NCBI GenBank assembly: GCA_965218425.1
Contig: OZ244621.1
Coordinates: 1,792,001-1,856,000 of the forward strand
Source of the DNA: an uncultured Candidatus Binatia bacterium
Lineage (GTDB): Bacteria; Desulfobacterota; Binatia; UBA9968; CAXXLF01
DNA length: 64,000 bases
Direction of reading: 5' to 3'
In this document: piece by piece, positions 1 through 64,000 of the stretch
How the letters are laid out: each line of letters opens with the position of its first letter
Numbering within the stretch: position 1 is the first letter of the stretch
Notes under the pieces: model-generated
What the model was told of the DNA's origin: nothing
The model's input: only the letters and a program-made list of their open reading frames with translations
The model's database searches: none
Made by a program: the position numbers and the translations under genes

Positions 1-740
1 TTCTTCAAAACTTCCCGTTCTTTCCGTCCCAAGGCAAAGGGCAACGGATGAGCCACAATGCGGGCCACATGGGCCTTCACTGCTTCCCTGGCGGGGAGTT
101 GATCGGAAACGGCGCACGGAACCCACAGGACGCGATGAATATCCCCGGGCTTGCGCCCCGCAGCGCGAACCCCCGCTTCGATCCTCTCATTGGCTTGCTG
201 GAGGTAGGTGGAGTCCGTTCCCACAAGAATAATAACCCCGTCCGCAAGCCGCCCGGCAAGCTCAAGCATCTTTGGCCCGCTTGCCGCGATATAGATTGGA
301 AGGGGTTCTTTGCAGGGAAAGTTCAAATGGATCTTCCCCGTCTCCACCTCAGCATCATCTCCCCTCATAAGGGCCCGCATCTGGTGGATGGTTTTCTCAA
401 AATCGGCCAAACGAGCGGGCTTCATTCCCATGGTTTCCACAGAACTGTCCCCGAGACCGATGCCTACATTAACGCGCCGTGGCGCTATCTCCTCCAAGGT
501 AACAAAAGCACTGGTGACGACGGATGGGTGGCGAGTGATTGGATTGGTGACCCCTGTGCCCAGTTTTACCTTACTGGTATTCACAGCCACGGCAGCGAGA
601 TTGACATAGGCCTCCCGCCATATCAGGTGAGAGTCCCCAATCCATAGGTGACTATAACCAAGCTCCTCGGACAGCCTGGCGAGTTGGATCATCTTCGGCA
701 ATGGCTCCGTGGGAAACAGCCCAACCCCAAATGTAGTCAT
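1..740 (-). CDS. LLM-class flavin/F420-dependent oxidoreductase (Mer-like), 3' end runs off the window
   Basis: Not in the ORF track. Translated by hand from the ATG at 740: MTTFGVGLFPTEP...LGYSHLWIGDSH...KLGTGVTNPITRHP...PIYIAASGPKMLELAGRLADGVII, open to the window edge. The start overlaps the upstream stop (TAATG). Confidence 0.88.
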   Translation of the reverse strand, partial: MTTFGVGLFPTEPLPKMIQLARLSEELGYSHLWIGDSHLIWREAYVNLAAVAVNTSKVKLGTGVTNPITRHPSVVTSAFVTLEEIAPRRVNVGIGLGDSSVETMGMKPARLADFEKTIHQMRALMRGDDAEVETGKIHLNFPCKEPLPIYIAASGPKMLELAGRLADGVIILVGTDSTYLQQANERIEAGVRAAGRKPGDIHRVLWVPCAVSDQLPAREAVKAHVARIVAHPLPFALGRKEREVLK

Positions 741-1918
741 TACGCCCGCTTCCTCTCGATGATCGCTGACCGTTGCGGGGGTGGAGTCTGTTGACTCCTC
801 CCCGCCACGGTCATCTCTCCGTCGATCATTACCACAGAGATCCCGGGTAGATCTCCCTGAGTAAAAGAACTCAGGGTGTCTTTTGCAACCGAACCCTTAA
901 CCCGGTCCAGAACAACGATATCCGCCGCCCCCCCTTCCTCCAGCTTACCAATGGAGAGTCCATGAGCAATACCAACGTTACCCGTGGCCATGGCAATTGC
1001 CATCTCGGGCTGAACATGACCCAACGAGGACAGGAAAGCAATCTCCCGCAACATCCCACGCGGGATAATCCCAGTCCCTCCAGGAGTATCCGTCCCCACC
1101 AGAACTCGATGAAAGGCCCCCTTGCGTTTTACCTCATCGATCAATGCAAGAACCATACGTGAATTGCCAGAGCTACAGATCTCGAAATATAAATTTCCAT
1201 CGTCAACGATTTTTCTCATCTCTTCCTCCGGCATGGGAATCGGGCCGCCCGTAATGTGACCCACGATATCAGGTCTAACTCGATTTACGATGTCCCACCC
1301 CGCCACCTGGCTGACGCCAGAACGGGAGACGCCGCCGGAATGAATCTTGACCTTTATCCCTCGCTTCCTGGCCCACTGGACGTAGCCTTCGGCCTCGCCG
1401 TTCGGCAGCAGGCTAAAGTCGTAAAAGATGAACTTCACCAGGCGAATCCCGGCCGCCGCGATGGTATCGAAGTCCTCCTCCTTCAGCCCAGGAACCAAAA
1501 GCAGTGTCCCGCCATGCACCTTGACTCCCGAGGGCCGAACGTTATCGAAACAGCACTTCGCCACAAGCGCAAGGGATAGGGCAATCTTGGGTTCGGGCGG
1601 TAACGGCAACCCGGGAACATGAAGCTCCCCCGCCGAGATCAGGGCAGTGACACCACCGTGCATATAATGATTGATCCATGACAGGGCGTTTTGAGCCGGG
1701 GTGAAGTCACCAAAGGTAGGATGGGAATGAGAGTCGATCAGGCCGGGCATGGCCGTTATGCCACAGGCGTCGACAACGATGTCCGCCTGGTAGTTGATAC
1801 CGTTTCCAATGGCCCTAACCAGTCCATCTTCCACATAGACCGAATCCGCCTGTCTGAGGGGAGCCTTTAAGTCCCCTGTAACCAATGCACCGATATTCTT
1901 GATTAAGGTAGAAGACAT
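740..1918 (-). CDS. Enamidase-like metal-dependent amidohydrolase
   Basis: PGLIDSHSH (HxH), HGGVT, KIHSGG, GHITGGP and GTDTPGGTG motifs; colinear with Eubacterium barkeri enamidase as I recall it. Confidence 0.8.
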   Translation of the reverse strand: MSSTLIKNIGALVTGDLKAPLRQADSVYVEDGLVRAIGNGINYQADIVVDACGITAMPGLIDSHSHPTFGDFTPAQNALSWINHYMHGGVTALISAGELHVPGLPLPPEPKIALSLALVAKCCFDNVRPSGVKVHGGTLLLVPGLKEEDFDTIAAAGIRLVKFIFYDFSLLPNGEAEGYVQWARKRGIKVKIHSGGVSRSGVSQVAGWDIVNRVRPDIVGHITGGPIPMPEEEMRKIVDDGNLYFEICSSGNSRMVLALIDEVKRKGAFHRVLVGTDTPGGTGIIPRGMLREIAFLSSLGHVQPEMAIAMATGNVGIAHGLSIGKLEEGGAADIVVLDRVKGSVAKDTLSSFTQGDLPGISVVMIDGEMTVAGRSQQTPPPQRSAIIERKRA

Positions 1919-2047
1919 ACGACCGAGTTAAAAGGGTTTCAACCGCCAGAGACTATACCAAACAGCTTACCAGCGTGAAAGTCAACATTCCCCCGCAAGC
2001 CCCCAAGGGTATAATGAGAATTTGTCAGGATAAGTCGTGCGATTCGA

Positions 2048-2240
2048 ATCCTAGGCCTCACTTGTTAGGCAGCCTTTGGGACTTACCCGCACCAGTAGTA
2101 TCCGGACAAAAGGCGAATAGCGGCCTGATCGGCAATCAGCCCTTCTGGGGCTACCCAGACGCGATTCAATTGAACGTCACTTCTAGTTAGGCCCGGAGCT
2201 ACTCTGGGCTTGAGATTGCTCAGAACAGCGTGGCTAGGAT
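2048..2240. repeat. Structured intergenic element (REP/MITE-like or ncRNA), family member 1
   Basis: Nested inverted repeats ATCCTAG/CTAGGAT, AGTAGTATCCGG/CCGGAGCTACT, CTGAT/ATCAG, TCTGGG/CCCAGA. Shares GGCCTC..TAGGC and TGAACGT..CTA.GTT motifs with the elements at 20.7 and 41.6 kb. Confidence 0.5.
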
Positions 2241-2348
2241 GAAATTAAAGAGCCGGTCAGTGTCGTCTTGCGCTGTTTTGGATGAGACAACGGTCGCCCG
2301 CAGTTGGGCGTGTGGGTGCTGTGTCACGCGGAACTTCGATTAACTCTA

Positions 2349-2987
2349 TCATTTCACTATAAAATGGATCGTGTCGGTAGCATCCAGCTCAACATTGTGA
2401 TCCTCGGTGACGGCTCTAATCTCCAAAGTGTGACGGCCCGGTGAGATACCGGTCAAGGCGCCTGCTCCCGCTCGACCTCCGTCATCGGTCGTGAACATCC
2501 CCATCAGCGTTTCATCCACGTAGGCATGAATGTGGTGCCCTCTCTTCCCTTTAACTAACTCAAAGTGCAGGTCAATCTCCTCGCCTTTAACTTCTTCTCC
2601 TACCTTAGGTGAAAGGATTTTAACTTTTGCACCTTCCGCGGGCTTCAGTGCTGACCTGGGTTGCATCTTCTCGGAGACATTCAGCTGTTTGTGGTGTTTG
2701 TAATGATCGTGAGGTTTGTGCTCTTCTTGGCCCATCGTTTTCATGTCGCTCATCGGTGCGTTATGTGGTTTGGTTGCCCCATGCATTCTATGCCGCGTAT
2801 GGTTGGTTTGGGCCATCATTGCGCCTTGCCTAATCCACTTCAGGCTTGTTATTCGCGCCGGACTGACGATTGCCGGGTTGTCAGCGGCACGTGAGGGGGG
2901 CAAAGAAACCAAGAGAAACCATATCAGAAATAAGAGACAAAGATGGTCTTTCATCGGTATCTCATCTGTTTGGTGTGCTGGTGACAT
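2349..2987 (-). CDS. Secreted His-rich putative metal-binding protein with Ig-like C-terminal domain (DUF4399/DUF6130-like)
   Basis: Signal peptide, His/Met-rich linker (HKPHDHYKHH), GHHIHAYVD and GRHTLEIRAV motifs. The true start may be 2954. Confidence 0.65.
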   Translation of the reverse strand: MSPAHQTDEIPMKDHLCLLFLIWFLLVSLPPSRAADNPAIVSPARITSLKWIRQGAMMAQTNHTRHRMHGATKPHNAPMSDMKTMGQEEHKPHDHYKHHKQLNVSEKMQPRSALKPAEGAKVKILSPKVGEEVKGEEIDLHFELVKGKRGHHIHAYVDETLMGMFTTDDGGRAGAGALTGISPGRHTLEIRAVTEDHNVELDATDTIHFIVK

Positions 2988-3148
2988 TTCAGGGCAAGAC
3001 TCATTCTGTTACAAACCACCATACCCTTGGCGAAATATCGCCCTTGGAAGAGCTCCCAATGAAGGCCTATGCCATTGCAAGATGCGACTTATAGACGCAT
3101 TAATTGCGTTCCACTCTAGGCCAGACGACCTGATAATTAATCGATGGG

Positions 3149-3835
3149 TTAGTTGATGGTTCGATTGGAGGGGCCCGACGGGCTGAGGTCAGAGGCGCCT
3201 TGCAGCTTGAGGAGGTCGAGCAGCATGACCTCCCGGTCATCCAGTGACGGGGCTTCCAGTAAGGCCTGCTTCTCTGCCGGGTGCAGCGGCAGTGACACGG
3301 ACAACCCATTAACCAGGTCCATGTCTTGGATCCGGTCGATCTCTTCCAGTTGAACCTGGAGACCCATAGCCTTGGCGTATCCCTCCAGCGCCCGGCGCAG
3401 CGCCGGCCGGTCGCAGTGCCATGTTTCCTCAGGCTTGGCATCTGAAAAAACTTCATAATTTGCCTTTACACGGCGATAACCTCGTTGCAACGGCAATTCC
3501 TCTTCCATGCGAAAGCGATTAACTCCACGCAGATAGATTCCGTAACGCCCGTCAGGTGTCTTTTCCCATTTTTCAATGAAGCCGGCACATCCCACATGGT
3601 AGAGTTGCGGTATTTCCTTTTCAGCGCCGGGCAAGGGGCGATTGTCTTCCTGAGGAGCAAACGGCTGGATCATGCCGAAAACCTTGTCGCTTCCCAGTGC
3701 ATCCTCCACCAGGTTGCGGTAACGTGGCTCAAAAATATGTAGAGGAAGGGTGGTTCCCGGCAAGAGCAAAGTTCCCGTCAGAGGAAAAACAGGTAGGATT
3801 TCCGGGAGTTCTTTCGCGGATATGTTTTCACCCAT
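3149..3835 (-). CDS. LON peptidase substrate-binding (N-terminal) domain protein
   Basis: LPVFPL..LLPG..LPLHIFEPRY, DGRY.I.L.G..RFR and EKQALLE motifs. Confidence 0.9.
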   Translation of the reverse strand: MGENISAKELPEILPVFPLTGTLLLPGTTLPLHIFEPRYRNLVEDALGSDKVFGMIQPFAPQEDNRPLPGAEKEIPQLYHVGCAGFIEKWEKTPDGRYGIYLRGVNRFRMEEELPLQRGYRRVKANYEVFSDAKPEETWHCDRPALRRALEGYAKAMGLQVQLEEIDRIQDMDLVNGLSVSLPLHPAEKQALLEAPSLDDREVMLLDLLKLQGASDLSPSGPSNRTIN

Positions 3836-3862
3836 GGCCTAGTCTCCTCCTCCTTTTATAAG

Positions 3863-4693
3863 TTAAGGCCGTCGCCAGGTCAAGATGAGTCTCTTCAGTG
3901 CAACGAGGCAAAAGAGGACAAACCCAAAGGTGCAGATTACGGACGCTCCAGTGGGGAGGTCCCAACCATAAGAGAGATAGCTCCCAGCCAGGCTCACACT
4001 ACCACCCACCAACCAACCCGCCAAGAGGCTCAGCCGAAAACTGCCGCTAAACAAGATCCCACAGACCGCCGGTACAATCAGGAATGAAAAGATGAGAAGC
4101 ACCCCCGCTATTTGGACGGAAGTAGTCACCACCCAGGCCAAGGATAGATAAAAAAGGAGATCCCAGAGAGGAACGGATATCCCTTGTCGGCGACCCCGCT
4201 CCGGATCAAACGAAACCAGCAGGAACTTTTGCCGAAATACGACATGGAAAAGTCCAACCACTACGGCCACGGCGAAAATCTGCCCGATGGTATTCCATTT
4301 TACCCAGAGGATGTTTCCGACAAGTAAGTACTTTATATGCTCAGCGCCGTGGGGGGCCTTATCTACGAGGAGGACCACGGCGGCGGCGCAGAAAGCATAA
4401 ACAATGCCTATAATCGCTTCCTCTGGAACCCTGCCCTCTTGGGCACGGGTCCAAGTGAAAACCAGCGAACCTAAAAAGGCAAAAACCAGGGAAAAAATAT
4501 AAGCAACGCCGCCTTCAAGCGGATAACCCGCGAGAAATGCCACAGTAGCGCCCATGGCCGCTACTTGCGCCAGGGCCAAATCAACAAAAATCGCCCCGCG
4601 ACGAACGATGTGAATGCCGAAATAGACATAAATGGCCACTAGAACGAAACACGCCGCTATGGCCGGGCCCATGATGTTTATAAACTCAATCAT
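3863..4693 (-). CDS. Metal ABC transporter permease (ZnuB/MntB family)
   Basis: GIHIVRRGAIFVDLALAQVAAMG, SFDPE and GVLLIFSFLIVPA motifs; multiple TM helices. Confidence 0.9.
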   Translation of the reverse strand: MIEFINIMGPAIAACFVLVAIYVYFGIHIVRRGAIFVDLALAQVAAMGATVAFLAGYPLEGGVAYIFSLVFAFLGSLVFTWTRAQEGRVPEEAIIGIVYAFCAAAVVLLVDKAPHGAEHIKYLLVGNILWVKWNTIGQIFAVAVVVGLFHVVFRQKFLLVSFDPERGRRQGISVPLWDLLFYLSLAWVVTTSVQIAGVLLIFSFLIVPAVCGILFSGSFRLSLLAGWLVGGSVSLAGSYLSYGWDLPTGASVICTFGFVLFCLVALKRLILTWRRP

Positions 4694-4699
4694 GGACGA

Positions 4700-5608
4700 T
4701 CACCGACCTTGCTTTAGGACTGAGAGCAGGCTTCCTACAATAGATTCAAATAGATCGCTATAGGTTTTCACTCCCTTATCACCTCCCACGGATGCAGGAA
4801 GAATGACCATGTTTGTCCCAGCCTTATGGGCCACGGATTGCGGGATACGCGGATTGATAAAGCTGGAAACCAGCAGTGCTTTGACCTTACGCTCCCGAAT
4901 CGAGCGCGTGAGTCTGACCACATGTTTTGGCGCCGGTGGAATTCCCGGTTTATCTTCCACATAGCCAATAATGGACAATCCCAACCAATTCGCCAGGTAC
5001 TCCCATTGCTTGTGATACGCAACGATCTCCTGACCACGGTAAGGCGTCATCTGCTGTTCCCACTTTTGGATACGATCCCGCAGCTTTTTCTCGAAAAGGT
5101 TCAGTCTCTGTTCAAAATAAGGCCCATCATCGGGCGCCAGGGCCTTGAACTGCAAGGCAATACGTCTCGCCATCACGAAACCGTTCCTGGGGTCAAGCCA
5201 GTAATGGGGATTGCCCTCAGGGTGAATGTCACCTTGCGCGCGGGTCACCTCCCCCCCAGGCACTTCAAGGACTGAGATTTCCCGGGAGAGATCAAGGGAG
5301 ACGAGTCCCGGATTCCTAGCCCCTTCCACCAACAGGGACAGCCAACCAATTTCCAGCTGTAGTCCCACATAAAGAAGCAGGTCGGCTCGATTGAGCAAGC
5401 GCATGTAGCTGGGCTTTGCGGCAACGTAATGGGGATCCTGGGCCCCCTTTGCGACGCTTCTTACTTTCACCCTTTTACCTCCCAACGCCTCGGCGATGGC
5501 AGCAAGATCAGTGGTGGTAGCGACCACAGACAAAGTCTTCCCCGCAAGAGGGGCCGGCGGAGAAGTTAAGAAAACAACCGAGAAGACCCATACGCTAAAC
5601 CATTTCAT
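4700..5608 (-). CDS. Metal ABC transporter substrate-binding protein (ZnuA/TroA, cluster A-I)
   Basis: VVATT, DPHY, GNPHYWLDP and AYHKQW motifs; signal peptide. Confidence 0.9.
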   Translation of the reverse strand: MKWFSVWVFSVVFLTSPPAPLAGKTLSVVATTTDLAAIAEALGGKRVKVRSVAKGAQDPHYVAAKPSYMRLLNRADLLLYVGLQLEIGWLSLLVEGARNPGLVSLDLSREISVLEVPGGEVTRAQGDIHPEGNPHYWLDPRNGFVMARRIALQFKALAPDDGPYFEQRLNLFEKKLRDRIQKWEQQMTPYRGQEIVAYHKQWEYLANWLGLSIIGYVEDKPGIPPAPKHVVRLTRSIRERKVKALLVSSFINPRIPQSVAHKAGTNMVILPASVGGDKGVKTYSDLFESIVGSLLSVLKQGR

Positions 5609-5617
5609 AGGTTTCTC

Positions 5618-6928
5618 CTAATATTTGTGTGCCGGATGAGAGCCTAGGGTGTAGTTCAGCTGAAAAAGAATCTGATCGATGTCATCCCCAAACTCCCGTT
5701 GCGTCCGGCTATACTGCAATCTCAAGGCCGAAAACTCGCTCGGCACCAGAGCTGCGAGCAACGTCCATTTATGATCCATTCCCTCTCTGGAGTTGGGGGC
5801 TCCAAGCAGATCGTAGCGACCCTGCAACCACCATAGACGAGAGAGACGATACTGGAGTGAAGTATACAGTCCTCCCGTCTCGCGCCGTGCGCTATCGTCT
5901 CGATCGACGGAAGAATAAATGTATTCGTTCTGCCAGATGAGGGCCCGATCCTGAGCGCGTTTCAAAGGAATCCACTTGAGAGTTAGGTCGACACCGATAG
6001 CTTGCGAATAGCCCGAACCGGAGTTACGTCCGCCGACATAGGAGTTACCAAACTCAAGAGTGCTTTCGTCGCTGAGATCGAAGAAGTTCTTCCAGTGGCC
6101 GAGGAAGGCCCCTTGAGGAGAAGCGTCATCTGAAAGGACAAAGAGGTTGGAATTATCCCCCTGCATTCCTTGAAAGGTGAACTCGGAAAACCAGGGGACG
6201 GGGAAGAGATAGCTCAGACCAACTGCCGGTTCATTGAGCCCTTCATCGCCAAACACGGATTCACTCACCAGGGGACGGTCAATGAAAGGAAACTGATGAC
6301 TATGAAGCAAATTGTGTTTACCGAAGTCGGTAAAAAACTTTCCGATCTTAAGACTTAACCCACGCGGCATGATGTCTCCGGGAAGCTGATTCGAGGTAAC
6401 GAATCCCTCCTCCAGCTCCACATCTCCTTCTGGAGCGACGGCCACAGTCATATCCGCATTGAAATACGGATCCACATCCGAAGTGAAACGAAACTCTGCC
6501 TCCTGCAGGTTGAACCCATTCTGGAAGTCCAGACCCGCCAGCTCGTTACCGGCATCAACCGAGGAAGCCCAGCCACCGAGAAACAACCCATTCACACTGA
6601 CGGCGGGGTTAAAGGCTCTGGAAATGGAGCGTGCTCTATCAGACGTGGTTGAGCTAGATTGCGCTCCCCTTGGCGCACTGGCGTTCTCCCGTTTTGCCTG
6701 GTTCTGAGCAGGCTCTTGCCCTGAGTTCCCCGATCTTGATCTCTCCGACTTTCGTTCTATCCGTTCGATCCGCAGGAGTAACTTCTGCGTTTGTTGCTGC
6801 ATCGCCTTGAGCTGCTTTTTCAAAGAAGCAACTTCGTCCTCCTTGGTCAAACCCGCCCCGGCAAACAACGTTACGTAACACGACACTACGCACACTGAAA
6901 TAAATGATCGTCCTGTTAAAGAAATCAT
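5618..6928 (-). CDS. Outer-membrane beta-barrel of the metal-regulated 'GxHxAHxF/Y' type
   Basis: Signal peptide, coiled coil, NPAVSVNG, FGKHNLLHSHQFPF, SEFSALRLQY and C-terminal GSHPAHKY. The ATG at 6928 is preceded by AGGGGGG. Confidence 0.75.
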   Translation of the reverse strand: MISLTGRSFISVCVVSCYVTLFAGAGLTKEDEVASLKKQLKAMQQQTQKLLLRIERIERKSERSRSGNSGQEPAQNQAKRENASAPRGAQSSSTTSDRARSISRAFNPAVSVNGLFLGGWASSVDAGNELAGLDFQNGFNLQEAEFRFTSDVDPYFNADMTVAVAPEGDVELEEGFVTSNQLPGDIMPRGLSLKIGKFFTDFGKHNLLHSHQFPFIDRPLVSESVFGDEGLNEPAVGLSYLFPVPWFSEFTFQGMQGDNSNLFVLSDDASPQGAFLGHWKNFFDLSDESTLEFGNSYVGGRNSGSGYSQAIGVDLTLKWIPLKRAQDRALIWQNEYIYSSVDRDDSARRETGGLYTSLQYRLSRLWWLQGRYDLLGAPNSREGMDHKWTLLAALVPSEFSALRLQYSRTQREFGDDIDQILFQLNYTLGSHPAHKY

Positions 6929-7016
6929 GAATTTCCCCCCTAAATGCAAACGGTCCTCTCCCTTCGCTCATGAGGAAAGGAGAGAATGCCCTTTCGATTT
7001 AAAAAAAACGAAACGG

Positions 7017-7298
7017 TTACAGGGTAGGGGGGGCGCGGCTCGGGTGTGGTTTAGCAAAAAACAGAACGAGAAAAGAAGCCTCTGGAAATACAAGCGGTAA
7101 GGATTGAATGACGGGTGAGACTGTGATTTTGGCATGAGGCAGGCCGAGTTGTGTCCTCGCACTCGAGTAACAGGTGCAATCCTTGTTGATCAGTAGCAGC
7201 GGGTTAACGGGATGGAGGTGGAGGTGGAGGGGGAGGAGGAAAACCGCCAGCAAAAGGGCGGCCCCGATCAGGCGTCGAGTATGGAGAACTACCTTCAT
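7017..7298 (-). CDS. Putative RAPP ribosome-arrest leader peptide (DUF2946/CruR-like architecture)
   Basis: Basic N-terminus, hydrophobic stretch, HLHLH, DCTC and C-terminal RAPPTL*, directly upstream of the metal porin gene. Confidence 0.75.
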   Translation of the reverse strand: MKVVLHTRRLIGAALLLAVFLLPLHLHLHPVNPLLLINKDCTCYSSARTQLGLPHAKITVSPVIQSLPLVFPEASFLVLFFAKPHPSRAPPTL

Positions 7299-7310
7299 CG
7301 CCGCAAACAG

Positions 7311-7349
7311 CATGATAGTGCCATAAACAGACAGAGTCAGGGTTGTCAA
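7311..7349 (-). promoter_or_regulatory. Candidate sigma70 promoter of the leader/porin operon
   Basis: Minus-strand TTGACAACCC...TATGGCAC, similar to the nikR promoter. The -10 element is weak. Confidence 0.4.
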
Positions 7350-7417
7350 GGGGTACCGACCGACAGGAGTCGGGTCAGGGCAATCAACCTGAGCCCCCGG
7401 GTGTGGAGGGACTCACT

Positions 7418-8851
7418 TTAAACCTTCCATTTCTTCGCCACTTTCTCTTTGAACTCTCGTGAAAAGGCGTTCACCGCCGGAAAGCGGTCAATCCATTGAT
7501 ATGGGCGACAGGCATCGATCAAGACACGATCGCTGATGTAACCCCTAGTGTCCCTTTCCTCAGGCGAGATGGTGGGCTCACACACCGAGGCCCAGACGTT
7601 TTTCACGATATCGATCCCTTCCCGCGCGTTGCACCGTGTGGAAACAGCCCAAATCACCTCATAGGGATTGGTAATATCGATATCATCATCCACCACGACG
7701 ACCATCTTACCTCCGTAGGCACCCGCTCGTGCCCCCGCTGCCACCAGTAGAGCCTGCTTGGCATGACCCGTGTAACGCTGCTTGATGGCTATCACGGTAA
7801 AGGGACCGGGTTGACCTCCGTAGACAAACCCCCACACGCCCTTCACATCTGGCACCCCGGCTTTCTCCAACTGTTCCCAGAGGGTGATGGCGCCCAGTGG
7901 AATTGGGAGGTAACTGTTGGGCGGCTTGAGGGGAGGGGCCCCGAGAATAACCGGATCGTTTCGATAATAGACCCTCTTGACCGTCATCAAAGGCACGTCG
8001 CCCACGGTCGCCTCGGTATAATACCCCGGCCACTCACCGAAAGGACCCTCCTTGGGAAGCTGCTCAGGCGGGAGAGGAGGTATCTCCCCCTCCAGCACAA
8101 CCTCACCGTTCGCCGGCAGTGGTAACCCCGTTACCGCTCCACGAACAGCCGGAATGGGTGCTCCCTGGATCCATCCTGCAAATTCATATTCGCTGGTGTC
8201 CGGCGGTAACGGCATCTGTGAGGATAAAAAAAGGCTCGGCTCCTGACCAAGCGTGATGGCCACGGGAAGGGCCTTCCCTTGAGCGTGGGCCCTATCCACG
8301 GCAAGCCGACCGTGTTTCCCCTTGTTCATTTTCACCGAGACCTTGTTCTTTTCCTGGATCATCACTCGATAGGTCCCTACATTGATCTTCCCCGACTCCG
8401 GATCCTTGGTGATAATGCCGCAACCCGTGCCGAGGTAACGCCCTCCGTCCAGATCGTGCCACATGGGGGTTGGGAATTGATAGAGGTCAACTTCATTTTC
8501 TTCCATCTGGTTCTCAAAAACCGGCCCCCCCTCCACCTGCTCTACGGGAACAGGTTTGAAGGTAGAAACCCGCTGGCGCCACGCGTGAAGAAAGTCCACC
8601 CCCTTGAGCTCTAGGGGTAGCCCCATGGCTACAGCGGCTCTGCGGCAGGTCCGAAAGACGTTGGAGAAGACACGGAAACCGCGGGGATAATCCTTAAAGC
8701 CATCGAATAGTAGGGCAGAGTCTTCCCTCTCCCCCATGAGTTCCGTAAGGGCACCCACCTCAAGGTTCAAATCCACGCCTTCCAAGCGTTTTAGCTCGCC
8801 CAACTCTTCGAGACGGCTAATAAAAGTTCTCATATCCTGAACCTGCTCCAT
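7418..8851 (-). CDS. UbiD-family (prFMN-dependent) decarboxylase
   Basis: NVGTYR, EGPFGEWPGYY and VVVVDDDIDITN..EVIWAVSTR motifs. Confidence 0.92.
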   Translation of the reverse strand: MEQVQDMRTFISRLEELGELKRLEGVDLNLEVGALTELMGEREDSALLFDGFKDYPRGFRVFSNVFRTCRRAAVAMGLPLELKGVDFLHAWRQRVSTFKPVPVEQVEGGPVFENQMEENEVDLYQFPTPMWHDLDGGRYLGTGCGIITKDPESGKINVGTYRVMIQEKNKVSVKMNKGKHGRLAVDRAHAQGKALPVAITLGQEPSLFLSSQMPLPPDTSEYEFAGWIQGAPIPAVRGAVTGLPLPANGEVVLEGEIPPLPPEQLPKEGPFGEWPGYYTEATVGDVPLMTVKRVYYRNDPVILGAPPLKPPNSYLPIPLGAITLWEQLEKAGVPDVKGVWGFVYGGQPGPFTVIAIKQRYTGHAKQALLVAAGARAGAYGGKMVVVVDDDIDITNPYEVIWAVSTRCNAREGIDIVKNVWASVCEPTISPEERDTRGYISDRVLIDACRPYQWIDRFPAVNAFSREFKEKVAKKWKV

Positions 8852-9095
8852 GAAAAACCTCCTATATCGGACAAACCCGGCTCCCCGGGATTCCGCTAGG
8901 TTAGTCTCCTGGGGACGGCAAAGTCAATGAATGGAACAACCCAAACGATGGTCCTTAAAACAGACGAGATTGGGGTCTAAGGTAAAGTTCCATAGAGAAT
9001 ATCTATTGGTCTTATAGTGAACCTCTATGTTAATAGGATGGCTCTTAGGTGGGTCCCGCTTCGACTCGAATACCAATGGGTGGGAGGATCAGCCC

Positions 9096-9680
9096 ATGCA
9101 GGCCAAGTCTCTTAAAGAGCACAAATCAAAACCAATTTCCGACACGCCGGAACTCCTCCACCGATTCTCGAAGATTCGCAGGTTTAGCGAAAAGCTTTGC
9201 GAGCCACTTTCCCCGGGACACCGTTATTCAGTCCATGCCGGATGTGAGCCCAACCCGCTGGCACCTTGCCCATGCCACCTGGTTTTTCGAAACCTTCGTG
9301 ATCGCAAACGCCGTCCAAGGATACAAAACCTTTCACCCCGCATACGGTTATCTATTCAACTCATACTACAACGCCGTGGGTCCCCAATATCCGAGACCCA
9401 AGCGGGGTCTGCTTTCCAGGCCCACTCTGAAAGAAATCCTTGAGTATCGCCGCCACATGGACGACGTCGTGCACGAGGTTGTTTCCTCAGGATTGGAATC
9501 CAGCTTGCTTTCAGCGTTGGAGATCGGAGTGCAGCATGAGCGACAGCACCAGGAACTCTCCTCACGGATATTAAACACGTGCTGTCTTGTAATCCACTGT
9601 TACCCGTTTATCATCCAATGCACTTTCCGAGCCACCACGATTCGAGGCTTTTGGAGTGGCGTCACTTCGAGCCGTTCACC
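9096..9680 (+). pseudogene. egtB: Ergothioneine sulfoxide synthase EgtB remnant (DinB_2 part only)
   Basis: QSMPDVSPTRWHLAHATWFFE, LFNSYY, RPKRGLLSRP and HERQHQEL motifs. Frameshifts near 9215 and 9560; the FGE-sulfatase domain is missing. Confidence 0.8.
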
Positions 9681-9757
9681 GAACCGACCAACCGATCAGG
9701 GCCGAGTTAAAAAACCAATGAATCTAAGAGCTTACGCATGACGACGGGCCGTTTTGC

Positions 9758-9831
9758 GTGTCATGAATTAGCCGTGAGTAACATCAAAACCTGGGCTGTC
9801 AATTGACAACCCCCCTGTCAGTCAGTATGTT
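9758..9831 (+). promoter_or_regulatory. Candidate NikR box and sigma70 promoter of nikR
   Basis: GTGTCAT-N13-GTAACAT at 9758-9784; TTGACA (9803)-17 nt-TATGTT (9826). Confidence 0.55.
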
Positions 9832-9843
9832 GGCACCACTTTT

Positions 9844-10248
9844 ATGGCTACGGTGTCTCGTTTCGGGGTGTCTTTGGAGCAAGATCTGTTGGCGATTTTC
9901 GACCGCAACATCTCAAAGGAAGGGTACGCCAATCGCTCAGAGGCCATCAGGGATCTAATTCGCGATCACCTGATTCAGAACCGAATCAGCAATTCCCATG
10001 AAGAGATTGTTGGGGTGGTAGCGCTTCTCTACGACCACAGAACCCACCGGCTGGGAGATCTCCTCGCTGACATGCAACACAAAGCAGAGGTGAGGATTAA
10101 TACAAGCTTGCACGTGCACTTAGACGAGCATAAATGTCTGGAGGTGATCGTTATCCAGGGAGAGAGCCAAAGAGTTCACGGAGTTGCCGGCCGGCTCATC
10201 GCCACCAAAGGCGTAGAAAACGGAAAGCTTGTAACAACGGTTGCCTGA
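9844..10248 (+). CDS. nikR: Nickel-responsive regulator NikR
   Basis: RHH domain RFGVSL..GYANRSEAIRDLIR; Ni ligands QH...HVH....C conserved. Confidence 0.93.
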   Translation: MATVSRFGVSLEQDLLAIFDRNISKEGYANRSEAIRDLIRDHLIQNRISNSHEEIVGVVALLYDHRTHRLGDLLADMQHKAEVRINTSLHVHLDEHKCLEVIVIQGESQRVHGVAGRLIATKGVENGKLVTTVA

Positions 10249-10352
10249 GCTGAGGATGGTAAACTTTTTTTACCAATCGATGGCACGAATTATAAATGCA
10301 TAACACGAATACAGGTTTTCACCAATCCTCTAGGTTCATTGCAGCGACGACG

Positions 10353-11384
10353 ATGACAGAGCGTCGGCATTTGCCGATTCATCTTCGTGAATTCACATTA
10401 TGGGGGCTATTGCCTTTCCTCATGATCATCAGCGCATGTGACAAGAAATCCGATCAGGTATTAGAGCCGGGTAGCGGGAAGCTCAAGGTGGTCACAACCG
10501 TGGCCCCAATTACCAGTATCGTCGAAAACATCGCGGGAGAGAAAATTCAGCTTACCGGGATTATCCCGGAAGGGATGAATTCCCATACCTTCGAGCCCAT
10601 TCCTTCAGACGTTCGCTTTCTGGAGGAGGCCGACCTCATCATCCTCAACGGGCTGGATCTTGAAATTCCAACCTTGAACCTTGCCAAGGCCAGCAAGAAG
10701 AGTGGGGCTACAATACTTCTTCTGGGCGATAAGACCCTTGCCGAAGCGGACTATGCCTTCGACTTCAGCTTCCCGAAGCATCGCGGCCACCCCAATCCTC
10801 ACCTCTGGCTGAACCCAAAATACGTCATGCGGTACACCCGACTCATCGGCCATGAACTTGGACGGTTGGACCCAGAAAACGAGGCTTTCTACAAAAAAAA
10901 CGCCGCCACTTATCTTCTCAGACTTGAGGCCATGGACCAGGCCATCGCTAAAGCGGTGAAGACCATCCCGGATCACAACCGCAGACTGCTGACCTATCAC
11001 GACTCTTGGCCCTACTTTGCCCGCCGCTACGGCTTCCAGGTGATCGGCGCCATTCAGCCCTCAGACTTTTCCGATCCCAGCCCTAGGGAAGTTGCCGGAC
11101 TCATCGAGCAGATCCGAAGGGAAAAGGTGCCCGCCGTGTTTGGATCTGAAGTGTTTCCCAGCCTCGTATTGGAGCAGATTGCCAAAGAGGCCAGGACGAG
11201 ATATGTCGACAAGCTTCGCGATGATTATCTTCCTGGTTCCCCTGGAGACCCTGAGCACTCATATGTCGGCATGATGCTCTACAATACGCGGATCATGTTC
11301 GAGGCCCTGGGAGGCTCCACGGAAGATCTCAACGCCATCGACCCGCAACCCGTGGCCGGTTCCCACGCAAATTACAGAGTGTAA
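10353..11384 (+). CDS. Metal ABC transporter substrate-binding lipoprotein (TroA/ZnuA family)
   Basis: Lipobox ISAC; SHTFEP, PNPHLWL, TYHDSW and LRDD ligand motifs. Start uncertain (the ORF track starts at 10296). Confidence 0.9.
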   Translation: MTERRHLPIHLREFTLWGLLPFLMIISACDKKSDQVLEPGSGKLKVVTTVAPITSIVENIAGEKIQLTGIIPEGMNSHTFEPIPSDVRFLEEADLIILNGLDLEIPTLNLAKASKKSGATILLLGDKTLAEADYAFDFSFPKHRGHPNPHLWLNPKYVMRYTRLIGHELGRLDPENEAFYKKNAATYLLRLEAMDQAIAKAVKTIPDHNRRLLTYHDSWPYFARRYGFQVIGAIQPSDFSDPSPREVAGLIEQIRREKVPAVFGSEVFPSLVLEQIAKEARTRYVDKLRDDYLPGSPGDPEHSYVGMMLYNTRIMFEALGGSTEDLNAIDPQPVAGSHANYRV

Positions 11385-11398
11385 GGAGTGATTGTCCC

Positions 11399-12265
11399 AT
11401 GAGCCCAGACCACCATGCAACCGACCATAATACAGGCCGCGGAAGCCTTCACCCCCATGGCTCCATGGAACCGCCCCATGTGGCTCATCATGAAGAAGTC
11501 CCTCTGCTGGAGATTGACCATGTCACCAGCGGTTACGAGAACGGTCCTGCCATACAGGATGTCTCTATCAAGATTTGGCCCGGTCAGTTTGTGGCCGTGG
11601 TAGGTCCCAACGGTGGAGGAAAGACCACTCTACTCAGGACCATCCTTGGTACCATCCGCCCCATTGCTGGAGAGGTGGCTCTGAGAGGACAACCCATGAC
11701 TCCCGGGAGCTTGGGAAGGATCGGCTTTGTGCCACAACTGGAGACCATCGATTGGAATTTTCCCATCACGGTAGAAGAGGTTATTCTGATGGGACTTTAC
11801 CGTAAGAACCACTGGCTCAAACGCATCGGTAAAAAGGATCGGGTGAGACTCAACGAGATGATGGAACGGCTCAATCTTGCGGGTCTGGGCAAACGCCATA
11901 TCAGGGAACTGTCCGGCGGCCAGCAGCAGACGGCCTTTCTGGGTCGCGCCCTGCTGGGGGAGCCGGATCTCATTTTGCTCGATGAACCGGCGGCAGGTCT
12001 GGACATCCGCTCTAGAGATAACGTGATTCACTTCCTGCACGAGATCAATCATCAAGGCGTCGCCATCATTCTCACGGCCCATGATCTGAATTGGGTGGCC
12101 GCTCACCTGCCGTGGGTTATCTGTTTAAATCGCCGGATCGTTGCCGAAGGACAGCCGTCCGAGGTTTTCAACTCCCAGGTCCTACGGGAAACCTACCGGG
12201 GAGAAATGGTGGTTTTCCAGCATGAGGGGATGATTATGGTGGGTGAAAGACCCCACTCTCCCTGA
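11399..12265 (+). CDS. Metal ABC transporter ATPase with His-rich N-terminal extension
   Basis: GPNGGGKTT, LSGGQQQ, LLDEP and AHD motifs. Confidence 0.92.
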   Translation: MSPDHHATDHNTGRGSLHPHGSMEPPHVAHHEEVPLLEIDHVTSGYENGPAIQDVSIKIWPGQFVAVVGPNGGGKTTLLRTILGTIRPIAGEVALRGQPMTPGSLGRIGFVPQLETIDWNFPITVEEVILMGLYRKNHWLKRIGKKDRVRLNEMMERLNLAGLGKRHIRELSGGQQQTAFLGRALLGEPDLILLDEPAAGLDIRSRDNVIHFLHEINHQGVAIILTAHDLNWVAAHLPWVICLNRRIVAEGQPSEVFNSQVLRETYRGEMVVFQHEGMIMVGERPHSP

Positions 12266-12283
12266 GCTAATCCAGCTCCCACG

Positions 12284-13105
12284 ATGATTTCCTCTTTTCC
12301 CCTTCAGTATGAGTTTTTTCGCCACGGGCTCTTGGCCGCCATTATTGTTGGCGCGCTGTGCGGTTTTGTTGGAGTCTATGTTGTCTTGCGCAGGATGAGC
12401 TACATCGGCCATGGGCTTGCCCACGCCATCTTTGGCGGCGCGGTCCTTAGCCTAGCCATTAATTTGAACTTCTTCGTTGGGGCGGGAATCTGGGCCCTAA
12501 TGGCGGCGGCTCTTGTCCACCTCATCGCCCACCGCAGATTGGTGGGTGCCGATGCCGCCATCGGCGTGGTCACCACATCCAGCTTTGCCATCGGTGTAGC
12601 GATCGTTTCCTCCCACCGTCGATTCACGAGAAACATTGAAGCGGCGCTTTTCGGTAACATCTTAGGAATCACACAAACTGATCTCTGGATTATTGCCTCC
12701 ATCGCGCTGCTGGTTTCCATAGGCATTATTATGATTCGACGGCAGCTCCTTTTCTCCACCTTCGACCCCGAGGTGGCATCCGCATATGGAATCTCCACTG
12801 GCTGGACCGATCTTGTATTTGTCCTTCTGCTCGCCGTTACCGTCCTGGCGTCAACACAGATCCTTGGCGTCACTCTCGTCGCCGCCGCCATTGTAATTCC
12901 CCCAGTAATCGCCCGCTACTTGACGCGGAGTTTCCATTCCCTGCTCATCATCTCGCCCATCATCGGCGCCCTATGCGGCGCGGTGGGTATGATCCTGAGT
13001 TTTTACCTCGATATTTCCTCCGCCGCCATGATCGTATTAACCGCCACTGTGCTCTTTATTGTGGTTGAGGCTGGTCTCACCCTAAAAAGAGCCTTGACCA
13101 CCTGA
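12284..13105 (+). CDS. Metal ABC transporter permease
   Basis: GVYVVLRRMSYIGHGLAHA, LFGNILG and TFDPEVA motifs. Confidence 0.92.
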   Translation: MISSFPLQYEFFRHGLLAAIIVGALCGFVGVYVVLRRMSYIGHGLAHAIFGGAVLSLAINLNFFVGAGIWALMAAALVHLIAHRRLVGADAAIGVVTTSSFAIGVAIVSSHRRFTRNIEAALFGNILGITQTDLWIIASIALLVSIGIIMIRRQLLFSTFDPEVASAYGISTGWTDLVFVLLLAVTVLASTQILGVTLVAAAIVIPPVIARYLTRSFHSLLIISPIIGALCGAVGMILSFYLDISSAAMIVLTATVLFIVVEAGLTLKRALTT

Positions 13106-13259
13106 TCGCATCTTGATGTCAAGACCTCTTGAGCCCTTGTCCGCGGACCGGCGGTTCGACGTTTTGGAGTCCTGGCGCTGGCTCCAGGGCTGATAACGAG
13201 AACCATTGAGAGCGGCGGGTGGTTTAAATATTCTGGCGGTTCCTGCTAAGAAGGAGAAA

Positions 13260-14186
13260 ATGAAACCACTGGGTTACGTCGGGACCGCTGTTTTTCTTAT
13301 GAGTGCGCTAGTCACCGCATGGTTTCTTCGGGGCCGTGAACTGCCTTCTTCCCCTGAGTCCCAAGGCTCGTCTCAACCCCAATACACTCTCGAACAGTAT
13401 CTCACGGCCGTCTACGCCCGTGATTTTAACAAAGCGTACCAATGGATCTCGGCCGAGGACCGCCAGGTAAAGAGTCGTGAGCAATACCTGAGGGAGAACC
13501 CATCCTTGTCCGGTCCGGCTTTACGCTTGGTACGCACCCTGGCCCGCCGGATGGAAGTCAAGGATATGCGCAGTGCTTCCCGCGGGATCAGAACGACCCT
13601 CCGTTTCAACCTCCGACTACCCGACGCTAGCGATCCAACCTTGCAAAAGATCTTTATGGAATTTGACCTTGACCGCCTCGGCGCTCTTACCGCAGAACAG
13701 AGTCAGACCATCGAGCAACAACTTAAAACCCTGGCGAATAAGAACAGGCTCCCCATGTCGGACGGGGAAGAACAATGGGAACTGGTCAAAGAAGCGGATG
13801 GCTGGCGCGTATTCCTCAACTGGGCCGGCGCCACTCGAGTTTTATTTAAGGCGAAGGTCATGGAAGGGTTGCCCTGGAGTTTTAAACCCATGCAAGATCG
13901 GGTTTCCGCTAAACCGGGTGAAACGCTTCTGGCCATATACAAGGCGAAGAATCTGTCCGATAAACCTGTCACGGCCAAGGCCCGCCACATTGATGAGCCG
14001 AAAGAATTGGCTTCGAAGCACCTTGAAATTGTTCAGTGCTTCTGCTTCATTCAGCAGACACTGGCTCCTGGAGAAGAGAAGGAATTCCCCCTTATCTTTA
14101 GAATCAACTGGAAAACCCCGGCTGAAGCCAAGGAGTTCCAAGTCTCCTATGAGTTCTATCCCATCGACCGGTTTCCGGAAAATTAA
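13260..14186 (+). CDS. Membrane-anchored protein with C-terminal CtaG/Cox11 copper-chaperone domain
   Basis: LPWSFKP...PGET...KNLSD....A....QCFCF.QQTLAPGEE..FP..F motif; extra N-terminal domain; RBS AAGGAG before 13260. Confidence 0.8.
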   Translation: MKPLGYVGTAVFLMSALVTAWFLRGRELPSSPESQGSSQPQYTLEQYLTAVYARDFNKAYQWISAEDRQVKSREQYLRENPSLSGPALRLVRTLARRMEVKDMRSASRGIRTTLRFNLRLPDASDPTLQKIFMEFDLDRLGALTAEQSQTIEQQLKTLANKNRLPMSDGEEQWELVKEADGWRVFLNWAGATRVLFKAKVMEGLPWSFKPMQDRVSAKPGETLLAIYKAKNLSDKPVTAKARHIDEPKELASKHLEIVQCFCFIQQTLAPGEEKEFPLIFRINWKTPAEAKEFQVSYEFYPIDRFPEN

Positions 14187-14225
14187 CAAAGATTCTTTTT
14201 GAATATTCCTTCCGCAAGAATCTAA

Positions 14226-14843
14226 ATGCAGCGCCCTTCGATCTTAAAGCAGACCCTTTGGCCACTGGTGGTCTTATTCGTACTAGGAACAGGCGCTGCC
14301 GGATATTGGCAATGGCGTGGGGGAAAGCTTCCTGAACCCCTTCAGGCGATCTTTCCGTCACCCAAGGGAACCCTGGAAATTCGTCTCAAAGATCACCGGG
14401 AGGCCATCAAGGATTTCGCGAAGCTCGAAGTGAACGTGAAGACGGTGCGACTCGGCCAAAAGAGAGAAGGGAATACGGTAAATACCGAATGGAAGGAACT
14501 CAGTCCTTCAGTAAAACAAGTGGATTTGACTCGATATACGGGAAAGGACTCCGCAGTAATATTCAATGGCAAGCTGGCACGGGGCCATTTCGACGGGATC
14601 CATTTAAAACTAGAACCTGTCAGAGGCCTACTGAAGAAAAACCAGAAGGAAGTCATTATCGAGAACCTGATCCGCCCAATCAAACTTCCCTTTTCCATCC
14701 ACCCGAGAACGGATACCGGCATTGTCTTGGATCTCGTGGTCCTTGATATCAGCGACCATCCTCCGCGCGGATATGAACTTCACATTAAAGGGTACGAGCT
14801 CCATACCGGTGGACGATTAGTCCAAAAGATTCCTCCGGTTTAA
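14226..14843 (+). CDS. DUF4382-like exported protein
   Basis: N-terminal TM segment; GTLEIRLKD, VDLT and IVLDL pattern. Confidence 0.6.
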   Translation: MQRPSILKQTLWPLVVLFVLGTGAAGYWQWRGGKLPEPLQAIFPSPKGTLEIRLKDHREAIKDFAKLEVNVKTVRLGQKREGNTVNTEWKELSPSVKQVDLTRYTGKDSAVIFNGKLARGHFDGIHLKLEPVRGLLKKNQKEVIIENLIRPIKLPFSIHPRTDTGIVLDLVVLDISDHPPRGYELHIKGYELHTGGRLVQKIPPV

Positions 14844-14877
14844 CCGATCCAGAAACAGCCCGGACAAACCGATCCAG

Positions 14878-15540
14878 ATGACCGACAAACGTCCTATTCT
14901 CCATATCGTTTTCAGCGCGTTCATACTCTTATTGCTCGGCGGAATTATCACCTGGAGTCTCAAGGTTGGACCCGGATTTTGGTCCCTCAGAGGAGGAAAT
15001 CAAAAATCTCTGGCGATACATGGGGATTTCGGCACCGTACCCGATTTCTCATTAACTGAACGGAGCGAAAGGGCCATTACTAGGCGGGACCTTCACGGCC
15101 AGATCTGGATCGTCAATTTTATCTTCACCGCCTGTAAAGAGACCTGCCCTGCTCAAAGCGCCGCCATGGCTCGACTGCAAGCCGACACAGACCTCAAAGG
15201 AAAAATCAAACTTGTGTCCATCACCGTGGATCCGAAACGAGACACGCCGGAAATCCTCACCCGGTATGCGAATCGCTTAGGAGCCCACCCCGAGCAGTGG
15301 TATTTCTTAACCGGGACCAAGGAGGAGATCTATGGCTTGGCCCAGGAGGGTTTCCGACTCGGCGCCGCCCAGGTCCCAAATAGTAGCGACAGCCCGGCAT
15401 ACATCCATAGCTCCAGGCTCGTCTTGGTGGACGGGGAAGCGACAATTCGGGGTTACTACGAGAGCGCCGACCCCAAGGCATTGCACAAACTCACCCAGGA
15501 TATAAAATTGATCCTGAAGCGAGAAAAGGCCTATGGCTAA
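14878..15540 (+). CDS. SCO1/SenC-family copper chaperone
   Basis: FIFTACKETCP (CxxxC), SITVDP.RDTP and HS..LVLVD...IRGYY motifs. Confidence 0.92.
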   Translation: MTDKRPILHIVFSAFILLLLGGIITWSLKVGPGFWSLRGGNQKSLAIHGDFGTVPDFSLTERSERAITRRDLHGQIWIVNFIFTACKETCPAQSAAMARLQADTDLKGKIKLVSITVDPKRDTPEILTRYANRLGAHPEQWYFLTGTKEEIYGLAQEGFRLGAAQVPNSSDSPAYIHSSRLVLVDGEATIRGYYESADPKALHKLTQDIKLILKREKAYG

Positions 15541-16408
15541 AAAATCCAAGAAAAAGAACAAACAGGCGAGTGCGGCGGCCGCACCGCCCGCACTCCGGTC
15601 CATACCCAACTGGCCACTCCTTGGCCTGGCATTAATCGGAATGGGGCTTACGATCTACCTCACTACCACGGCTTGGACCGGGCAAGAAGTGGCAGGCTGC
15701 ACGGTGGGCAGCGGATGTGATGTGGTCTTGAACAGCCGCTGGGCTACTCTATTTGGATTGCCCACTTCGTTGTGGGGCTTCCTCGCTTATGCTGGCCTTG
15801 GAGGAATCGCATTTATCAAGCGTACCGATATCCACTGGAAATTGGCATGGATTGTCTCTCTGGTGGGCGTTTTTTACAGCGTCTACCTGACATCCGTTTC
15901 CTTTACTAAGCTAGACGCCGCCTGTCCGTACTGTCTCGCTTCGCTATCCCTAATGCTGGCCAGCCTGGGCGCCGTCAGCTACCAGTGGCCAAAAGATCTC
16001 GTCGGCTTCTCCTGGGGTTCCTGGACCCTAAAGACCGTCCCTGCCGGGCTCATCCTCGTGCTGGCACTCCACTTGAACTACACAGGCACCGGGGGTGAAA
16101 CTGCGGGGATCGCTGAAGACCCCAAGCTCCGTAGCCTGGCGGAGCACCTAGAAAAGGCTAATGCCAAATTCTACGGGGCGTTCTGGTGTCCCCACTGCGA
16201 AGAGCAAAAAGCGATGTTCGGATCTTCCGCTCACCGTTTACCTTACGTTGAATGCAGCCCAAGGGGACGAAGGGCCCCCCAGGCGACTACTTGTAGAGTC
16301 ATGAGCATTCGAATTTATCCCACATGGATTATAAACGGCCGCCGCTATACCGGTAGGCTAAGCTTGAAGGAACTGGCCCGCCGCAGCGGCTTTAACAGCA
16401 CTTTCTAA
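15533..16408 (+). CDS. Vitamin K epoxide reductase (VKOR) fused to thioredoxin-like domain
   Basis: C....GCDVVLNS, CPYC, FYGAFWCPHC and YPTWIING motifs. Confidence 0.92.
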   Translation: MAKKSKKKNKQASAAAAPPALRSIPNWPLLGLALIGMGLTIYLTTTAWTGQEVAGCTVGSGCDVVLNSRWATLFGLPTSLWGFLAYAGLGGIAFIKRTDIHWKLAWIVSLVGVFYSVYLTSVSFTKLDAACPYCLASLSLMLASLGAVSYQWPKDLVGFSWGSWTLKTVPAGLILVLALHLNYTGTGGETAGIAEDPKLRSLAEHLEKANAKFYGAFWCPHCEEQKAMFGSSAHRLPYVECSPRGRRAPQATTCRVMSIRIYPTWIINGRRYTGRLSLKELARRSGFNSTF

Positions 16409-16434
16409 ACTTCAACCTACATCAGCAGGCAATC

Positions 16435-17010
16435 ATGAATGACATTATCATCCAAGCCTTCGAAGATAGCATCCAGGCCAAAAGGGCATTTCTCGATGAA
16501 AATCTCCACACTATGGTGAAGGTCATTGACCGCATCTGCGAGGTCCTTGCCAAGGGTAACAAGCTCCTTCTCTTCGGCAACGGGGGGAGCGCCGCAGACG
16601 CCCAACACATTGCCGCCGAATTCGTCAACCGATTCCGCATTGAGCGGCCGCCTCTAGCCGCCCTCGCCCTCACCACGGATACCTCCGCCCTCACCAGCAT
16701 CGCCAACGACTATGACTACAAAGAGATCTTCGCCAAGCAGGTGAAGGCTCTGGGAAAAGAAGGCGACCTCGCCGTGGCCATCTCCACCAGCGGGAACGCG
16801 GCCAATGTCTTAGCGGCCATTGACGCCTGCAAGAAACTCAAAATCACTACAGTGGGACTCACCGGTGGGGATGGAGGGAAAATGTCCCGGCGGACCGATT
16901 TCCTACTGCGTGTCTCGGCAACGAAAAGCACCGCACGGATCCAGGAAACTCATATCCTGGTGGCCCATGTTATCTGTGAAACGGTAGACCAAAAGCTCTT
17001 CCCTTCTTAA
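16435..17010 (+). CDS. gmhA: D-sedoheptulose-7-phosphate isomerase
   Basis: GNGGSAADAQHIAAE, ANDY, STSGN and RIQETH motifs. Confidence 0.95.
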   Translation: MNDIIIQAFEDSIQAKRAFLDENLHTMVKVIDRICEVLAKGNKLLLFGNGGSAADAQHIAAEFVNRFRIERPPLAALALTTDTSALTSIANDYDYKEIFAKQVKALGKEGDLAVAISTSGNAANVLAAIDACKKLKITTVGLTGGDGGKMSRRTDFLLRVSATKSTARIQETHILVAHVICETVDQKLFPS

Positions 17011-17030
17011 ATCTCTCACGGCCTCAAGCG

Positions 17031-17981
17031 ATGGCGAAAAAAATATTCAGGCCCTTGAGTTTCCCGAAGGCCAAAACCTACCCGCTGAAAAGGCGCTTTA
17101 GCAAGGTCCAGCAGACCCATTTTGGCAAGCCCTCAGCTAAAGGAGCCCGGCTTCGCTCCTTTCTGAACGGCTTACCCAATATCCTAGCCGCCCAAAATTT
17201 CAAGGAAGTGACGCGTAACATTGCAAAGGCCCACAGGAGAAACAAGACCGTCTTGCTGGGAATGGGAGCCCACTCCATAAAGGTCGGCCTGAGTCCGCTG
17301 ATCATTGATTTCATGCAAAAGGGAATCATTAGTGCCGTGGCAATGAACGGCGCATGCATCATTCACGATTTCGAGCTCGCGCTAATGGGGCAAACCTCCG
17401 AGGATGTAGCCGTGAGCCTGAAGGATGGAAGTTTTGGAATGGCAGAGGAGACCGGGGCCTTTTTGAATGAGGCAATTTCCAAGGGCCATGAGCGAGGAGA
17501 AGGAATTGGCCCAGCCGTTGGCAAAGCCCTCGTTCAAAACAAGCTGCCCCACCGACGTCTGAGCATTCTCGCTGCGGGCGCCCGACTGGGCGTCCCCATT
17601 ACTGTCCACGTGGGTATCGGCACGGATATCATTCACATGCACCCCAAGGTGAATGGGGCCGCCCTGGGCGCCGGGAGCCTGGAAGATTTTCACACCCTGA
17701 CCTCCGTAGTAGCGACGCTGAAGGACGGGGTCTATGTCAATTTGGGATCGGCGGTGATTTTACCTGAGGCCTTCTTGAAGGCACTTAACCTGGCCCGTAA
17801 CCTGGGTCACTCCGTAAACAACCTCACCACGGTAAACTTGGATTTCCTCGCCCACTACCGCCCCCTCACCAACGTCGTCGCACGACCAACGTCGGGCAGC
17901 GGTAAGGGATTTCATTTTGCCGGACACCTCGAGATCATGGTGCCGTTACTGTTTGCCTCCGTTATAGAGGAATTGGCGTAG
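17031..17981 (+). CDS. Conserved protein, deoxyhypusine-synthase-like fold
   Basis: MGAHSIKVG, NGA..IHDFE, PITVHVGIGTDIIHMHP and NLGSAVILPE motifs. Confidence 0.6.
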   Translation: MAKKIFRPLSFPKAKTYPLKRRFSKVQQTHFGKPSAKGARLRSFLNGLPNILAAQNFKEVTRNIAKAHRRNKTVLLGMGAHSIKVGLSPLIIDFMQKGIISAVAMNGACIIHDFELALMGQTSEDVAVSLKDGSFGMAEETGAFLNEAISKGHERGEGIGPAVGKALVQNKLPHRRLSILAAGARLGVPITVHVGIGTDIIHMHPKVNGAALGAGSLEDFHTLTSVVATLKDGVYVNLGSAVILPEAFLKALNLARNLGHSVNNLTTVNLDFLAHYRPLTNVVARPTSGSGKGFHFAGHLEIMVPLLFASVIEELA

Positions 17982-18260
17982 CCTCCTCAATAACCTAACC
18001 ACAAATGTTCGCTGACTACCGCCGATACTCGACAGCAAAGAGCATAGCGCATCGCGTCCGCTTTTTAGCCGTCAGCTATCAGCTTAAGATACGAAGCAAG
18101 GGGCATGGGATATGCAGGGGTTAGGGTTCGGAACCCAACTCCTCCCGCCCCTGCGGCGTCATTTCTGCAACTTAAAAAAGTAATCTCCCCTGAGAGGCTA
18201 CTCAGTTGGGAATCGGGGTTTACGCTGTCCGGCTTTTCCGTTAAATTGTCCCCGACGGCC

Positions 18261-19058
18261 ATGAAGACAAGCCTCATCACCTTGACTACGGACTTCGGTC
18301 ACAGGGACGCCTTCGTGGGCACCATGAAGGGAGTCATCCTAGGTGCCAATCCGAAGGCGAGCATTGTGGATCTCAGCCACGGCATTCCGCCACAGAATAT
18401 TATGGCCGGCGCCATGGTTCTCAGTGGAGCCGTCCCGTTTTTTCCCGCTGGAACCATTCATATAGCCGTGGTGGACCCCGGTGTAGGCAGCGAGAGACAT
18501 CCTATACTGATTCAATCCGAGAGGGAGTTTTTTGTTGGACCGGACAATGGCATTTTCAGCCTGGTGATGAAGGGACGGAAGGTGAAGCGGATCGTTGAGC
18601 TCTCCAAAGACACCTATCATCTGAAACCCACGAGCTCCACCTTCCATGGGAGAGACATCTTCGCCCCCGTGGCAGCCCAACTTTCCCTGGGCCAGTCAAC
18701 CAAAAAACTTGGAACCCCTGTGGATGATTTCATCCGTCTCCCCTGGCCCGAGGTTATCACAAATCAAAATTCCGTAAGGGGCGAAGTCATTTACGTTGAC
18801 GGTTTCGGCAACCTGATTACCAACATAGGAGAGGACACCCTTGCTCCCTTCCCAAGGAACAGGCTATTGACTAACATAGGCCCGGTTCAGATCCACGGGC
18901 TTTCCTCCAGCTATTCCTCGGTTCCGGATGGCGATGCGGTGGCGGTGATGAATAGCTGGAAGTTTCTGGAAATCGCCGTGCGCAACGGCTCTGCCGAAAA
19001 ACAGACGGGCAAAGCGGTTGGCGCGCCCGTTGAGGTAACGCTCTCAGATGGACAGTAA
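18261..19058 (+). CDS. SAM hydroxide adenosyltransferase (DUF62 family)
   Basis: ITLTTDFG, VVDPGVGSER, GPDNG, STFHGRDIFAP and DGFGNLITN motifs. Confidence 0.9.
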   Translation: MKTSLITLTTDFGHRDAFVGTMKGVILGANPKASIVDLSHGIPPQNIMAGAMVLSGAVPFFPAGTIHIAVVDPGVGSERHPILIQSEREFFVGPDNGIFSLVMKGRKVKRIVELSKDTYHLKPTSSTFHGRDIFAPVAAQLSLGQSTKKLGTPVDDFIRLPWPEVITNQNSVRGEVIYVDGFGNLITNIGEDTLAPFPRNRLLTNIGPVQIHGLSSSYSSVPDGDAVAVMNSWKFLEIAVRNGSAEKQTGKAVGAPVEVTLSDGQ

Positions 19059-20142
19059 ACTGTATTTCGCATTCAGAGAGCTGCGCCGACTCTGGCCGCT
19101 CACAACTGAGACGATCCCAGCCGCCCCCTGGTCGTACCCTGCGGTTACCGCGGACGTTCCCACGGATACGCCCAGAGACAAAGTTAACCTGCCTCTTCAC
19201 ATCGCACTTTTCTGCGCCACCCTGGCAACCACCTCAATGGCTGGGGCATTCCAGTTGGGCGCCGATCCCCTGTCGAATCCAGCCTCCGTGGTCGCAGGCC
19301 TCCCCTTTGCGTGCACCCTAATGGCTATCCTGCTTTGTCACGAGATGGGGCATTACCTCGCGGCGCGCTCCCACGGCGTTCAAGCCAGCCTTCCCTATTT
19401 CATCCCGGGTCCACCTTTTCTGATTGGCACATTCGGCGCCTTCATCCGCATGCGGGCACCCACAGCCAACCGCCCGGTGCTTTTCGACGTGGGGGCTGCC
19501 GGACCATGGGCCGGTGTCGTCGTGGCCGTCCCAGCGGTGATCATAGGACTTCAATTCTCACAGGTGAGCACCACCATCCACACAGGGAGTGACCTTATCT
19601 TTGGTGATTCACTACTCTTCTCGTTGCTAACCCGGCTTAGCCTCGGTGTCTCAGTAAATCAGGTGACCATCGTGCCCCATCCCATTGCTCTGGCGGGATG
19701 GGTGGGTCTCTTTGTCACCTTTATCAACCTGCTGCCAGTGGGTCAGCTCGATGGCGGGCATATCAGCTATGCTCTTTTCGGTCGATATCAAAAATGGATA
19801 TCTCGATGCTTCCTTGTAGTGATACTCTTTTTAGGGTTCCAGGGTTGGTCCGGGTGGTTGATCTGGGCGGTCATGCTCTCATTTCTCGGGGTGGATCACC
19901 CTCCTACATGGGACCATTTCTCAGCTTTGGACCTGCGCCGCCGCGTGGGTGGATGGCTGACACTCCTATTGTTTGCAATCACTTTCATTCCGGTGCCTTT
20001 TACAGTGACGGAGCCTCTACCCCCCGGTGAGACCATAGCCGTCAGCTATCCCATGGTCCCAAGCCGAAAACCTTCCGATCCAGAGCCCTCGCGGAAACGA
20101 TTTCCCGACACGCTTCTGCGAGGCAAAGCTCTAGCCCTGTGA
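19048..20142 (+). CDS. Site-2 protease (M50 family)
   Basis: HEMGH, AGP and NLLPVGQLDGGH motifs. Confidence 0.93.
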   Translation: MDSKLYFAFRELRRLWPLTTETIPAAPWSYPAVTADVPTDTPRDKVNLPLHIALFCATLATTSMAGAFQLGADPLSNPASVVAGLPFACTLMAILLCHEMGHYLAARSHGVQASLPYFIPGPPFLIGTFGAFIRMRAPTANRPVLFDVGAAGPWAGVVVAVPAVIIGLQFSQVSTTIHTGSDLIFGDSLLFSLLTRLSLGVSVNQVTIVPHPIALAGWVGLFVTFINLLPVGQLDGGHISYALFGRYQKWISRCFLVVILFLGFQGWSGWLIWAVMLSFLGVDHPPTWDHFSALDLRRRVGGWLTLLLFAITFIPVPFTVTEPLPPGETIAVSYPMVPSRKPSDPEPSRKRFPDTLLRGKALAL

Positions 20143-20160
20143 ATATTGGAGAAAGATCCT

Positions 20161-20622
20161 ATGAATAATCGACTGACCTGGGATCAATACTTCATGACCA
20201 TTACCCAACAGGTGGCTGAACGCTCCACCTGCAATCGGGCAAAGGTGGGTGCCGTAATCGTGCGGGACCGCAACATCCTGGCTACGGGATACAATGGCGC
20301 GCCTGCCGGGATGCCCCACTGTACGGAAGCGGGGTGCCTCATATACGAATCCAAGACCCCCTATGGTGAGGTGGAGCAGAACTGCTTTCGCACCATCCAC
20401 GCTGAGATCAATGCCATCGCCCAAGCGGCGAAGAATGGGTCAAACATCAAAGACTCCTCCATTTACGTGACCCACACGCCGTGCATCCACTGCATCAAGG
20501 TCCTCGTCAATACCGGCATCAAGAACGTGTACTATGAGTCGCCCTACAAGGTTCATACACTAGAGGAGATCCTCCGAAACACCCGGGTCCACATGGAAAA
20601 GGTCCATCTGCCGGGAAAATGA
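20161..20622 (+). CDS. dCMP deaminase / ComEB family
   Basis: RSTC.RAKVGA, TGYNGAP, HAEINA and PCIHC motifs. Confidence 0.92.
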   Translation: MNNRLTWDQYFMTITQQVAERSTCNRAKVGAVIVRDRNILATGYNGAPAGMPHCTEAGCLIYESKTPYGEVEQNCFRTIHAEINAIAQAAKNGSNIKDSSIYVTHTPCIHCIKVLVNTGIKNVYYESPYKVHTLEEILRNTRVHMEKVHLPGK

Positions 20623-20969
20623 AGCTTTCACTGGATCAACCTCGGTCGGTCGAGCTTCCTTCGGATCATGCTCCCTCGACCAAAGGTATGGTTCGACAAG
20701 GGGAATGTGGGCTTGGCGGCCTGCCTCTCAGCGGGAGCCGACCGGCCTCTACCTCGAGGCCCCGTCCTTTGACCTGACATGCCAAATTGGCAAGAGCTGC
20801 CAGTATCGGACGTCTCCCTATTCTTCGCGCCAGGCCCCCTTCGCCCGACAACCTAGATCAACGAGGGGAGCGAGGATGAAGGGCGTGGGCATCGAACGTT
20901 CAGCTTCAGATATTCACCGGTCTGTTGCCCACGGCCTGAAGACTCGATCCCCGAGGAGAAGGTAAGCTT
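20622..20969. other. Long nested-stem intergenic element (ncRNA or MITE), family member 2
   Basis: At least ten nested or local inverted repeats (listed in the finding). Confidence 0.6.
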
Positions 20970-21327
20970 TGGAATGTCGATTCACCGGTATTGGCGGGGG
21001 AGTGGACTGCTGGGCTCGGGGGCCCGTCCCTCAGCAGAATAAGTGTTGAGTGTTCAGCGAGGGTTGCGAAGCGCATAGAGCACAACGCAAACAGAGGGCA
21101 GAAAGCGACGAGCAGAAATCAAATTCCTACACGTCTACCGCGCATTGCGCTGTGTTTCCCGCGATCCTCGATTTTCCATCCTCTCTCCTCGATCTTAATT
21201 CTTCTCCACTCAGCACTCGTTACTCATTGCTCACTTCGGGCCATGCCCCCTGCGCCCCAGTATTTTTTGAACGCAACTCTGGCCCACTTGTTATCCAGAG
21301 GAGCAGTGATCCACTACGGATGCGGAT

Positions 21328-21355
21328 AAAAAGGGCGGAGAATGCTCCCCGCCCT
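21328..21355 (-). terminator. Intrinsic terminator of the atp F0 operon
   Basis: AGGGCGGGGA/TCTCCGCCCT hairpin followed by a T-run on the minus strand, 25 nt after the atpE stop. Confidence 0.7.
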
Positions 21356-21379
21356 CGTTTTTGCCCGCTTTGCCAAGCC

Positions 21380-21706
21380 TTACAGCTTTGCCTGCAGTAA
21401 AAAGGCTATCAGCAAAGCATAAATGGCTAGCGCCTCGATAAAGGCCAATCCAAGCAGCAGCGGAGTAAACAGTTTATCCGCCGCATTCGGATTGCGCCCG
21501 ATGCTTTCCATCGCAGTCGCCGCCATCCGGCCCTGTCCTAGGGCAGCGCCAAAAGCAGCAATGGCTATGGCTAAACCTGCTCCTAGGGCAATGGCAGCCT
21601 TGGCCGTGGAGTCGGTTTGACCCGCGGCTTGCGCTGCCGCTGCCGTGGAACTCAAGTAAACGAGCCACAGACCAGCACCAACAAGTACCGATAGCAGTCT
21701 TTTCAT
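21380..21706 (-). CDS. atpE: ATP synthase F0 subunit c
   Basis: GxxxGQG, RNP loop and IEALAIY; signal-peptide-like N-terminal extension. Confidence 0.95.
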   Translation of the reverse strand: MKRLLSVLVGAGLWLVYLSSTAAAAQAAGQTDSTAKAAIALGAGLAIAIAAFGAALGQGRMAATAMESIGRNPNAADKLFTPLLLGLAFIEALAIYALLIAFLLQAKL

Positions 21707-21781
21707 CTCTTCCCTCCCTTCCAGCGGACCCGAGAGCGACCCTTCCTCTCTTCTCTCTTCCTCCCTGCTCTTTCCATCCGC

Positions 21782-22465
21782 TTAATGCTCATGGCTGACG
21801 GCCATGGCTACATATATTATGCTCAAGATAGTAAACACCGATGCTTGAATCACGGAAACCAGGGTTCCCAGCAGATAAAAGGTTACTGGAACCACCACCT
21901 TCGTCAAGTCGGTAAAGATCTCGATCACCAGGTGATCGCCGAACATGTTACCGAACAGACGAAGTCCCAGAGATACCGGACGCACCAAATGGGACACCAG
22001 TTCCAAGATAATAAAAAAGGGCGCGAGGAACAGCACCGGTCCCATAAACTGTCTGATATAACCAGCCCCGTGCTCCCTGATGCCAATCACGTTATAGGCC
22101 GCGAAGGAAACCAATCCCAGTCCCAGCGTGGTATTCAAATTGCTCGTGGGCGGGGAAAAGCCCGGTAGCAGGCCAGAAAGATTCGATAGCAGTATGAAAC
22201 AAAAAAAGCTCGCAAACATGGGGATGAATCTTCGTCCCTTTTTACCCACGATCCCATCGCTGAGCGTAATGATCAACGAGACCACCAGCTCTAATATATT
22301 CCTCAGGCTCAAACCCGCATCCGGGATTACCGGGTCTTTGGCGCGGGACAGGGCGAGTCTTGCCAAGGAACCAATCCCTATGAGCAAGGCGACCACTACA
22401 ATGCCAAAGAAGACATGTTGGGGTAAAAACGGAGCCAGGAGATTCCATGTGTACGGATGTTCCAC
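21782..22465 (-). CDS. atpB: ATP synthase F0 subunit a
   Basis: NLSGLLPG..PPT, RPVSLGLRLFGNMFGDH and IQA.VF..L motifs. Confidence 0.95.
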   Translation of the reverse strand: MEHPYTWNLLAPFLPQHVFFGIVVVALLIGIGSLARLALSRAKDPVIPDAGLSLRNILELVVSLIITLSDGIVGKKGRRFIPMFASFFCFILLSNLSGLLPGFSPPTSNLNTTLGLGLVSFAAYNVIGIREHGAGYIRQFMGPVLFLAPFFIILELVSHLVRPVSLGLRLFGNMFGDHLVIEIFTDLTKVVVPVTFYLLGTLVSVIQASVFTILSIIYVAMAVSHEH

Positions 22466-22855
22466 TTATCTTGTTGCCTCCATCAAGTCTTTACGGTGCC
22501 TCAAGCCATGGGCAACCGCCGCCACCAGGAGACAGGAGATTCCCAGGGCAAACGACACGGCATCGAACTGAAACTTCAAGAAAAAAGCCGACAGCAAGCC
22601 TAAAAACAACAAAAGCTTAAGCGTCAGTAAAATAACACCGGACCGGATCCTGCCTTTTCCGGCAAAGGGGGTCAGGACGCTGCGAATCCCCAGGCCCAAC
22701 AACAAAAAGTTAACTCCCATGAAGAGCCCCCCCGCCAAAAGACTATAGGGCTCAACCATCCCCAGCGGTACCAGCGCAGCAAACAATACGAGAACCAGAG
22801 TTACCTGCCAGAGCACAACCTCGAATATTGGATAGTTCGCCGCTGACATTTTCAT
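22466..22855 (-). CDS. atpI: ATP synthase subunit I
   Basis: Four TM helices; position in the atp operon. Confidence 0.75.
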   Translation of the reverse strand: MKMSAANYPIFEVVLWQVTLVLVLFAALVPLGMVEPYSLLAGGLFMGVNFLLLGLGIRSVLTPFAGKGRIRSGVILLTLKLLLFLGLLSAFFLKFQFDAVSFALGISCLLVAAVAHGLRHRKDLMEATR

Positions 22856-23109
22856 TTCTTACCACCCGAAAGCCGTTGCAGCATGAAAATCAACCGGACA
22901 AAAGCCCCCACTAGAGCGAATAACGTGATGGGCACGATAAACCAGGGGGATGTCTCGAAGAACCGGTCTAACACATAACCTAAAGCGAAACCGCCCAGGA
23001 TGGTACTGGGAAACTCCAAACCAATGGCGGCATACTTGCTAAAATTGACAAAGGCAGGAGTATTATCCTCTGGGCCACTCGGGGGGTGGCCATTCCCACG
23101 CTGGCTCAC
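22852..23109 (-). CDS. AtpZ/AtpI-family protein
   Basis: IG...GGFALGYVLD.FF.TSPWF motif. Confidence 0.8.
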   Translation of the reverse strand: MSQRGNGHPPSGPEDNTPAFVNFSKYAAIGLEFPSTILGGFALGYVLDRFFETSPWFIVPITLFALVGAFVRLIFMLQRLSGGKK

Positions 23110-23143
23110 TCCGTATCTTCATTAGCATCGGTCTCATGTGGGG

Positions 23144-24436
23144 TCAACCCTTTCTCTCCGACCGCGCCCAGTCCTCAAATCTCCGAAGGGTTTTTGCAAC
23201 GTCGGCAGCACTATGAGCCAGGGAGATAAATACAGCCTCGAAGGGAGACGGTGGCAGGTAGATGCCCCGTTTCAACATTCCATGAAAGAAACGGGCAAAC
23301 CGATCGCGATCACAGCCCCGCGCCTCTTCAGCATTGCCCACCCGGTCCACGCCGAAATATAGCGTCAACATGGACCCCACGCGATTCACCACGCCAGGCA
23401 CCTTGTACCGAGCCAAGACCCGCTCCATTTCCTGCTGGAGATGTCTCCCTCTCTCTTCGAGTTTTCCATACACTCCACGACTCCTAAGGACCCGTAACGT
23501 GGCGATACCTGCGGCTACGGCCAAGGGGTTTCCAGACAAGGTTCCAGCCTGGTAGACGGGACCTTCAGGAGCCAGAAGATTCATAATCTCCTGCTTTCCG
23601 CCAAAGGCCCCCAACGGCAGCCCCCCTCCCAAAACCTTCCCGAGACATGTCAGGTCTGGCGTAACACCGTAGAGGTCTTGTGCGCCCCCCGGAGAAACCC
23701 GGAATCCGGTTATCACTTCATCAAAGATCAATAGAGCCCCATGATCCCGGGTCGTTTTTCTTAGGGACTGCAAGAAATTTGGCGCGGGTGGGATGACCCC
23801 CATATTTCCGCATACCGGTTCGACGATAACGGCAGCGATGTTCTCTGAATGTTCGCGTAGCAAAGCCTCCACATGCTCTGGGCTGTTGTAGGGCGCTACG
23901 ACCGTTTCCTTGGCATAACTCTGCGGAACTCCCGGGCTGTCAGGTACCGACAAAGTGGCCAACCCGGACCCTGCCCTGGCGAGCATCCCGTCCGCATGGC
24001 CATGATAGCAACCGTCGAACTTCACTATCTTGTCGCGTTGGGTGTAGGCCCTCGCCAGACGAACCGCACTCATGATTGCTTCCGTTCCCGAGCTTACCAA
24101 CCGTAACTTCTCTACGGATGGCATTCGCTCATACACCATCTCGGCCAACACTACCTCGCCCTCCGTTGGTGCGCCGAAGGTGGTTCCCCTAGCTGCGGCT
24201 CGCTTCACGGCAGCTAGAATTCGTTGATCCGCATGACCGAGGATAAGCGGCCCCCAAGAGCCGAGATAATCAAGGTATTTCCTGCCCTCATGGTCCACCA
24301 GGGTAGCTCCCTTTCCCCGCTGTATTACTAGTGGTGTTCCGCCCACAGCTTTCCAGGAGCGCACAGGGCTGTTGACCCCGCCCGGGATCCTGTTATATGC
24401 ACGGGAAAGTATTTTGTCCGACTTACTTCTCGCCAT
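23144..24436 (-). CDS. hemL: Glutamate-1-semialdehyde 2,1-aminomutase
   Basis: PGGVNSPVR, SWGPLILGH, SGTEA, FDEVITGFR, LGKVLGGG and QAGTLSGNP motifs. Confidence 0.96.
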   Translation of the reverse strand: MARSKSDKILSRAYNRIPGGVNSPVRSWKAVGGTPLVIQRGKGATLVDHEGRKYLDYLGSWGPLILGHADQRILAAVKRAAARGTTFGAPTEGEVVLAEMVYERMPSVEKLRLVSSGTEAIMSAVRLARAYTQRDKIVKFDGCYHGHADGMLARAGSGLATLSVPDSPGVPQSYAKETVVAPYNSPEHVEALLREHSENIAAVIVEPVCGNMGVIPPAPNFLQSLRKTTRDHGALLIFDEVITGFRVSPGGAQDLYGVTPDLTCLGKVLGGGLPLGAFGGKQEIMNLLAPEGPVYQAGTLSGNPLAVAAGIATLRVLRSRGVYGKLEERGRHLQQEMERVLARYKVPGVVNRVGSMLTLYFGVDRVGNAEEARGCDRDRFARFFHGMLKRGIYLPPSPFEAVFISLAHSAADVAKTLRRFEDWARSERKG

Positions 24437-24439
24437 AGA

Positions 24440-25060
24440 CTAATGAGCCTCGTAGCATCAGATGAACGGGGTTTCAACAACTAAGGGATAAAAGTTCCCC
24501 TCCCTATCTTTTCCCTTGCAAAGACAAGTGAAAATGATTATGAAATGCTCCTCCAATCCTTTAACAAGAATTTGCTCAACATGTTGGACAAGAATTAAAT
24601 TCTTAATGCTGTTCTTTGTGATGTTGCCTTTGCCCAGCTTCTCATGGTCCTCGATTCCAGCGTATCAACATGTTCCTTACGACTATCTCTCATGGTTTCT
24701 CACACTGTGGAAGGGATCATTCCACCGTCATTCATGCCTTAAAAACCGTTGAGGAGAAAATCCAACAGGATCCGTACGTCCAAGCCACCGTAGATATACT
24801 CACTAAATCATTGAAACCCTAGCTGGGGATAACCTGTGACTGACGTTGGGAGTAACGTGGATAAAACCAGTATCATGGGCTATGATGACACTTAAAGTTT
24901 AGATAGAGCGTAAACCACCCTTTGAAACGCACAATGAAAATCATTATATTTCAGCACCTTGGGGTGTTTTCATCTGTTACCCACAGGACTTACAGTTACT
25001 ACTGATATATTTTAATTAAGAGAGAAGAATAAGGGCTGGTTAATTGCGGAAGGAGTCCGA
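24440..25060. other. oriC: Probable replication origin oriC
   Basis: AT-rich intergenic region upstream of dnaN. DnaA-box matches TGGGGATAA (24824), CGTGGATAA (24856) and TTACCCACA (24977), the last followed by GGAC, TAC-type trios and an AT tract. Confidence 0.75.
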
Positions 25061-25063
25061 GCA

Positions 25064-26170
25064 ATGGAATTCAAGGCTAGACGAGAAGATTTTTTAAATG
25101 CGCTGTATTGGACCCAAAGTACGGTCGAACGCAGAACCACTATGCCCATTCTGGCAAATGTGTTGATCGAATTTCAAAAAGGAAACACGCGCGTCACGGC
25201 AACGGACTTGGAAGTAGGGGTCAGGGCAAAACTGGAGGGAGAAATTCTTCAAGAAGGTGCCATCACCATAAATGCAAAAAAACTCTATGAAATAGTTCGA
25301 GAATCCGGAGGGGACGCGATTCAGTTAAAACGTCTGGAAAATGACTGGGTGGAAATAAAAAGCGGAAAATCAATTTTCAAGATGGTGGGTTTGGATCCAA
25401 AGGATTTTCCCAGTTTTCCGGAATTCGGTGATGAACATTTATTTTCTGTTCCTGCAAAAGTTATGAAGGAGATGATCGATAAGACAATGTTTGCTGTATC
25501 CACTGACGAGACCCGCTCAAATCTCAATGGGGCGTTCCTGGAGGAGGGGGAAGGGGGAAAACTCAGGATGGTAGCTACGGATGGACATCGTCTAGCTCTC
25601 ATTGAAAGGGCCGTAGGAAGCCTTGGTTTGGCTAAGGGGGTAATTCTGCCCAGGAAGGGATTGGCTGAGCTGAAAAAACTCCTCGAAGAATCCGACGATG
25701 AAATGGCCCAATTTGGTTTTAAGGAGAACATAGCCTCAGTTCTGAAAGGTAATGTAGAACTCTTTATGCGTTTGTCGGAAACGGATTTCCCTGACTACGG
25801 CAAGGTAATACCTAAGGCAAATCCCTTCAATGCCAGGGTAGAACAGCGTGGGTTCCTACAAGCCCTCAAACGGGTTTCCATCCTGTCCAGTGAGCGGTAC
25901 AAGGGGATAAGGATAGAGGTGAAGCCGACAAATATGTCCATATCGGCAAATAACCCGGACTTGGGGGAGGCGGTGGAGGAGCTAGAGGCGGAGTATGAGG
26001 GAAAGACCCTGGCAGTGGGGTTTAACGCCCGCTACTTGATTGATGTTCTGAGCGTGCTGGGAGACGAGAGGGACGTGGGGATCGAAATGAAAGACGAATT
26101 GAGCCCGAGCCTGCTCAGGAAAGACGGGGATGACGGCTATATGTACGTGGTCATGCCCATGAAACTTTAG
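25064..26170 (+). CDS. dnaN: DNA polymerase III beta clamp
   Basis: PILANVL, ATDLE, ATDGHRL, GFNARYLID and YVVMPM motifs. Confidence 0.97.
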   Translation: MEFKARREDFLNALYWTQSTVERRTTMPILANVLIEFQKGNTRVTATDLEVGVRAKLEGEILQEGAITINAKKLYEIVRESGGDAIQLKRLENDWVEIKSGKSIFKMVGLDPKDFPSFPEFGDEHLFSVPAKVMKEMIDKTMFAVSTDETRSNLNGAFLEEGEGGKLRMVATDGHRLALIERAVGSLGLAKGVILPRKGLAELKKLLEESDDEMAQFGFKENIASVLKGNVELFMRLSETDFPDYGKVIPKANPFNARVEQRGFLQALKRVSILSSERYKGIRIEVKPTNMSISANNPDLGEAVEELEAEYEGKTLAVGFNARYLIDVLSVLGDERDVGIEMKDELSPSLLRKDGDDGYMYVVMPMKL

Positions 26171-26197
26171 GTGGCATCGGTATAGGAGACCACCCTG

Positions 26198-26701
26198 GTG
26201 GCTGTCCACGAACATAAAAAAAATGCCGCGCATGGTCTTGGTGTCATGGTGGTGACAGTAAGCGACACGCGGGATGAGCACACGGATCAAAGTGGTCAGT
26301 TAATAAAGGAAATGTTAGCGGAGGCAGGGCACAGGACCGTAGGGTATAGGATTGTCAAAGACGAGCCAAGAGGTATTGAAGGGCTCTTACGCGAGACTCT
26401 GGCAAGGAAAGACCTTGAGGTTATTATACTAAACGGTGGGACCGGGATAGCGCCGCGGGACGGCACCTATGAGGTGGTGAGTCGTCTCTTGCAAAAGCGA
26501 CTCGATGGATTTGGGGAGATCTTTCGTTATCTGAGTTTTCAAGACATTGGCTCGGCGGCAATCATGAGCCGTGCCTGTGCTGGCACTGCGGGAGATAAAG
26601 CCATGATTTCGTTGCCGGGTTCCACAGGCGCGGTACGACTTGCTATGGAACGGCTCATACTCCCCGAAATAGGTCATATGGTCTCACAGTTGCGAGGATA
26701 A
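26198..26701 (+). CDS. moaB: Molybdopterin adenylyltransferase MoaB/MogA
   Basis: TVSD, DQSG, GGTGIAPRD.T.E and LPGS motifs. Confidence 0.9.
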   Translation: MAVHEHKKNAAHGLGVMVVTVSDTRDEHTDQSGQLIKEMLAEAGHRTVGYRIVKDEPRGIEGLLRETLARKDLEVIILNGGTGIAPRDGTYEVVSRLLQKRLDGFGEIFRYLSFQDIGSAAIMSRACAGTAGDKAMISLPGSTGAVRLAMERLILPEIGHMVSQLRG

Positions 26702-26946
26702 TGAAGGTAAAGGTTAGATTCTTTGCCGCTCTCAAGGACCGGGTAGGGACCGGTGAGATCACTAAAGAAGTGGCGGAAGACTGTACTGTGGGAAAACTGT
26801 GGGATGAGTTACAGAAGGACTATCCAAAACTTGCGCCAGTAAATATGAGATTGCTCTATGCCGTCAACAGAGACTACGTGAGTACAGATCATGCGCTTAA
26901 GGACATGGACGAGGTGGTTTTCGTGCCGCCTGTCAGTGGCGGTTAG
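26701..26946 (+). CDS. moaD: Molybdopterin synthase sulfur carrier
   Basis: VRFFA...AVN...PPVSGG C-terminus. Confidence 0.95.
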   Translation: MKVKVRFFAALKDRVGTGEITKEVAEDCTVGKLWDELQKDYPKLAPVNMRLLYAVNRDYVSTDHALKDMDEVVFVPPVSGG

Positions 26947-26949
26947 AAT

Positions 26950-27393
26950 ATGTATCGTGTGACGGAAAAAGCCCTCGAGCTCCAGGAGCTCATTGACTTT
27001 GTGGCCGATCCGGAGGCCGGGGCCGTAGCTACTTTTATTGGCACGGCGCGGAACCACAATGAAGGTCGAAAGGTCATCTCGCTGGATTACGAGGCCTATC
27101 CGGAAATGGCAGAGAAGGAATTGGCGCAATTGGGGCAGGAAGCACGGGAGCAATGGAAGCTTTGCCGGTTGGCCATCGTTCACCGAATCGGGCCGGTGCA
27201 AATAGGTGAGACAAGCGTCATGATCGCAGTGTCCGCCGCCCATCGACAGGACGCCTTTGCGGCTTGCCGCTTCGCCATTGAAGAGATCAAGAAAAGGGTG
27301 CCCATCTGGAAGAAAGAGGTATTTGAAGGCGGTGAAGTCTGGATTGGCACACAAAGCGGACAACCCTTTTCCGCCACTCAGGGAAAGGGATGA
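26950..27393 (+). CDS. moaE: Molybdopterin synthase catalytic subunit
   Basis: GA..TF.G..R, YEAY, HRIG and PIWKKE motifs. Confidence 0.95.
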   Translation: MYRVTEKALELQELIDFVADPEAGAVATFIGTARNHNEGRKVISLDYEAYPEMAEKELAQLGQEAREQWKLCRLAIVHRIGPVQIGETSVMIAVSAAHRQDAFAACRFAIEEIKKRVPIWKKEVFEGGEVWIGTQSGQPFSATQGKG

Positions 27394-27415
27394 GACCGAA
27401 TTTATCCCAACCGGA

Positions 27416-28075
27416 CTAGGAAGAATTCCCCTCCTTGAGGACGCGTTTCCTCACACGTCCTCGTAACCAGATGATGAGGCCGATGAGCGCCAGTGCGATG
27501 AAGAGGGATACCAGTGTCTCCGTACGGTCGATGCCGTGGGCGAGCCGATGGTAGGTGTCCCCGAGCCCCCACCCTAGATAGGCCAGGAGCAGACACCTGG
27601 GGATGCTACCGTAAAGTGTCCACAGAATAAATGTCGCAGGGGACAGCCGCACGAACCCAGCGGCCGCTGAGATCAACGACAGAGGAAAGATGGGCAGCGC
27701 GCGGAGAAAAAAGATAGTTGCCCTGACCTGGTTGCCGCGCAGGCGATGTTGAAAGGCGTCCACCTCACGCCATTCAAGACCCAGGAAGCCTTTCCAACGC
27801 TCAACAAGAGGCTTGCCCCCCCAGAACCCAATGCCATAACCAACGAATGCCCCTAATGTGGAACCGACGGCCCCCGGTAAAACAATTACAAGGATGATGG
27901 GAGTTAAGGCCTCAACAAAGGTTAGCTGCGGATTGATCAGGATAAACGCAGCGCCCATGATCACAAGGGGTGATGGAATAGGGACGATGACCGACTCGAT
28001 CATGACCCCGGCGAAGACGCTCCAGGCGCCGTAGGTTCGTATGGACTCCATGATCCAGTCAACCATTTCTCCCAT
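27416..28075 (-). CDS. DedA-family membrane protein
   Basis: ESVIVPIPS, GS..GA...Y.IG..GG and LR.LP motifs. Confidence 0.88.
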   Translation of the reverse strand: MGEMVDWIMESIRTYGAWSVFAGVMIESVIVPIPSPLVIMGAAFILINPQLTFVEALTPIILVIVLPGAVGSTLGAFVGYGIGFWGGKPLVERWKGFLGLEWREVDAFQHRLRGNQVRATIFFLRALPIFPLSLISAAAGFVRLSPATFILWTLYGSIPRCLLLAYLGWGLGDTYHRLAHGIDRTETLVSLFIALALIGLIIWLRGRVRKRVLKEGNSS

Positions 28076-28087
28076 TAAGGACTCCCT

Positions 28088-29526
28088 TCATATAACTCCG
28101 GCTGGACTTAGAAGATATGCGGTGGCCAGGGTTATATAGGCCAGGCATGAAACCATGAGGAGGCCAAGGCTCAGCCTCCCCGGTTTCGCCTCGGTGGGTA
28201 GGTGACGTGGCAGGATAATGTGGTTCAAGAAAACCAGGGCAATGGAGAATAGGACCGTGCCCACAAAACCGATGACGGCGGAGAGCAAAATGAGGGGGCC
28301 GGGTGCGTTTAGTTGGATGGTTATTGCGGTGACTACGGAGAGAAGCAAAACAAAGAACAGGTACCAGGAGCGCACGGGGATCTTTTGGGCACGTGGGAAG
28401 AAGCCGTAGACAAGGTCCGTATGAATCCGGCTCACGCCGTCCACGGTGGCGAGCCAGGTGTCAGAAAGAAAGGCCGCAGCCACAATGAGGAATAGGATTC
28501 GCCCAATGGGTCCCCAACTAATTTCGAAAAATCGGCTTTGGACCACCGCCAGCTCGTAGCCGTCGGGCAGTATACCTTTTGGAAAGAGTAACGCATAGGC
28601 CAGGAGACAGGTCATGGGCGTCGTCAAGATATTGCCTCCGATACCGACCCAACATCACAAACCAAATAGCGTCGCCATTTCGGCAGCTCCTTGAGATATG
28701 AGTCCTCCTCGGGGATAAACCCCGAGGAGGGGATTACCTCCGGCTTGCCAGTGACGGGTCCTGTGATCCGGCCGACGTAGTGGGCAAGCCCAATGCCCTT
28801 GTCACGGATCCAGTAGGAGTAGAGGAGGGTCCAGAAACCGCCAAGGCCAGCGAAGGTAATCGCAGTGAGAAGTTTTGTGGCGTCATTGGTGTCCCAGGGC
28901 CTTGGCATTGGCAGTTGGGGGACAAAAAGACCCTTCAGGAAAGAGGGGAGGACTCGGAGGGCATCGGGATGCGTCGAGGCCCAGAAAAGCCCCACCAAAG
29001 TTACCAGAGCCACCGCCCACATGAAAACCCCTATCACTCGGTAGACGATGCGGCTCATTAGAATCGCGAATAAAAAAACTGTCATTGAGAGATATGCCCA
29101 GAAAAGGGTCTGGCCCCTTTGACTCCACCCAGCAGGAAAGTCCGTCAGTGCTGCGAGGGAAGTCCCTCCGGCTGCTGCAAAGGCGCCAAACCAGAGAAAG
29201 GAGAGGGTTAGGAGGATCCATAGGACGAGAGCGAAATAGCGGTTCAAGCGCATAAACCCCTGGCAAATGCTTTCTCCGGTGAGTGTTGTGTAACGGCCAA
29301 TCTCGTAAATTATGGGGAATTGCAACAAGCAGGCAGGGAGAAGTAAGAAGAGAAAAGTGAGCCCGTATTTGGCGATTATGAACGGCCACCAAATAAATTC
29401 ACCGCTCCCTTGAGCTAGGGCCATGAAAATGACCCCTGGTCCAAGGGTAGCGATCAATCCTGGAAATACAGGGAAGGAGGCCTTCCGGTAGGCGGGAAGG
29501 ATTCCCCAAGGTTGACCGTCCGCCAT
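28088..29526 (-). pseudogene. Nramp-like/APC membrane transporter split by a 1-nt frameshift near 28649
   Basis: GPG....AQGSGE.IWWP...YG N-terminus. Adding one G restores DVGVGIGGNILTT and joins ORFs 28624..29526 and 28088..28627. May be a sequencing error. Confidence 0.7.
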
Positions 29527-29530
29527 CCAG

Positions 29531-30265
29531 TCAGTGTTCCTCGACGCGATGGATGGCCCCGCTTGGTAGGGCGCTCATGAGTTTTTCGAAAGCCTGATTC
29601 AAATAATCCTTTTCTTTGGATTCTAGGGTGAGTTTTACTTTGTAATTCGGATCCCCCAACACTGGATAAGAGCCCAGGCCTATATGGGGATAAGAGGCCT
29701 GCAGTTGGTTGAGGGTCGAAGCGATGGACCCTTCGTTCTCCTTTACGTAGATAACTTTAAGGTGGAAAGGGATGTCCCTGAACCGGTCCTTGATTGCGCG
29801 AAACTGATCGTAGAAGATCTTTGGGATCCCCGGAAAGATGTAGACGTTACGAAATTTGGTGACGGGCATGTACATAAATTCCAATTCGATGAGCTCCGAA
29901 CCCTCTGGAACCTCGGCCAGGCGTAGTCTGGCTTCGTTGATGTTCTTCCCATGGCGGGCATGGAGGCGCCGTTCCAGGTCCGGGTGTCGAACGACTTTAA
30001 CTCCAAAGCCATGAGCGATTCCGGCCATGGTGACGTCATCATGGGTGGGACCCACCCCGCCCGTGGTGAAGACAAAATCCCATTTTTTCGCAAAGTCCGC
30101 GGCCTCCTCGCCAATGAGGTGGATCTCATCCGGAACGACTGTGACCCGCCGAACGTCTACTCCAAGGGAACGTAGCTCGGTGCAGAGAAAATAAGAGTTG
30201 CTGTCCTGGGTTTTGCCCGAGAGGATCTCATTGCCGATGATTATGATGCCTGCCATCTTGGACAT
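29531..30265 (-). CDS. CinA-like molybdopterin-binding-domain protein (FAD/ADP-ribose pyrophosphatase type)
   Basis: IIGNEILSG.TQD.N, TGGVGPTHDDVT, PGIP and GSYP motifs. Confidence 0.88.
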   Translation of the reverse strand: MSKMAGIIIIGNEILSGKTQDSNSYFLCTELRSLGVDVRRVTVVPDEIHLIGEEAADFAKKWDFVFTTGGVGPTHDDVTMAGIAHGFGVKVVRHPDLERRLHARHGKNINEARLRLAEVPEGSELIELEFMYMPVTKFRNVYIFPGIPKIFYDQFRAIKDRFRDIPFHLKVIYVKENEGSIASTLNQLQASYPHIGLGSYPVLGDPNYKVKLTLESKEKDYLNQAFEKLMSALPSGAIHRVEEH

Positions 30266-30772
30266 GAAAATGGCCTTGTTCGTGAAACTCGTGAACTATA
30301 CACTAAAAATCCGGCTTAGTACCAGGATTGAAGCTGAGGGTTTATTGAAGGCGCCGGCTAAGTATCGAATTCGGAGCAGCTCTGAAAGTAACCACACTCT
30401 AGGTTCGAGCAAACAAATCGGCATTTCCGGTTCATCAATTTGGAGCTGCATACTGGACAGAAATCCCACCAGTTGTCTTGTCGTTTCTCGGTTGTTTCGG
30501 GCTCGTCCATGAATTTAGTCCACGATTCAACGCTACTTACGAATGCGGATGACAGTCCCCAACGGTGATGGACAGCTCACCACGAGGCTGTTTCGTTACG
30601 TGCTCGGCGGATGGAGCGAGCGAGGAGAGGGCAACGGCCCCAAGGAGCACCAGCAAGATCCAAAGATACCTCATACTTTGGGGGGATTGTACACCGTGGG
30701 CAGCACCTAAGACAACCAAAAAGTTGTCAGCCGTTGAAGTTGTGTGACCTCCCGTAATATATTGGTCTGCCC

Positions 30773-31735
30773 GTGTCAGAGACTATGGTTCAAATTGAGC
30801 GCTTGAGGAAGTCTTATGGGGCCATCGTTGCCCTTGATGACATCTCTCTCGAGATCGAAAAGGGAAGAATTTTCGGCCTTTTGGGGCCCAATGGTGCAGG
30901 CAAAACCACTACGGTGAAGATCCTGACTACCCTGGCACGTCCCGACAGCGGTGGGGTTAGAGTGGCAGGAGTGGATGTAAGGGAGGACCCCGCCAAGGTG
31001 CGAAGCCTCATCGGTTATGTGCCTCAAGAGTTGACGGTGGATCCCTATCTCACGGTCCGCGAGCATCTAAAATACTATGGTGACCTTTATCATCTATCCT
31101 CTTCGGTGAGGGAGGCCCATGTGAGCGAGCTGTTGGAGTTGTTGGGACTGGTGGGCTCTGAGGATAGGCGAGTCAAATATTTTTCCGGTGGCATGAAGAA
31201 AAAGCTGGACTTGGCCTGTGGTCTGATACACCGCCCGCCCCTGATTCTCCTGGATGAGCCTTCCCTGGGATTGGATGTTCACGTGCGTAGGGAGGTGTGG
31301 AATTATATCCTGGGGCTCAGGGATCGGGGAACAACCATTTTTCTCTGCACGAATTACATGGACGAGGCAGAGCACCTGTGTGATGAGCTTGCCATTATCG
31401 ACCGGGGAAAGATTGTGGTAACGGGTGCCCCCAGTGATCTCCGGGGCCGGCTCAGGAGGGATGTGGTCTCGATTGAGGTGGAGGGAAGGGACAAAGACCA
31501 TACGGGCGCCATTAAGAGCATGGAAGCTTCCTTGTCCCGACTGCAGGGCGTGCAAGGTACCGCTGCACATGGCACTGTGCTCAAGGTTTATGTGGAGAGT
31601 GACGATACGGTGCTGCTGAAAATCCTTGAAGCCGTTCGGGAAGCCAGTGTTCCGATTCACTCCATCACCCATAGCCGGCCAGGCTTGGACGAGGTGTTTC
31701 TCCACCATACGGGGCACCCCTTGGAGGAAAGTTAG
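30773..31735 (+). CDS. ABC exporter ATP-binding protein (DrrA-like)
   Basis: GPNGAGKTT, FSGGM, LDEP and LDEVF motifs. Confidence 0.92.
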   Translation: MSETMVQIERLRKSYGAIVALDDISLEIEKGRIFGLLGPNGAGKTTTVKILTTLARPDSGGVRVAGVDVREDPAKVRSLIGYVPQELTVDPYLTVREHLKYYGDLYHLSSSVREAHVSELLELLGLVGSEDRRVKYFSGGMKKKLDLACGLIHRPPLILLDEPSLGLDVHVRREVWNYILGLRDRGTTIFLCTNYMDEAEHLCDELAIIDRGKIVVTGAPSDLRGRLRRDVVSIEVEGRDKDHTGAIKSMEASLSRLQGVQGTAAHGTVLKVYVESDDTVLLKILEAVREASVPIHSITHSRPGLDEVFLHHTGHPLEES

Positions 31736-31741
31736 ATCATC

Positions 31742-32506
31742 ATGCTTGAGTTTCTACAAGAAACCAAAGCGCAATTGGTGCGCTGGCTGATCCGGCTACG
31801 ACGCGAACCTTTCAGTGTGGCCTTCAACTTGGTTAACCCAGTGATCCTGCTTATTTTTATGGGCGGCGCCTTTCAAGGTCTCATGGGTGACTCCATCGTG
31901 GGAGGGTATCGTGGCTATCTCATGGCGGGGGTTTTGGCGTTGACGGCATTTGGCAATAGTATGGGAGGGGGGATCGCCCTGCTTTTTGACAAGGAGAATG
32001 GGTTTTTGTCGCGTTTGATGAGTGCGCCGATTTCACGGGGTTCCATTCTCGTTGGCCGGTTTCTGGCGGTGAATATCAATACCCTGGTTCAATGTCTTCT
32101 CATTCTAATCTTGGGCCTTTTCTTTGGCGTCCGAATTGCGACTGGGGTTAGCGGGGTCTTTGCCGTTCTACTCATAAGTGTGCTTCTTGGGTTTGGAGTG
32201 ACCGTGATCTCTTTAGTTCTTGCATTTGTTGTGGACAGTCACGGAGATTTTTTTGCGGTGATGGGTATCACGGTGCTGCCCCTTACCTTTCTTTCGAGTG
32301 CCTTCGTGCCTCTTGAATCGATGCCTGCGTGGATGAGGATGCTGGCGTGGGTGAATCCTGTGACCTACGCAGTGGATGGGATGCGGTCGTTGATCCTTAG
32401 CGGGTGGAACGGTCCTTCCTTGCTGCGTATTGTGATCGGGCTCCTTGTCTTTGACGTAGTGATGTTTTTGCTCGGGAGTAGGGTCCTGCGCCGACACCTC
32501 GCATAG
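31742..32506 (+). CDS. ABC-2 type permease
   Basis: DKE.GFL, P.TFLS..F.P and NPVTYAVD motifs. Confidence 0.92.
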   Translation: MLEFLQETKAQLVRWLIRLRREPFSVAFNLVNPVILLIFMGGAFQGLMGDSIVGGYRGYLMAGVLALTAFGNSMGGGIALLFDKENGFLSRLMSAPISRGSILVGRFLAVNINTLVQCLLILILGLFFGVRIATGVSGVFAVLLISVLLGFGVTVISLVLAFVVDSHGDFFAVMGITVLPLTFLSSAFVPLESMPAWMRMLAWVNPVTYAVDGMRSLILSGWNGPSLLRIVIGLLVFDVVMFLLGSRVLRRHLA

Positions 32507-32743
32507 ATCCCGTAACTCACGCTTCACGGCTGGTTAAATTACCATTCAATTGAGGATCAGCCCATAAAATTGATAAACTAAGCCGCCTTTTCGCGTGGGG
32601 CAAAAGGGAAAAGGAGGAAACAGGAAGAAAGTCATTTTCGCTCCACTGCTTGTAGCCTTGCTTATGGGGACTTTATGATAGGTTGCCATGGAATTTTAAA
32701 AGGGAAGGGAAAAACTTAACTGAGTTTGCTGTGAAATACCCTA

Positions 32744-33340
32744 TCAATGACCCTGGCGTCTCATCTCAAATCTGCTTTCCGCTCCGGATAGGATTCGTTG
32801 GATATTTTCCCGATGGCGCACAATAATGAGTAAGGCCATAAACAGGCTCATCCAGATGTAGGAGGGCTCATGGGTGAAGTACCAAAAGAGCGGTGGGGCT
32901 AATGCCGCTGCGCAGATAGAACCGAGAGAGACCCAACGGGTGGCCAGGACAATGACCAAGAATGCCAGGGCGAGGTACCCGGCGATCAAAGGATCGAGAC
33001 CCGTGAGACACCCCAGTGCGGTAGCAACACCTTTCCCACCCTTAAATTTAAGAAACACCGGATAGAGATGGCCCAGGAAGGCTGCCAGAGCTGTCAGGAC
33101 GGAGATTTCAGGGTCAAAATCCGTCTGAACGGTGAGGAATACGGGTATGAAACCCTTACCCGCATCGGCCAAGAGGGTAACTAGTCCTGCCTTCCAGCCC
33201 ACTACTCTGCCCACGTTGGTGGCGCCAATATTGCCACTTCCCGCCCCACGAATATCGATTCCGGATACGGAGCTAAGAATGTAACCGGTTGGCACGGAAC
33301 CAATGAGGTAGGCAAGAACCAGGATCCATATGGAATGCAT
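32744..33340 (-). CDS. plsY: Acyl-phosphate glycerol-3-phosphate acyltransferase
   Basis: YLIGS, GSGNIGATN, GH.YP...F.GGKGVAT and RHRENI motifs. Confidence 0.96.
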   Translation of the reverse strand: MHSIWILVLAYLIGSVPTGYILSSVSGIDIRGAGSGNIGATNVGRVVGWKAGLVTLLADAGKGFIPVFLTVQTDFDPEISVLTALAAFLGHLYPVFLKFKGGKGVATALGCLTGLDPLIAGYLALAFLVIVLATRWVSLGSICAAALAPPLFWYFTHEPSYIWMSLFMALLIIVRHRENIQRILSGAESRFEMRRQGH

Positions 33341-33358
33341 CTGTGTTAGTGGCGCGCC

Positions 33359-34063
33359 CTAAAAACGGAGCCTTGTCCTTTTGATGCGATCCCTTCGCAA
33401 ATAATAGTTTCCCCCGAGGATCCAGCCTAAGATAAAAATGCAGCTGGGGGCTAGGATCCATCTCAGAATTCTCCAAAATCTCCATTGACCCCTTTGGACG
33501 GGAGTGGTTGTTTCGATCTCGCGGGGTGCCACTGCGAGAGTCTCGGGAGGAGAACTTTCACTTTCAAGCAGGTTCGCCGGGGCTTCTTGTACCGGAACCT
33601 CTGCTTGAGTTTCTACAGGAGTGAGCGCGGGCTCTTGCGGCTGTTCTGAGACGGGCTTTTGCCCATCGGTATCGGGTTGAGATTGCGGGGTGGATTCTTC
33701 TAGGGAGACTTCCATGGTGGGCGTTGGCAGGGTGCCCTCGGTAGCCGTCTCTAACGGTTCTTCTTTTCCTGGAAGAAATCGGACGAACTCGGCATAAACG
33801 TAACCCTTCAAGCCATCGGGCAGGGAGACCTGGTACCAACTCCCCTCCAGCTTCTCTACTTTGACTTCTTCCCCGTTGTTGAGGATGGTGACGGGGGGGT
33901 GGCTGATACTCGGCCCGGAGCGTAGATTGACCTGACTGGCCCCGGCAACCTTTGCCCACCTTTCAGTCGTTTCGGTCAGAGCCTGACCTTTGGACGGGAA
34001 AAAGGTGAGGAGCAGGATAAGAGAAAGAAAGCCCACACTCGAGTTTAAGCAGGCTGCAGCCAC
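33359..34063 (-). CDS. SH3b-domain membrane protein
   Basis: Signal peptide, VNLRSGP...WYQV....G..GYV, P/E-rich linker and C-terminal TM. Start uncertain. Confidence 0.8.
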   Translation of the reverse strand: MAAACLNSSVGFLSLILLLTFFPSKGQALTETTERWAKVAGASQVNLRSGPSISHPPVTILNNGEEVKVEKLEGSWYQVSLPDGLKGYVYAEFVRFLPGKEEPLETATEGTLPTPTMEVSLEESTPQSQPDTDGQKPVSEQPQEPALTPVETQAEVPVQEAPANLLESESSPPETLAVAPREIETTTPVQRGQWRFWRILRWILAPSCIFILGWILGGNYYLRRDRIKRTRLRF

Positions 34064-34097
34064 GTTAAATAGTCGTTTGTCGGGAGAGGGACTAGGC

Positions 34098-35195
34098 CTA
34101 AGAATTCTTCTTATAAACCTCCGGGTCCATCTGACTTTTGATCCCTGACTTGGCCAGTTCCTCTTCAAACATCCGCCTGATGGACGGGTCCTGGTCGCAA
34201 TATTCGATTTGATCCCCACCCGCTTTCACGTCTTTGTCCACTTTGGAGATATCACCAAACATCCCCGGCCCCATGCTGTGTTTGATGGCGCCGAAACGGA
34301 GCGGAAGGTAGCGGGCCGGAGTCGATGACGTATTGAAATGTTGGTGAAACCACATTTCGGGAGGGACGAACACGCTGCCGTCCTTCCAATCACACCTCTT
34401 GATGGTCTTGCCTTCCTGCCACAGCAGAGAGAATCCCCTACCTCCGATGATGATGACGTTGAATCCCGGACCATGGCGGTGTGCTTTTTTATACGTGCCC
34501 ACTGGAAACTCCGAGATATGGGCAGCCATAACCCCGTCCGCCAATTCCAACATGACATTCTTGCCGGCTGCGCCGCGCTCTTTCCATTCTTGGAGCTTGA
34601 AACTCCGGGCGTCGGAAATAAAGTTGGTTTCCCAAATTCGGCCCGGGTGGGAGGTGCCTTTTCCGCTGAAATAATCGGCCTCTCCGTTGAAGCGGTCGGT
34701 AAAATCGAAAGGCGTGTTGTAGATAAACCCGTCGTTATGGAAGAGGTTGAAGATGATGGGCATGTTGTTGACGGAGAAGAACCGTGCGGGTTCGCCTCCT
34801 TGCCCGTTGAAATGCTGATGGGACGTGTTGAGCGGTATGGAAACCAGGCTTCCTTCCTGCCACTCAAAAGTCTGTTTAGCCCCCTTGTCATTCCAGAGGG
34901 TCGTGGCACCGCGCCCCCGTACCACGTAGAGGAGCTCCTCAAAAATATGTCTGATGGGTTTGGTGCTCTTCCCGGGTGCGATTTCGCAAATGTAAGAGCC
35001 CGTGGCCTGCCCCGCCCCTTCCATATTTACAAACGCTGCCGGTTGGCCGATTCGGTCCCATTGGTCCAAGGGGACCTCTTTTAGGTCGGGGATAAAAAAG
35101 GAATCAAGGATGGGAATCCCTTCCTTTTTTTGCCACTTTTCATAGTAAGGGACGCTGTCCATGATGCTTTCGGTTTTAGCAGCCGGCTTAGCCAT
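34098..35195 (-). CDS. Bicupin-domain protein (gentisate-dioxygenase-like fold)
   Basis: RHIFEE..HQHFN and AHRHG..WFHQHFN metal motifs; RBS GGAGG. Confidence 0.8.
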   Translation of the reverse strand: MAKPAAKTESIMDSVPYYEKWQKKEGIPILDSFFIPDLKEVPLDQWDRIGQPAAFVNMEGAGQATGSYICEIAPGKSTKPIRHIFEELLYVVRGRGATTLWNDKGAKQTFEWQEGSLVSIPLNTSHQHFNGQGGEPARFFSVNNMPIIFNLFHNDGFIYNTPFDFTDRFNGEADYFSGKGTSHPGRIWETNFISDARSFKLQEWKERGAAGKNVMLELADGVMAAHISEFPVGTYKKAHRHGPGFNVIIIGGRGFSLLWQEGKTIKRCDWKDGSVFVPPEMWFHQHFNTSSTPARYLPLRFGAIKHSMGPGMFGDISKVDKDVKAGGDQIEYCDQDPSIRRMFEEELAKSGIKSQMDPEVYKKNS

Positions 35196-35348
35196 TTTAT
35201 CCTCCAATTTCAGTTACCTCATATCGCAGAACAGGGGCAAAAGCAAGGCGAGGAACGGTCGGCTATTTGACAACACATGGAAACTATTACTATATAGCAG
35301 ATGTCCTCGCTCGAGTGGCAGCCAACCGGATTCCAAGGAGATAATAAA

Positions 35349-35564
35349 TTGGCAAGTTCCGTTGAAGCGCCCATGGTTGGGAAAATCTTTAAAATCGAAA
35401 AACAAGTGGGAGACGCCGTGGAGGAGGACGATGTGGTGATTGTGATGGAGGCCATGAAAATGGAAATACCCGTAGTGGCCTCGAGCTCTGGCAAGATCAA
35501 AGAGATTAAAGTCTCCACCGGGCAGGCTGTGGAGGCAGGGGATATCTTGGCTGAGATCGATTAG
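35349..35564 (+). CDS. Biotin carboxyl carrier subunit
   Basis: EAMKME motif; TTG start after AAGGAG. Confidence 0.9.
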   Translation: MASSVEAPMVGKIFKIEKQVGDAVEEDDVVIVMEAMKMEIPVVASSSGKIKEIKVSTGQAVEAGDILAEID

Positions 35565-35599
35565 CAATCTTTCCGTTGCTTGGCGGTTGTAGGGAAGAG

Positions 35600-35740
35600 A
35601 TGGACATCTGGACCTTTGGATTGACGGTGGCCCTGGTGGGCGGGGGCGGGACGGTGGCGGTCCTGTGGCTATTGAGTGTCCTTGTGCTGCTGCTCAAGAA
35701 GGTCTTTCCGGCTTCGGAACCCCCCTCCAAAAAAGGTTGA
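35600..35740 (+). CDS. OadG/GcdD-like small membrane subunit of the Na+-pumping decarboxylase (46 aa)
   Basis: Not in the ORF track. MDIWTFGLTVALVGGGGTVAVLWLLSVLVLLLKKVFPASEPPSKKG, a single TM helix between the biotin carrier and beta subunit genes. Confidence 0.75.
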   Translation: MDIWTFGLTVALVGGGGTVAVLWLLSVLVLLLKKVFPASEPPSKKG

Positions 35741-35945
35741 CCCCGATCCGGCAAAACTAGGCGGGCTATATGGAATCTTGGGCCAGACATTTCGGCCGTC
35801 GCCGGTATTTTGATTGTAAGACCGTAATTACACTGAAGGTGAACTATCCATTTTTGAACAAACAGATCTGGAGCCCCATCCAATGCCTAGTGGGGAATGA
35901 TTTCTTGAACCGATTAACGTCGGATCGGGGTTAAAAAAACGATTC

Positions 35946-37085
35946 ATGGAAGAGGCGATCCTCTCTGGAATTCAGGGTCTATTCGACGGCATTTTGCACC
36001 TCGAGTTAGGTCAAGTCATCATGCTGCTCATCGGGTCCCTGCTGCTGTTTCTCGGGATCCGCAAGGGTTTTGAACCCTTGCTCCTTGTCCCCATCGGATT
36101 TGGCGCCATTCTGGTTAATATCCCTTTGGCGGGTCTTATGGAGGAAGACGGCATGCTCCGTTTCTTCTACAACACCGGGATCCGTACCGAGATCTTCCCC
36201 ATCCTCATTTTTATAGGCATTGGTGCCATGACGGATTTCGGCCCGCTGCTTGAGAATCCCAAAATTATTCTTCTCGGCGCCGCGGGACAGTTTGGCATCT
36301 TTCTTACGTTGCTGTTGGCGTTGGCTGTGGGATTTAACAAACTGGATGCGGTGGCAGTAGCCATCATCGGCGCTTGTGACGGACCCACGGCCATCTATGT
36401 AAGCTCGAAGTACGCCCCCCATCTCCTTGGGGCCGTTTCTGTGGCGGCTTATTCTTATATGTCTTTGGTTCCCTTAATTCAGCCGCCCATAATGCGGCTC
36501 CTCACCACCCAGCGGGAAAAGACGATTATCATGGGCATGGAACGACGGCCGGTATCAAAGACTACCAAGATCCTTTTCCCCGTCGTGGTGACGGTGGCGG
36601 CCTCTCTAATTGCCCCCAAGGGGACACCCCTCATTGGAATGCTCATGTTGGGAAACCTCCTTCGTGAGTCGGGCGTGGTGGAACGGTTAAGACATACTTC
36701 CGAAAACGAGATCACCAACATCGTGACCCTCCTTCTAGGTCTCTCCATTGGGGCCACCATGGAGGCCGATCAGTTCCTGAAATGGCAAACCATCACGGTG
36801 CTGATCCTGGGCTTCATTGCCATAGCACTGGACACCGTCATGGGAGTCCTGTTTGGCAAGCTGATGTGCTTTCTCACTCGAGGCAAGATCAATCCGCTGA
36901 TTGGCGCGGCAGGGATCTCTGCCTTTCCCATGGCGGCGCGGGTGGTGCAGTTTGAGGGACAGAGGTACAATAAGAAGAATCATCTTTTGATGCATGCCAT
37001 GAGCGCAAATGCGGGGGGACAGATCGGATCTGTGATCGCCGCGGCCATCATGCTTTCAGTACTGACAGGGATGGGGATCATTTGA
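35946..37085 (+). CDS. Na+-translocating decarboxylase beta subunit (OadB/GcdB/MmdB family)
   Basis: EPLLLVPIGFG, GAMTDFGP, IIGACDGPTAI, AAYSYMSLVP.IQPP and NPLIGAAGISA motifs. Confidence 0.95.
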   Translation: MEEAILSGIQGLFDGILHLELGQVIMLLIGSLLLFLGIRKGFEPLLLVPIGFGAILVNIPLAGLMEEDGMLRFFYNTGIRTEIFPILIFIGIGAMTDFGPLLENPKIILLGAAGQFGIFLTLLLALAVGFNKLDAVAVAIIGACDGPTAIYVSSKYAPHLLGAVSVAAYSYMSLVPLIQPPIMRLLTTQREKTIIMGMERRPVSKTTKILFPVVVTVAASLIAPKGTPLIGMLMLGNLLRESGVVERLRHTSENEITNIVTLLLGLSIGATMEADQFLKWQTITVLILGFIAIALDTVMGVLFGKLMCFLTRGKINPLIGAAGISAFPMAARVVQFEGQRYNKKNHLLMHAMSANAGGQIGSVIAAAIMLSVLTGMGII

Positions 37086-37107
37086 AGCCGTGACCAGTGA
37101 GTGGATC

Positions 37108-38655
37108 ATGGAAAGTCGTGAATTAGAAAAAAAACTTTCCCAAATGGAAAAGAAAGTCTTGGAAGGAGATCCTAAGGCTGTAGAAAAACAACACGATGAG
37201 GGCAAGCTCACCGCCAGGGAGAGGATCGAAATTTTGTTGGATCCGGGGAGTTTCGTTGAGGAGTTCATGTTAGCGGAGACCCAGTGCAGCGACTTTGGGA
37301 TGGCGGAAAAGAGACGGCCCACGGATGGAGTGGTGGCGGGTTACGGCAAGATAGAGCAACGGGCGGTCTATGTTTTTGCCCAAGACCGTACGGTGCTGGC
37401 GGGAGCGGTGGGCAGTGCCCACGCCGAAAAGATTGCCTATGTGATCCAGACGGCGCGTCGGCTCGGCGTTCCACTTGTTGGCCTATACGATTCCGTTGGA
37501 GCTCGGATACAAGAAGGGCTTAGCGTGACAACGGCCATTGGAAAGATCTTTTTCGAAAACAGTATTACGTCCGGGGCCGTTCCCCAGATCTCGGCAATTA
37601 TGGGTCCTTGCATTGGGGTGGCCTCCTACGCGCCGGCCCTCACGGACTTCGTGGTCATGGTGCAGGGGACTAGCCAGATGTTCATCACAGGGCCCCCGGT
37701 GATCAAGGAAGTTCTTGGGGAAGAGGTTACCATGGAGGAGTTGGGTGGAGCGAAGATCCACTCCGAAGTCTCCGGAGTAGCAGATTTGATAGCCAAGAAC
37801 GATCAGGATTGTCTGGCCCTGCTTCGCAGGCTGTTGAGTTTTCTTCCGTCCAATTGCCAATCGAGCCCACCCTCGAATGGCTCACGGCAGGATTCAGGCC
37901 GCCTTCTCGAAGGTATCGCCAAGATCGTTCCAGAAGACATGCGTAAGGCCTACAACGTCCTTCAGGTCATAAAGGCCATTGTCGATAACGGTGATTTTCT
38001 CGAGCTCAAGGGAAAGTTTGCGCGCAATTTGGTAATAGGGTTGGGACGGCTCGACGGTTTTCCGGTGGGTTTCGTGGCGAACCAACCTATGTTTCTCGCC
38101 GGCAGTCTTGACGTGGACGCCTCGGATAAGGCTGCGCGCTTTATCCGTTTTTGCGACGCATTTAACATTCCCATTGTCACCTTGATGGATGTCCCGGGAT
38201 TCTTTCCAGGAAAGCAACAGGAGGAGAGGGGAATCATTCGTCACGGGGCAAAACTCCTGTACGCCTATGCGGAAGCCACGGTGCCGAAGACTACCGTTGT
38301 GCTTCGCAAGGGCTACGGAGGAGCCAAGCAAGCCATGTGTACCCGCGAGATGGGTGCCGACCAGTTCTTCGTATGGCCGGGAGTGGAGTTGGCAGTGATG
38401 GGTGGAGGAGGTGCGGTGAACGTTATCTATCGCCGGGAGATCCAGGAATCAAAGGACCCGGAAAAGACGAGACGTGAAAAGATGGAGGAGTATGCACAGA
38501 GATTTAGCGGCCCCTTCGAAGCCCTGTCTAAGCAGTTTGCCCACGCAGCCATTCGACCAGAAGAGACGCGGACCCGTTTGATACAGGCTTTCGAAGTCCT
38601 TCGTGAAAAGAAGGAGGAGAGGCCGAAGAAGAAACACGGGTTAATGCCGGTCTAA
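37108..38655 (+). CDS. Acyl-CoA carboxyltransferase subunit (MmdA/PccB family)
   Basis: GKLTARERI..LLD.GSF, GARIQEG, FITGP, DVPGF and KKHG.MP motifs. Confidence 0.92.
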   Translation: MESRELEKKLSQMEKKVLEGDPKAVEKQHDEGKLTARERIEILLDPGSFVEEFMLAETQCSDFGMAEKRRPTDGVVAGYGKIEQRAVYVFAQDRTVLAGAVGSAHAEKIAYVIQTARRLGVPLVGLYDSVGARIQEGLSVTTAIGKIFFENSITSGAVPQISAIMGPCIGVASYAPALTDFVVMVQGTSQMFITGPPVIKEVLGEEVTMEELGGAKIHSEVSGVADLIAKNDQDCLALLRRLLSFLPSNCQSSPPSNGSRQDSGRLLEGIAKIVPEDMRKAYNVLQVIKAIVDNGDFLELKGKFARNLVIGLGRLDGFPVGFVANQPMFLAGSLDVDASDKAARFIRFCDAFNIPIVTLMDVPGFFPGKQQEERGIIRHGAKLLYAYAEATVPKTTVVLRKGYGGAKQAMCTREMGADQFFVWPGVELAVMGGGGAVNVIYRREIQESKDPEKTRREKMEEYAQRFSGPFEALSKQFAHAAIRPEETRTRLIQAFEVLREKKEERPKKKHGLMPV

Positions 38656-38884
38656 ACGCGGCTAAATCGTTCTCTAATAACTTAACCGCAGAGTTGTGCC
38701 GATTTTTGTAGATACTTGGCAGCAATGAGCATAGCGTATAGCGTCCTTGCGGGTTCGGAACCACTGACTACCGACTACAGAATTTAGAAAGACAGTAAGC
38801 AATCAGCGGTTGCTTATCTGCGTGAATCCGCGGTTAGTAGCTTTGACGCTTTACCGCAGTTCTTTGCCAAGACTTTATAGATGG

Positions 38885-39307
38885 TCACTTTGGAGTCGAC
38901 TCGCTTTTGGGTCGGGTAATGATGGCAAGCCGATGAAGACCGGCCGTTCGTGCCTGATCCATGACCCAAACCACCGTGCCATGCGTGATCCGTTCATCGG
39001 CTTGGATGAGGACCTGAATCTCATCGTTTAATTGTGCCACTTCTGCGAGGTGTTTCGCCAGGTCGTCTCTTTGCACGGGCTTCTCGTTGATATAGAGCCG
39101 TTTGTCAGAGGTAATGACGATGCGCAGATCCTTTTCTTGACGCGCGATCTCTTGGGCGGTGGATTTGGGCAGGTTCACTCGAATCCCTGGGGTTGAAATA
39201 AAATTTAGGGACAGGGCAAAAAAGATCAGTAAATTAAAAACCGTATCCACAAAGGGAGCGATGTCTATGAAGCTGCCTTGGGTCTTCTGCGGGGTTCGAA
39301 AGCGCAT
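38885..39307 (-). CDS. exbD: ExbD/TolR-family protein
   Basis: IAPFVDTVFNLLIFF, VNLP, ADE...HG.VV.VMD motifs. Confidence 0.88.
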   Translation of the reverse strand: MRFRTPQKTQGSFIDIAPFVDTVFNLLIFFALSLNFISTPGIRVNLPKSTAQEIARQEKDLRIVITSDKRLYINEKPVQRDDLAKHLAEVAQLNDEIQVLIQADERITHGTVVWVMDQARTAGLHRLAIITRPKSESTPK

Positions 39308-39308
39308 C

Positions 39309-39923
39309 TCACTCGTTTTCGTCTTTTTGCTTGAGGAGGTCCACCAAGCGGATGGAATGCTCTTCCATTTGTAGAATAAGAGCTTGAGTTTTGCTTTGTA
39401 GGTACTTGTGCATGACAAGAGTTGGGATAGCTACGCTCAAGCCGGCGTAGGTGGTGATGAGGGCCTGCGAGATCCCGCCGGCAAGGGAGCCGGGGTTGAC
39501 CACCGTCTGAGATGAAATGACCGAGAAGATTTGAATCATGCCTGATATGGTTCCCAACAACCCTAGCAGAGTGCTGACTCCTGCAATGGTTCCCAATCCT
39601 TCTACGAACCGTTCCAGGGAGGCGCTCTCCTGGCGGCCCACTTCCTCTAGGTATTCTTTGATGACTTCCCGTTTTCTGCCGAAGTTTTTGATCCCAACCA
39701 AAAGAATTCGAGCCATGGAGGAAGTGTTTTGCTGACAAAGCAGAGCGGCGTCGGGAAGTTTTTCTCCGCGAATGAGCTGCTCGACGTCACCAATGAAATC
39801 CTGTGGGATGACGAGTTTCCATCTTAGATTCCACAATCTCTCGATAAAAATGGCTAGGGCGGTAATGGAGCAGAGGAGGATCGGATACATGAAGATCCCC
39901 CCTTTGGTGAAGAAATCGACCAT
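39309..39923 (-). CDS. exbB: ExbB/TolQ/MotA proton-channel family protein
   Basis: GG..M.PI, LLGLLGTI.GMI and GISQALITT.AGL.VAIP motifs. Confidence 0.9.
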   Translation of the reverse strand: MVDFFTKGGIFMYPILLCSITALAIFIERLWNLRWKLVIPQDFIGDVEQLIRGEKLPDAALLCQQNTSSMARILLVGIKNFGRKREVIKEYLEEVGRQESASLERFVEGLGTIAGVSTLLGLLGTISGMIQIFSVISSQTVVNPGSLAGGISQALITTYAGLSVAIPTLVMHKYLQSKTQALILQMEEHSIRLVDLLKQKDENE

Positions 39924-40173
39924 GTCTTACCTCATTGATCGCATGTTCGTAATTTATCTCAACATTTCGGTTATGGCAATAGATTAAGATGCGGTGGCAA
40001 GTCGGTTCCCGTCGAGGGGTTTGCCTCAGGGGCAGTCCTGGTACGGGTCTAAAACGCACTGCTATTTTTTAAAAGCCACAACTATTGAATCTGATGAATG
40101 AATAATAGCAGAAAGATTATGTGCTTCGCGAAATTCATTTTGAAAAAATGTTTTGTAAAATATCATTTTTTTC

Positions 40174-40227
40174 TTGACATACTATTTGTGGTGTAACTAT
40201 AATTAAAGTGTCTACAAAATGTGGGAG
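40174..40227 (+). promoter_or_regulatory. Consensus sigma70 promoter overlapped by tandem NrdR-like boxes
   Basis: TTGACA (40174)-18 nt-TATAAT (40198); ATACTATTTGTGGTGT (40179) and CTACAAAATGTGGGAG (40212), 33 bp apart. Confidence 0.7.
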
Positions 40228-40320
40228 GGGTTTTAAACTAGGTTCTCTTCGCCTGAGCATTTAACTTTCCCTCGTTCTTTCGTAGATGCCCACTGGAGGC
40301 AATCTAGAAAGGAGGTGCCT

Positions 40321-40374
40321 ATGGCAGCGAAGAAGAAGGCAAAAGCGAAGAAGAAGGCAAAAAAGAAAAGATAA
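40321..40374 (+). CDS. 17-aa Lys/Ala-rich micropeptide MAAKKKAKAKKKAKKKR
   Basis: SD AAGGAGGT just before the ATG, its own promoter upstream and a terminator-like hairpin downstream. Confidence 0.75.
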   Translation: MAAKKKAKAKKKAKKKR

Positions 40375-40462
40375 TATTGTCTGTGATTGGATGTGGCGTG
40401 GTGGCGTTGGTTTGAACCCTCCATGATCTCAGGCGATAGGGCGGCTGTTCTGGCTACCCAAA

Positions 40463-40510
40463 GGTCAAGGCCCTTCAGTCATTCACGGCGGAAGGGCCTT
40501 GACCATTTCT
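40463..40510 (+). terminator. 14-bp perfect hairpin, probable terminator of the micropeptide transcript
   Basis: GGTCAAGGCCCTTC / GAAGGGCCTTGACC followed by ATTTCT. Confidence 0.65.
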
Positions 40511-40622
40511 ACCTTCCATTATTATCTCTTGCCGCGAACTTCCCTCGATCATCTCAATTCAATATTGTAGCAGAAATGAGGCGTGTCGTATTTTTCCTGT
40601 TGATGGCTATGGGTCAGGATCC

Positions 40623-41456
40623 ATGAGAAAGCAAATCGGAGAAGTCGTGGTGGATATCTCACCGCCGGAGAAACAAAAATTTAGGTCTCCTGTGATCCTC
40701 GTCCACGGCCTGTGGACCGGAAGTTGGTGTTGGTCCGGCTGGGCCACGCGCTTTTCCAACCTTGGTTGGGAGTGCTGGTCGGTGAACATGAGGGGTCGGG
40801 TTGAAGAGAGCCGTGGAAGGACCGTTTCTCAATTGACCTTTGAGCGGTGCGTAGAGGATCTCAGGGACGTTATTCGTGCTGCCGGACCCAAGGCCGTTTT
40901 AGTGGGCCACAGCTTGGGCGGGATCATGGCCATGGAGGCAGCAGATGATAACAACATCTCGGCACTTATCCTGGTTTCGCCCCCGCTACCAGGCAACGAG
41001 CCCAAGTCCATGGGGCGAAGCCTTCAACTGCTGCGTTTGAAATACTTTTTGCCGGTTGTTCTGCGTTTGCCTATTTGTATCAAGGAGGATGACTTTTCCC
41101 GTCATTGGCTGGGATCTCTGCCGAGGGCTTGCCATGGCGACGTCCTGAGGAGGTTGGTACCGGAGTCCAGTTATTTGGTGCAAAGGCTCTTCAAGCCCCA
41201 GGTCTCCCCGGAGTCGGCGCTAGTAGTTAGGTGTCCAGTTTTGGTAATGGCGGGTATGGATGATCGGGTGGTCCCGGTGGAGGCAGTGCGGCAGAGGGCG
41301 CGACTCTTGGGCGCTGAGTTTAAGGAATATCCCGATCGTGGTCATTGGATGGTGGAGGAAGAGGGTTGGGAGGAGGTGGTGAATGACATTCATCGCTGGA
41401 TTGTTCAGGGGCTCGGGGAAGAGATTCTCCTCGCCGAGTTTCCCGGAAGATCCTAG
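40623..41456 (+). CDS. Alpha/beta hydrolase
   Basis: LVHG, GHSLGG, DRVVP and GHW motifs. Confidence 0.88.
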   Translation: MRKQIGEVVVDISPPEKQKFRSPVILVHGLWTGSWCWSGWATRFSNLGWECWSVNMRGRVEESRGRTVSQLTFERCVEDLRDVIRAAGPKAVLVGHSLGGIMAMEAADDNNISALILVSPPLPGNEPKSMGRSLQLLRLKYFLPVVLRLPICIKEDDFSRHWLGSLPRACHGDVLRRLVPESSYLVQRLFKPQVSPESALVVRCPVLVMAGMDDRVVPVEAVRQRARLLGAEFKEYPDRGHWMVEEEGWEEVVNDIHRWIVQGLGEEILLAEFPGRS

Positions 41457-41518
41457 CTCCACGGCACAAGCTGGGACGGGAACTTTACCCCGGGGATGAA
41501 CGTTTCTAAACTAATAAC

Positions 41519-41738
41519 GAGTTCATCAGGATCTAGATAAGTGACGCATCCAGCCACCCTCGGGCCGAGCCCTTCCGAGCGCGGTCAATGGGCCTCTACC
41601 TTGTAGGCCACCACCCCGTCCGCTCCAAGGCCGGCGAAATGCGCCGCCCTGGCCTGAACGTAACCGCTACGTTGCTGTGCCCGCGCTCTTCAGGACTCAC
41701 CCCTCGGTTGCCTTATGGTGGCGCTAATTCGTGAACTC
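41519..41738. repeat. Structured intergenic element, family member 3
   Basis: Nested GAGTTCA/TGAACTC, GCCACC/GGTGGC, GAGCGCGG/CCGCGCTC, AACGTA/TACGTT; GGCCTCTACCT hairpin shared with the 20.7-kb element. Confidence 0.55.
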
Positions 41739-41821
41739 CTTGATATGACCGGGTAAGTTGCCCGTGCCTGTTGATCTGTTAGAGTGAGCTGAGTCTACTA
41801 GGGAGTAGTAGCGAAAACCCC

Positions 41822-42559
41822 ATGAACGAAGTGAGTGTGTTGATCGTATTTACCGCCGGGCTTTTTTCGTTTCTCTCGCCCTGTGTGCTGCCGCTTATCC
41901 CATCGTACCTATCCTTCCTATCCGGGGTGTCCTTGGAAGAGATGCGAAGCGGCACCATGCCGGGTGATATTCGCCGGCAGGTGGTTTTAAATTCCCTCTT
42001 CTTTATTTTGGGATTTTCCGTCGTCTTCATTTCCTTGGGTGCTTCCGCCAGCTATCTGGGCGGCCTCTTCGTGGGTTACCGTACTTTCATTCGGACCCTG
42101 GGAGGAATACTGATCACTCTGGTGGGCCTCTATCTCATCGGGGCTTTCAAGGCGCCTTTCTTGGAACGCTACCTACAGTTTAACCTGAAGGGTAAGCCCA
42201 CGGGCTATTTTGGTTCCGTACTGGTGGGAATCACTTTTGCTTTGGCTTGGACGCCTTGTGTGGGGCCCATATTGGGTGCGGTGTTGACCCTGGCGGGCAC
42301 GTCGGCAGAGGTGGACAGGGGAATGTTGCTTCTCGCTACCTACGCGGCGGGTCTGGGGTTGCCTTTTTTCTTGAGCGCTCTGGCGATGAACTCCTTCTTC
42401 CAATTTTCACAGGTCTTTCGGCGATACCTCCGCGCAGTTCACGTGACGGCAGGGGTTCTCCTGTTGATCGTAGGCGTATTGATCCTTACCGATTATTTGA
42501 CGATTTTGAACGCCTATGCCATCAGCCTGACGCCTGAGTGGCTTTTCAATCGACTCTAG
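41822..42559 (+). CDS. ccdA: Cytochrome c biogenesis disulfide transporter CcdA
   Basis: SFLSPCVLPLIPSY and WTPCVGPILG motifs. Confidence 0.92.
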   Translation: MNEVSVLIVFTAGLFSFLSPCVLPLIPSYLSFLSGVSLEEMRSGTMPGDIRRQVVLNSLFFILGFSVVFISLGASASYLGGLFVGYRTFIRTLGGILITLVGLYLIGAFKAPFLERYLQFNLKGKPTGYFGSVLVGITFALAWTPCVGPILGAVLTLAGTSAEVDRGMLLLATYAAGLGLPFFLSALAMNSFFQFSQVFRRYLRAVHVTAGVLLLIVGVLILTDYLTILNAYAISLTPEWLFNRL

Positions 42560-42710
42560 CAGGGCGCTGAAAAAGACTCATAGGCTTCGTTGCGCTCATT
42601 CTCCTCGCTCTAACGTGGCACCGAAGTACGCTTCCGCTCGTCGAAATTTCGTGCGCCTCGCCTTCGAGATCTTTTGGACCGGCCCGGAAACAGCTTTTTT
42701 CAACGATCAG
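42560..42710. repeat. MITE/REP-like element between convergent ccdA and eno
   Basis: Terminal inverted repeats CGCTGAAAAAG / TTTTTCAACG; internal ACGT..GTACG hairpin. Confidence 0.5.
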
Positions 42711-42719
42711 GTATAAAAG

Positions 42720-44069
<1,350 letters not shown>

Positions 44070-44085
44070 TCACTTATCTCCAACT

Positions 44086-44460
44086 ATGCCTCCTCGAAAG
44101 AAAAATCGCCCCTGGCTGAGCCTTGCCCTCCTTGCGCTCTTGTTGGGGTTCGCTCTTTTTACCGTCTTTGGCGAACGGGGCTTGCTTCACCTGTGGCGTC
44201 TGTCGGAAGAGAATAAAAGATTGGACGAAAAAAACTTTCGTGTCCATCGTGAGAACGAGATCCTCGGTGACAAAATTAACCGTCTGCGCCATGACAATCG
44301 GTACCTGGAAAAGGTCGCCCGGGAAGAGCTGGGCTTAGTCCGGCCAGGAGAAATCGTTTACCAATTTGCCTCCTCGGGGTCAAAAGAAAAGAGCACTGAG
44401 CCCCTCAAGGAGTCCCTTCCTGAGCCTCCCCCGTCATGGGTACAAAGATTACGCCCGTGA
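44086..44460 (+). CDS. ftsB: Septum formation initiator FtsB/DivIC
   Basis: TM helix, FGERG, coiled coil and LEKVAREELGLVRPGE. Confidence 0.88.
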   Translation: MPPRKKNRPWLSLALLALLLGFALFTVFGERGLLHLWRLSEENKRLDEKNFRVHRENEILGDKINRLRHDNRYLEKVAREELGLVRPGEIVYQFASSGSKEKSTEPLKESLPEPPPSWVQRLRP

Positions 44461-45133
44461 TGGTTTCCACGTGAGGTTCGCCGTCTATCTTAGTCACGCG
44501 GATCAACTTCTGTGGCTTTGGGCTCTCCCCCAGAGGCATCACCAAGCGTCCCCCTTCCCGGAGCTGACTCCATAGGGGTCGTGGAATTTCTTTTGTAGCG
44601 GCAGTGACCACAATCCCGTCAAAGGGTCCTTTCTCCTCCCAACCAAAAAATCCATCGCTTGATTTGACCCGTACATTGCTGTAGCCGAGTCGTCGGAGTC
44701 TCTCTTGGGCGCTTTCGGCCAGGGAAGGAATAATCTCGATCGTGTATACTTCCTTCACCAGAAGGCTCAATACCGCTGCTTGATAGCCCGAGCCGGTCCC
44801 CACCTCCAAGACCTTTTCGTTGCCTTTGAGCTTCAAAAGTTCGGTCATCAGTGCCACCACGTAGGGTTGAGATATGGTTTGACCTTTTCCGATGGGCACC
44901 GGGCGGTCCTGGTATGCTTGGAATCGATGTCTGCTAGGTACAAAGAGGTGACGTGGTACGAGAGACATGGCGCGGAAGACTCGGGGATCACTGATACCTC
45001 GCCGAACCAGGTCTATTTCCACCATCCGTTTTCGCGACTCGGCGTAAACATCTTGAACCTTCTTCTGTACGTGGACAGGAAGTTGAGTGAGCAGAAGGAG
45101 AGGCAAAATGGTCAAGCTACCCAGCATCATCAT
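44405..45133 (-). CDS. pcm: Protein-L-isoaspartate O-methyltransferase
   Basis: VPRH.F, GQTISQP, VLEVGTGSGYQAA and FVPM motifs; N-terminal signal-like segment. Confidence 0.92.
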   Translation of the reverse strand: MMMLGSLTILPLLLLTQLPVHVQKKVQDVYAESRKRMVEIDLVRRGISDPRVFRAMSLVPRHLFVPSRHRFQAYQDRPVPIGKGQTISQPYVVALMTELLKLKGNEKVLEVGTGSGYQAAVLSLLVKEVYTIEIIPSLAESAQERLRRLGYSNVRVKSSDGFFGWEEKGPFDGIVVTAATKEIPRPLWSQLREGGRLVMPLGESPKPQKLIRVTKIDGEPHVETITGVIFVPMTGEAQEGTP

Positions 45134-45302
45134 GTTTCCAAAGGGGCAACCGCTGCGGAATATTAAGCAACAACCATTAAGGATTGCCACTGAGCTGTCA
45201 AGGAACGCCAACCTATGTCATTTCCATGAGGGGATTGAGATTATGGGCGGGAAAGAGTATTTTAAAAGATCCGAGATAGTGGTCCTCCCGCATTTGACGT
45301 GA

Positions 45303-45377
<75 letters not shown>

Positions 45378-45584
45378 AAATCTTACCCTTTTAATTCTGC
45401 CGGTCGATAGTTACATCGTTCCAAGGTTGGGTTGATTTCAGTGTTAGCCAATTCAGGTTGACCTTGACTTGCCCACTTCAGAATTGAGTCACGCCTTTTT
45501 TCGATCGCCAATGTTGACAGAACCGTGCCCCTGGGTTATTGGGGGATTGGCCCACCTCGCAAAGTGAATCCAGGAGATCGAGTC

Positions 45585-46667
45585 ATGCACGTCATAGACG
45601 CTGACGCCCACGTTGAAGAATCCGTCGCCACCTGGCAGTATCTCGATCCACGGTTTTACCCCAGGAGACCCATCCCGGTTACATTGCCGCGGGACACGAG
45701 CTGGGGACAGTGGAACGCGGTGTGGCTCATAGACAAGAAAGTGCGCCAATCGGCGGCCAATCCAACGACCATGGAGTTGGCTCAGGGCAAGGGAATCTCC
45801 GTCCCGTCTCAGGAACTCACAAGCGTACCAGCACGGCTCAGGGATCTGGACCTATTCGGAATAGACAAGCAGGTTGTTTATCCGTCCGCCTGGCTTGGAT
45901 GTCTGGCCAAGGACGTTGAGTTAGAAGCGGCCCTTGCTAAAAGCTACAACAAATTTATGTCCAACCAGTGTACTCATTCCGGCGGAAGGCTCATGTACGC
46001 GGCGCTGCTTCCCTTTCGGCAACCACAAACGGCCGTCGAGGAGATTCGTAATGTAAGGAAAATGGGAGGGGCCGTAAGCATCTTTGTCAGGGGGATGGAG
46101 TGGGACATGCCGGTGAATCACCCTTCTTTCTTACCCATCTATGAAGAAGCGGAGCGGCAGAATCTGGCCATAGCCGTGCACATCGGATTTGGTAGCCCCA
46201 CCATCAGTCGGATGTTTGAAGGTCTCGCCAGCTTACCCGATGAAAGGCCTTTCATACCCCCTCGGGGCCGGCTACTCGTTAGTGGGCTGCTAATCCAGTA
46301 CGCTTTCAACGCAATTATCAGCGCGGGTCTAATGGAAGGGTTCCCTAAACTCCGCTGGGTATTTCTTGAGGCAGGTTCCGAGTGGTTGGTGCCAGCGGTC
46401 AGAGCCGTGGCACGTTCGGGTAAACGAGAGATCCGCAAGCACTTCGAGGAAGGGCGCTTGTTTGCATCCTGCGAGCCCGATGAGAACTTGCCTTATTTGA
46501 CCAACGAGTTTGGTGCCGATTGGCTCGTGGTGGCGAGCGACCTGCCACACGCTGATGATTTTCACCACGACCGCCCAGAAGAAGTGTTTCGTCAACGGGG
46601 AGACCTCTCGGAAAGCCTGCTTCAGAAAATCCTCTGCGACAATGCCGTGAGGCTGTACGGCATTTGA
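45585..46667 (+). CDS. Amidohydrolase_2-family protein
   Basis: IDADAH, VVYPS, VHIG, FLEAG..W and SDLPH motifs. Confidence 0.88.
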   Translation: MHVIDADAHVEESVATWQYLDPRFYPRRPIPVTLPRDTSWGQWNAVWLIDKKVRQSAANPTTMELAQGKGISVPSQELTSVPARLRDLDLFGIDKQVVYPSAWLGCLAKDVELEAALAKSYNKFMSNQCTHSGGRLMYAALLPFRQPQTAVEEIRNVRKMGGAVSIFVRGMEWDMPVNHPSFLPIYEEAERQNLAIAVHIGFGSPTISRMFEGLASLPDERPFIPPRGRLLVSGLLIQYAFNAIISAGLMEGFPKLRWVFLEAGSEWLVPAVRAVARSGKREIRKHFEEGRLFASCEPDENLPYLTNEFGADWLVVASDLPHADDFHHDRPEEVFRQRGDLSESLLQKILCDNAVRLYGI

Positions 46668-46715
46668 ATGACGGTTGTTTTGCCATGAAATAAAGTAAGG
46701 AAGGAGCGCAGCGCG

Positions 46716-47471
46716 ATGGCTGGTCGATTGACTGATAAGGTGGCTATCATCACGGGAGCTGCAAGCGGTCAGGGACGGGTGGCGGCAGAACTCTTCGCAC
46801 GGGAAGGGGCTCTATTAGTCTTGGCCGATATGGACAGGGAAGGGTTGGAAGGGATCGCCGCTCATGTGCGCAAAACGGGTGGGGATCCGCAGTTATTCGT
46901 GGGGAACCTCACGGAGGAAGAGGCCAATCGGGCCATGGTGGCGGGGGCCGTGAACCGCCATGGGCGGGTTGACGTCCTCTATAATGCGGCAGGTCTCGTG
47001 CGCATGGGCCCACTCCATGAGACCACCCTGGAAAACTGGCACTTTACTCTTGAGCACGAACTGACCATTAGCTTTCTCGGGTGCAAGTACGCCGTGGGTG
47101 CAATGCTGGAGCACGGTTCCGGCAGTATCGTCAACATTTCGTCCGGTTCTGGAGGAGTTCGAGGGGTTCCCAACCACGCGTCTCACGCGGCCACAAAGGC
47201 AGGCATTGTCGGATTGACCCGCCAGATTGCCGTCGGATACGGACCACTGGGAATCCGCTGCAACGCCATAGCTCCCGGTTTTTTGGTGTATGAGCCCGGG
47301 CAACGCCGCATAGCCTCGCAAACACGTGAGCGCTCGCCGGAAGGGATTCCCCTGAGACGGTTCACCCGTCCGGAGGACACCGCTTATTGTGCGCTGTACC
47401 TGGCATCCGACGAGGCAAGCTACGTTACAGGACAGATGATTGTCGTGGACGGTGGGAATTCGGTAGGTTGA
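46716..47471 (+). CDS. SDR-family oxidoreductase
   Basis: TGAASGQG, NAAG and NAIAPG motifs; catalytic YxxxK reads HAATK. Confidence 0.9.
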   Translation: MAGRLTDKVAIITGAASGQGRVAAELFAREGALLVLADMDREGLEGIAAHVRKTGGDPQLFVGNLTEEEANRAMVAGAVNRHGRVDVLYNAAGLVRMGPLHETTLENWHFTLEHELTISFLGCKYAVGAMLEHGSGSIVNISSGSGGVRGVPNHASHAATKAGIVGLTRQIAVGYGPLGIRCNAIAPGFLVYEPGQRRIASQTRERSPEGIPLRRFTRPEDTAYCALYLASDEASYVTGQMIVVDGGNSVG

Positions 47472-47505
47472 GTTTCCACGCACCGCAGAACAAGGATAAC
47501 AGCGG

Positions 47506-48366
47506 CTAGCGGATAATCAGGACCGGGTCTCCCGAGTGGCGTACCACGCGTTCCGTGACATTGCCCAAGACCCATCGCCCAATTCCTGACCAGCCATGGG
47601 TGCTGATGGCGATGAGGTTATTGGGTGTTTTGCGTGCCAGGTCAATGATCTCACCTGCCGCCTCTCCATCAAGCAGTAGGGATGAAACTTTCAGCCCTTT
47701 TGCCTGTATCTCTTTGACCTTCGTCTCCAGGTAGGTTTCAGCCTCTTTAACAATCTCTTTCGCGATCTTTTTAAACTCAGGGTTGCCTTCTTGGTCCACA
47801 GTGGCGGCCCTGGGCGCAGCCGGGGCGCGCGCCACCACCACTTCCATTTTCATTCTTGCGGCTAGCTCTAGTACGTGGGGCAGTGCTTTTTCAGCAAGAG
47901 GAGAGCCGTCCAGGGGCACGAGGACTTTGCTTAAGGGTTCCTCGCCGCTGGTTTTGCCGTCCGTTTCCCCGCGCAAGAGTAGAAGCGGGCTGGTTGTTGC
48001 GTGCAGGACTTTATCAGCCACACTACCCATCATCCAGCGTTGGATTCCTGACCGGCCACGGGTGGACATGGCAATGAAGGTATCCGGTTGCAAGGAGGCT
48101 TTGTCCACGATAACGTCCGCTGGGTTACCGATCTCGACGGAGGATAGGACTGATTTAGGTTCTCGGAATGAGGTGGCCACACGATTCAAATAATCCGCGT
48201 TGGCCTTGTGTGGATCCGTCTGCCCTTTGGCCGAAAGGGTACTGGGCTCTATGGTTGCCAACAACTCAACAGGAACCATGAGAGCGCCGGCAATGGTGCG
48301 GGCGTAAGGTAAAATAGTTTCGGATAACTGCGATCCGTCCAGTGGTACTAGTATTTTTGAGTACAT
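47506..48366 (-). CDS. Tandem universal stress protein
   Basis: Two (I/V)LVPLDGS...G.SG..RW..GSV/GNV domains. Confidence 0.92.
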   Translation of the reverse strand: MYSKILVPLDGSQLSETILPYARTIAGALMVPVELLATIEPSTLSAKGQTDPHKANADYLNRVATSFREPKSVLSSVEIGNPADVIVDKASLQPDTFIAMSTRGRSGIQRWMMGSVADKVLHATTSPLLLLRGETDGKTSGEEPLSKVLVPLDGSPLAEKALPHVLELAARMKMEVVVARAPAAPRAATVDQEGNPEFKKIAKEIVKEAETYLETKVKEIQAKGLKVSSLLLDGEAAGEIIDLARKTPNNLIAISTHGWSGIGRWVLGNVTERVVRHSGDPVLIIR

Positions 48367-48537
48367 TGCGCTCGCAAAAAAATGACCGTCCGTGGGTAGC
48401 ATAGCATATGGAATTCAGAGGTCAAAGAGGCGTTCGTTATACCCATAAAACGCAGTGAGGCTTCGACTTCATGACTGCTAACTAACACTGGACGCGAGCG
48501 AACCAAATGGAGTAGAAAGAAGGGGAGGGCTGGGTTG

Positions 48538-48735
48538 ATGCCTCTGATGGTTAAATGCCCCCAGTGTAAGGCGGAAGTATCTTGGGACAATAATCCCCAT
48601 CGTCCGTTTTGTTCTGAGCGGTGTCAGCTGATGGATCTCGGAGCGTGGGCAGAGGAGAGGTACCGGATTGCGGGCCGTATTCTGGAGGACGAGTCAGAAC
48701 CGGAGGACGATGATTCCGATGAAAATCTTAACTAG
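48538..48735 (+). CDS. yacG: DNA gyrase inhibitor YacG
   Basis: CPQC...RPFCSERC...DLG.WA.E.YRI motif. Confidence 0.92.
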
Positions 48736-48749
48736 CCAGTTCTAACCTG

Positions 48750-49523
48750 ATGAGTATTCACTCAACTGCCGTTATTGATTCCCGGGCGGAGATCCACCCG
48801 GAAGCGGACATCGGTCCTTATGTTGTGGTGGAGGGACCGGTTCAGATCGGGCGTGGGACTCGTGTTATGGCACACGCAACTCTGTTGGGGCATACGGAAA
48901 TTGGAGAGCAGAACGAAATACATCCGGGCGCCGTTTTGGGCGATACCCCACAGGATGCGGCTTATAACGGCGAACTCAGCTACCTCAAGATCGGAAACAA
49001 CAACATCATCAGGGAGTCTGTCCAGATACACCGAGGGACAAAACCAGAATCGTCCACGGTTATTGGAGACCAGAATTTTTTGATGGCTTGCTCTCATGTA
49101 GGACATAACTGCAGATTGGGCAACCGGATCGTGATGGCTAATGGCGCTGCGTTGGGCGGTTATGTGGAGGTGGCCGACCAGGTCTTTCTCTCCGCTCAAT
49201 GTCTCGTGCACCAGTTTGTTCGTGTTGGGACCCTTTCCCTGATGCGCGGCCTGAGTGGAACAAGCCGGGATGTTCCACCCTTTTCGATTCTCGACTGGCA
49301 GCATACGGTGCGTGGGGTGAACGTGGTAGGGTTGAAGCGGGCGGGATTTGGTGAAAAGAGGATTCGCGAGATCAGGGAAGCCTTTCGTATCCTATTTCGA
49401 AAGGGAAGAAATCTTTCCCTTGCGGTCAAGGAAGTCGAAGAAAAGTCAAAACCCTCCGCAGACGTGGTAGCCCTTTTGGAATTTATAAAGTCTTCCGAGC
49501 GAGGGATCTGTATTGGCGGTTAG
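48750..49523 (+). CDS. lpxA: Acyl-ACP--UDP-GlcNAc O-acyltransferase
   Basis: Hexapeptide repeats, PQD, IRE..IHRGT, HVGHNC, HQF and DVPPF motifs. Confidence 0.88.
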   Translation: MSIHSTAVIDSRAEIHPEADIGPYVVVEGPVQIGRGTRVMAHATLLGHTEIGEQNEIHPGAVLGDTPQDAAYNGELSYLKIGNNNIIRESVQIHRGTKPESSTVIGDQNFLMACSHVGHNCRLGNRIVMANGAALGGYVEVADQVFLSAQCLVHQFVRVGTLSLMRGLSGTSRDVPPFSILDWQHTVRGVNVVGLKRAGFGEKRIREIREAFRILFRKGRNLSLAVKEVEEKSKPSADVVALLEFIKSSERGICIGG

Positions 49524-49710
49524 CCCCGATCCGACATTAATGGGCTCGAGAAATCAGCCCTGATGAGCATTGGAGCGTGGCGAAGAGCCGTTTGTATCAT
49601 GAATCGGCAAATCACCATGAGTGTAGTTACGAACTTAGGAGCGAGGTGTGCAATGCCTGTAACACGACCCCAGCATCGCGTATGCCTTGAATATTTTCTT
49701 CGGATCGGGG

Positions 49711-50181
49711 TTAGTTTTCGGGCGGTGATCGTGGTTCAGGGGGTTGGCTCTGTTGCTGCTGACCACCGGGTTGCACAGGAGATGCCATAAAGATAACAGG
49801 TTTTTGACCCTTTAGCTGTGTCGGAGTGATGATGTAGCTGCCGCGCACGGCGGGGTAAATAATTGCAATTGCCACATCACGCCTGCCACCGCTTAACACA
49901 TAGCCCAACCCGCCCGTAAGGAGGCCTAGTCCGGCATAGGTAATTTTGAGGGGACTGTAGACTGTGTTGGCAAAGACTGAACCGACACCATAGCCGATAT
50001 TCTGAGCCTTTTCCTGAGATATTTCGTTGGCCTCACCCTCGGGAACGGGCGCGGGTTCCTCCTCAGGACTGGCGGCGGGTTCTTCTTGAACGGATTGTTG
50101 GCCGACGGCAGGGTTGGGGAGATACAATGCCAGGGAAAAGAGAAGAGCGAAGATCCAAAATCTCCAGTACTCTCTTATCAT
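49711..50181 (-). CDS. Hypothetical exported/membrane protein
   Basis: Signal peptide, acidic Pro-rich linker and Gly-rich hydrophobic core. Confidence 0.65.
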   Translation of the reverse strand: MIREYWRFWIFALLFSLALYLPNPAVGQQSVQEEPAASPEEEPAPVPEGEANEISQEKAQNIGYGVGSVFANTVYSPLKITYAGLGLLTGGLGYVLSGGRRDVAIAIIYPAVRGSYIITPTQLKGQKPVIFMASPVQPGGQQQQSQPPEPRSPPEN

Positions 50182-50286
50182 AGGGCGTAATATATCAGAA
50201 TTTACTTTAGCGGTCAAAAGTAATCGGCCGGTCCTTTTTGGGGAAACAACGGGCTAAAAGGGTATAATCGAAGCGTATAATTCGAG

Positions 50287-51393
50287 CTAGCGGGCTTTGA
50301 TACCTACCGCCGCTGGGATGTCTTTCAGCCCGTCGCGCTGGAGCAGCTTGAGTAATCCTCGGTTGATCTTTCTCACCAAGGCCGGACCTTCGTAAACGAA
50401 TCCGGTGTATACCTGGAGCGCAGTTGCGCCAGCGGTGATCTTTTCATAGGCATCTTCAGGGGTGAACACTCCGCCAGAACCGATTATGGGCAGATTGCCC
50501 TGGGTGGCCTGGTAAATATGGCGAATGAGCTCAGTAGCCCGCGCGCTTAACGGTTTGCCGCTCAAGCCGCCAGGTTCTTCCAATCGAGTGATGAGCCTCT
50601 CTCTCAAAAAAGCCGTTGCGTTAGTTGCAATGATGGCGTTTACCCGGTGGGTCTGAAGCACTTCGATTATTTCGTCCAGCTGTCCCAACTCCATATCTGG
50701 AGCAATCTTCACCAGGATCGGCTTTGGATGGGCATTTTTTTGGGTTGCAGTCTCGAGGTTTCTTTCCTGAATCGCTCCAAGCAACTCCTGAAGATAACCT
50801 ATTTCCTGAAGGTCACGAAGGTTTGGCGTGTTGGGGGAGCTGACGTTTAGAGTGAAGTAGTCACCGAAGGGGTAGAGCCTTTCGAAGGTGAAGAGATAGT
50901 CTAAAGCGGCATCTTTGTTCTCGACGACCTTACTCCTCCCGATGTTGATACCAAGAGGTATCCGGGGAAGCGCGCCTTCCTTCTGCCAACGATCCAACCT
51001 TTCACTGATGGCCACCGCCCCCTGGTTGTTGAACCCGAGACGGTTTATCAAGGCCTGATCCTCCGGTAGACGGAATAGCCGTGGCTTCGGATTGCCAGGT
51101 TGTGCCTGAGCGGTTACCGCGCCGATCTCTATGAAACCAAAACCGAACCCGGGCAGAGTTCTTATCGCCACGGCATTTTTATCGAAACCCGCCGCCAATC
51201 CCACTGGGTTGGAAAAGGTCAGGGGACCCAGCCGGACTGTGAGACGCTCATCATCGACTCGACATAGAGGTTGCAGTGCGCCTTGGAGCAGGTTTACATG
51301 AGAAAGAAGTGAAAGAGTCTGTTCGTGGGTTTTCTCCGCGTCTCCCAGGAAAAGGAGCGGACGGAGCAGGCTTTTATAAAACACAATTTCCAT
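50287..51393 (-). CDS. pyrD: Quinone-dependent dihydroorotate dehydrogenase
   Basis: NPVGLAAGFDKN, INRLGFNN, NVSSPNTP, KIAPD and GGLSG motifs. Confidence 0.96.
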   Translation of the reverse strand: MEIVFYKSLLRPLLFLGDAEKTHEQTLSLLSHVNLLQGALQPLCRVDDERLTVRLGPLTFSNPVGLAAGFDKNAVAIRTLPGFGFGFIEIGAVTAQAQPGNPKPRLFRLPEDQALINRLGFNNQGAVAISERLDRWQKEGALPRIPLGINIGRSKVVENKDAALDYLFTFERLYPFGDYFTLNVSSPNTPNLRDLQEIGYLQELLGAIQERNLETATQKNAHPKPILVKIAPDMELGQLDEIIEVLQTHRVNAIIATNATAFLRERLITRLEEPGGLSGKPLSARATELIRHIYQATQGNLPIIGSGGVFTPEDAYEKITAGATALQVYTGFVYEGPALVRKINRGLLKLLQRDGLKDIPAAVGIKAR

Positions 51394-51419
51394 ATAGCAT
51401 ACATGCGAAGGTGCATGCC

Positions 51420-52042
51420 ATGCGATACGCCAGAGATGTCAGTTTCATGGGGTCTAGACCTTGCATGGTCTGACAGGAACCCGAGCGGAGTGGCTCACCT
51501 CGTTTTACAAGGCAATGGATGCCTCCTGTTAGAGACGGACCATCTCAGTTCGGATGAAGACATTACCACGCCGGGGCATATCCCGGAAATCGGGAGCGGT
51601 GTGAGCGGCCCATTCGATTATCCGGCAAACTGGCGGCGCAGGGATTTTCCCCAGATCCTTTTCCTCCCTTAAAATGGAGGAGGAGACAACTGGAAATATT
51701 TCCCCACCTGGTTCAGGTGGGGTTTTTCGGTAGGAAGAGGATCATTAAATACAAGAAGGGCGGCATAGATCAAAAAAGGAGCGGCCTCAGGCAACTTCAA
51801 CGTGCGGTGGGGAGGAATCTACCAGCGCAAACTCCTCCACTTCTCCCTTCCCGGTCTCTCCAACGGTTGCTTGAGGAGAAACCACAAAATCTACAGGGCA
51901 GGCGATAAAAGGACTATAGGACAGGGTCGATGCTTTAATGTGTGCCTACATGTCCTATTATTTTTGGTATTGGCGCAAGGGTCGGTGTGAGATCCTAGGC
52001 GATCTCAAGACGAGATACATTATTGGGCCAAAGAATGGATAA
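51420..52042 (+). pseudogene. Degraded DUF429 (RNase H-like) gene
   Basis: Fragments GLDLAW..NPSGVA, EIFPH, IKYKKG and DRVDALMCAY lie in different frames. Confidence 0.65.
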
Positions 52043-52154
52043 TGTAAGGCCCAAGTCATAGGGACATTCAGCTTCGCCTTATTGCCCACGGCATTTGAGC
52101 TCGATCCCCGAGGAGAATGCGGGCTCGGGGGCCTGCCCCTTCGGATAGTGAGAG

Positions 52155-52955
52155 CTAAATCTTTTTCCAGAAACGGTAGAAGTGGTGAACAGGGCTATGG
52201 CCGTTGCCAATGGGGAAGCCGTTACGAATGGCACGGGTGATAAATTGTTTCGCCTCCACAACGGCCTTGTCTAATTTTCTTCCCTTTGCCAGGTTCGCGG
52301 CTATGGCTGCAGAATAGGTGCAGCCAGTCCCGTGTGTATTGGCTGTGGAAATCCTGGCGGCGGTTAGCTCACGAAATATTTTTCCATCGTAGAAAATATC
52401 TTTAGCCGCTCCCTTCCTATGACCTCCTTTGATCACCACGTTTTTCGCCCCCATGTCCATGAGACGCCTGGCGGCGTCTTTTAAGTCTTTCATTCGGGTG
52501 ACGGCAATTCCAGTGAGCTCCTCTGCTTCAGGGATATTGGGGGTAACGATGGTGGCTAGCGGGATCAGCCGAGAGCGAAGGGTCTCAAGGGCATCCTTTC
52601 GTAACAGGATATCTCCGCCCTTGGCCACCATGACCGGGTCCACGACGAGGTTTCGCAGACCATGTTCCCGGATCTTTTCCGCTACAACGGTAATGATCTC
52701 AGCGTTTGCCAGCATACCCGTTTTGAGGGCAGAGGCGCCGATGTCCTGGATCACCGCATCCATCTGAGCGGCGATCATTGCCGGAGGCAGTTCCATCACC
52801 TGGGCCACTCTTTGAGTATTCTGCGCGGTGATGGCGGTGATGACAGAAGTCCCATAGACGCCAAAGGCGGCGAAGGTTTTTAGGTCCGCCTGAGCTCCCG
52901 CCCCAGCCCCTGAGTCTGACCCTGCAATGGTCATGGCTTTATATACGGCCTGCAT
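52155..52955 (-). CDS. thiD: Hydroxymethylpyrimidine/phosphomethylpyrimidine kinase
   Basis: TIAGSDSG.GAG.QADLKT, KTGML, DPVM and THGTGCT motifs. Confidence 0.96.
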   Translation of the reverse strand: MQAVYKAMTIAGSDSGAGAGAQADLKTFAAFGVYGTSVITAITAQNTQRVAQVMELPPAMIAAQMDAVIQDIGASALKTGMLANAEIITVVAEKIREHGLRNLVVDPVMVAKGGDILLRKDALETLRSRLIPLATIVTPNIPEAEELTGIAVTRMKDLKDAARRLMDMGAKNVVIKGGHRKGAAKDIFYDGKIFRELTAARISTANTHGTGCTYSAAIAANLAKGRKLDKAVVEAKQFITRAIRNGFPIGNGHSPVHHFYRFWKKI

Positions 52956-53136
52956 GGAAACCCATCCTAGCCCCGATCTCTTAAAAGATCGAGTGCCCCT
53001 CCAGAGCTACGAGTAACGAGGACCGAGTGGGGAGAAGAACGGCGTGAGGGATAGGGTTAAGTGTAAGCAGCTCTCTGTGCTTTTCACTGAATGGCTGCCC
53101 GCTGCTCACTGCCGACTGATTTTGCATTGTGCATTC

Positions 53137-53979
53137 TTAGGTGGGGTCGCTTTGCCTTCCAGCGGCGGCGCGTTCAATAAAGCTCTTCAATGCCGCAAAG
53201 TAGGGGTCCCCGCCCACGGTGAAGGTATTGTTATGCTTGGCTCCGCGGATTGTGTAAAACTCCTTCGGCTCCAGGGCCGCATCGAAAACCATTTTCCCCT
53301 GGACGAAGGGAACAATGTCATCCTGGTCTCCATGCAATACCAGGACAGGTTGCTGTACCCGTTTAATATTTGCCAAGACGTCGTATTCAGTGCTCAAGAA
53401 TGGGCCAATGGGAAGGTACGGGAAGACCGCCTTGGCCATCTCCCGAATGGAAGCGAAGGGAGTCTCAAGGATAAGGGCAAGGGCCTCTTCCCGATGGGCT
53501 AGGTACGCTGCCACAGCGGCTCCCAGTGAACGGCCAAATATGACGATTCGCTTGGGGGCGATGTCCTTTTGACTACGCAGATAATGGTATGCAGCCAGAG
53601 CGTCTTTGTAGGTTCCCTCCTCCGATACCCGGCCCTCGCTTCTCCCGTAACCGCGGTAATCGACGATGAATATATGTGTTTTAACCTTCTCGTGGATCAG
53701 CCTTATGTTCTGTAACCGGTGACTGATATTGCCGGCATTGCCGTGAAACCATAGCAGCGTATCTTCTCCCTCCGGTGACGGAATGAACCAGCCGTTTAGC
53801 TTCACGTCGTCTTCGGTGGTGAAATAGATGTCTTCGTAAGGCAGACCCAACTCCTTGGGGGTCCCGTCCATGCCGGAGGTGGGATAGAAAATTAAAGAGT
53901 TTTCCATCTGGCAGCTCCACAGAAATGGGAGGACCGGGATGAGGAGGACAAGTTTCAGGACCCTCCGATATAGGGCCAT
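53137..53979 (-). CDS. Alpha/beta hydrolase (ABHD13/Bem46-like)
   Basis: FHGNAGN, DYRGYG.S.G, GRSLG and HG..D.IVP motifs. Confidence 0.9.
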   Translation of the reverse strand: MALYRRVLKLVLLIPVLPFLWSCQMENSLIFYPTSGMDGTPKELGLPYEDIYFTTEDDVKLNGWFIPSPEGEDTLLWFHGNAGNISHRLQNIRLIHEKVKTHIFIVDYRGYGRSEGRVSEEGTYKDALAAYHYLRSQKDIAPKRIVIFGRSLGAAVAAYLAHREEALALILETPFASIREMAKAVFPYLPIGPFLSTEYDVLANIKRVQQPVLVLHGDQDDIVPFVQGKMVFDAALEPKEFYTIRGAKHNNTFTVGGDPYFAALKSFIERAAAGRQSDPT

Positions 53980-54102
53980 ACGGTATTCAGATCCAGGATC
54001 TGACTCCTGTGTGCCTTTCGAGATCGTTTTGCCAATGGATGACTTTGGAGATTGTAGTTTCGGGATGCTGGCTTTGTTATGGGTCGTGCTGGACGTGACA
54101 TT

Positions 54103-54561
54103 CTAATGCTTGCGTTCGTCTCTTAGTTTCCACTCTAGACCGTCAATAATGCACTCCACGCTGGCCCGGAGAATGTCCTCGGCGACTCCGACGGTTCCCC
54201 AGCTTTCTTGACCGTCGGTAAAAATACCCAGAACCCGAACGGGCCCTCCGATTCCCAGTTCGTCATCATCACCGGGAACCTCACCGTGATGCAGCAACCG
54301 TACGTCAAACTCGGTCAACTGGACCTCGGAGAGCTGCGGGTAGTGCTTTTCTAGGACTTTACGCATGGCATTGTCCAGTGCATGGACTGGCCCGCGTCCA
54401 ACGCCTACCTCTTGCTCTTCGGTTCCAAAGATGTCCAATTGAACGGAAGCCTCGGTACGGCTCAAGGTTTGCTCCGTATTCTGAAAGTCCACCTGGTCGT
54501 CGATTTTGCAACGAATCACACGGAACGGTTTGAGGTAGTCTTCCCGCCTTCGAATGGACAT
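54103..54561 (-). CDS. Stand-alone LeuA/CimA C-terminal regulatory domain
   Basis: EASV...G.GPVHALDNA.RK.L...YP....V.L..F.VR and WGTVGV...I..AS motifs. Confidence 0.8.
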   Translation of the reverse strand: MSIRRREDYLKPFRVIRCKIDDQVDFQNTEQTLSRTEASVQLDIFGTEEQEVGVGRGPVHALDNAMRKVLEKHYPQLSEVQLTEFDVRLLHHGEVPGDDDELGIGGPVRVLGIFTDGQESWGTVGVAEDILRASVECIIDGLEWKLRDERKH

Positions 54562-54796
54562 GAGTTCAAAGGAAGCCCAAGCCCCATCCAGGCGAAAAAA
54601 TCCTCTTTAAGATCCTTTTTCATAAGCCCCTCCTTTGGTTTCGCCAGCCCTTTTATTATATCGCTGTGAGCATGGGGTAGCTAGGGGCAAATGTTACAAT
54701 CTTAAGGGGTTATAGAAGAGGAAGAGCTAGGTGCATGATTCCCGCCCGCGAAAATGACCTTCCCCAGGGTACATAAATTTGATATCATTTTATACG

Positions 54797-55369
54797 ATGC
54801 AAAAGACAATCACCGGCGAACGAATGCATACCTTCTTTCTCAAGCTCACCCGTCAGAGCTTCTGGGAGCTCGGCATCAACGATCCTTTGGTGGCGGAGTA
54901 TGTGGCAGATGTGTTGACCGATTTCGTACGAGCTGAAAACCTCACCAAGATACGATCTCGGCCGGAAAAGAAATTGGAGAGCGTGGTGGAAGTGCTGGCT
55001 GAAAGCAAAGAGGATACTTTGCGCGATAACCCTACCCTGCTACAAGAAAGGGCCGTACGTAAACATGTTGGGGACTACGCGTTGTTCATGAGCGGCATCT
55101 TCCGGTCCTATGTGGAACATCATGGGTTTCTCGACTACTATCTCCAAGAGGGGAGCCGGTCCTATTGGACGGTATCGGAGTTGGACCTTTCCCTGTACCG
55201 GACGGGTTTTCTTCTCTACCAGGAGCTCTCCAAAAAATTTGAATATTTCTCCGGTGCCCTCGACTATATGCGCAAAGCTTATTTTGTTCCCGAGCCGGGG
55301 AAAGATCCGTTTGCGGGCTTTCTAAAACAGATTGAGGGTTGGATGAGAGTTAACATAACCGAAAATTAA
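54797..55369 (+). CDS. Conserved hypothetical protein
   Basis: Intact ORF with YVADVL..F, HVGDYALFMSGIF and YY..EG..SY patterns. Confidence 0.7.
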   Translation: MQKTITGERMHTFFLKLTRQSFWELGINDPLVAEYVADVLTDFVRAENLTKIRSRPEKKLESVVEVLAESKEDTLRDNPTLLQERAVRKHVGDYALFMSGIFRSYVEHHGFLDYYLQEGSRSYWTVSELDLSLYRTGFLLYQELSKKFEYFSGALDYMRKAYFVPEPGKDPFAGFLKQIEGWMRVNITEN

Positions 55370-55467
55370 TTGGCTCCAGCCTCCATCCTCAAAAACCTTC
55401 CCACATTCGTCCGTTCCTTTTTGGGCTGTTTGCTTTGAGCAGAAAAAAGAAATTTCGGGATTAATCT

Positions 55468-56478
55468 GTGAAAAAAATTCTACTCGGGACAATTTTCGTT
55501 TTCCTCTCAACGTTTTTATTCGTTGGGTTTTTAATTGTTTACATTTCGAATCCCTCCCAAAACGGGCGAGGTGTGGTGGAGCTTAAGGTGGAACGAGGGG
55601 AGCCCTTTTATTCAGTGGTACGGGGTCTGAAGGGAAAAGGGGTAATTACCAATGAGAGGCTGTTTACTCTCTGGGCTCGGATGTGGTCGCTGGATAAGCG
55701 AATTCACTGGGGGCTTTATCGGTTTGAACTACCCATGGCCCCTCGAAAAGTCCTGGATCAAATGGTTTTGGGAAGGGGAGCGTTTCATCGCATTACCGTC
55801 CCGGAGGGACTCACCCAGAGCGACATTGCCCAACTCCTGGAGAAAGAAGGATTGGTGCAAGGAGAGAGTTTTCTAAAAGCGGCCAATAGCCCGGAGATTC
55901 CTGCCCAGCTTGGTATCGAGGCCAAGCAGGTGGAAGGCTACCTCTTTCCGGATACCTACTATTTTCCGGCTTCGGTCACAGAAAAGGACATCCTGGTTGC
56001 CATGGTCGAGCATTTTAAAGAGAGCTTTTCCCCACTGATGGAGGAGCAGGCTGGAGCATTGGGGCTCAAGAGACACGAAGTGGTAACTCTGGCGTCTCTC
56101 GTGGAGAAGGAGGCCAGCGTAGAGGCGGAGCGCCCCCTTGTCTCAGCCGTCTTTCATAATCGATTGAGAGGTGGCATTCCCCTTCAAAGCGACCCCACTG
56201 TGATTTATGGTCTCAAGGAGTTCACCGGGAACTTGACACGAAAAGACCTCAGGCGACCCAGCCCGTACAACACCTATCTTATCCGAGGGCTTCCACCCGG
56301 GCCCATCTGTAATCCTGGGCTGTCTTCACTCCAGGCCGCACTTTTGCCAGCCGAGGTGGAATACCTGTACTTTGTTTCCAAGAACGATGGTACCCATTTC
56401 TTTTCCAAGACCATCCGGGAACACAATCGAGCGGTAAACCGGTATCAAAGGTCCCGTCGCCGCTTCACCGGGCGGTAA
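55468..56478 (+). CDS. mltG: Endolytic transglycosylase MltG
   Basis: ITVPEG, EGYLFPDTY, LASLVEKE, LQSDPTV.Y and SPYNTY..GLPPGPI.NPG motifs. Confidence 0.95.
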   Translation: MKKILLGTIFVFLSTFLFVGFLIVYISNPSQNGRGVVELKVERGEPFYSVVRGLKGKGVITNERLFTLWARMWSLDKRIHWGLYRFELPMAPRKVLDQMVLGRGAFHRITVPEGLTQSDIAQLLEKEGLVQGESFLKAANSPEIPAQLGIEAKQVEGYLFPDTYYFPASVTEKDILVAMVEHFKESFSPLMEEQAGALGLKRHEVVTLASLVEKEASVEAERPLVSAVFHNRLRGGIPLQSDPTVIYGLKEFTGNLTRKDLRRPSPYNTYLIRGLPPGPICNPGLSSLQAALLPAEVEYLYFVSKNDGTHFFSKTIREHNRAVNRYQRSRRRFTGR

Positions 56479-56518
56479 CTTTAGAGGGAACCGATCCCCT
56501 TACAGGTCCAGTCATGTT

Positions 56519-57379
56519 ATGTATGTGGGCATGGCGGGCAGCTCACATAGCGAGAAAGGGCTCCCAGAAGGCTTGGTGAATGATCTGCATCGTCGACTCC
56601 GGTGGCATGGATTCTGGGACAGCCTCCTGAGCTTTTCGCCACCGCTTCTCGCCTTCTCCTGTCTGATATTCTCATTTTTTTACGCCGGATGGATTGCCAT
56701 GGAGGTGGCGGTTTTCACCTTCGCAGCGGGTCTTGGATTGTTCTTGGGTTTTGATGTGTGTTTGGGTGGGTAAATCTGACGGTAGCGTCCGTTGCCCGAT
56801 TGATTGACAACAGACTTCCCCCATCGATTCAGAAAATCCTTCTTTGCCTCGTTGATCGGTTCACTCATCCTTGTTTTGTTGGCCCAAGTTGTTCTACGGA
56901 CGACTCTTTATAGTTCACCCCAGGCTAATTCCATCAAGGGGCTTTCGGCGTTGGCTCGACAGCTTTCACAGGTTCCCGCTTCTGCGCAAGGCCCCGCGGA
57001 AAGTTTGGAAAAGGGTCAAGGAGTGAAGGAGGGCATGGAGATGGAAAGGATAAACCCGGAAGTGCAAACGGCGTGGGGGGAAAAGGGGAGACGTGTCAAA
57101 GGCGCAGACCGAGGGAAAGGGAACGAAGGATGGGCAGGACAAAATGCCCTCGGGGAAATTCCCCAGCGCTATTGCAAGGCTGACGAGAGGGGAGAGAAGG
57201 GAATCGAGGGGGCGCGCTACATCATTGTGGAGCTACCTGATACGGAGGGAGCCTCAGAGGTTTCGGTGACCTCAAAAAGTCGTAAGGAGTTGCGTGGGTC
57301 TAAAGTCCCTGTTAGCAACGTTCCGTTGCCCCCGCGGTCGGGTCGGGACGCGCCCCTTGGGAAGCAACGGTTCCTTTAG
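56519..57379 (+). pseudogene. Probable decayed membrane-protein gene (two fragments)
   Basis: Two short co-oriented ORFs with TM segments and a Gly/Glu/Lys-rich tail; family not identified. Confidence 0.35.
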
Positions 57380-57508
57380 AATATCGAGGGATGCTGCGCT
57401 AACAATAGAGCAACGATGGAACCACAGAGACTGCAAAAGATCCTGTCACGGCTGGAGATTGAGGATTTTATACCTCGCCGAGGCGTTTAAATCATAGGGT
57501 TTTAAAAC

Positions 57509-58509
57509 GTGGGACAGAAGAAGGCGAAGAAAACCGAGAGTGTCGGCGCCGGGCGGCGGCGCAGGAAACCGGCAGGGGCCTCCGCTGGATTAGCGCCCAC
57601 GGAACTGCAGCCCACGGCAGTGCCCCGGGAGGTTGACGGGATCCGGCAGGAGGTGGAAAGCGACGGTGGGAAGGTGATCGGTGTTTTTAGAGAACCATAC
57701 GCGGGACGCTGGGTGGTTTTGGCCGCCCTCCCGATCCATCAGGTTGAGCCCACGCCCTAATCAGCGCAATCTGTCGGACCCCCATGTTCGAAAGCTCGAA
57801 GGGGCCATCGGTACTCTCGGGCGATTTTTGGATCCCATCATCGTGGTTCGCCCGCAGAAATCCATTGAGGGTGATGTCAAGTACTGGACTCCCAACGGGC
57901 ATCACCGTCTATCCGCCATGCGTACCTTGGGAGCGAAGAGTATAACGGCGCTTTTAGTTCCGGAGGCTTCCCTGGCCTATCAAGTCTTGGCGTTGAACAC
58001 GGAAAAGGCCCATAACTTAAAGGGAGAAGGCCTTGGAAGTGATTCGCATGTACAAAGAGCTTTCAGCTTTGGATGATACCAGTACCGCCTACAGCTTGGA
58101 GTTCGAGGAACCGGCCCTCATTACTTTGGGACTCTGTTATGAACAGAGACCGCGCTTTAGCGGCGGGGCCTACAATCCAATCCTCAGACGTGTGGATCAG
58201 TTCCTGAATCAACCCCTCCGAAAAACACTGGAGGTTCGAGAAAAGAGGGCGAAGACGTTATTGGAATTGGACGACGCGGTGATTCAACAGGTGGAGACCC
58301 TGAAGGCCCGGGGACTCACCAGTCCTTATTTGAAGAGTTTTGTAGTGGCTCGCATTAATCCGGTCCGCTTCCGACCCAAGGATAGCGATCCCCTCAGCTT
58401 CGACGAAGCCCTGGGGCGTATGAGCAAGGCCCTAGAGAGATTCAACCCGGACAAGATTAAAATGGAAGACCTGGCACGGTCCGGCGGAGCGCCTGAGGAA
58501 AGCAGATGA
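57509..58509 (+). pseudogene. ParB N-terminal-domain protein with two +1 frameshifts
   Basis: EPTP(Y)QR.LS..H, WTPNGHHR and ALNTEKAHNL(R)EKALEV motifs. Removing one A near 57760 and one near 58020 gives a continuous ORF. Confidence 0.75.
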
Positions 58510-58564
58510 CACGAGCTAATGAGTGAAAGGAATCGGCCGCTAAAATTTGACTATGGTCCGTGAG

Positions 58565-59140
58565 TCATTTTTGGCCCAGTAGCTGTGCCCGGTACGATTC
58601 TTTGCCACCGTCCAAAAACCTTCCCTCCCGATAGCACAGAATTCGAATGTCACCGAAAAGATCTGGTAACTCATTGTATTGGAGTAGATAGGCCGGGTTC
58701 CTGGGATGACCCATGGCCTGCTGATCAATGAGGTAGGCGTCGAAGATGATGTGGCCTCCAGGTCGGAGGGCTTTTTTAATTCCGGGAATAATGGGTCGTA
58801 GAAGAAAATTAACATTCAGTATCAGGTCGTAGACGGAATCAGGGAACTCGAAACTTGCCAAATCCGCCCGTATTAAGTTCAGTGATCGGCCTTGCGCCTC
58901 AGCGTGTTTCCGGGCCTGCCTTAGCCCCGCCTCTGAAATATCGATGACATCCACCGCAAATCCCTTCTCGGCCAGGAAGAGGGCGTTTCGTCCCTTACCC
59001 GTGGCGATATCAAGGGCGCGTCCCGGCTGGATCCGCCACGGCCCGCTCTGAATAATCTGTCGCAAGAAGGCTGCTGGTTCGCCTGGTTCATCCTCCGCGG
59101 TGTGCTTCGAATCCCATCTCGATCTATCATCGGTGGCCAT
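58565..59140 (-). CDS. Class I SAM-dependent methyltransferase (TehB-like)
   Basis: GRALDIATGKGRNALFLA..G..V..IDIS and LRPGG motifs. Confidence 0.88.
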   Translation of the reverse strand: MATDDRSRWDSKHTAEDEPGEPAAFLRQIIQSGPWRIQPGRALDIATGKGRNALFLAEKGFAVDVIDISEAGLRQARKHAEAQGRSLNLIRADLASFEFPDSVYDLILNVNFLLRPIIPGIKKALRPGGHIIFDAYLIDQQAMGHPRNPAYLLQYNELPDLFGDIRILCYREGRFLDGGKESYRAQLLGQK

Positions 59141-59285
59141 AGTTTTCAGGCTTTACAGGTGTTGCGGATTGTCCTGTTGGATGAAGATACCAACACCAAA
59201 CGCTACCATGAAGAGCAGAAAAATCTCAATGAAGCTGTGCTCGGCACCCCAAGGCCCTGTCAAGGGGTTGAGCGTGCTTCTATAA

Positions 59286-59420
59286 GTGCTGCCCTCCCGT
59301 CGCTTCAGTGGTCCCGCGGCGGGCAGCATCGAAACTCGCTGCGCTCAACCGGTCGATGCTGCTCATCCTCAGCCTCGCAGAGGCTTCCAACGCCCCAGAA
59401 CCAAACTTTCGCTCAGGCAC
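59286..59420. repeat. REP-like palindromic element
   Basis: GCAGCATCGA / TCGATGCTGC (59323-59362) around AACTCGCTGCGCTCAA. Confidence 0.5.
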
Positions 59421-59435
59421 AGCGGTTCCTTTTGA

Positions 59436-60140
59436 ATGGATCGTGGGGTGACGGGGCTTGGCGAGCGAAATAAGGAAATTCCTCTGGTCGCATCATGGAA
59501 ATATGGAAGAGGCAAGGCCGTCGCCTTTGCGACGGATCTCCACGGTCGCTGGACAAAGGGTTGGATTGATTGGGATGGACTCGAAGAGTTTTGGCGCAGG
59601 ATCTTTCACTGGCTGGTTCCAATTAAAGACCCGTTACCGCCTTGCGAGGTGAGAATCAATCCTAGCGGCGGCCAGCCGGTTTGGGATTTGTTTCTCTATG
59701 GAGGGAAGGCGAAGTCTTCGGTCTTTCGTTATTCTTACCGTGGTAATAGAATCAAAGGTCAGGGATATCTCAGGAGCATCGCCCCAGGTCACTACCGCAG
59801 GGACCTTCCCTTTACTGCTCCTGGCGACTACCGCATAGAGCTGGCGCAGGTAACAGGGAAAGAAGAAACTCCCTTTCCACCACTTGGCTTTACACTCCCC
59901 TTTGACCCCAGGAGCGAAGTCCCGCGGGACCATCTCAATGCTCGGTTACTGGAGACACTGGCCCAAAGGACGGGCGGCGCCATTAACCCCGAAATGGGGG
60001 AACAGGTCAAACCAGCGAAGGTTCAACGCGTCATCCGGTCCCTTCGCACCTTTCCCATGCTCTTTGCCATGATTCTGTTTTTGCTGGAGACGTTGCTCGG
60101 CCGGTTGGTTCACTGGTGGGGTTGCACTTCGACCCTGTAA
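59436..60140 (+). pseudogene. C-terminal fragment of a large VWA/GATase1-like membrane protein
   Basis: PLVASWKYG.GK..AF.TD..GRW...W..W, L..LA..TGG and C-terminal TM; no N-terminal part or credible start. Confidence 0.6.
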
Positions 60141-60199
60141 TCCGCCTCATATGGACTTGGGCGTTTCGATTTATCCGTGGTGATGTGGTAAAAAAGCTC

Positions 60200-60487
60200 A
60201 TGGAGAAATCTTTGAATCAAGTTATATTCGATCTCGGTGCCAGGCTGGGCTCCCTTGAAGGTTACCTCTATGGGGAAGAGCGGGTGGAGAAGAAGTATCT
60301 GGCGGGCTGGCTGCAGAATATCGACAACCAGTTCTCGGGGCTCCCCCTTGAGACACAGAGGGAGATGGCCGGAGATTATGGGGAGGTCTTGAAAAAGGTG
60401 TTGGCCTTGCTCCAGAAAACCTTTGGTGATGGGGATGCCGATACCGTTAAATGTAAGGACATGACTGCCAAGTTAATTAGGAGGTAA
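60200..60487 (+). CDS. Small helical hypothetical protein
   Basis: Intact ORF, coupled to the next gene by GGAGG. Confidence 0.6.
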   Translation: MEKSLNQVIFDLGARLGSLEGYLYGEERVEKKYLAGWLQNIDNQFSGLPLETQREMAGDYGEVLKKVLALLQKTFGDGDADTVKCKDMTAKLIRR

Positions 60488-60490
60488 CCA

Positions 60491-60688
60491 ATGAAGAGGG
60501 TTGTGATTGAAATGATCAACGGGGAGCTCACGGGTGGCAGCAACGCAGAGATTGGGCTCAAACTCGGCGACCTTATTACCCAAAGCCTCCATTGGTGGCG
60601 GAGCCATCTTGGCGATAAGGACCGCATCGGCCTTGGCCGATGGCGGGTGGAGTCCATTGAGGTGAAAGAGATTCCCGCCTCGAAGTAA
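60491..60688 (+). CDS. Small hypothetical protein
   Basis: Strong RBS AGGAGGT; 65 aa. Confidence 0.6.
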   Translation: MKRVVIEMINGELTGGSNAEIGLKLGDLITQSLHWWRSHLGDKDRIGLGRWRVESIEVKEIPASK

Positions 60689-60691
60689 GGG

Positions 60692-60729
60692 GTTCAAAAC
60701 TTGAACTAGGATTTTCCTTTGCCTAAGAT
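60692..60729 (+). promoter_or_regulatory. lexA promoter with overlapping palindrome
   Basis: TTGAAC-17 nt-TAAGAT; palindrome GTTCAA-AAC-TTGAAC. Confidence 0.45.
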
Positions 60730-60755
60730 GAAATGGCTCGGCGGATAACCCTTCC

Positions 60756-61361
60756 ATGATTTTGACGAAGCGGCAAAAAGAGATCCTTGATTACGTGTCC
60801 ACCTATACGGGACGAAATGGATACGCTCCGACCCTGGCGGAGATCGGGGCTCGCTTTGGCCTGACCTCCTTGGCCACGGTTCACAAGCATCTCACGAACT
60901 TGGAGGGAAAACGGCTGATCCGGAGGCATCGCAACCGGAGCCGGGCTGTGGAAGTGATCAGCGATACGCGGAGAAAAAGAGGTTCCGTGGAAGTTCCCCT
61001 GCTGGGAATGGTTGCGGCGGGGGCGCCCATTGAAGCCGTGGAGATAGCTGATAACCTTGCGGTCCCTGACGAATTGGTCCGGGGGGATAACGTGTTTTTG
61101 CTTAAGGTCAAAGGCGATTCCATGATCGATGAACAGATCCTGGACGGTGACCTCATCCTTGTGCAGGCCCGGGCTGACGCTGAAAATGGGGAGACAGTGG
61201 TTGCGCTTGTGAACGGGGGCTCTACGGTCAAGAAGTTCTACCGAGAGGATGGAGGTAGAATCCGATTGCAACCGGCCAATGAGAGAGTAGGACCCATATG
61301 GGTGTCCGAGGGCGGGGTGGAGATCCGTGGCGTGGTGGTAGCCGTCATTCGAAAGTACTAG
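60756..61361 (+). CDS. lexA: SOS repressor LexA
   Basis: LT.RQ.EIL..., PT..EI, VAAG cleavage site, GDSM (Ser) and TVKK (Lys). Confidence 0.95.
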   Translation: MILTKRQKEILDYVSTYTGRNGYAPTLAEIGARFGLTSLATVHKHLTNLEGKRLIRRHRNRSRAVEVISDTRRKRGSVEVPLLGMVAAGAPIEAVEIADNLAVPDELVRGDNVFLLKVKGDSMIDEQILDGDLILVQARADAENGETVVALVNGGSTVKKFYREDGGRIRLQPANERVGPIWVSEGGVEIRGVVVAVIRKY

Positions 61362-61533
61362 GCCATAGCAACATCACGATTTCGGCTCGGAAATTAACGG
61401 AAAGTGACGCCGTGACGCCAAGAAAGGCCGATAAATCCACCGTCTCAATAAGCTTCCTGCGTGGCGAGGGCCGAAAAATTCTCCGCCCTCCCATAGGTTA
61501 TTTTTGATCGCTCCTTCCCCAGGACACTGAACG

Positions 61534-63582
61534 ATGCCATCGAACAAGCTTATTCATGAGACCAGCCCCTATCTCCTGCAGCATGCACACAACCCCGTCC
61601 ATTGGTATCCCTGGGGGGACGAGGCCTTTGAGTTGGCGAGGAAAGAGAATAAGCCCGTCCTCCTCAGCATTGGCTATTCCGCCTGCCATTGGTGTCATGT
61701 CATGGAACATGAATCCTTTGAAAATGAAGAAATCGCCGCTTTGATGAACGAGCAATTTGTAAATATCAAGGTGGATCGTGAGGAGAGGCCCGACCTAGAC
61801 GAAATCTACATGAACGCGGTGCAGATGCTTACAGGTCGTGGCGGATGGCCCATGACCATGTTCCTTACACCGGAACGAAAGCCCTTTTTCGGCGGCACCT
61901 ACTTCCCGCCGCAAGACCGCCACGGTGTCCATGGGTTTCCGAAGGTGTTAAATGCTGTGGCCCAGGCCTTTCGCGAGAGACCCGACCAAGTAGCCAGGAG
62001 CGTCCAACAGATCATCGATGGCCTTAACCGGCTCAGCAATTTGACCGCGAGCGAGCGTTCTTTTTCCTTTGACACCGTGCTTGGAAGCGCCGAGGCTCTC
62101 TCCCAGTCATACGATCATGACCATGGCGGGCTTGGGCGAGCTCCCAAGTTTCCCAATGCGGGAGTTTTGGAGCTCTTTCTCCGACACCATAAACACTCGG
62201 GCGAACGCCGTTTCCTGGAAATGGTCACTCACACCCTGACCCGGATGGCCCAGGGAGGTGTCTATGACCATCTGGGGGGAGGTTTTCACCGTTACTCGGT
62301 GGACGAAAAATGGTTGGTGCCTCATTTTGAAAAGATGCTCTATGACAACGCCCAGCTTCTAGGCATTTATGCGGATGCCTTTCGTGTAACCGGCGATCCC
62401 CTCCTAAAGCAGGTGGTGGAAGAGACGGTGGATTATCTTTTGCGCGAAATGTTGCACCCAGAGGGTGGTTTTTATTCTACCCAGGATGCTGACAGTGAAG
62501 GGGAAGAGGGCAAGTATTTCGCGTGGGAGAGAGCGGAGGTGATGGCTATCCTTGGCGACGAGGAGGGTAAGATCTTTTGCCGGGTCTATGATGTCGGCGA
62601 GGTTGGGAATTTTGAGGGGAAAAACATCCTTCACCCCACGCTGTCATTGGAGCAGGCGGCAAGGTTGTTTAAGAAAGACCCTGCCGATGTCCATAGGATT
62701 TTGGAACAGTCCCGGGGGAAACTCCTTGGGATGCGAGAAAAGCGAGTGAAACCATTCCGTGATGAAAAGATATTAACCTCATGGAATGGGTTGATGCTTT
62801 CCGGGATTGCCGCGGCTTCTAAGGTCACGGACCATGGAAAGATGCGAGAGGCCGCAGAGGGAACCGTTGAATTTTTTTACAACAAGATGTTTCAAGGAGG
62901 GTTCCTTCTTCACACATACAAAGACGGTCAGGCCAAGCTCCGAGGTTATCTTGATGATTATGCCTTTTTCGCTTTAGGCCTATTGGACCTCTATGAGGCG
63001 CTCTACGAGGGAACCTTGTTACAGAGGGCCCAACGGCTGGCAGAGGTGATGATCCGGGAATTTTGGGACGATGACAATGGAGCTTTTTTCTATACGGGTC
63101 ACTCTCACGAACAACTCATCAGCCGCACCAAACCGGCCTTAGACGCTTCGGTGCCCTCAGGTAACTCGGTGGCGACGCAACTTCTGCTACGGCTCCATCA
63201 CTTTACGGGCAGAGAGGACTATTTGAACAAAGCGGAAAGGGTACTGCGTCTCTACTACGATGGAATGGAGAGCCAGCCCTTCGGTTTGACGGCCATGCTG
63301 TCCGCTTTGGATTTTTACGTGGAGGGACCAAAAGAGGTGGTCTTTGTGGGCGTGGCGCAGGACCAAGCCATGCGGGATTTGCTTGGGAAGTTCCAGTCCT
63401 TTTACCTCCCCAACAAGATCCTGCAGGTGGTGCAGCCTGGAAAGCCATTGGGAGAGATTTCCCCGCTACTGGAGGGCAAGACTCAGATTGATGGGAAGCC
63501 CACGGTCTATGTTTGCCAGCACTCCACCTGTTCCGCCCCCGTCACGGAATGGGAGCACCTTAAACGATTGATAGAAAGTTGA
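61534..63582 (+). CDS. Thioredoxin-domain YyaL/SSP411-family protein
   Basis: [28 protein letters not shown] and [11 protein letters not shown] motifs. Confidence 0.93.
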
Positions 63583-63752
63583 GAATCCAGCTCATCCATC
63601 TCCATCCATAGGCTTCCAATTCAATACAGATTCGGGCCGTAAACTCGCGGATTCGATCGCGTCTGGACCGCCCATCATGGGCGCTGCCGTGGTCCTGATT
63701 GCACAAACTCCGGTTTCTTGACAAGAAGCGGGGAAAATGTTTTGGTTGCTTT

Positions 63753-63798
63753 CTCCGCCCGGCGCCTTCAGTGAATGAGCCGTGGGCGGAGGTTTTTT
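63753..63798 (+). terminator. Intrinsic terminator
   Basis: CTCCGCCC / GGGCGGAG stem followed by T6. Confidence 0.6.
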
Positions 63799-63832
63799 GT
63801 AGGGGAATAATACCAGCGGATGGGAGAGTTTC

Positions 63833-64000
63833 ATGGCTAGGATGTTTGTTGCGGGCGAGCTTCGGGATTCGAAAAGTGGTGAGGTCACCGAGATCAGAAA
63901 CCCCGCCACGGGTGAGGTGGTGGACGCCGTGCCGAAGGGAAACGCCCAGGATGTACGCGATGCGGTTGCCGCGGCCCACGAGGCCTTTAATGTTTGGTCG
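63833..64000 (+). CDS. Aldehyde dehydrogenase, N-terminus (partial)
   Basis: Translated by hand: MARMFVAGE...IRNPATGEVV..VP.G...DVRDAVAAAHEAF..WS. Confidence 0.85.
   Translation, partial: MARMFVAGELRDSKSGEVTEIRNPATGEVVDAVPKGNAQDVRDAVAAAHEAFNVWS

Follow-up and report, generated by a model that had tools for sequence, protein, structure and literature searches.

The closest described counterparts of the gene reported here are the Lys-rich, histone-H1-like proteins, represented by Chlamydia Hc2 (PF07382), the Burkholderia-type NF038053 and the tails of Pseudomonas AlgP and PhaF, which it resembles in composition and type of repeat. Hc2 is 165–237 aa in size and carries a long Lys-rich pentamer array; its length is described as varying by repeat number (PMC2848022), as it does in the Binatia series below, and KPAA-repeat peptides are reported to bind DNA in vitro (PMC9239181). 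The control region of the gene, on the other hand, resembles the NrdR regulon, with two 16-bp boxes and a 17-bp spacer. NrdR is reported to bind and repress at a 17-bp spacer, with a working range of 14–17 or 24–27 bp, and to require dATP plus ATP for binding (PMC12051234). A non-nrd target concerned with chromosome topology, topA, has been described in P. aeruginosa, where there is one box and the gene is activated (PMC4409342), whereas the Binatia unit has two boxes over a micropeptide promoter. The Binatia peptides also differ from the H1-like proteins in being only 12–19 aa long (at most 84–104 aa in the syntenic slot), and the short form has no folded domain and almost no Pro. Particular to this unit are its NrdR-type operator, its regulon and its UTR helices; operator and helices were not found in published accounts of H1-like families, and no account of the gene or its RNA motif was found in the open-access literature.

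The unit lies in a 64,000-nucleotide stretch of the genome of an uncultured Candidatus Binatia bacterium, called the window here, and its features are collected in Table 1. The promoter hexamers, described as perfect in the first-pass annotation, agree with the consensus in 12 of 12 letters, and only four perfect TTGACA/TATAAT pairs with 16–18-nt spacers exist in the 4.46-Mb genome, this promoter being one of them. Directly 5′ of the −35 hexamer lies a conserved, UP-element-like AAAAT..TTTTTTTC stretch (40157–40173), which is also found in class members. The Shine-Dalgarno sequence (SD), the 17-codon Lys/Ala ORF and the 14-bp hairpin named by the same annotation are all present in the letters. 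The encoded peptide (10 K, 5 A, 1 R and 1 M; 1.94 kDa; pI 11.6) is hydrophilic (GRAVY −1.9) and likely unfolded. A six-frame scan of the genome returned its ORF as the only K/A/P run that is 12 or more residues long and contains 5 or more K, and the unit is single-copy, with one profile match in its own genome. A terminator scan called no terminators, passing over the 14-bp hairpin because its U-tract is weak in this genome; the tails of the corresponding hairpins in relatives are mostly U-rich. Contigs from one RNA run with few matching words covered 247 nt of the downstream hydrolase gene and nothing of the unit; a 34-nt match in them is a Lys-repeat look-alike that belongs to a different gene. 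This outcome bears on transcription of the unit in neither direction.

Table 1. Features of the peptide locus and its neighbours in the window (strand given where assigned).
Feature	Position	Strand	Remarks
MotA/TolQ/ExbB-family gene, divergent	39309..39923	-	Pfam PF01618; context only
Sigma70-type promoter	40174..40203	+	TTGACA 40174-40179, 18-nt spacer, TATAAT 40198-40203
NrdR-like box 1 ATACTATTTGTGGTGT	40179..40194		in promoter spacer; 11.9 bits, nrdJ matrix
NrdR-like box 2 CTACAAAATGTGGGAG	40212..40227		over presumed start region; 12.6 bits, nrdJ matrix
A strand GGAGGG..TT of long-range helix P1	40224..40232	+	families f1/f2 only
B strand TCGCCTGAG of long-range helix P2	40249..40257	+	class-wide
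Shine-Dalgarno sequence AAGGAGGT	40309..40316	+	AAGGAGG invariant in 46/46 aligned loci
17-aa ORF MAAKKKAKAKKKAKKKR plus TAA	40321..40374	+	seen in letters, alignment and metagenome loci
G/U-rich tract, 3′ UTR	40389..40411	+	3-6 GG per tract in 46/46
A′ strand AACCCTCC, anti-SD-like	40415..40422	+	P1 partner of A
B′ strand CTCAGGCGA	40428..40436	+	perfect 9-bp inverted repeat with B
Hairpin P3, 7-bp stem, 7-nt loop	40439..40459	+	6/7 pairs with both-side changes
Terminator-like hairpin, perfect 14-bp stem 40463-40476/40491-40504	40463..40510	+	weak U-tract in this genome
Alpha/beta hydrolase, downstream	40623..41456	+	Pfam PF12697; context only

Conservation argues that this is a gene. A DNA search of 60 relatives recovered the unit in 29 of the 32 genomes of families f1 and f2 (4/4 from the same family and 25/28 of f2; E ≤ 4.2e-13) and in none of 28 from f3; the three f1/f2 genomes with no match are 78, 87 and 98% complete. 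An SD and a 12–19-aa Lys/Ala ORF are kept in all 30 aligned loci, with length changes that preserve the frame, and most of the named records that contain a full unit bear the title Candidatus Binatia or Deltaproteobacteria, a few being titled otherwise. Metagenome loci were then retrieved by the 3′-UTR motifs alone; after removal of 10 that were too short and 18 duplicates, 92 of 120 remained, of which 91 carry an SD and a 12–17-aa ORF with at least 40% Lys, and 81 a promoter-like pair. One identical 16-aa peptide is encoded by 19 different DNA sequences among these loci. Since the ORF recurs with its SD in 91/92 loci and varies synonymously, it appears to follow the pattern of a translated gene. 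The sole exception, L518, has a longer acidic frame that runs into the Lys tail and replaces promoter and leader, representing an insertion, a fusion or a chimeric assembly. As far as comparative sequence data go, the locus is confirmed as a real, conserved micro-gene, and comparison with relatives likewise supports the independent transcription unit proposed at first pass.

Looser searches mostly returned chance matches, with true units at 8 of 120 loci in one pattern search and 3 of 6 in another. A phylum scan with a loose pattern matched 11 of 401 genomes, and 4 of the 11 loci are short stand-alone Lys/Ala ORFs. Stand-alone Lys-rich micro-ORFs of 16–22 aa with no clear P2 or boxes were seen in distant genomes (L189, L193, L206, L210 and L311). 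None of 16 viral pattern matches carries the unit, and a phage origin was rejected on that account.

The first-pass annotation had placed two 16-bp motifs matching CwAtATaTwG over the promoter. Their positions and their 33-bp distance (17-bp spacer) hold; the match itself is imperfect, because each box agrees with the consensus in only 7 of its 10 core letters. To score them, 30 reductase (nrdJ) loci were taken; 8 were dropped for want of a scoring pair, and the other 22 supplied the 40 distinct boxes of a matrix, which were picked using the consensus of the first-pass annotation and have a training median of 15.2 bits. With this nrd-promoter matrix, the peptide pair ranks fourth among tandem pairs genome-wide, after nrdJ, mraZ and smc. 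The genome's own nrdJ-type promoter has the same layout, i.e. TTGACA, box 1 in the spacer, the −10 hexamer and then box 2. The unit's spacer falls inside the published 14–17-bp range and its boxes overlap the promoter. The 33-bp spacing recurs in 42/46 genomic copies and 82/92 metagenome loci, and in 3/22 nrdJ promoters. A pair score of at least 18 is reached by 37/46 genomic and 80/92 metagenome copies of the unit, by 15/15 parsed smc promoters (10 of 25 smc loci were unparsed, 9 of them from f3) and 20/25 mraZ promoters, and by 0/500 sampled background upstream regions. The genome also encodes NrdR, at 550,931–551,371 (TIGR00244, 198.8 bits; cut-off 124.65). Sequence comparison, matrix scores and the presence of nrdR together support a putative NrdR-like operator.

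The smc boxes of this genome lie at 1,148,910 on contig C1 and the mraZ boxes at 2,510,908; across the order (L396–L445) box spacing is 31–33 bp at smc and 41–43 bp at mraZ. Judged by these promoters, the NrdR regulon here appears to extend to smc and mraZ. The remark that no nrd gene lies near the unit is correct, the class I/II reductase match being at 430–432 kb, and its absence is less odd because smc and mraZ have such boxes too. A search of the open-access literature gave no report of NrdR boxes at smc, at mraZ or at an H1-like gene; supplementary regulon tables may list smc or mraZ. Separately, an 18.3-bit NrdR-like box was seen at position 1,185,241 of contig C1 (L198), near a gene of 294 aa with a type I restriction HsdR N-terminal-like domain.

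The boxes do not extend through the whole class: 22 class members from other Binatia families, outside this order, keep the gene and lack the boxes, as do the f3 long forms described below. Among three distant records with the gene, boxes are present in L324 (16.6/10.3) and L320 (11.1/10.4) and absent from L322. Both the gene and its NrdR control thus seem non-essential, because the slot is empty in five f3 genomes and the boxes are lacking outside the order and in f3.

The kinship of the peptide emerged from f3: 28 genomes were searched, 17 gave a match, and 9 of those could be resolved. In G024, G044 and G048, a PAKK-repeat protein of 84, 89 or 104 aa fills the slot that has the divergent exbB on one side and the hydrolase or ccdA on the other; in a fourth genome, G040, an 89-aa form precedes a ccdA-like start and exbB was not seen. 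These proteins begin with MAAAKKK, like the short forms. In the other five genomes the slot is empty and the hydrolase is retained. The other Binatia families have forms of 19–40 aa, most of them before the same hydrolase (18/20 parsed), so that the locus provides a length series of absent, 12–19, 19–40 and 84–104 aa. Against Pfam HC2 (PF07382; cut-off 40) the long forms score 39.0, 39.6 and 40.4 bits, values obtained on low-complexity sequence and for the syntenic long forms only, the 17-aa peptide being below the 20-aa minimum of the scan; NCBIfam H1-like models match the long forms far below their cut-offs, and members of 30, 38 and 40 aa have no Pfam family match. By exact look-up, none of 13 homologous sequences (21–104 aa) is present in a collection of 15 billion proteins, which start choice or filtering could explain, and the ESM Atlas gave no usable match for a 38-aa member. 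Because the sister-family slot holds PAKK-repeat proteins at the HC2 threshold, the peptide is most likely a minimal H1-tail-like polycation, which backs the histone-H1-tail kinship suggested at first pass. The 17-mer would thus be the short end of an H1-tail-like series, and its length rules out HC2 membership.

On this comparative evidence, the peptide probably takes part in packing nucleic acid, in time with the synthesis of DNA. Which nucleic acid, or other polyanion, is involved is a separate matter, as composition cannot separate DNA from RNA or polyphosphate. The main rival to nucleoid DNA keeps the gene and its control as they are and directs the peptide, like the KPAA tails of PhaF and AlgP, to RNA, ribosomes or polyphosphate. 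The PhaF tail is reported to bind mRNA (PMC12818456) and AlgP to associate with polyphosphate granules (PMC9239181); a +10 peptide has no intrinsic preference for DNA; and the conserved G/U tract could form, together with P2, an autoregulatory RNA site. The operator type, which nrdJ, smc and mraZ also have, speaks for the chromosome cycle instead, and for ribosomes in particular a range of 12–104 aa at one locus misfits a fixed ribosomal pocket; the ribosome binding mentioned at first pass obtained no support. We consider this rival unlikely, if still worth keeping in mind, and retain nucleoid DNA as the preferred target.

Beyond the features noted at first pass, the RNA contains two long-range helices, P1 and P2, which cross each other and by which the 5′ UTR pairs with the 3′ UTR on the far side of the ORF. 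Across 46 aligned f1/f2 copies, 90.8% of cells are paired in P1 with no double changes, and 96.4% in P2 with one double-changed pair; P1 and P2 covary weakly. The corresponding values are 96.9% for P3 and 92.4% for the terminator hairpin, the latter with both-side changes in 12 of 15 pairs. A class-wide search with a pattern of B, SD and start only, in which P2 itself had no part, matched 69 of 151 genomes (6 hits for the reversed-pattern control). Fifty of the matching loci were examined (30 supplied by the search and 20 hand-picked): 22 have a short Lys-rich ORF, and all 22 have a P2 of 10–15 bp followed by a hairpin and a terminator, whereas in the remaining 28 P2 reaches 0–10 bp. In 71 loci compared, each variable position of P2 is either G-U or compensated, and A-C does not occur; the changes are few, stem from related events and concern strands located by motif. 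The lack of A-C favours RNA pairing over twin DNA sites. A 7-bp P2 core is near-invariant in these 71 class loci and the three distant records, the location of strands by motif partly building in the pairing. Nested folding gave P2 a probability above 0.5 in 12/46, 13/22 and 2/3 copies, and P1 in 17/46; in the ensemble of the window copy (P2 0.05, P1 0.02) neither dominates the predicted fold. P3 and the terminator are thus well supported, P2 likely and P1 plausible.

No cognate signal was obtained for further pairings. Pairing of the G/U tract with C-rich leader segments, as in a third clamp with the CCCRCC leader motif, did no better in cognate than in non-cognate pairs, and neither did leader–A and leader–SD pairings; P1 and P2, with hardly any variation, gave no signal in this test either. 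Family f7 (L336–L351 and L361–L365) has an extra 3′-UTR motif, GCTAGGCACGTA, and carries its G/U-rich tract in the 5′ leader, not in the 3′ UTR.

Such a fold raises the question of whether the RNA is the main product, structured, possibly pseudoknotted and bound by protein at P2, with the ORF as a passenger or coating partner. The crossing of P1 and P2, the good covariation of P3 and the P2 core, with the reservation on its location just given, are compatible with this. The f3 members, however, keep the ORF with no clear P2; the ORF varies synonymously; and Rfam returned no match near the gathering score for the window stretch and 8 homologous loci, in which only tRNAs exceeded the cut-off. 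A stand-in for 6S RNA or tmRNA was rejected, since the genome encodes both elsewhere. We regard an RNA gene as improbable and continue with the peptide as the product.

The mRNAs of hok, aapA and icaR, which encode type I toxins or other products, also pair their 5′ and 3′ UTRs. They share with the present unit, whose UTRs are long and structured, a short ORF enclosed by long-range UTR pairing and an anti-SD-like tract in the 3′ UTR (here A′), and distant anti-SD sequences are reported to be able to repress translation (PMC12697547). This could suggest an mRNA of the type I toxin kind, in which anti-SD pairing from the 3′ side closes the SD and an antisense RNA exerts control. The unit departs from these mRNAs in having neither a predicted SD shut-off nor a convincing antisense promoter. 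In the folding model the median energy for opening the SD is 4.35 kcal/mol in nascent, 4.65 in full-length and 3.95 in pseudoknot-proxy RNA, and A:A′ is stronger than SD:A′ in 46/46 copies; with opening energies predicted to be about equal across states, an on/off switch of the SD, whether through A′ or through the pyrimidine tract of the leader, was not supported. The antisense promoter candidate over the SD reaches at most 9 of 12 matches and is absent from 5 of 46 copies. The peptide, moreover, is hydrophilic rather than of the hydrophobic membrane type, and the locus is single-copy and missing from the viral matches. A toxin-like mRNA is therefore most improbable.

Tandem Lys codons followed by a terminator with a weak U-tract could also belong to a leader peptide whose task is to attenuate transcription running on into the hydrolase gene, which follows the unit in 20/29 f1/f2 loci and 18/20 parsed class loci, and A (GGAGGG) could pair with the 5′ arm of the terminator. 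Set against this, the alpha/beta hydrolase is outside the lysine pathway, an intact unit precedes a different gene in 9/29 f1/f2 loci, five f3 genomes have the hydrolase without the ORF while others have ORFs of 84–104 aa, and the Lys codons are mixed across copies (AAG 264, AAA 189). We consider attenuation very unlikely and return to a stand-alone peptide gene. A possible promoter for the hydrolase (40499–40527), with TTGACC and a TATTAT-like hexamer 15 nt on, overlaps the 3′ arm of the terminator and was not called by the scanner. Upstream of the unit, a PF01618-type gene is present in 8/29 f1/f2 loci.

The first-pass annotation placed the unit about 15 kb from oriC. The GC-skew minimum agrees with this, lying at position 24,818 of the window, 15.4 kb upstream of the unit and directly before a dnaN-like gene; however, the full-length dnaA is at 18–19 kb of the contig, ~1.8 Mb from that minimum, and the distance of the unit slot from dnaA is inconstant among relatives, being 21 kb in G044 and 447 kb in G039. 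Around 24,676–25,400 of the window, the dnaN-like gene is preceded only by a 66-aa ORF resembling a DnaA C-terminus. The separation of dnaA from the origin is either real or an assembly rearrangement.

Taken together, we favour, at somewhat better than even confidence, a strong promoter that is repressed by NrdR in f1 and f2 and yields a stable, end-joined mRNA for a +10 peptide compacting nucleic acid, probably nucleoid DNA. The very strong sigma70 promoter would produce a stand-alone mRNA of roughly 300 nt encoding a histone-H1-tail-like Lys/Ala(/Pro) polycation in its shortest form. In f1 and f2, NrdR loaded with dATP plus ATP would sit on the two boxes and repress this promoter, co-repressing nrdJ, smc and the mraZ-led division cluster; at low dATP the repressor would leave and a burst of peptide would follow, if the direction of control is as we infer. 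The unfolded peptide, with a net charge of about +10, would neutralise and compact nucleic acid without sequence specificity, most likely nucleoid DNA, alongside SMC at high dNTP demand. Aided by P1, which crosses it, and by P3 and the terminator, P2 would tie the mRNA ends around the ORF in a fold predicted to leave the SD about as open as in nascent RNA, so that P2 may serve stability or as a protein-binding site rather than as an on/off switch. A bolder version, in which pseudoknotted, end-joined mRNA and peptide form a dNTP-gated, fast-switched nucleoid condenser, P2 being recognised by a protein or by the polylysine product itself, within an NrdR cell-cycle regulon of nrdJ, smc, mraZ-dcw and the peptide gene, seems to us quite unlikely.

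If the favoured reading is true, the gene is among the smallest stand-alone bacterial nucleic-acid-binding genes, from a family apparently missed by gene callers even in its 84–104-aa forms, and the helix that joins its ends is a candidate for a new cis RNA motif. With its natural series of lengths, this one locus offers a way to ask how short a working H1 tail can be. For the organisms, a class that is widespread and uncultured, the dNTP sensor NrdR would be tied to an H1-like polycation as well as to SMC and the division cluster, and the packing of the chromosome would be linked to the supply of precursors.
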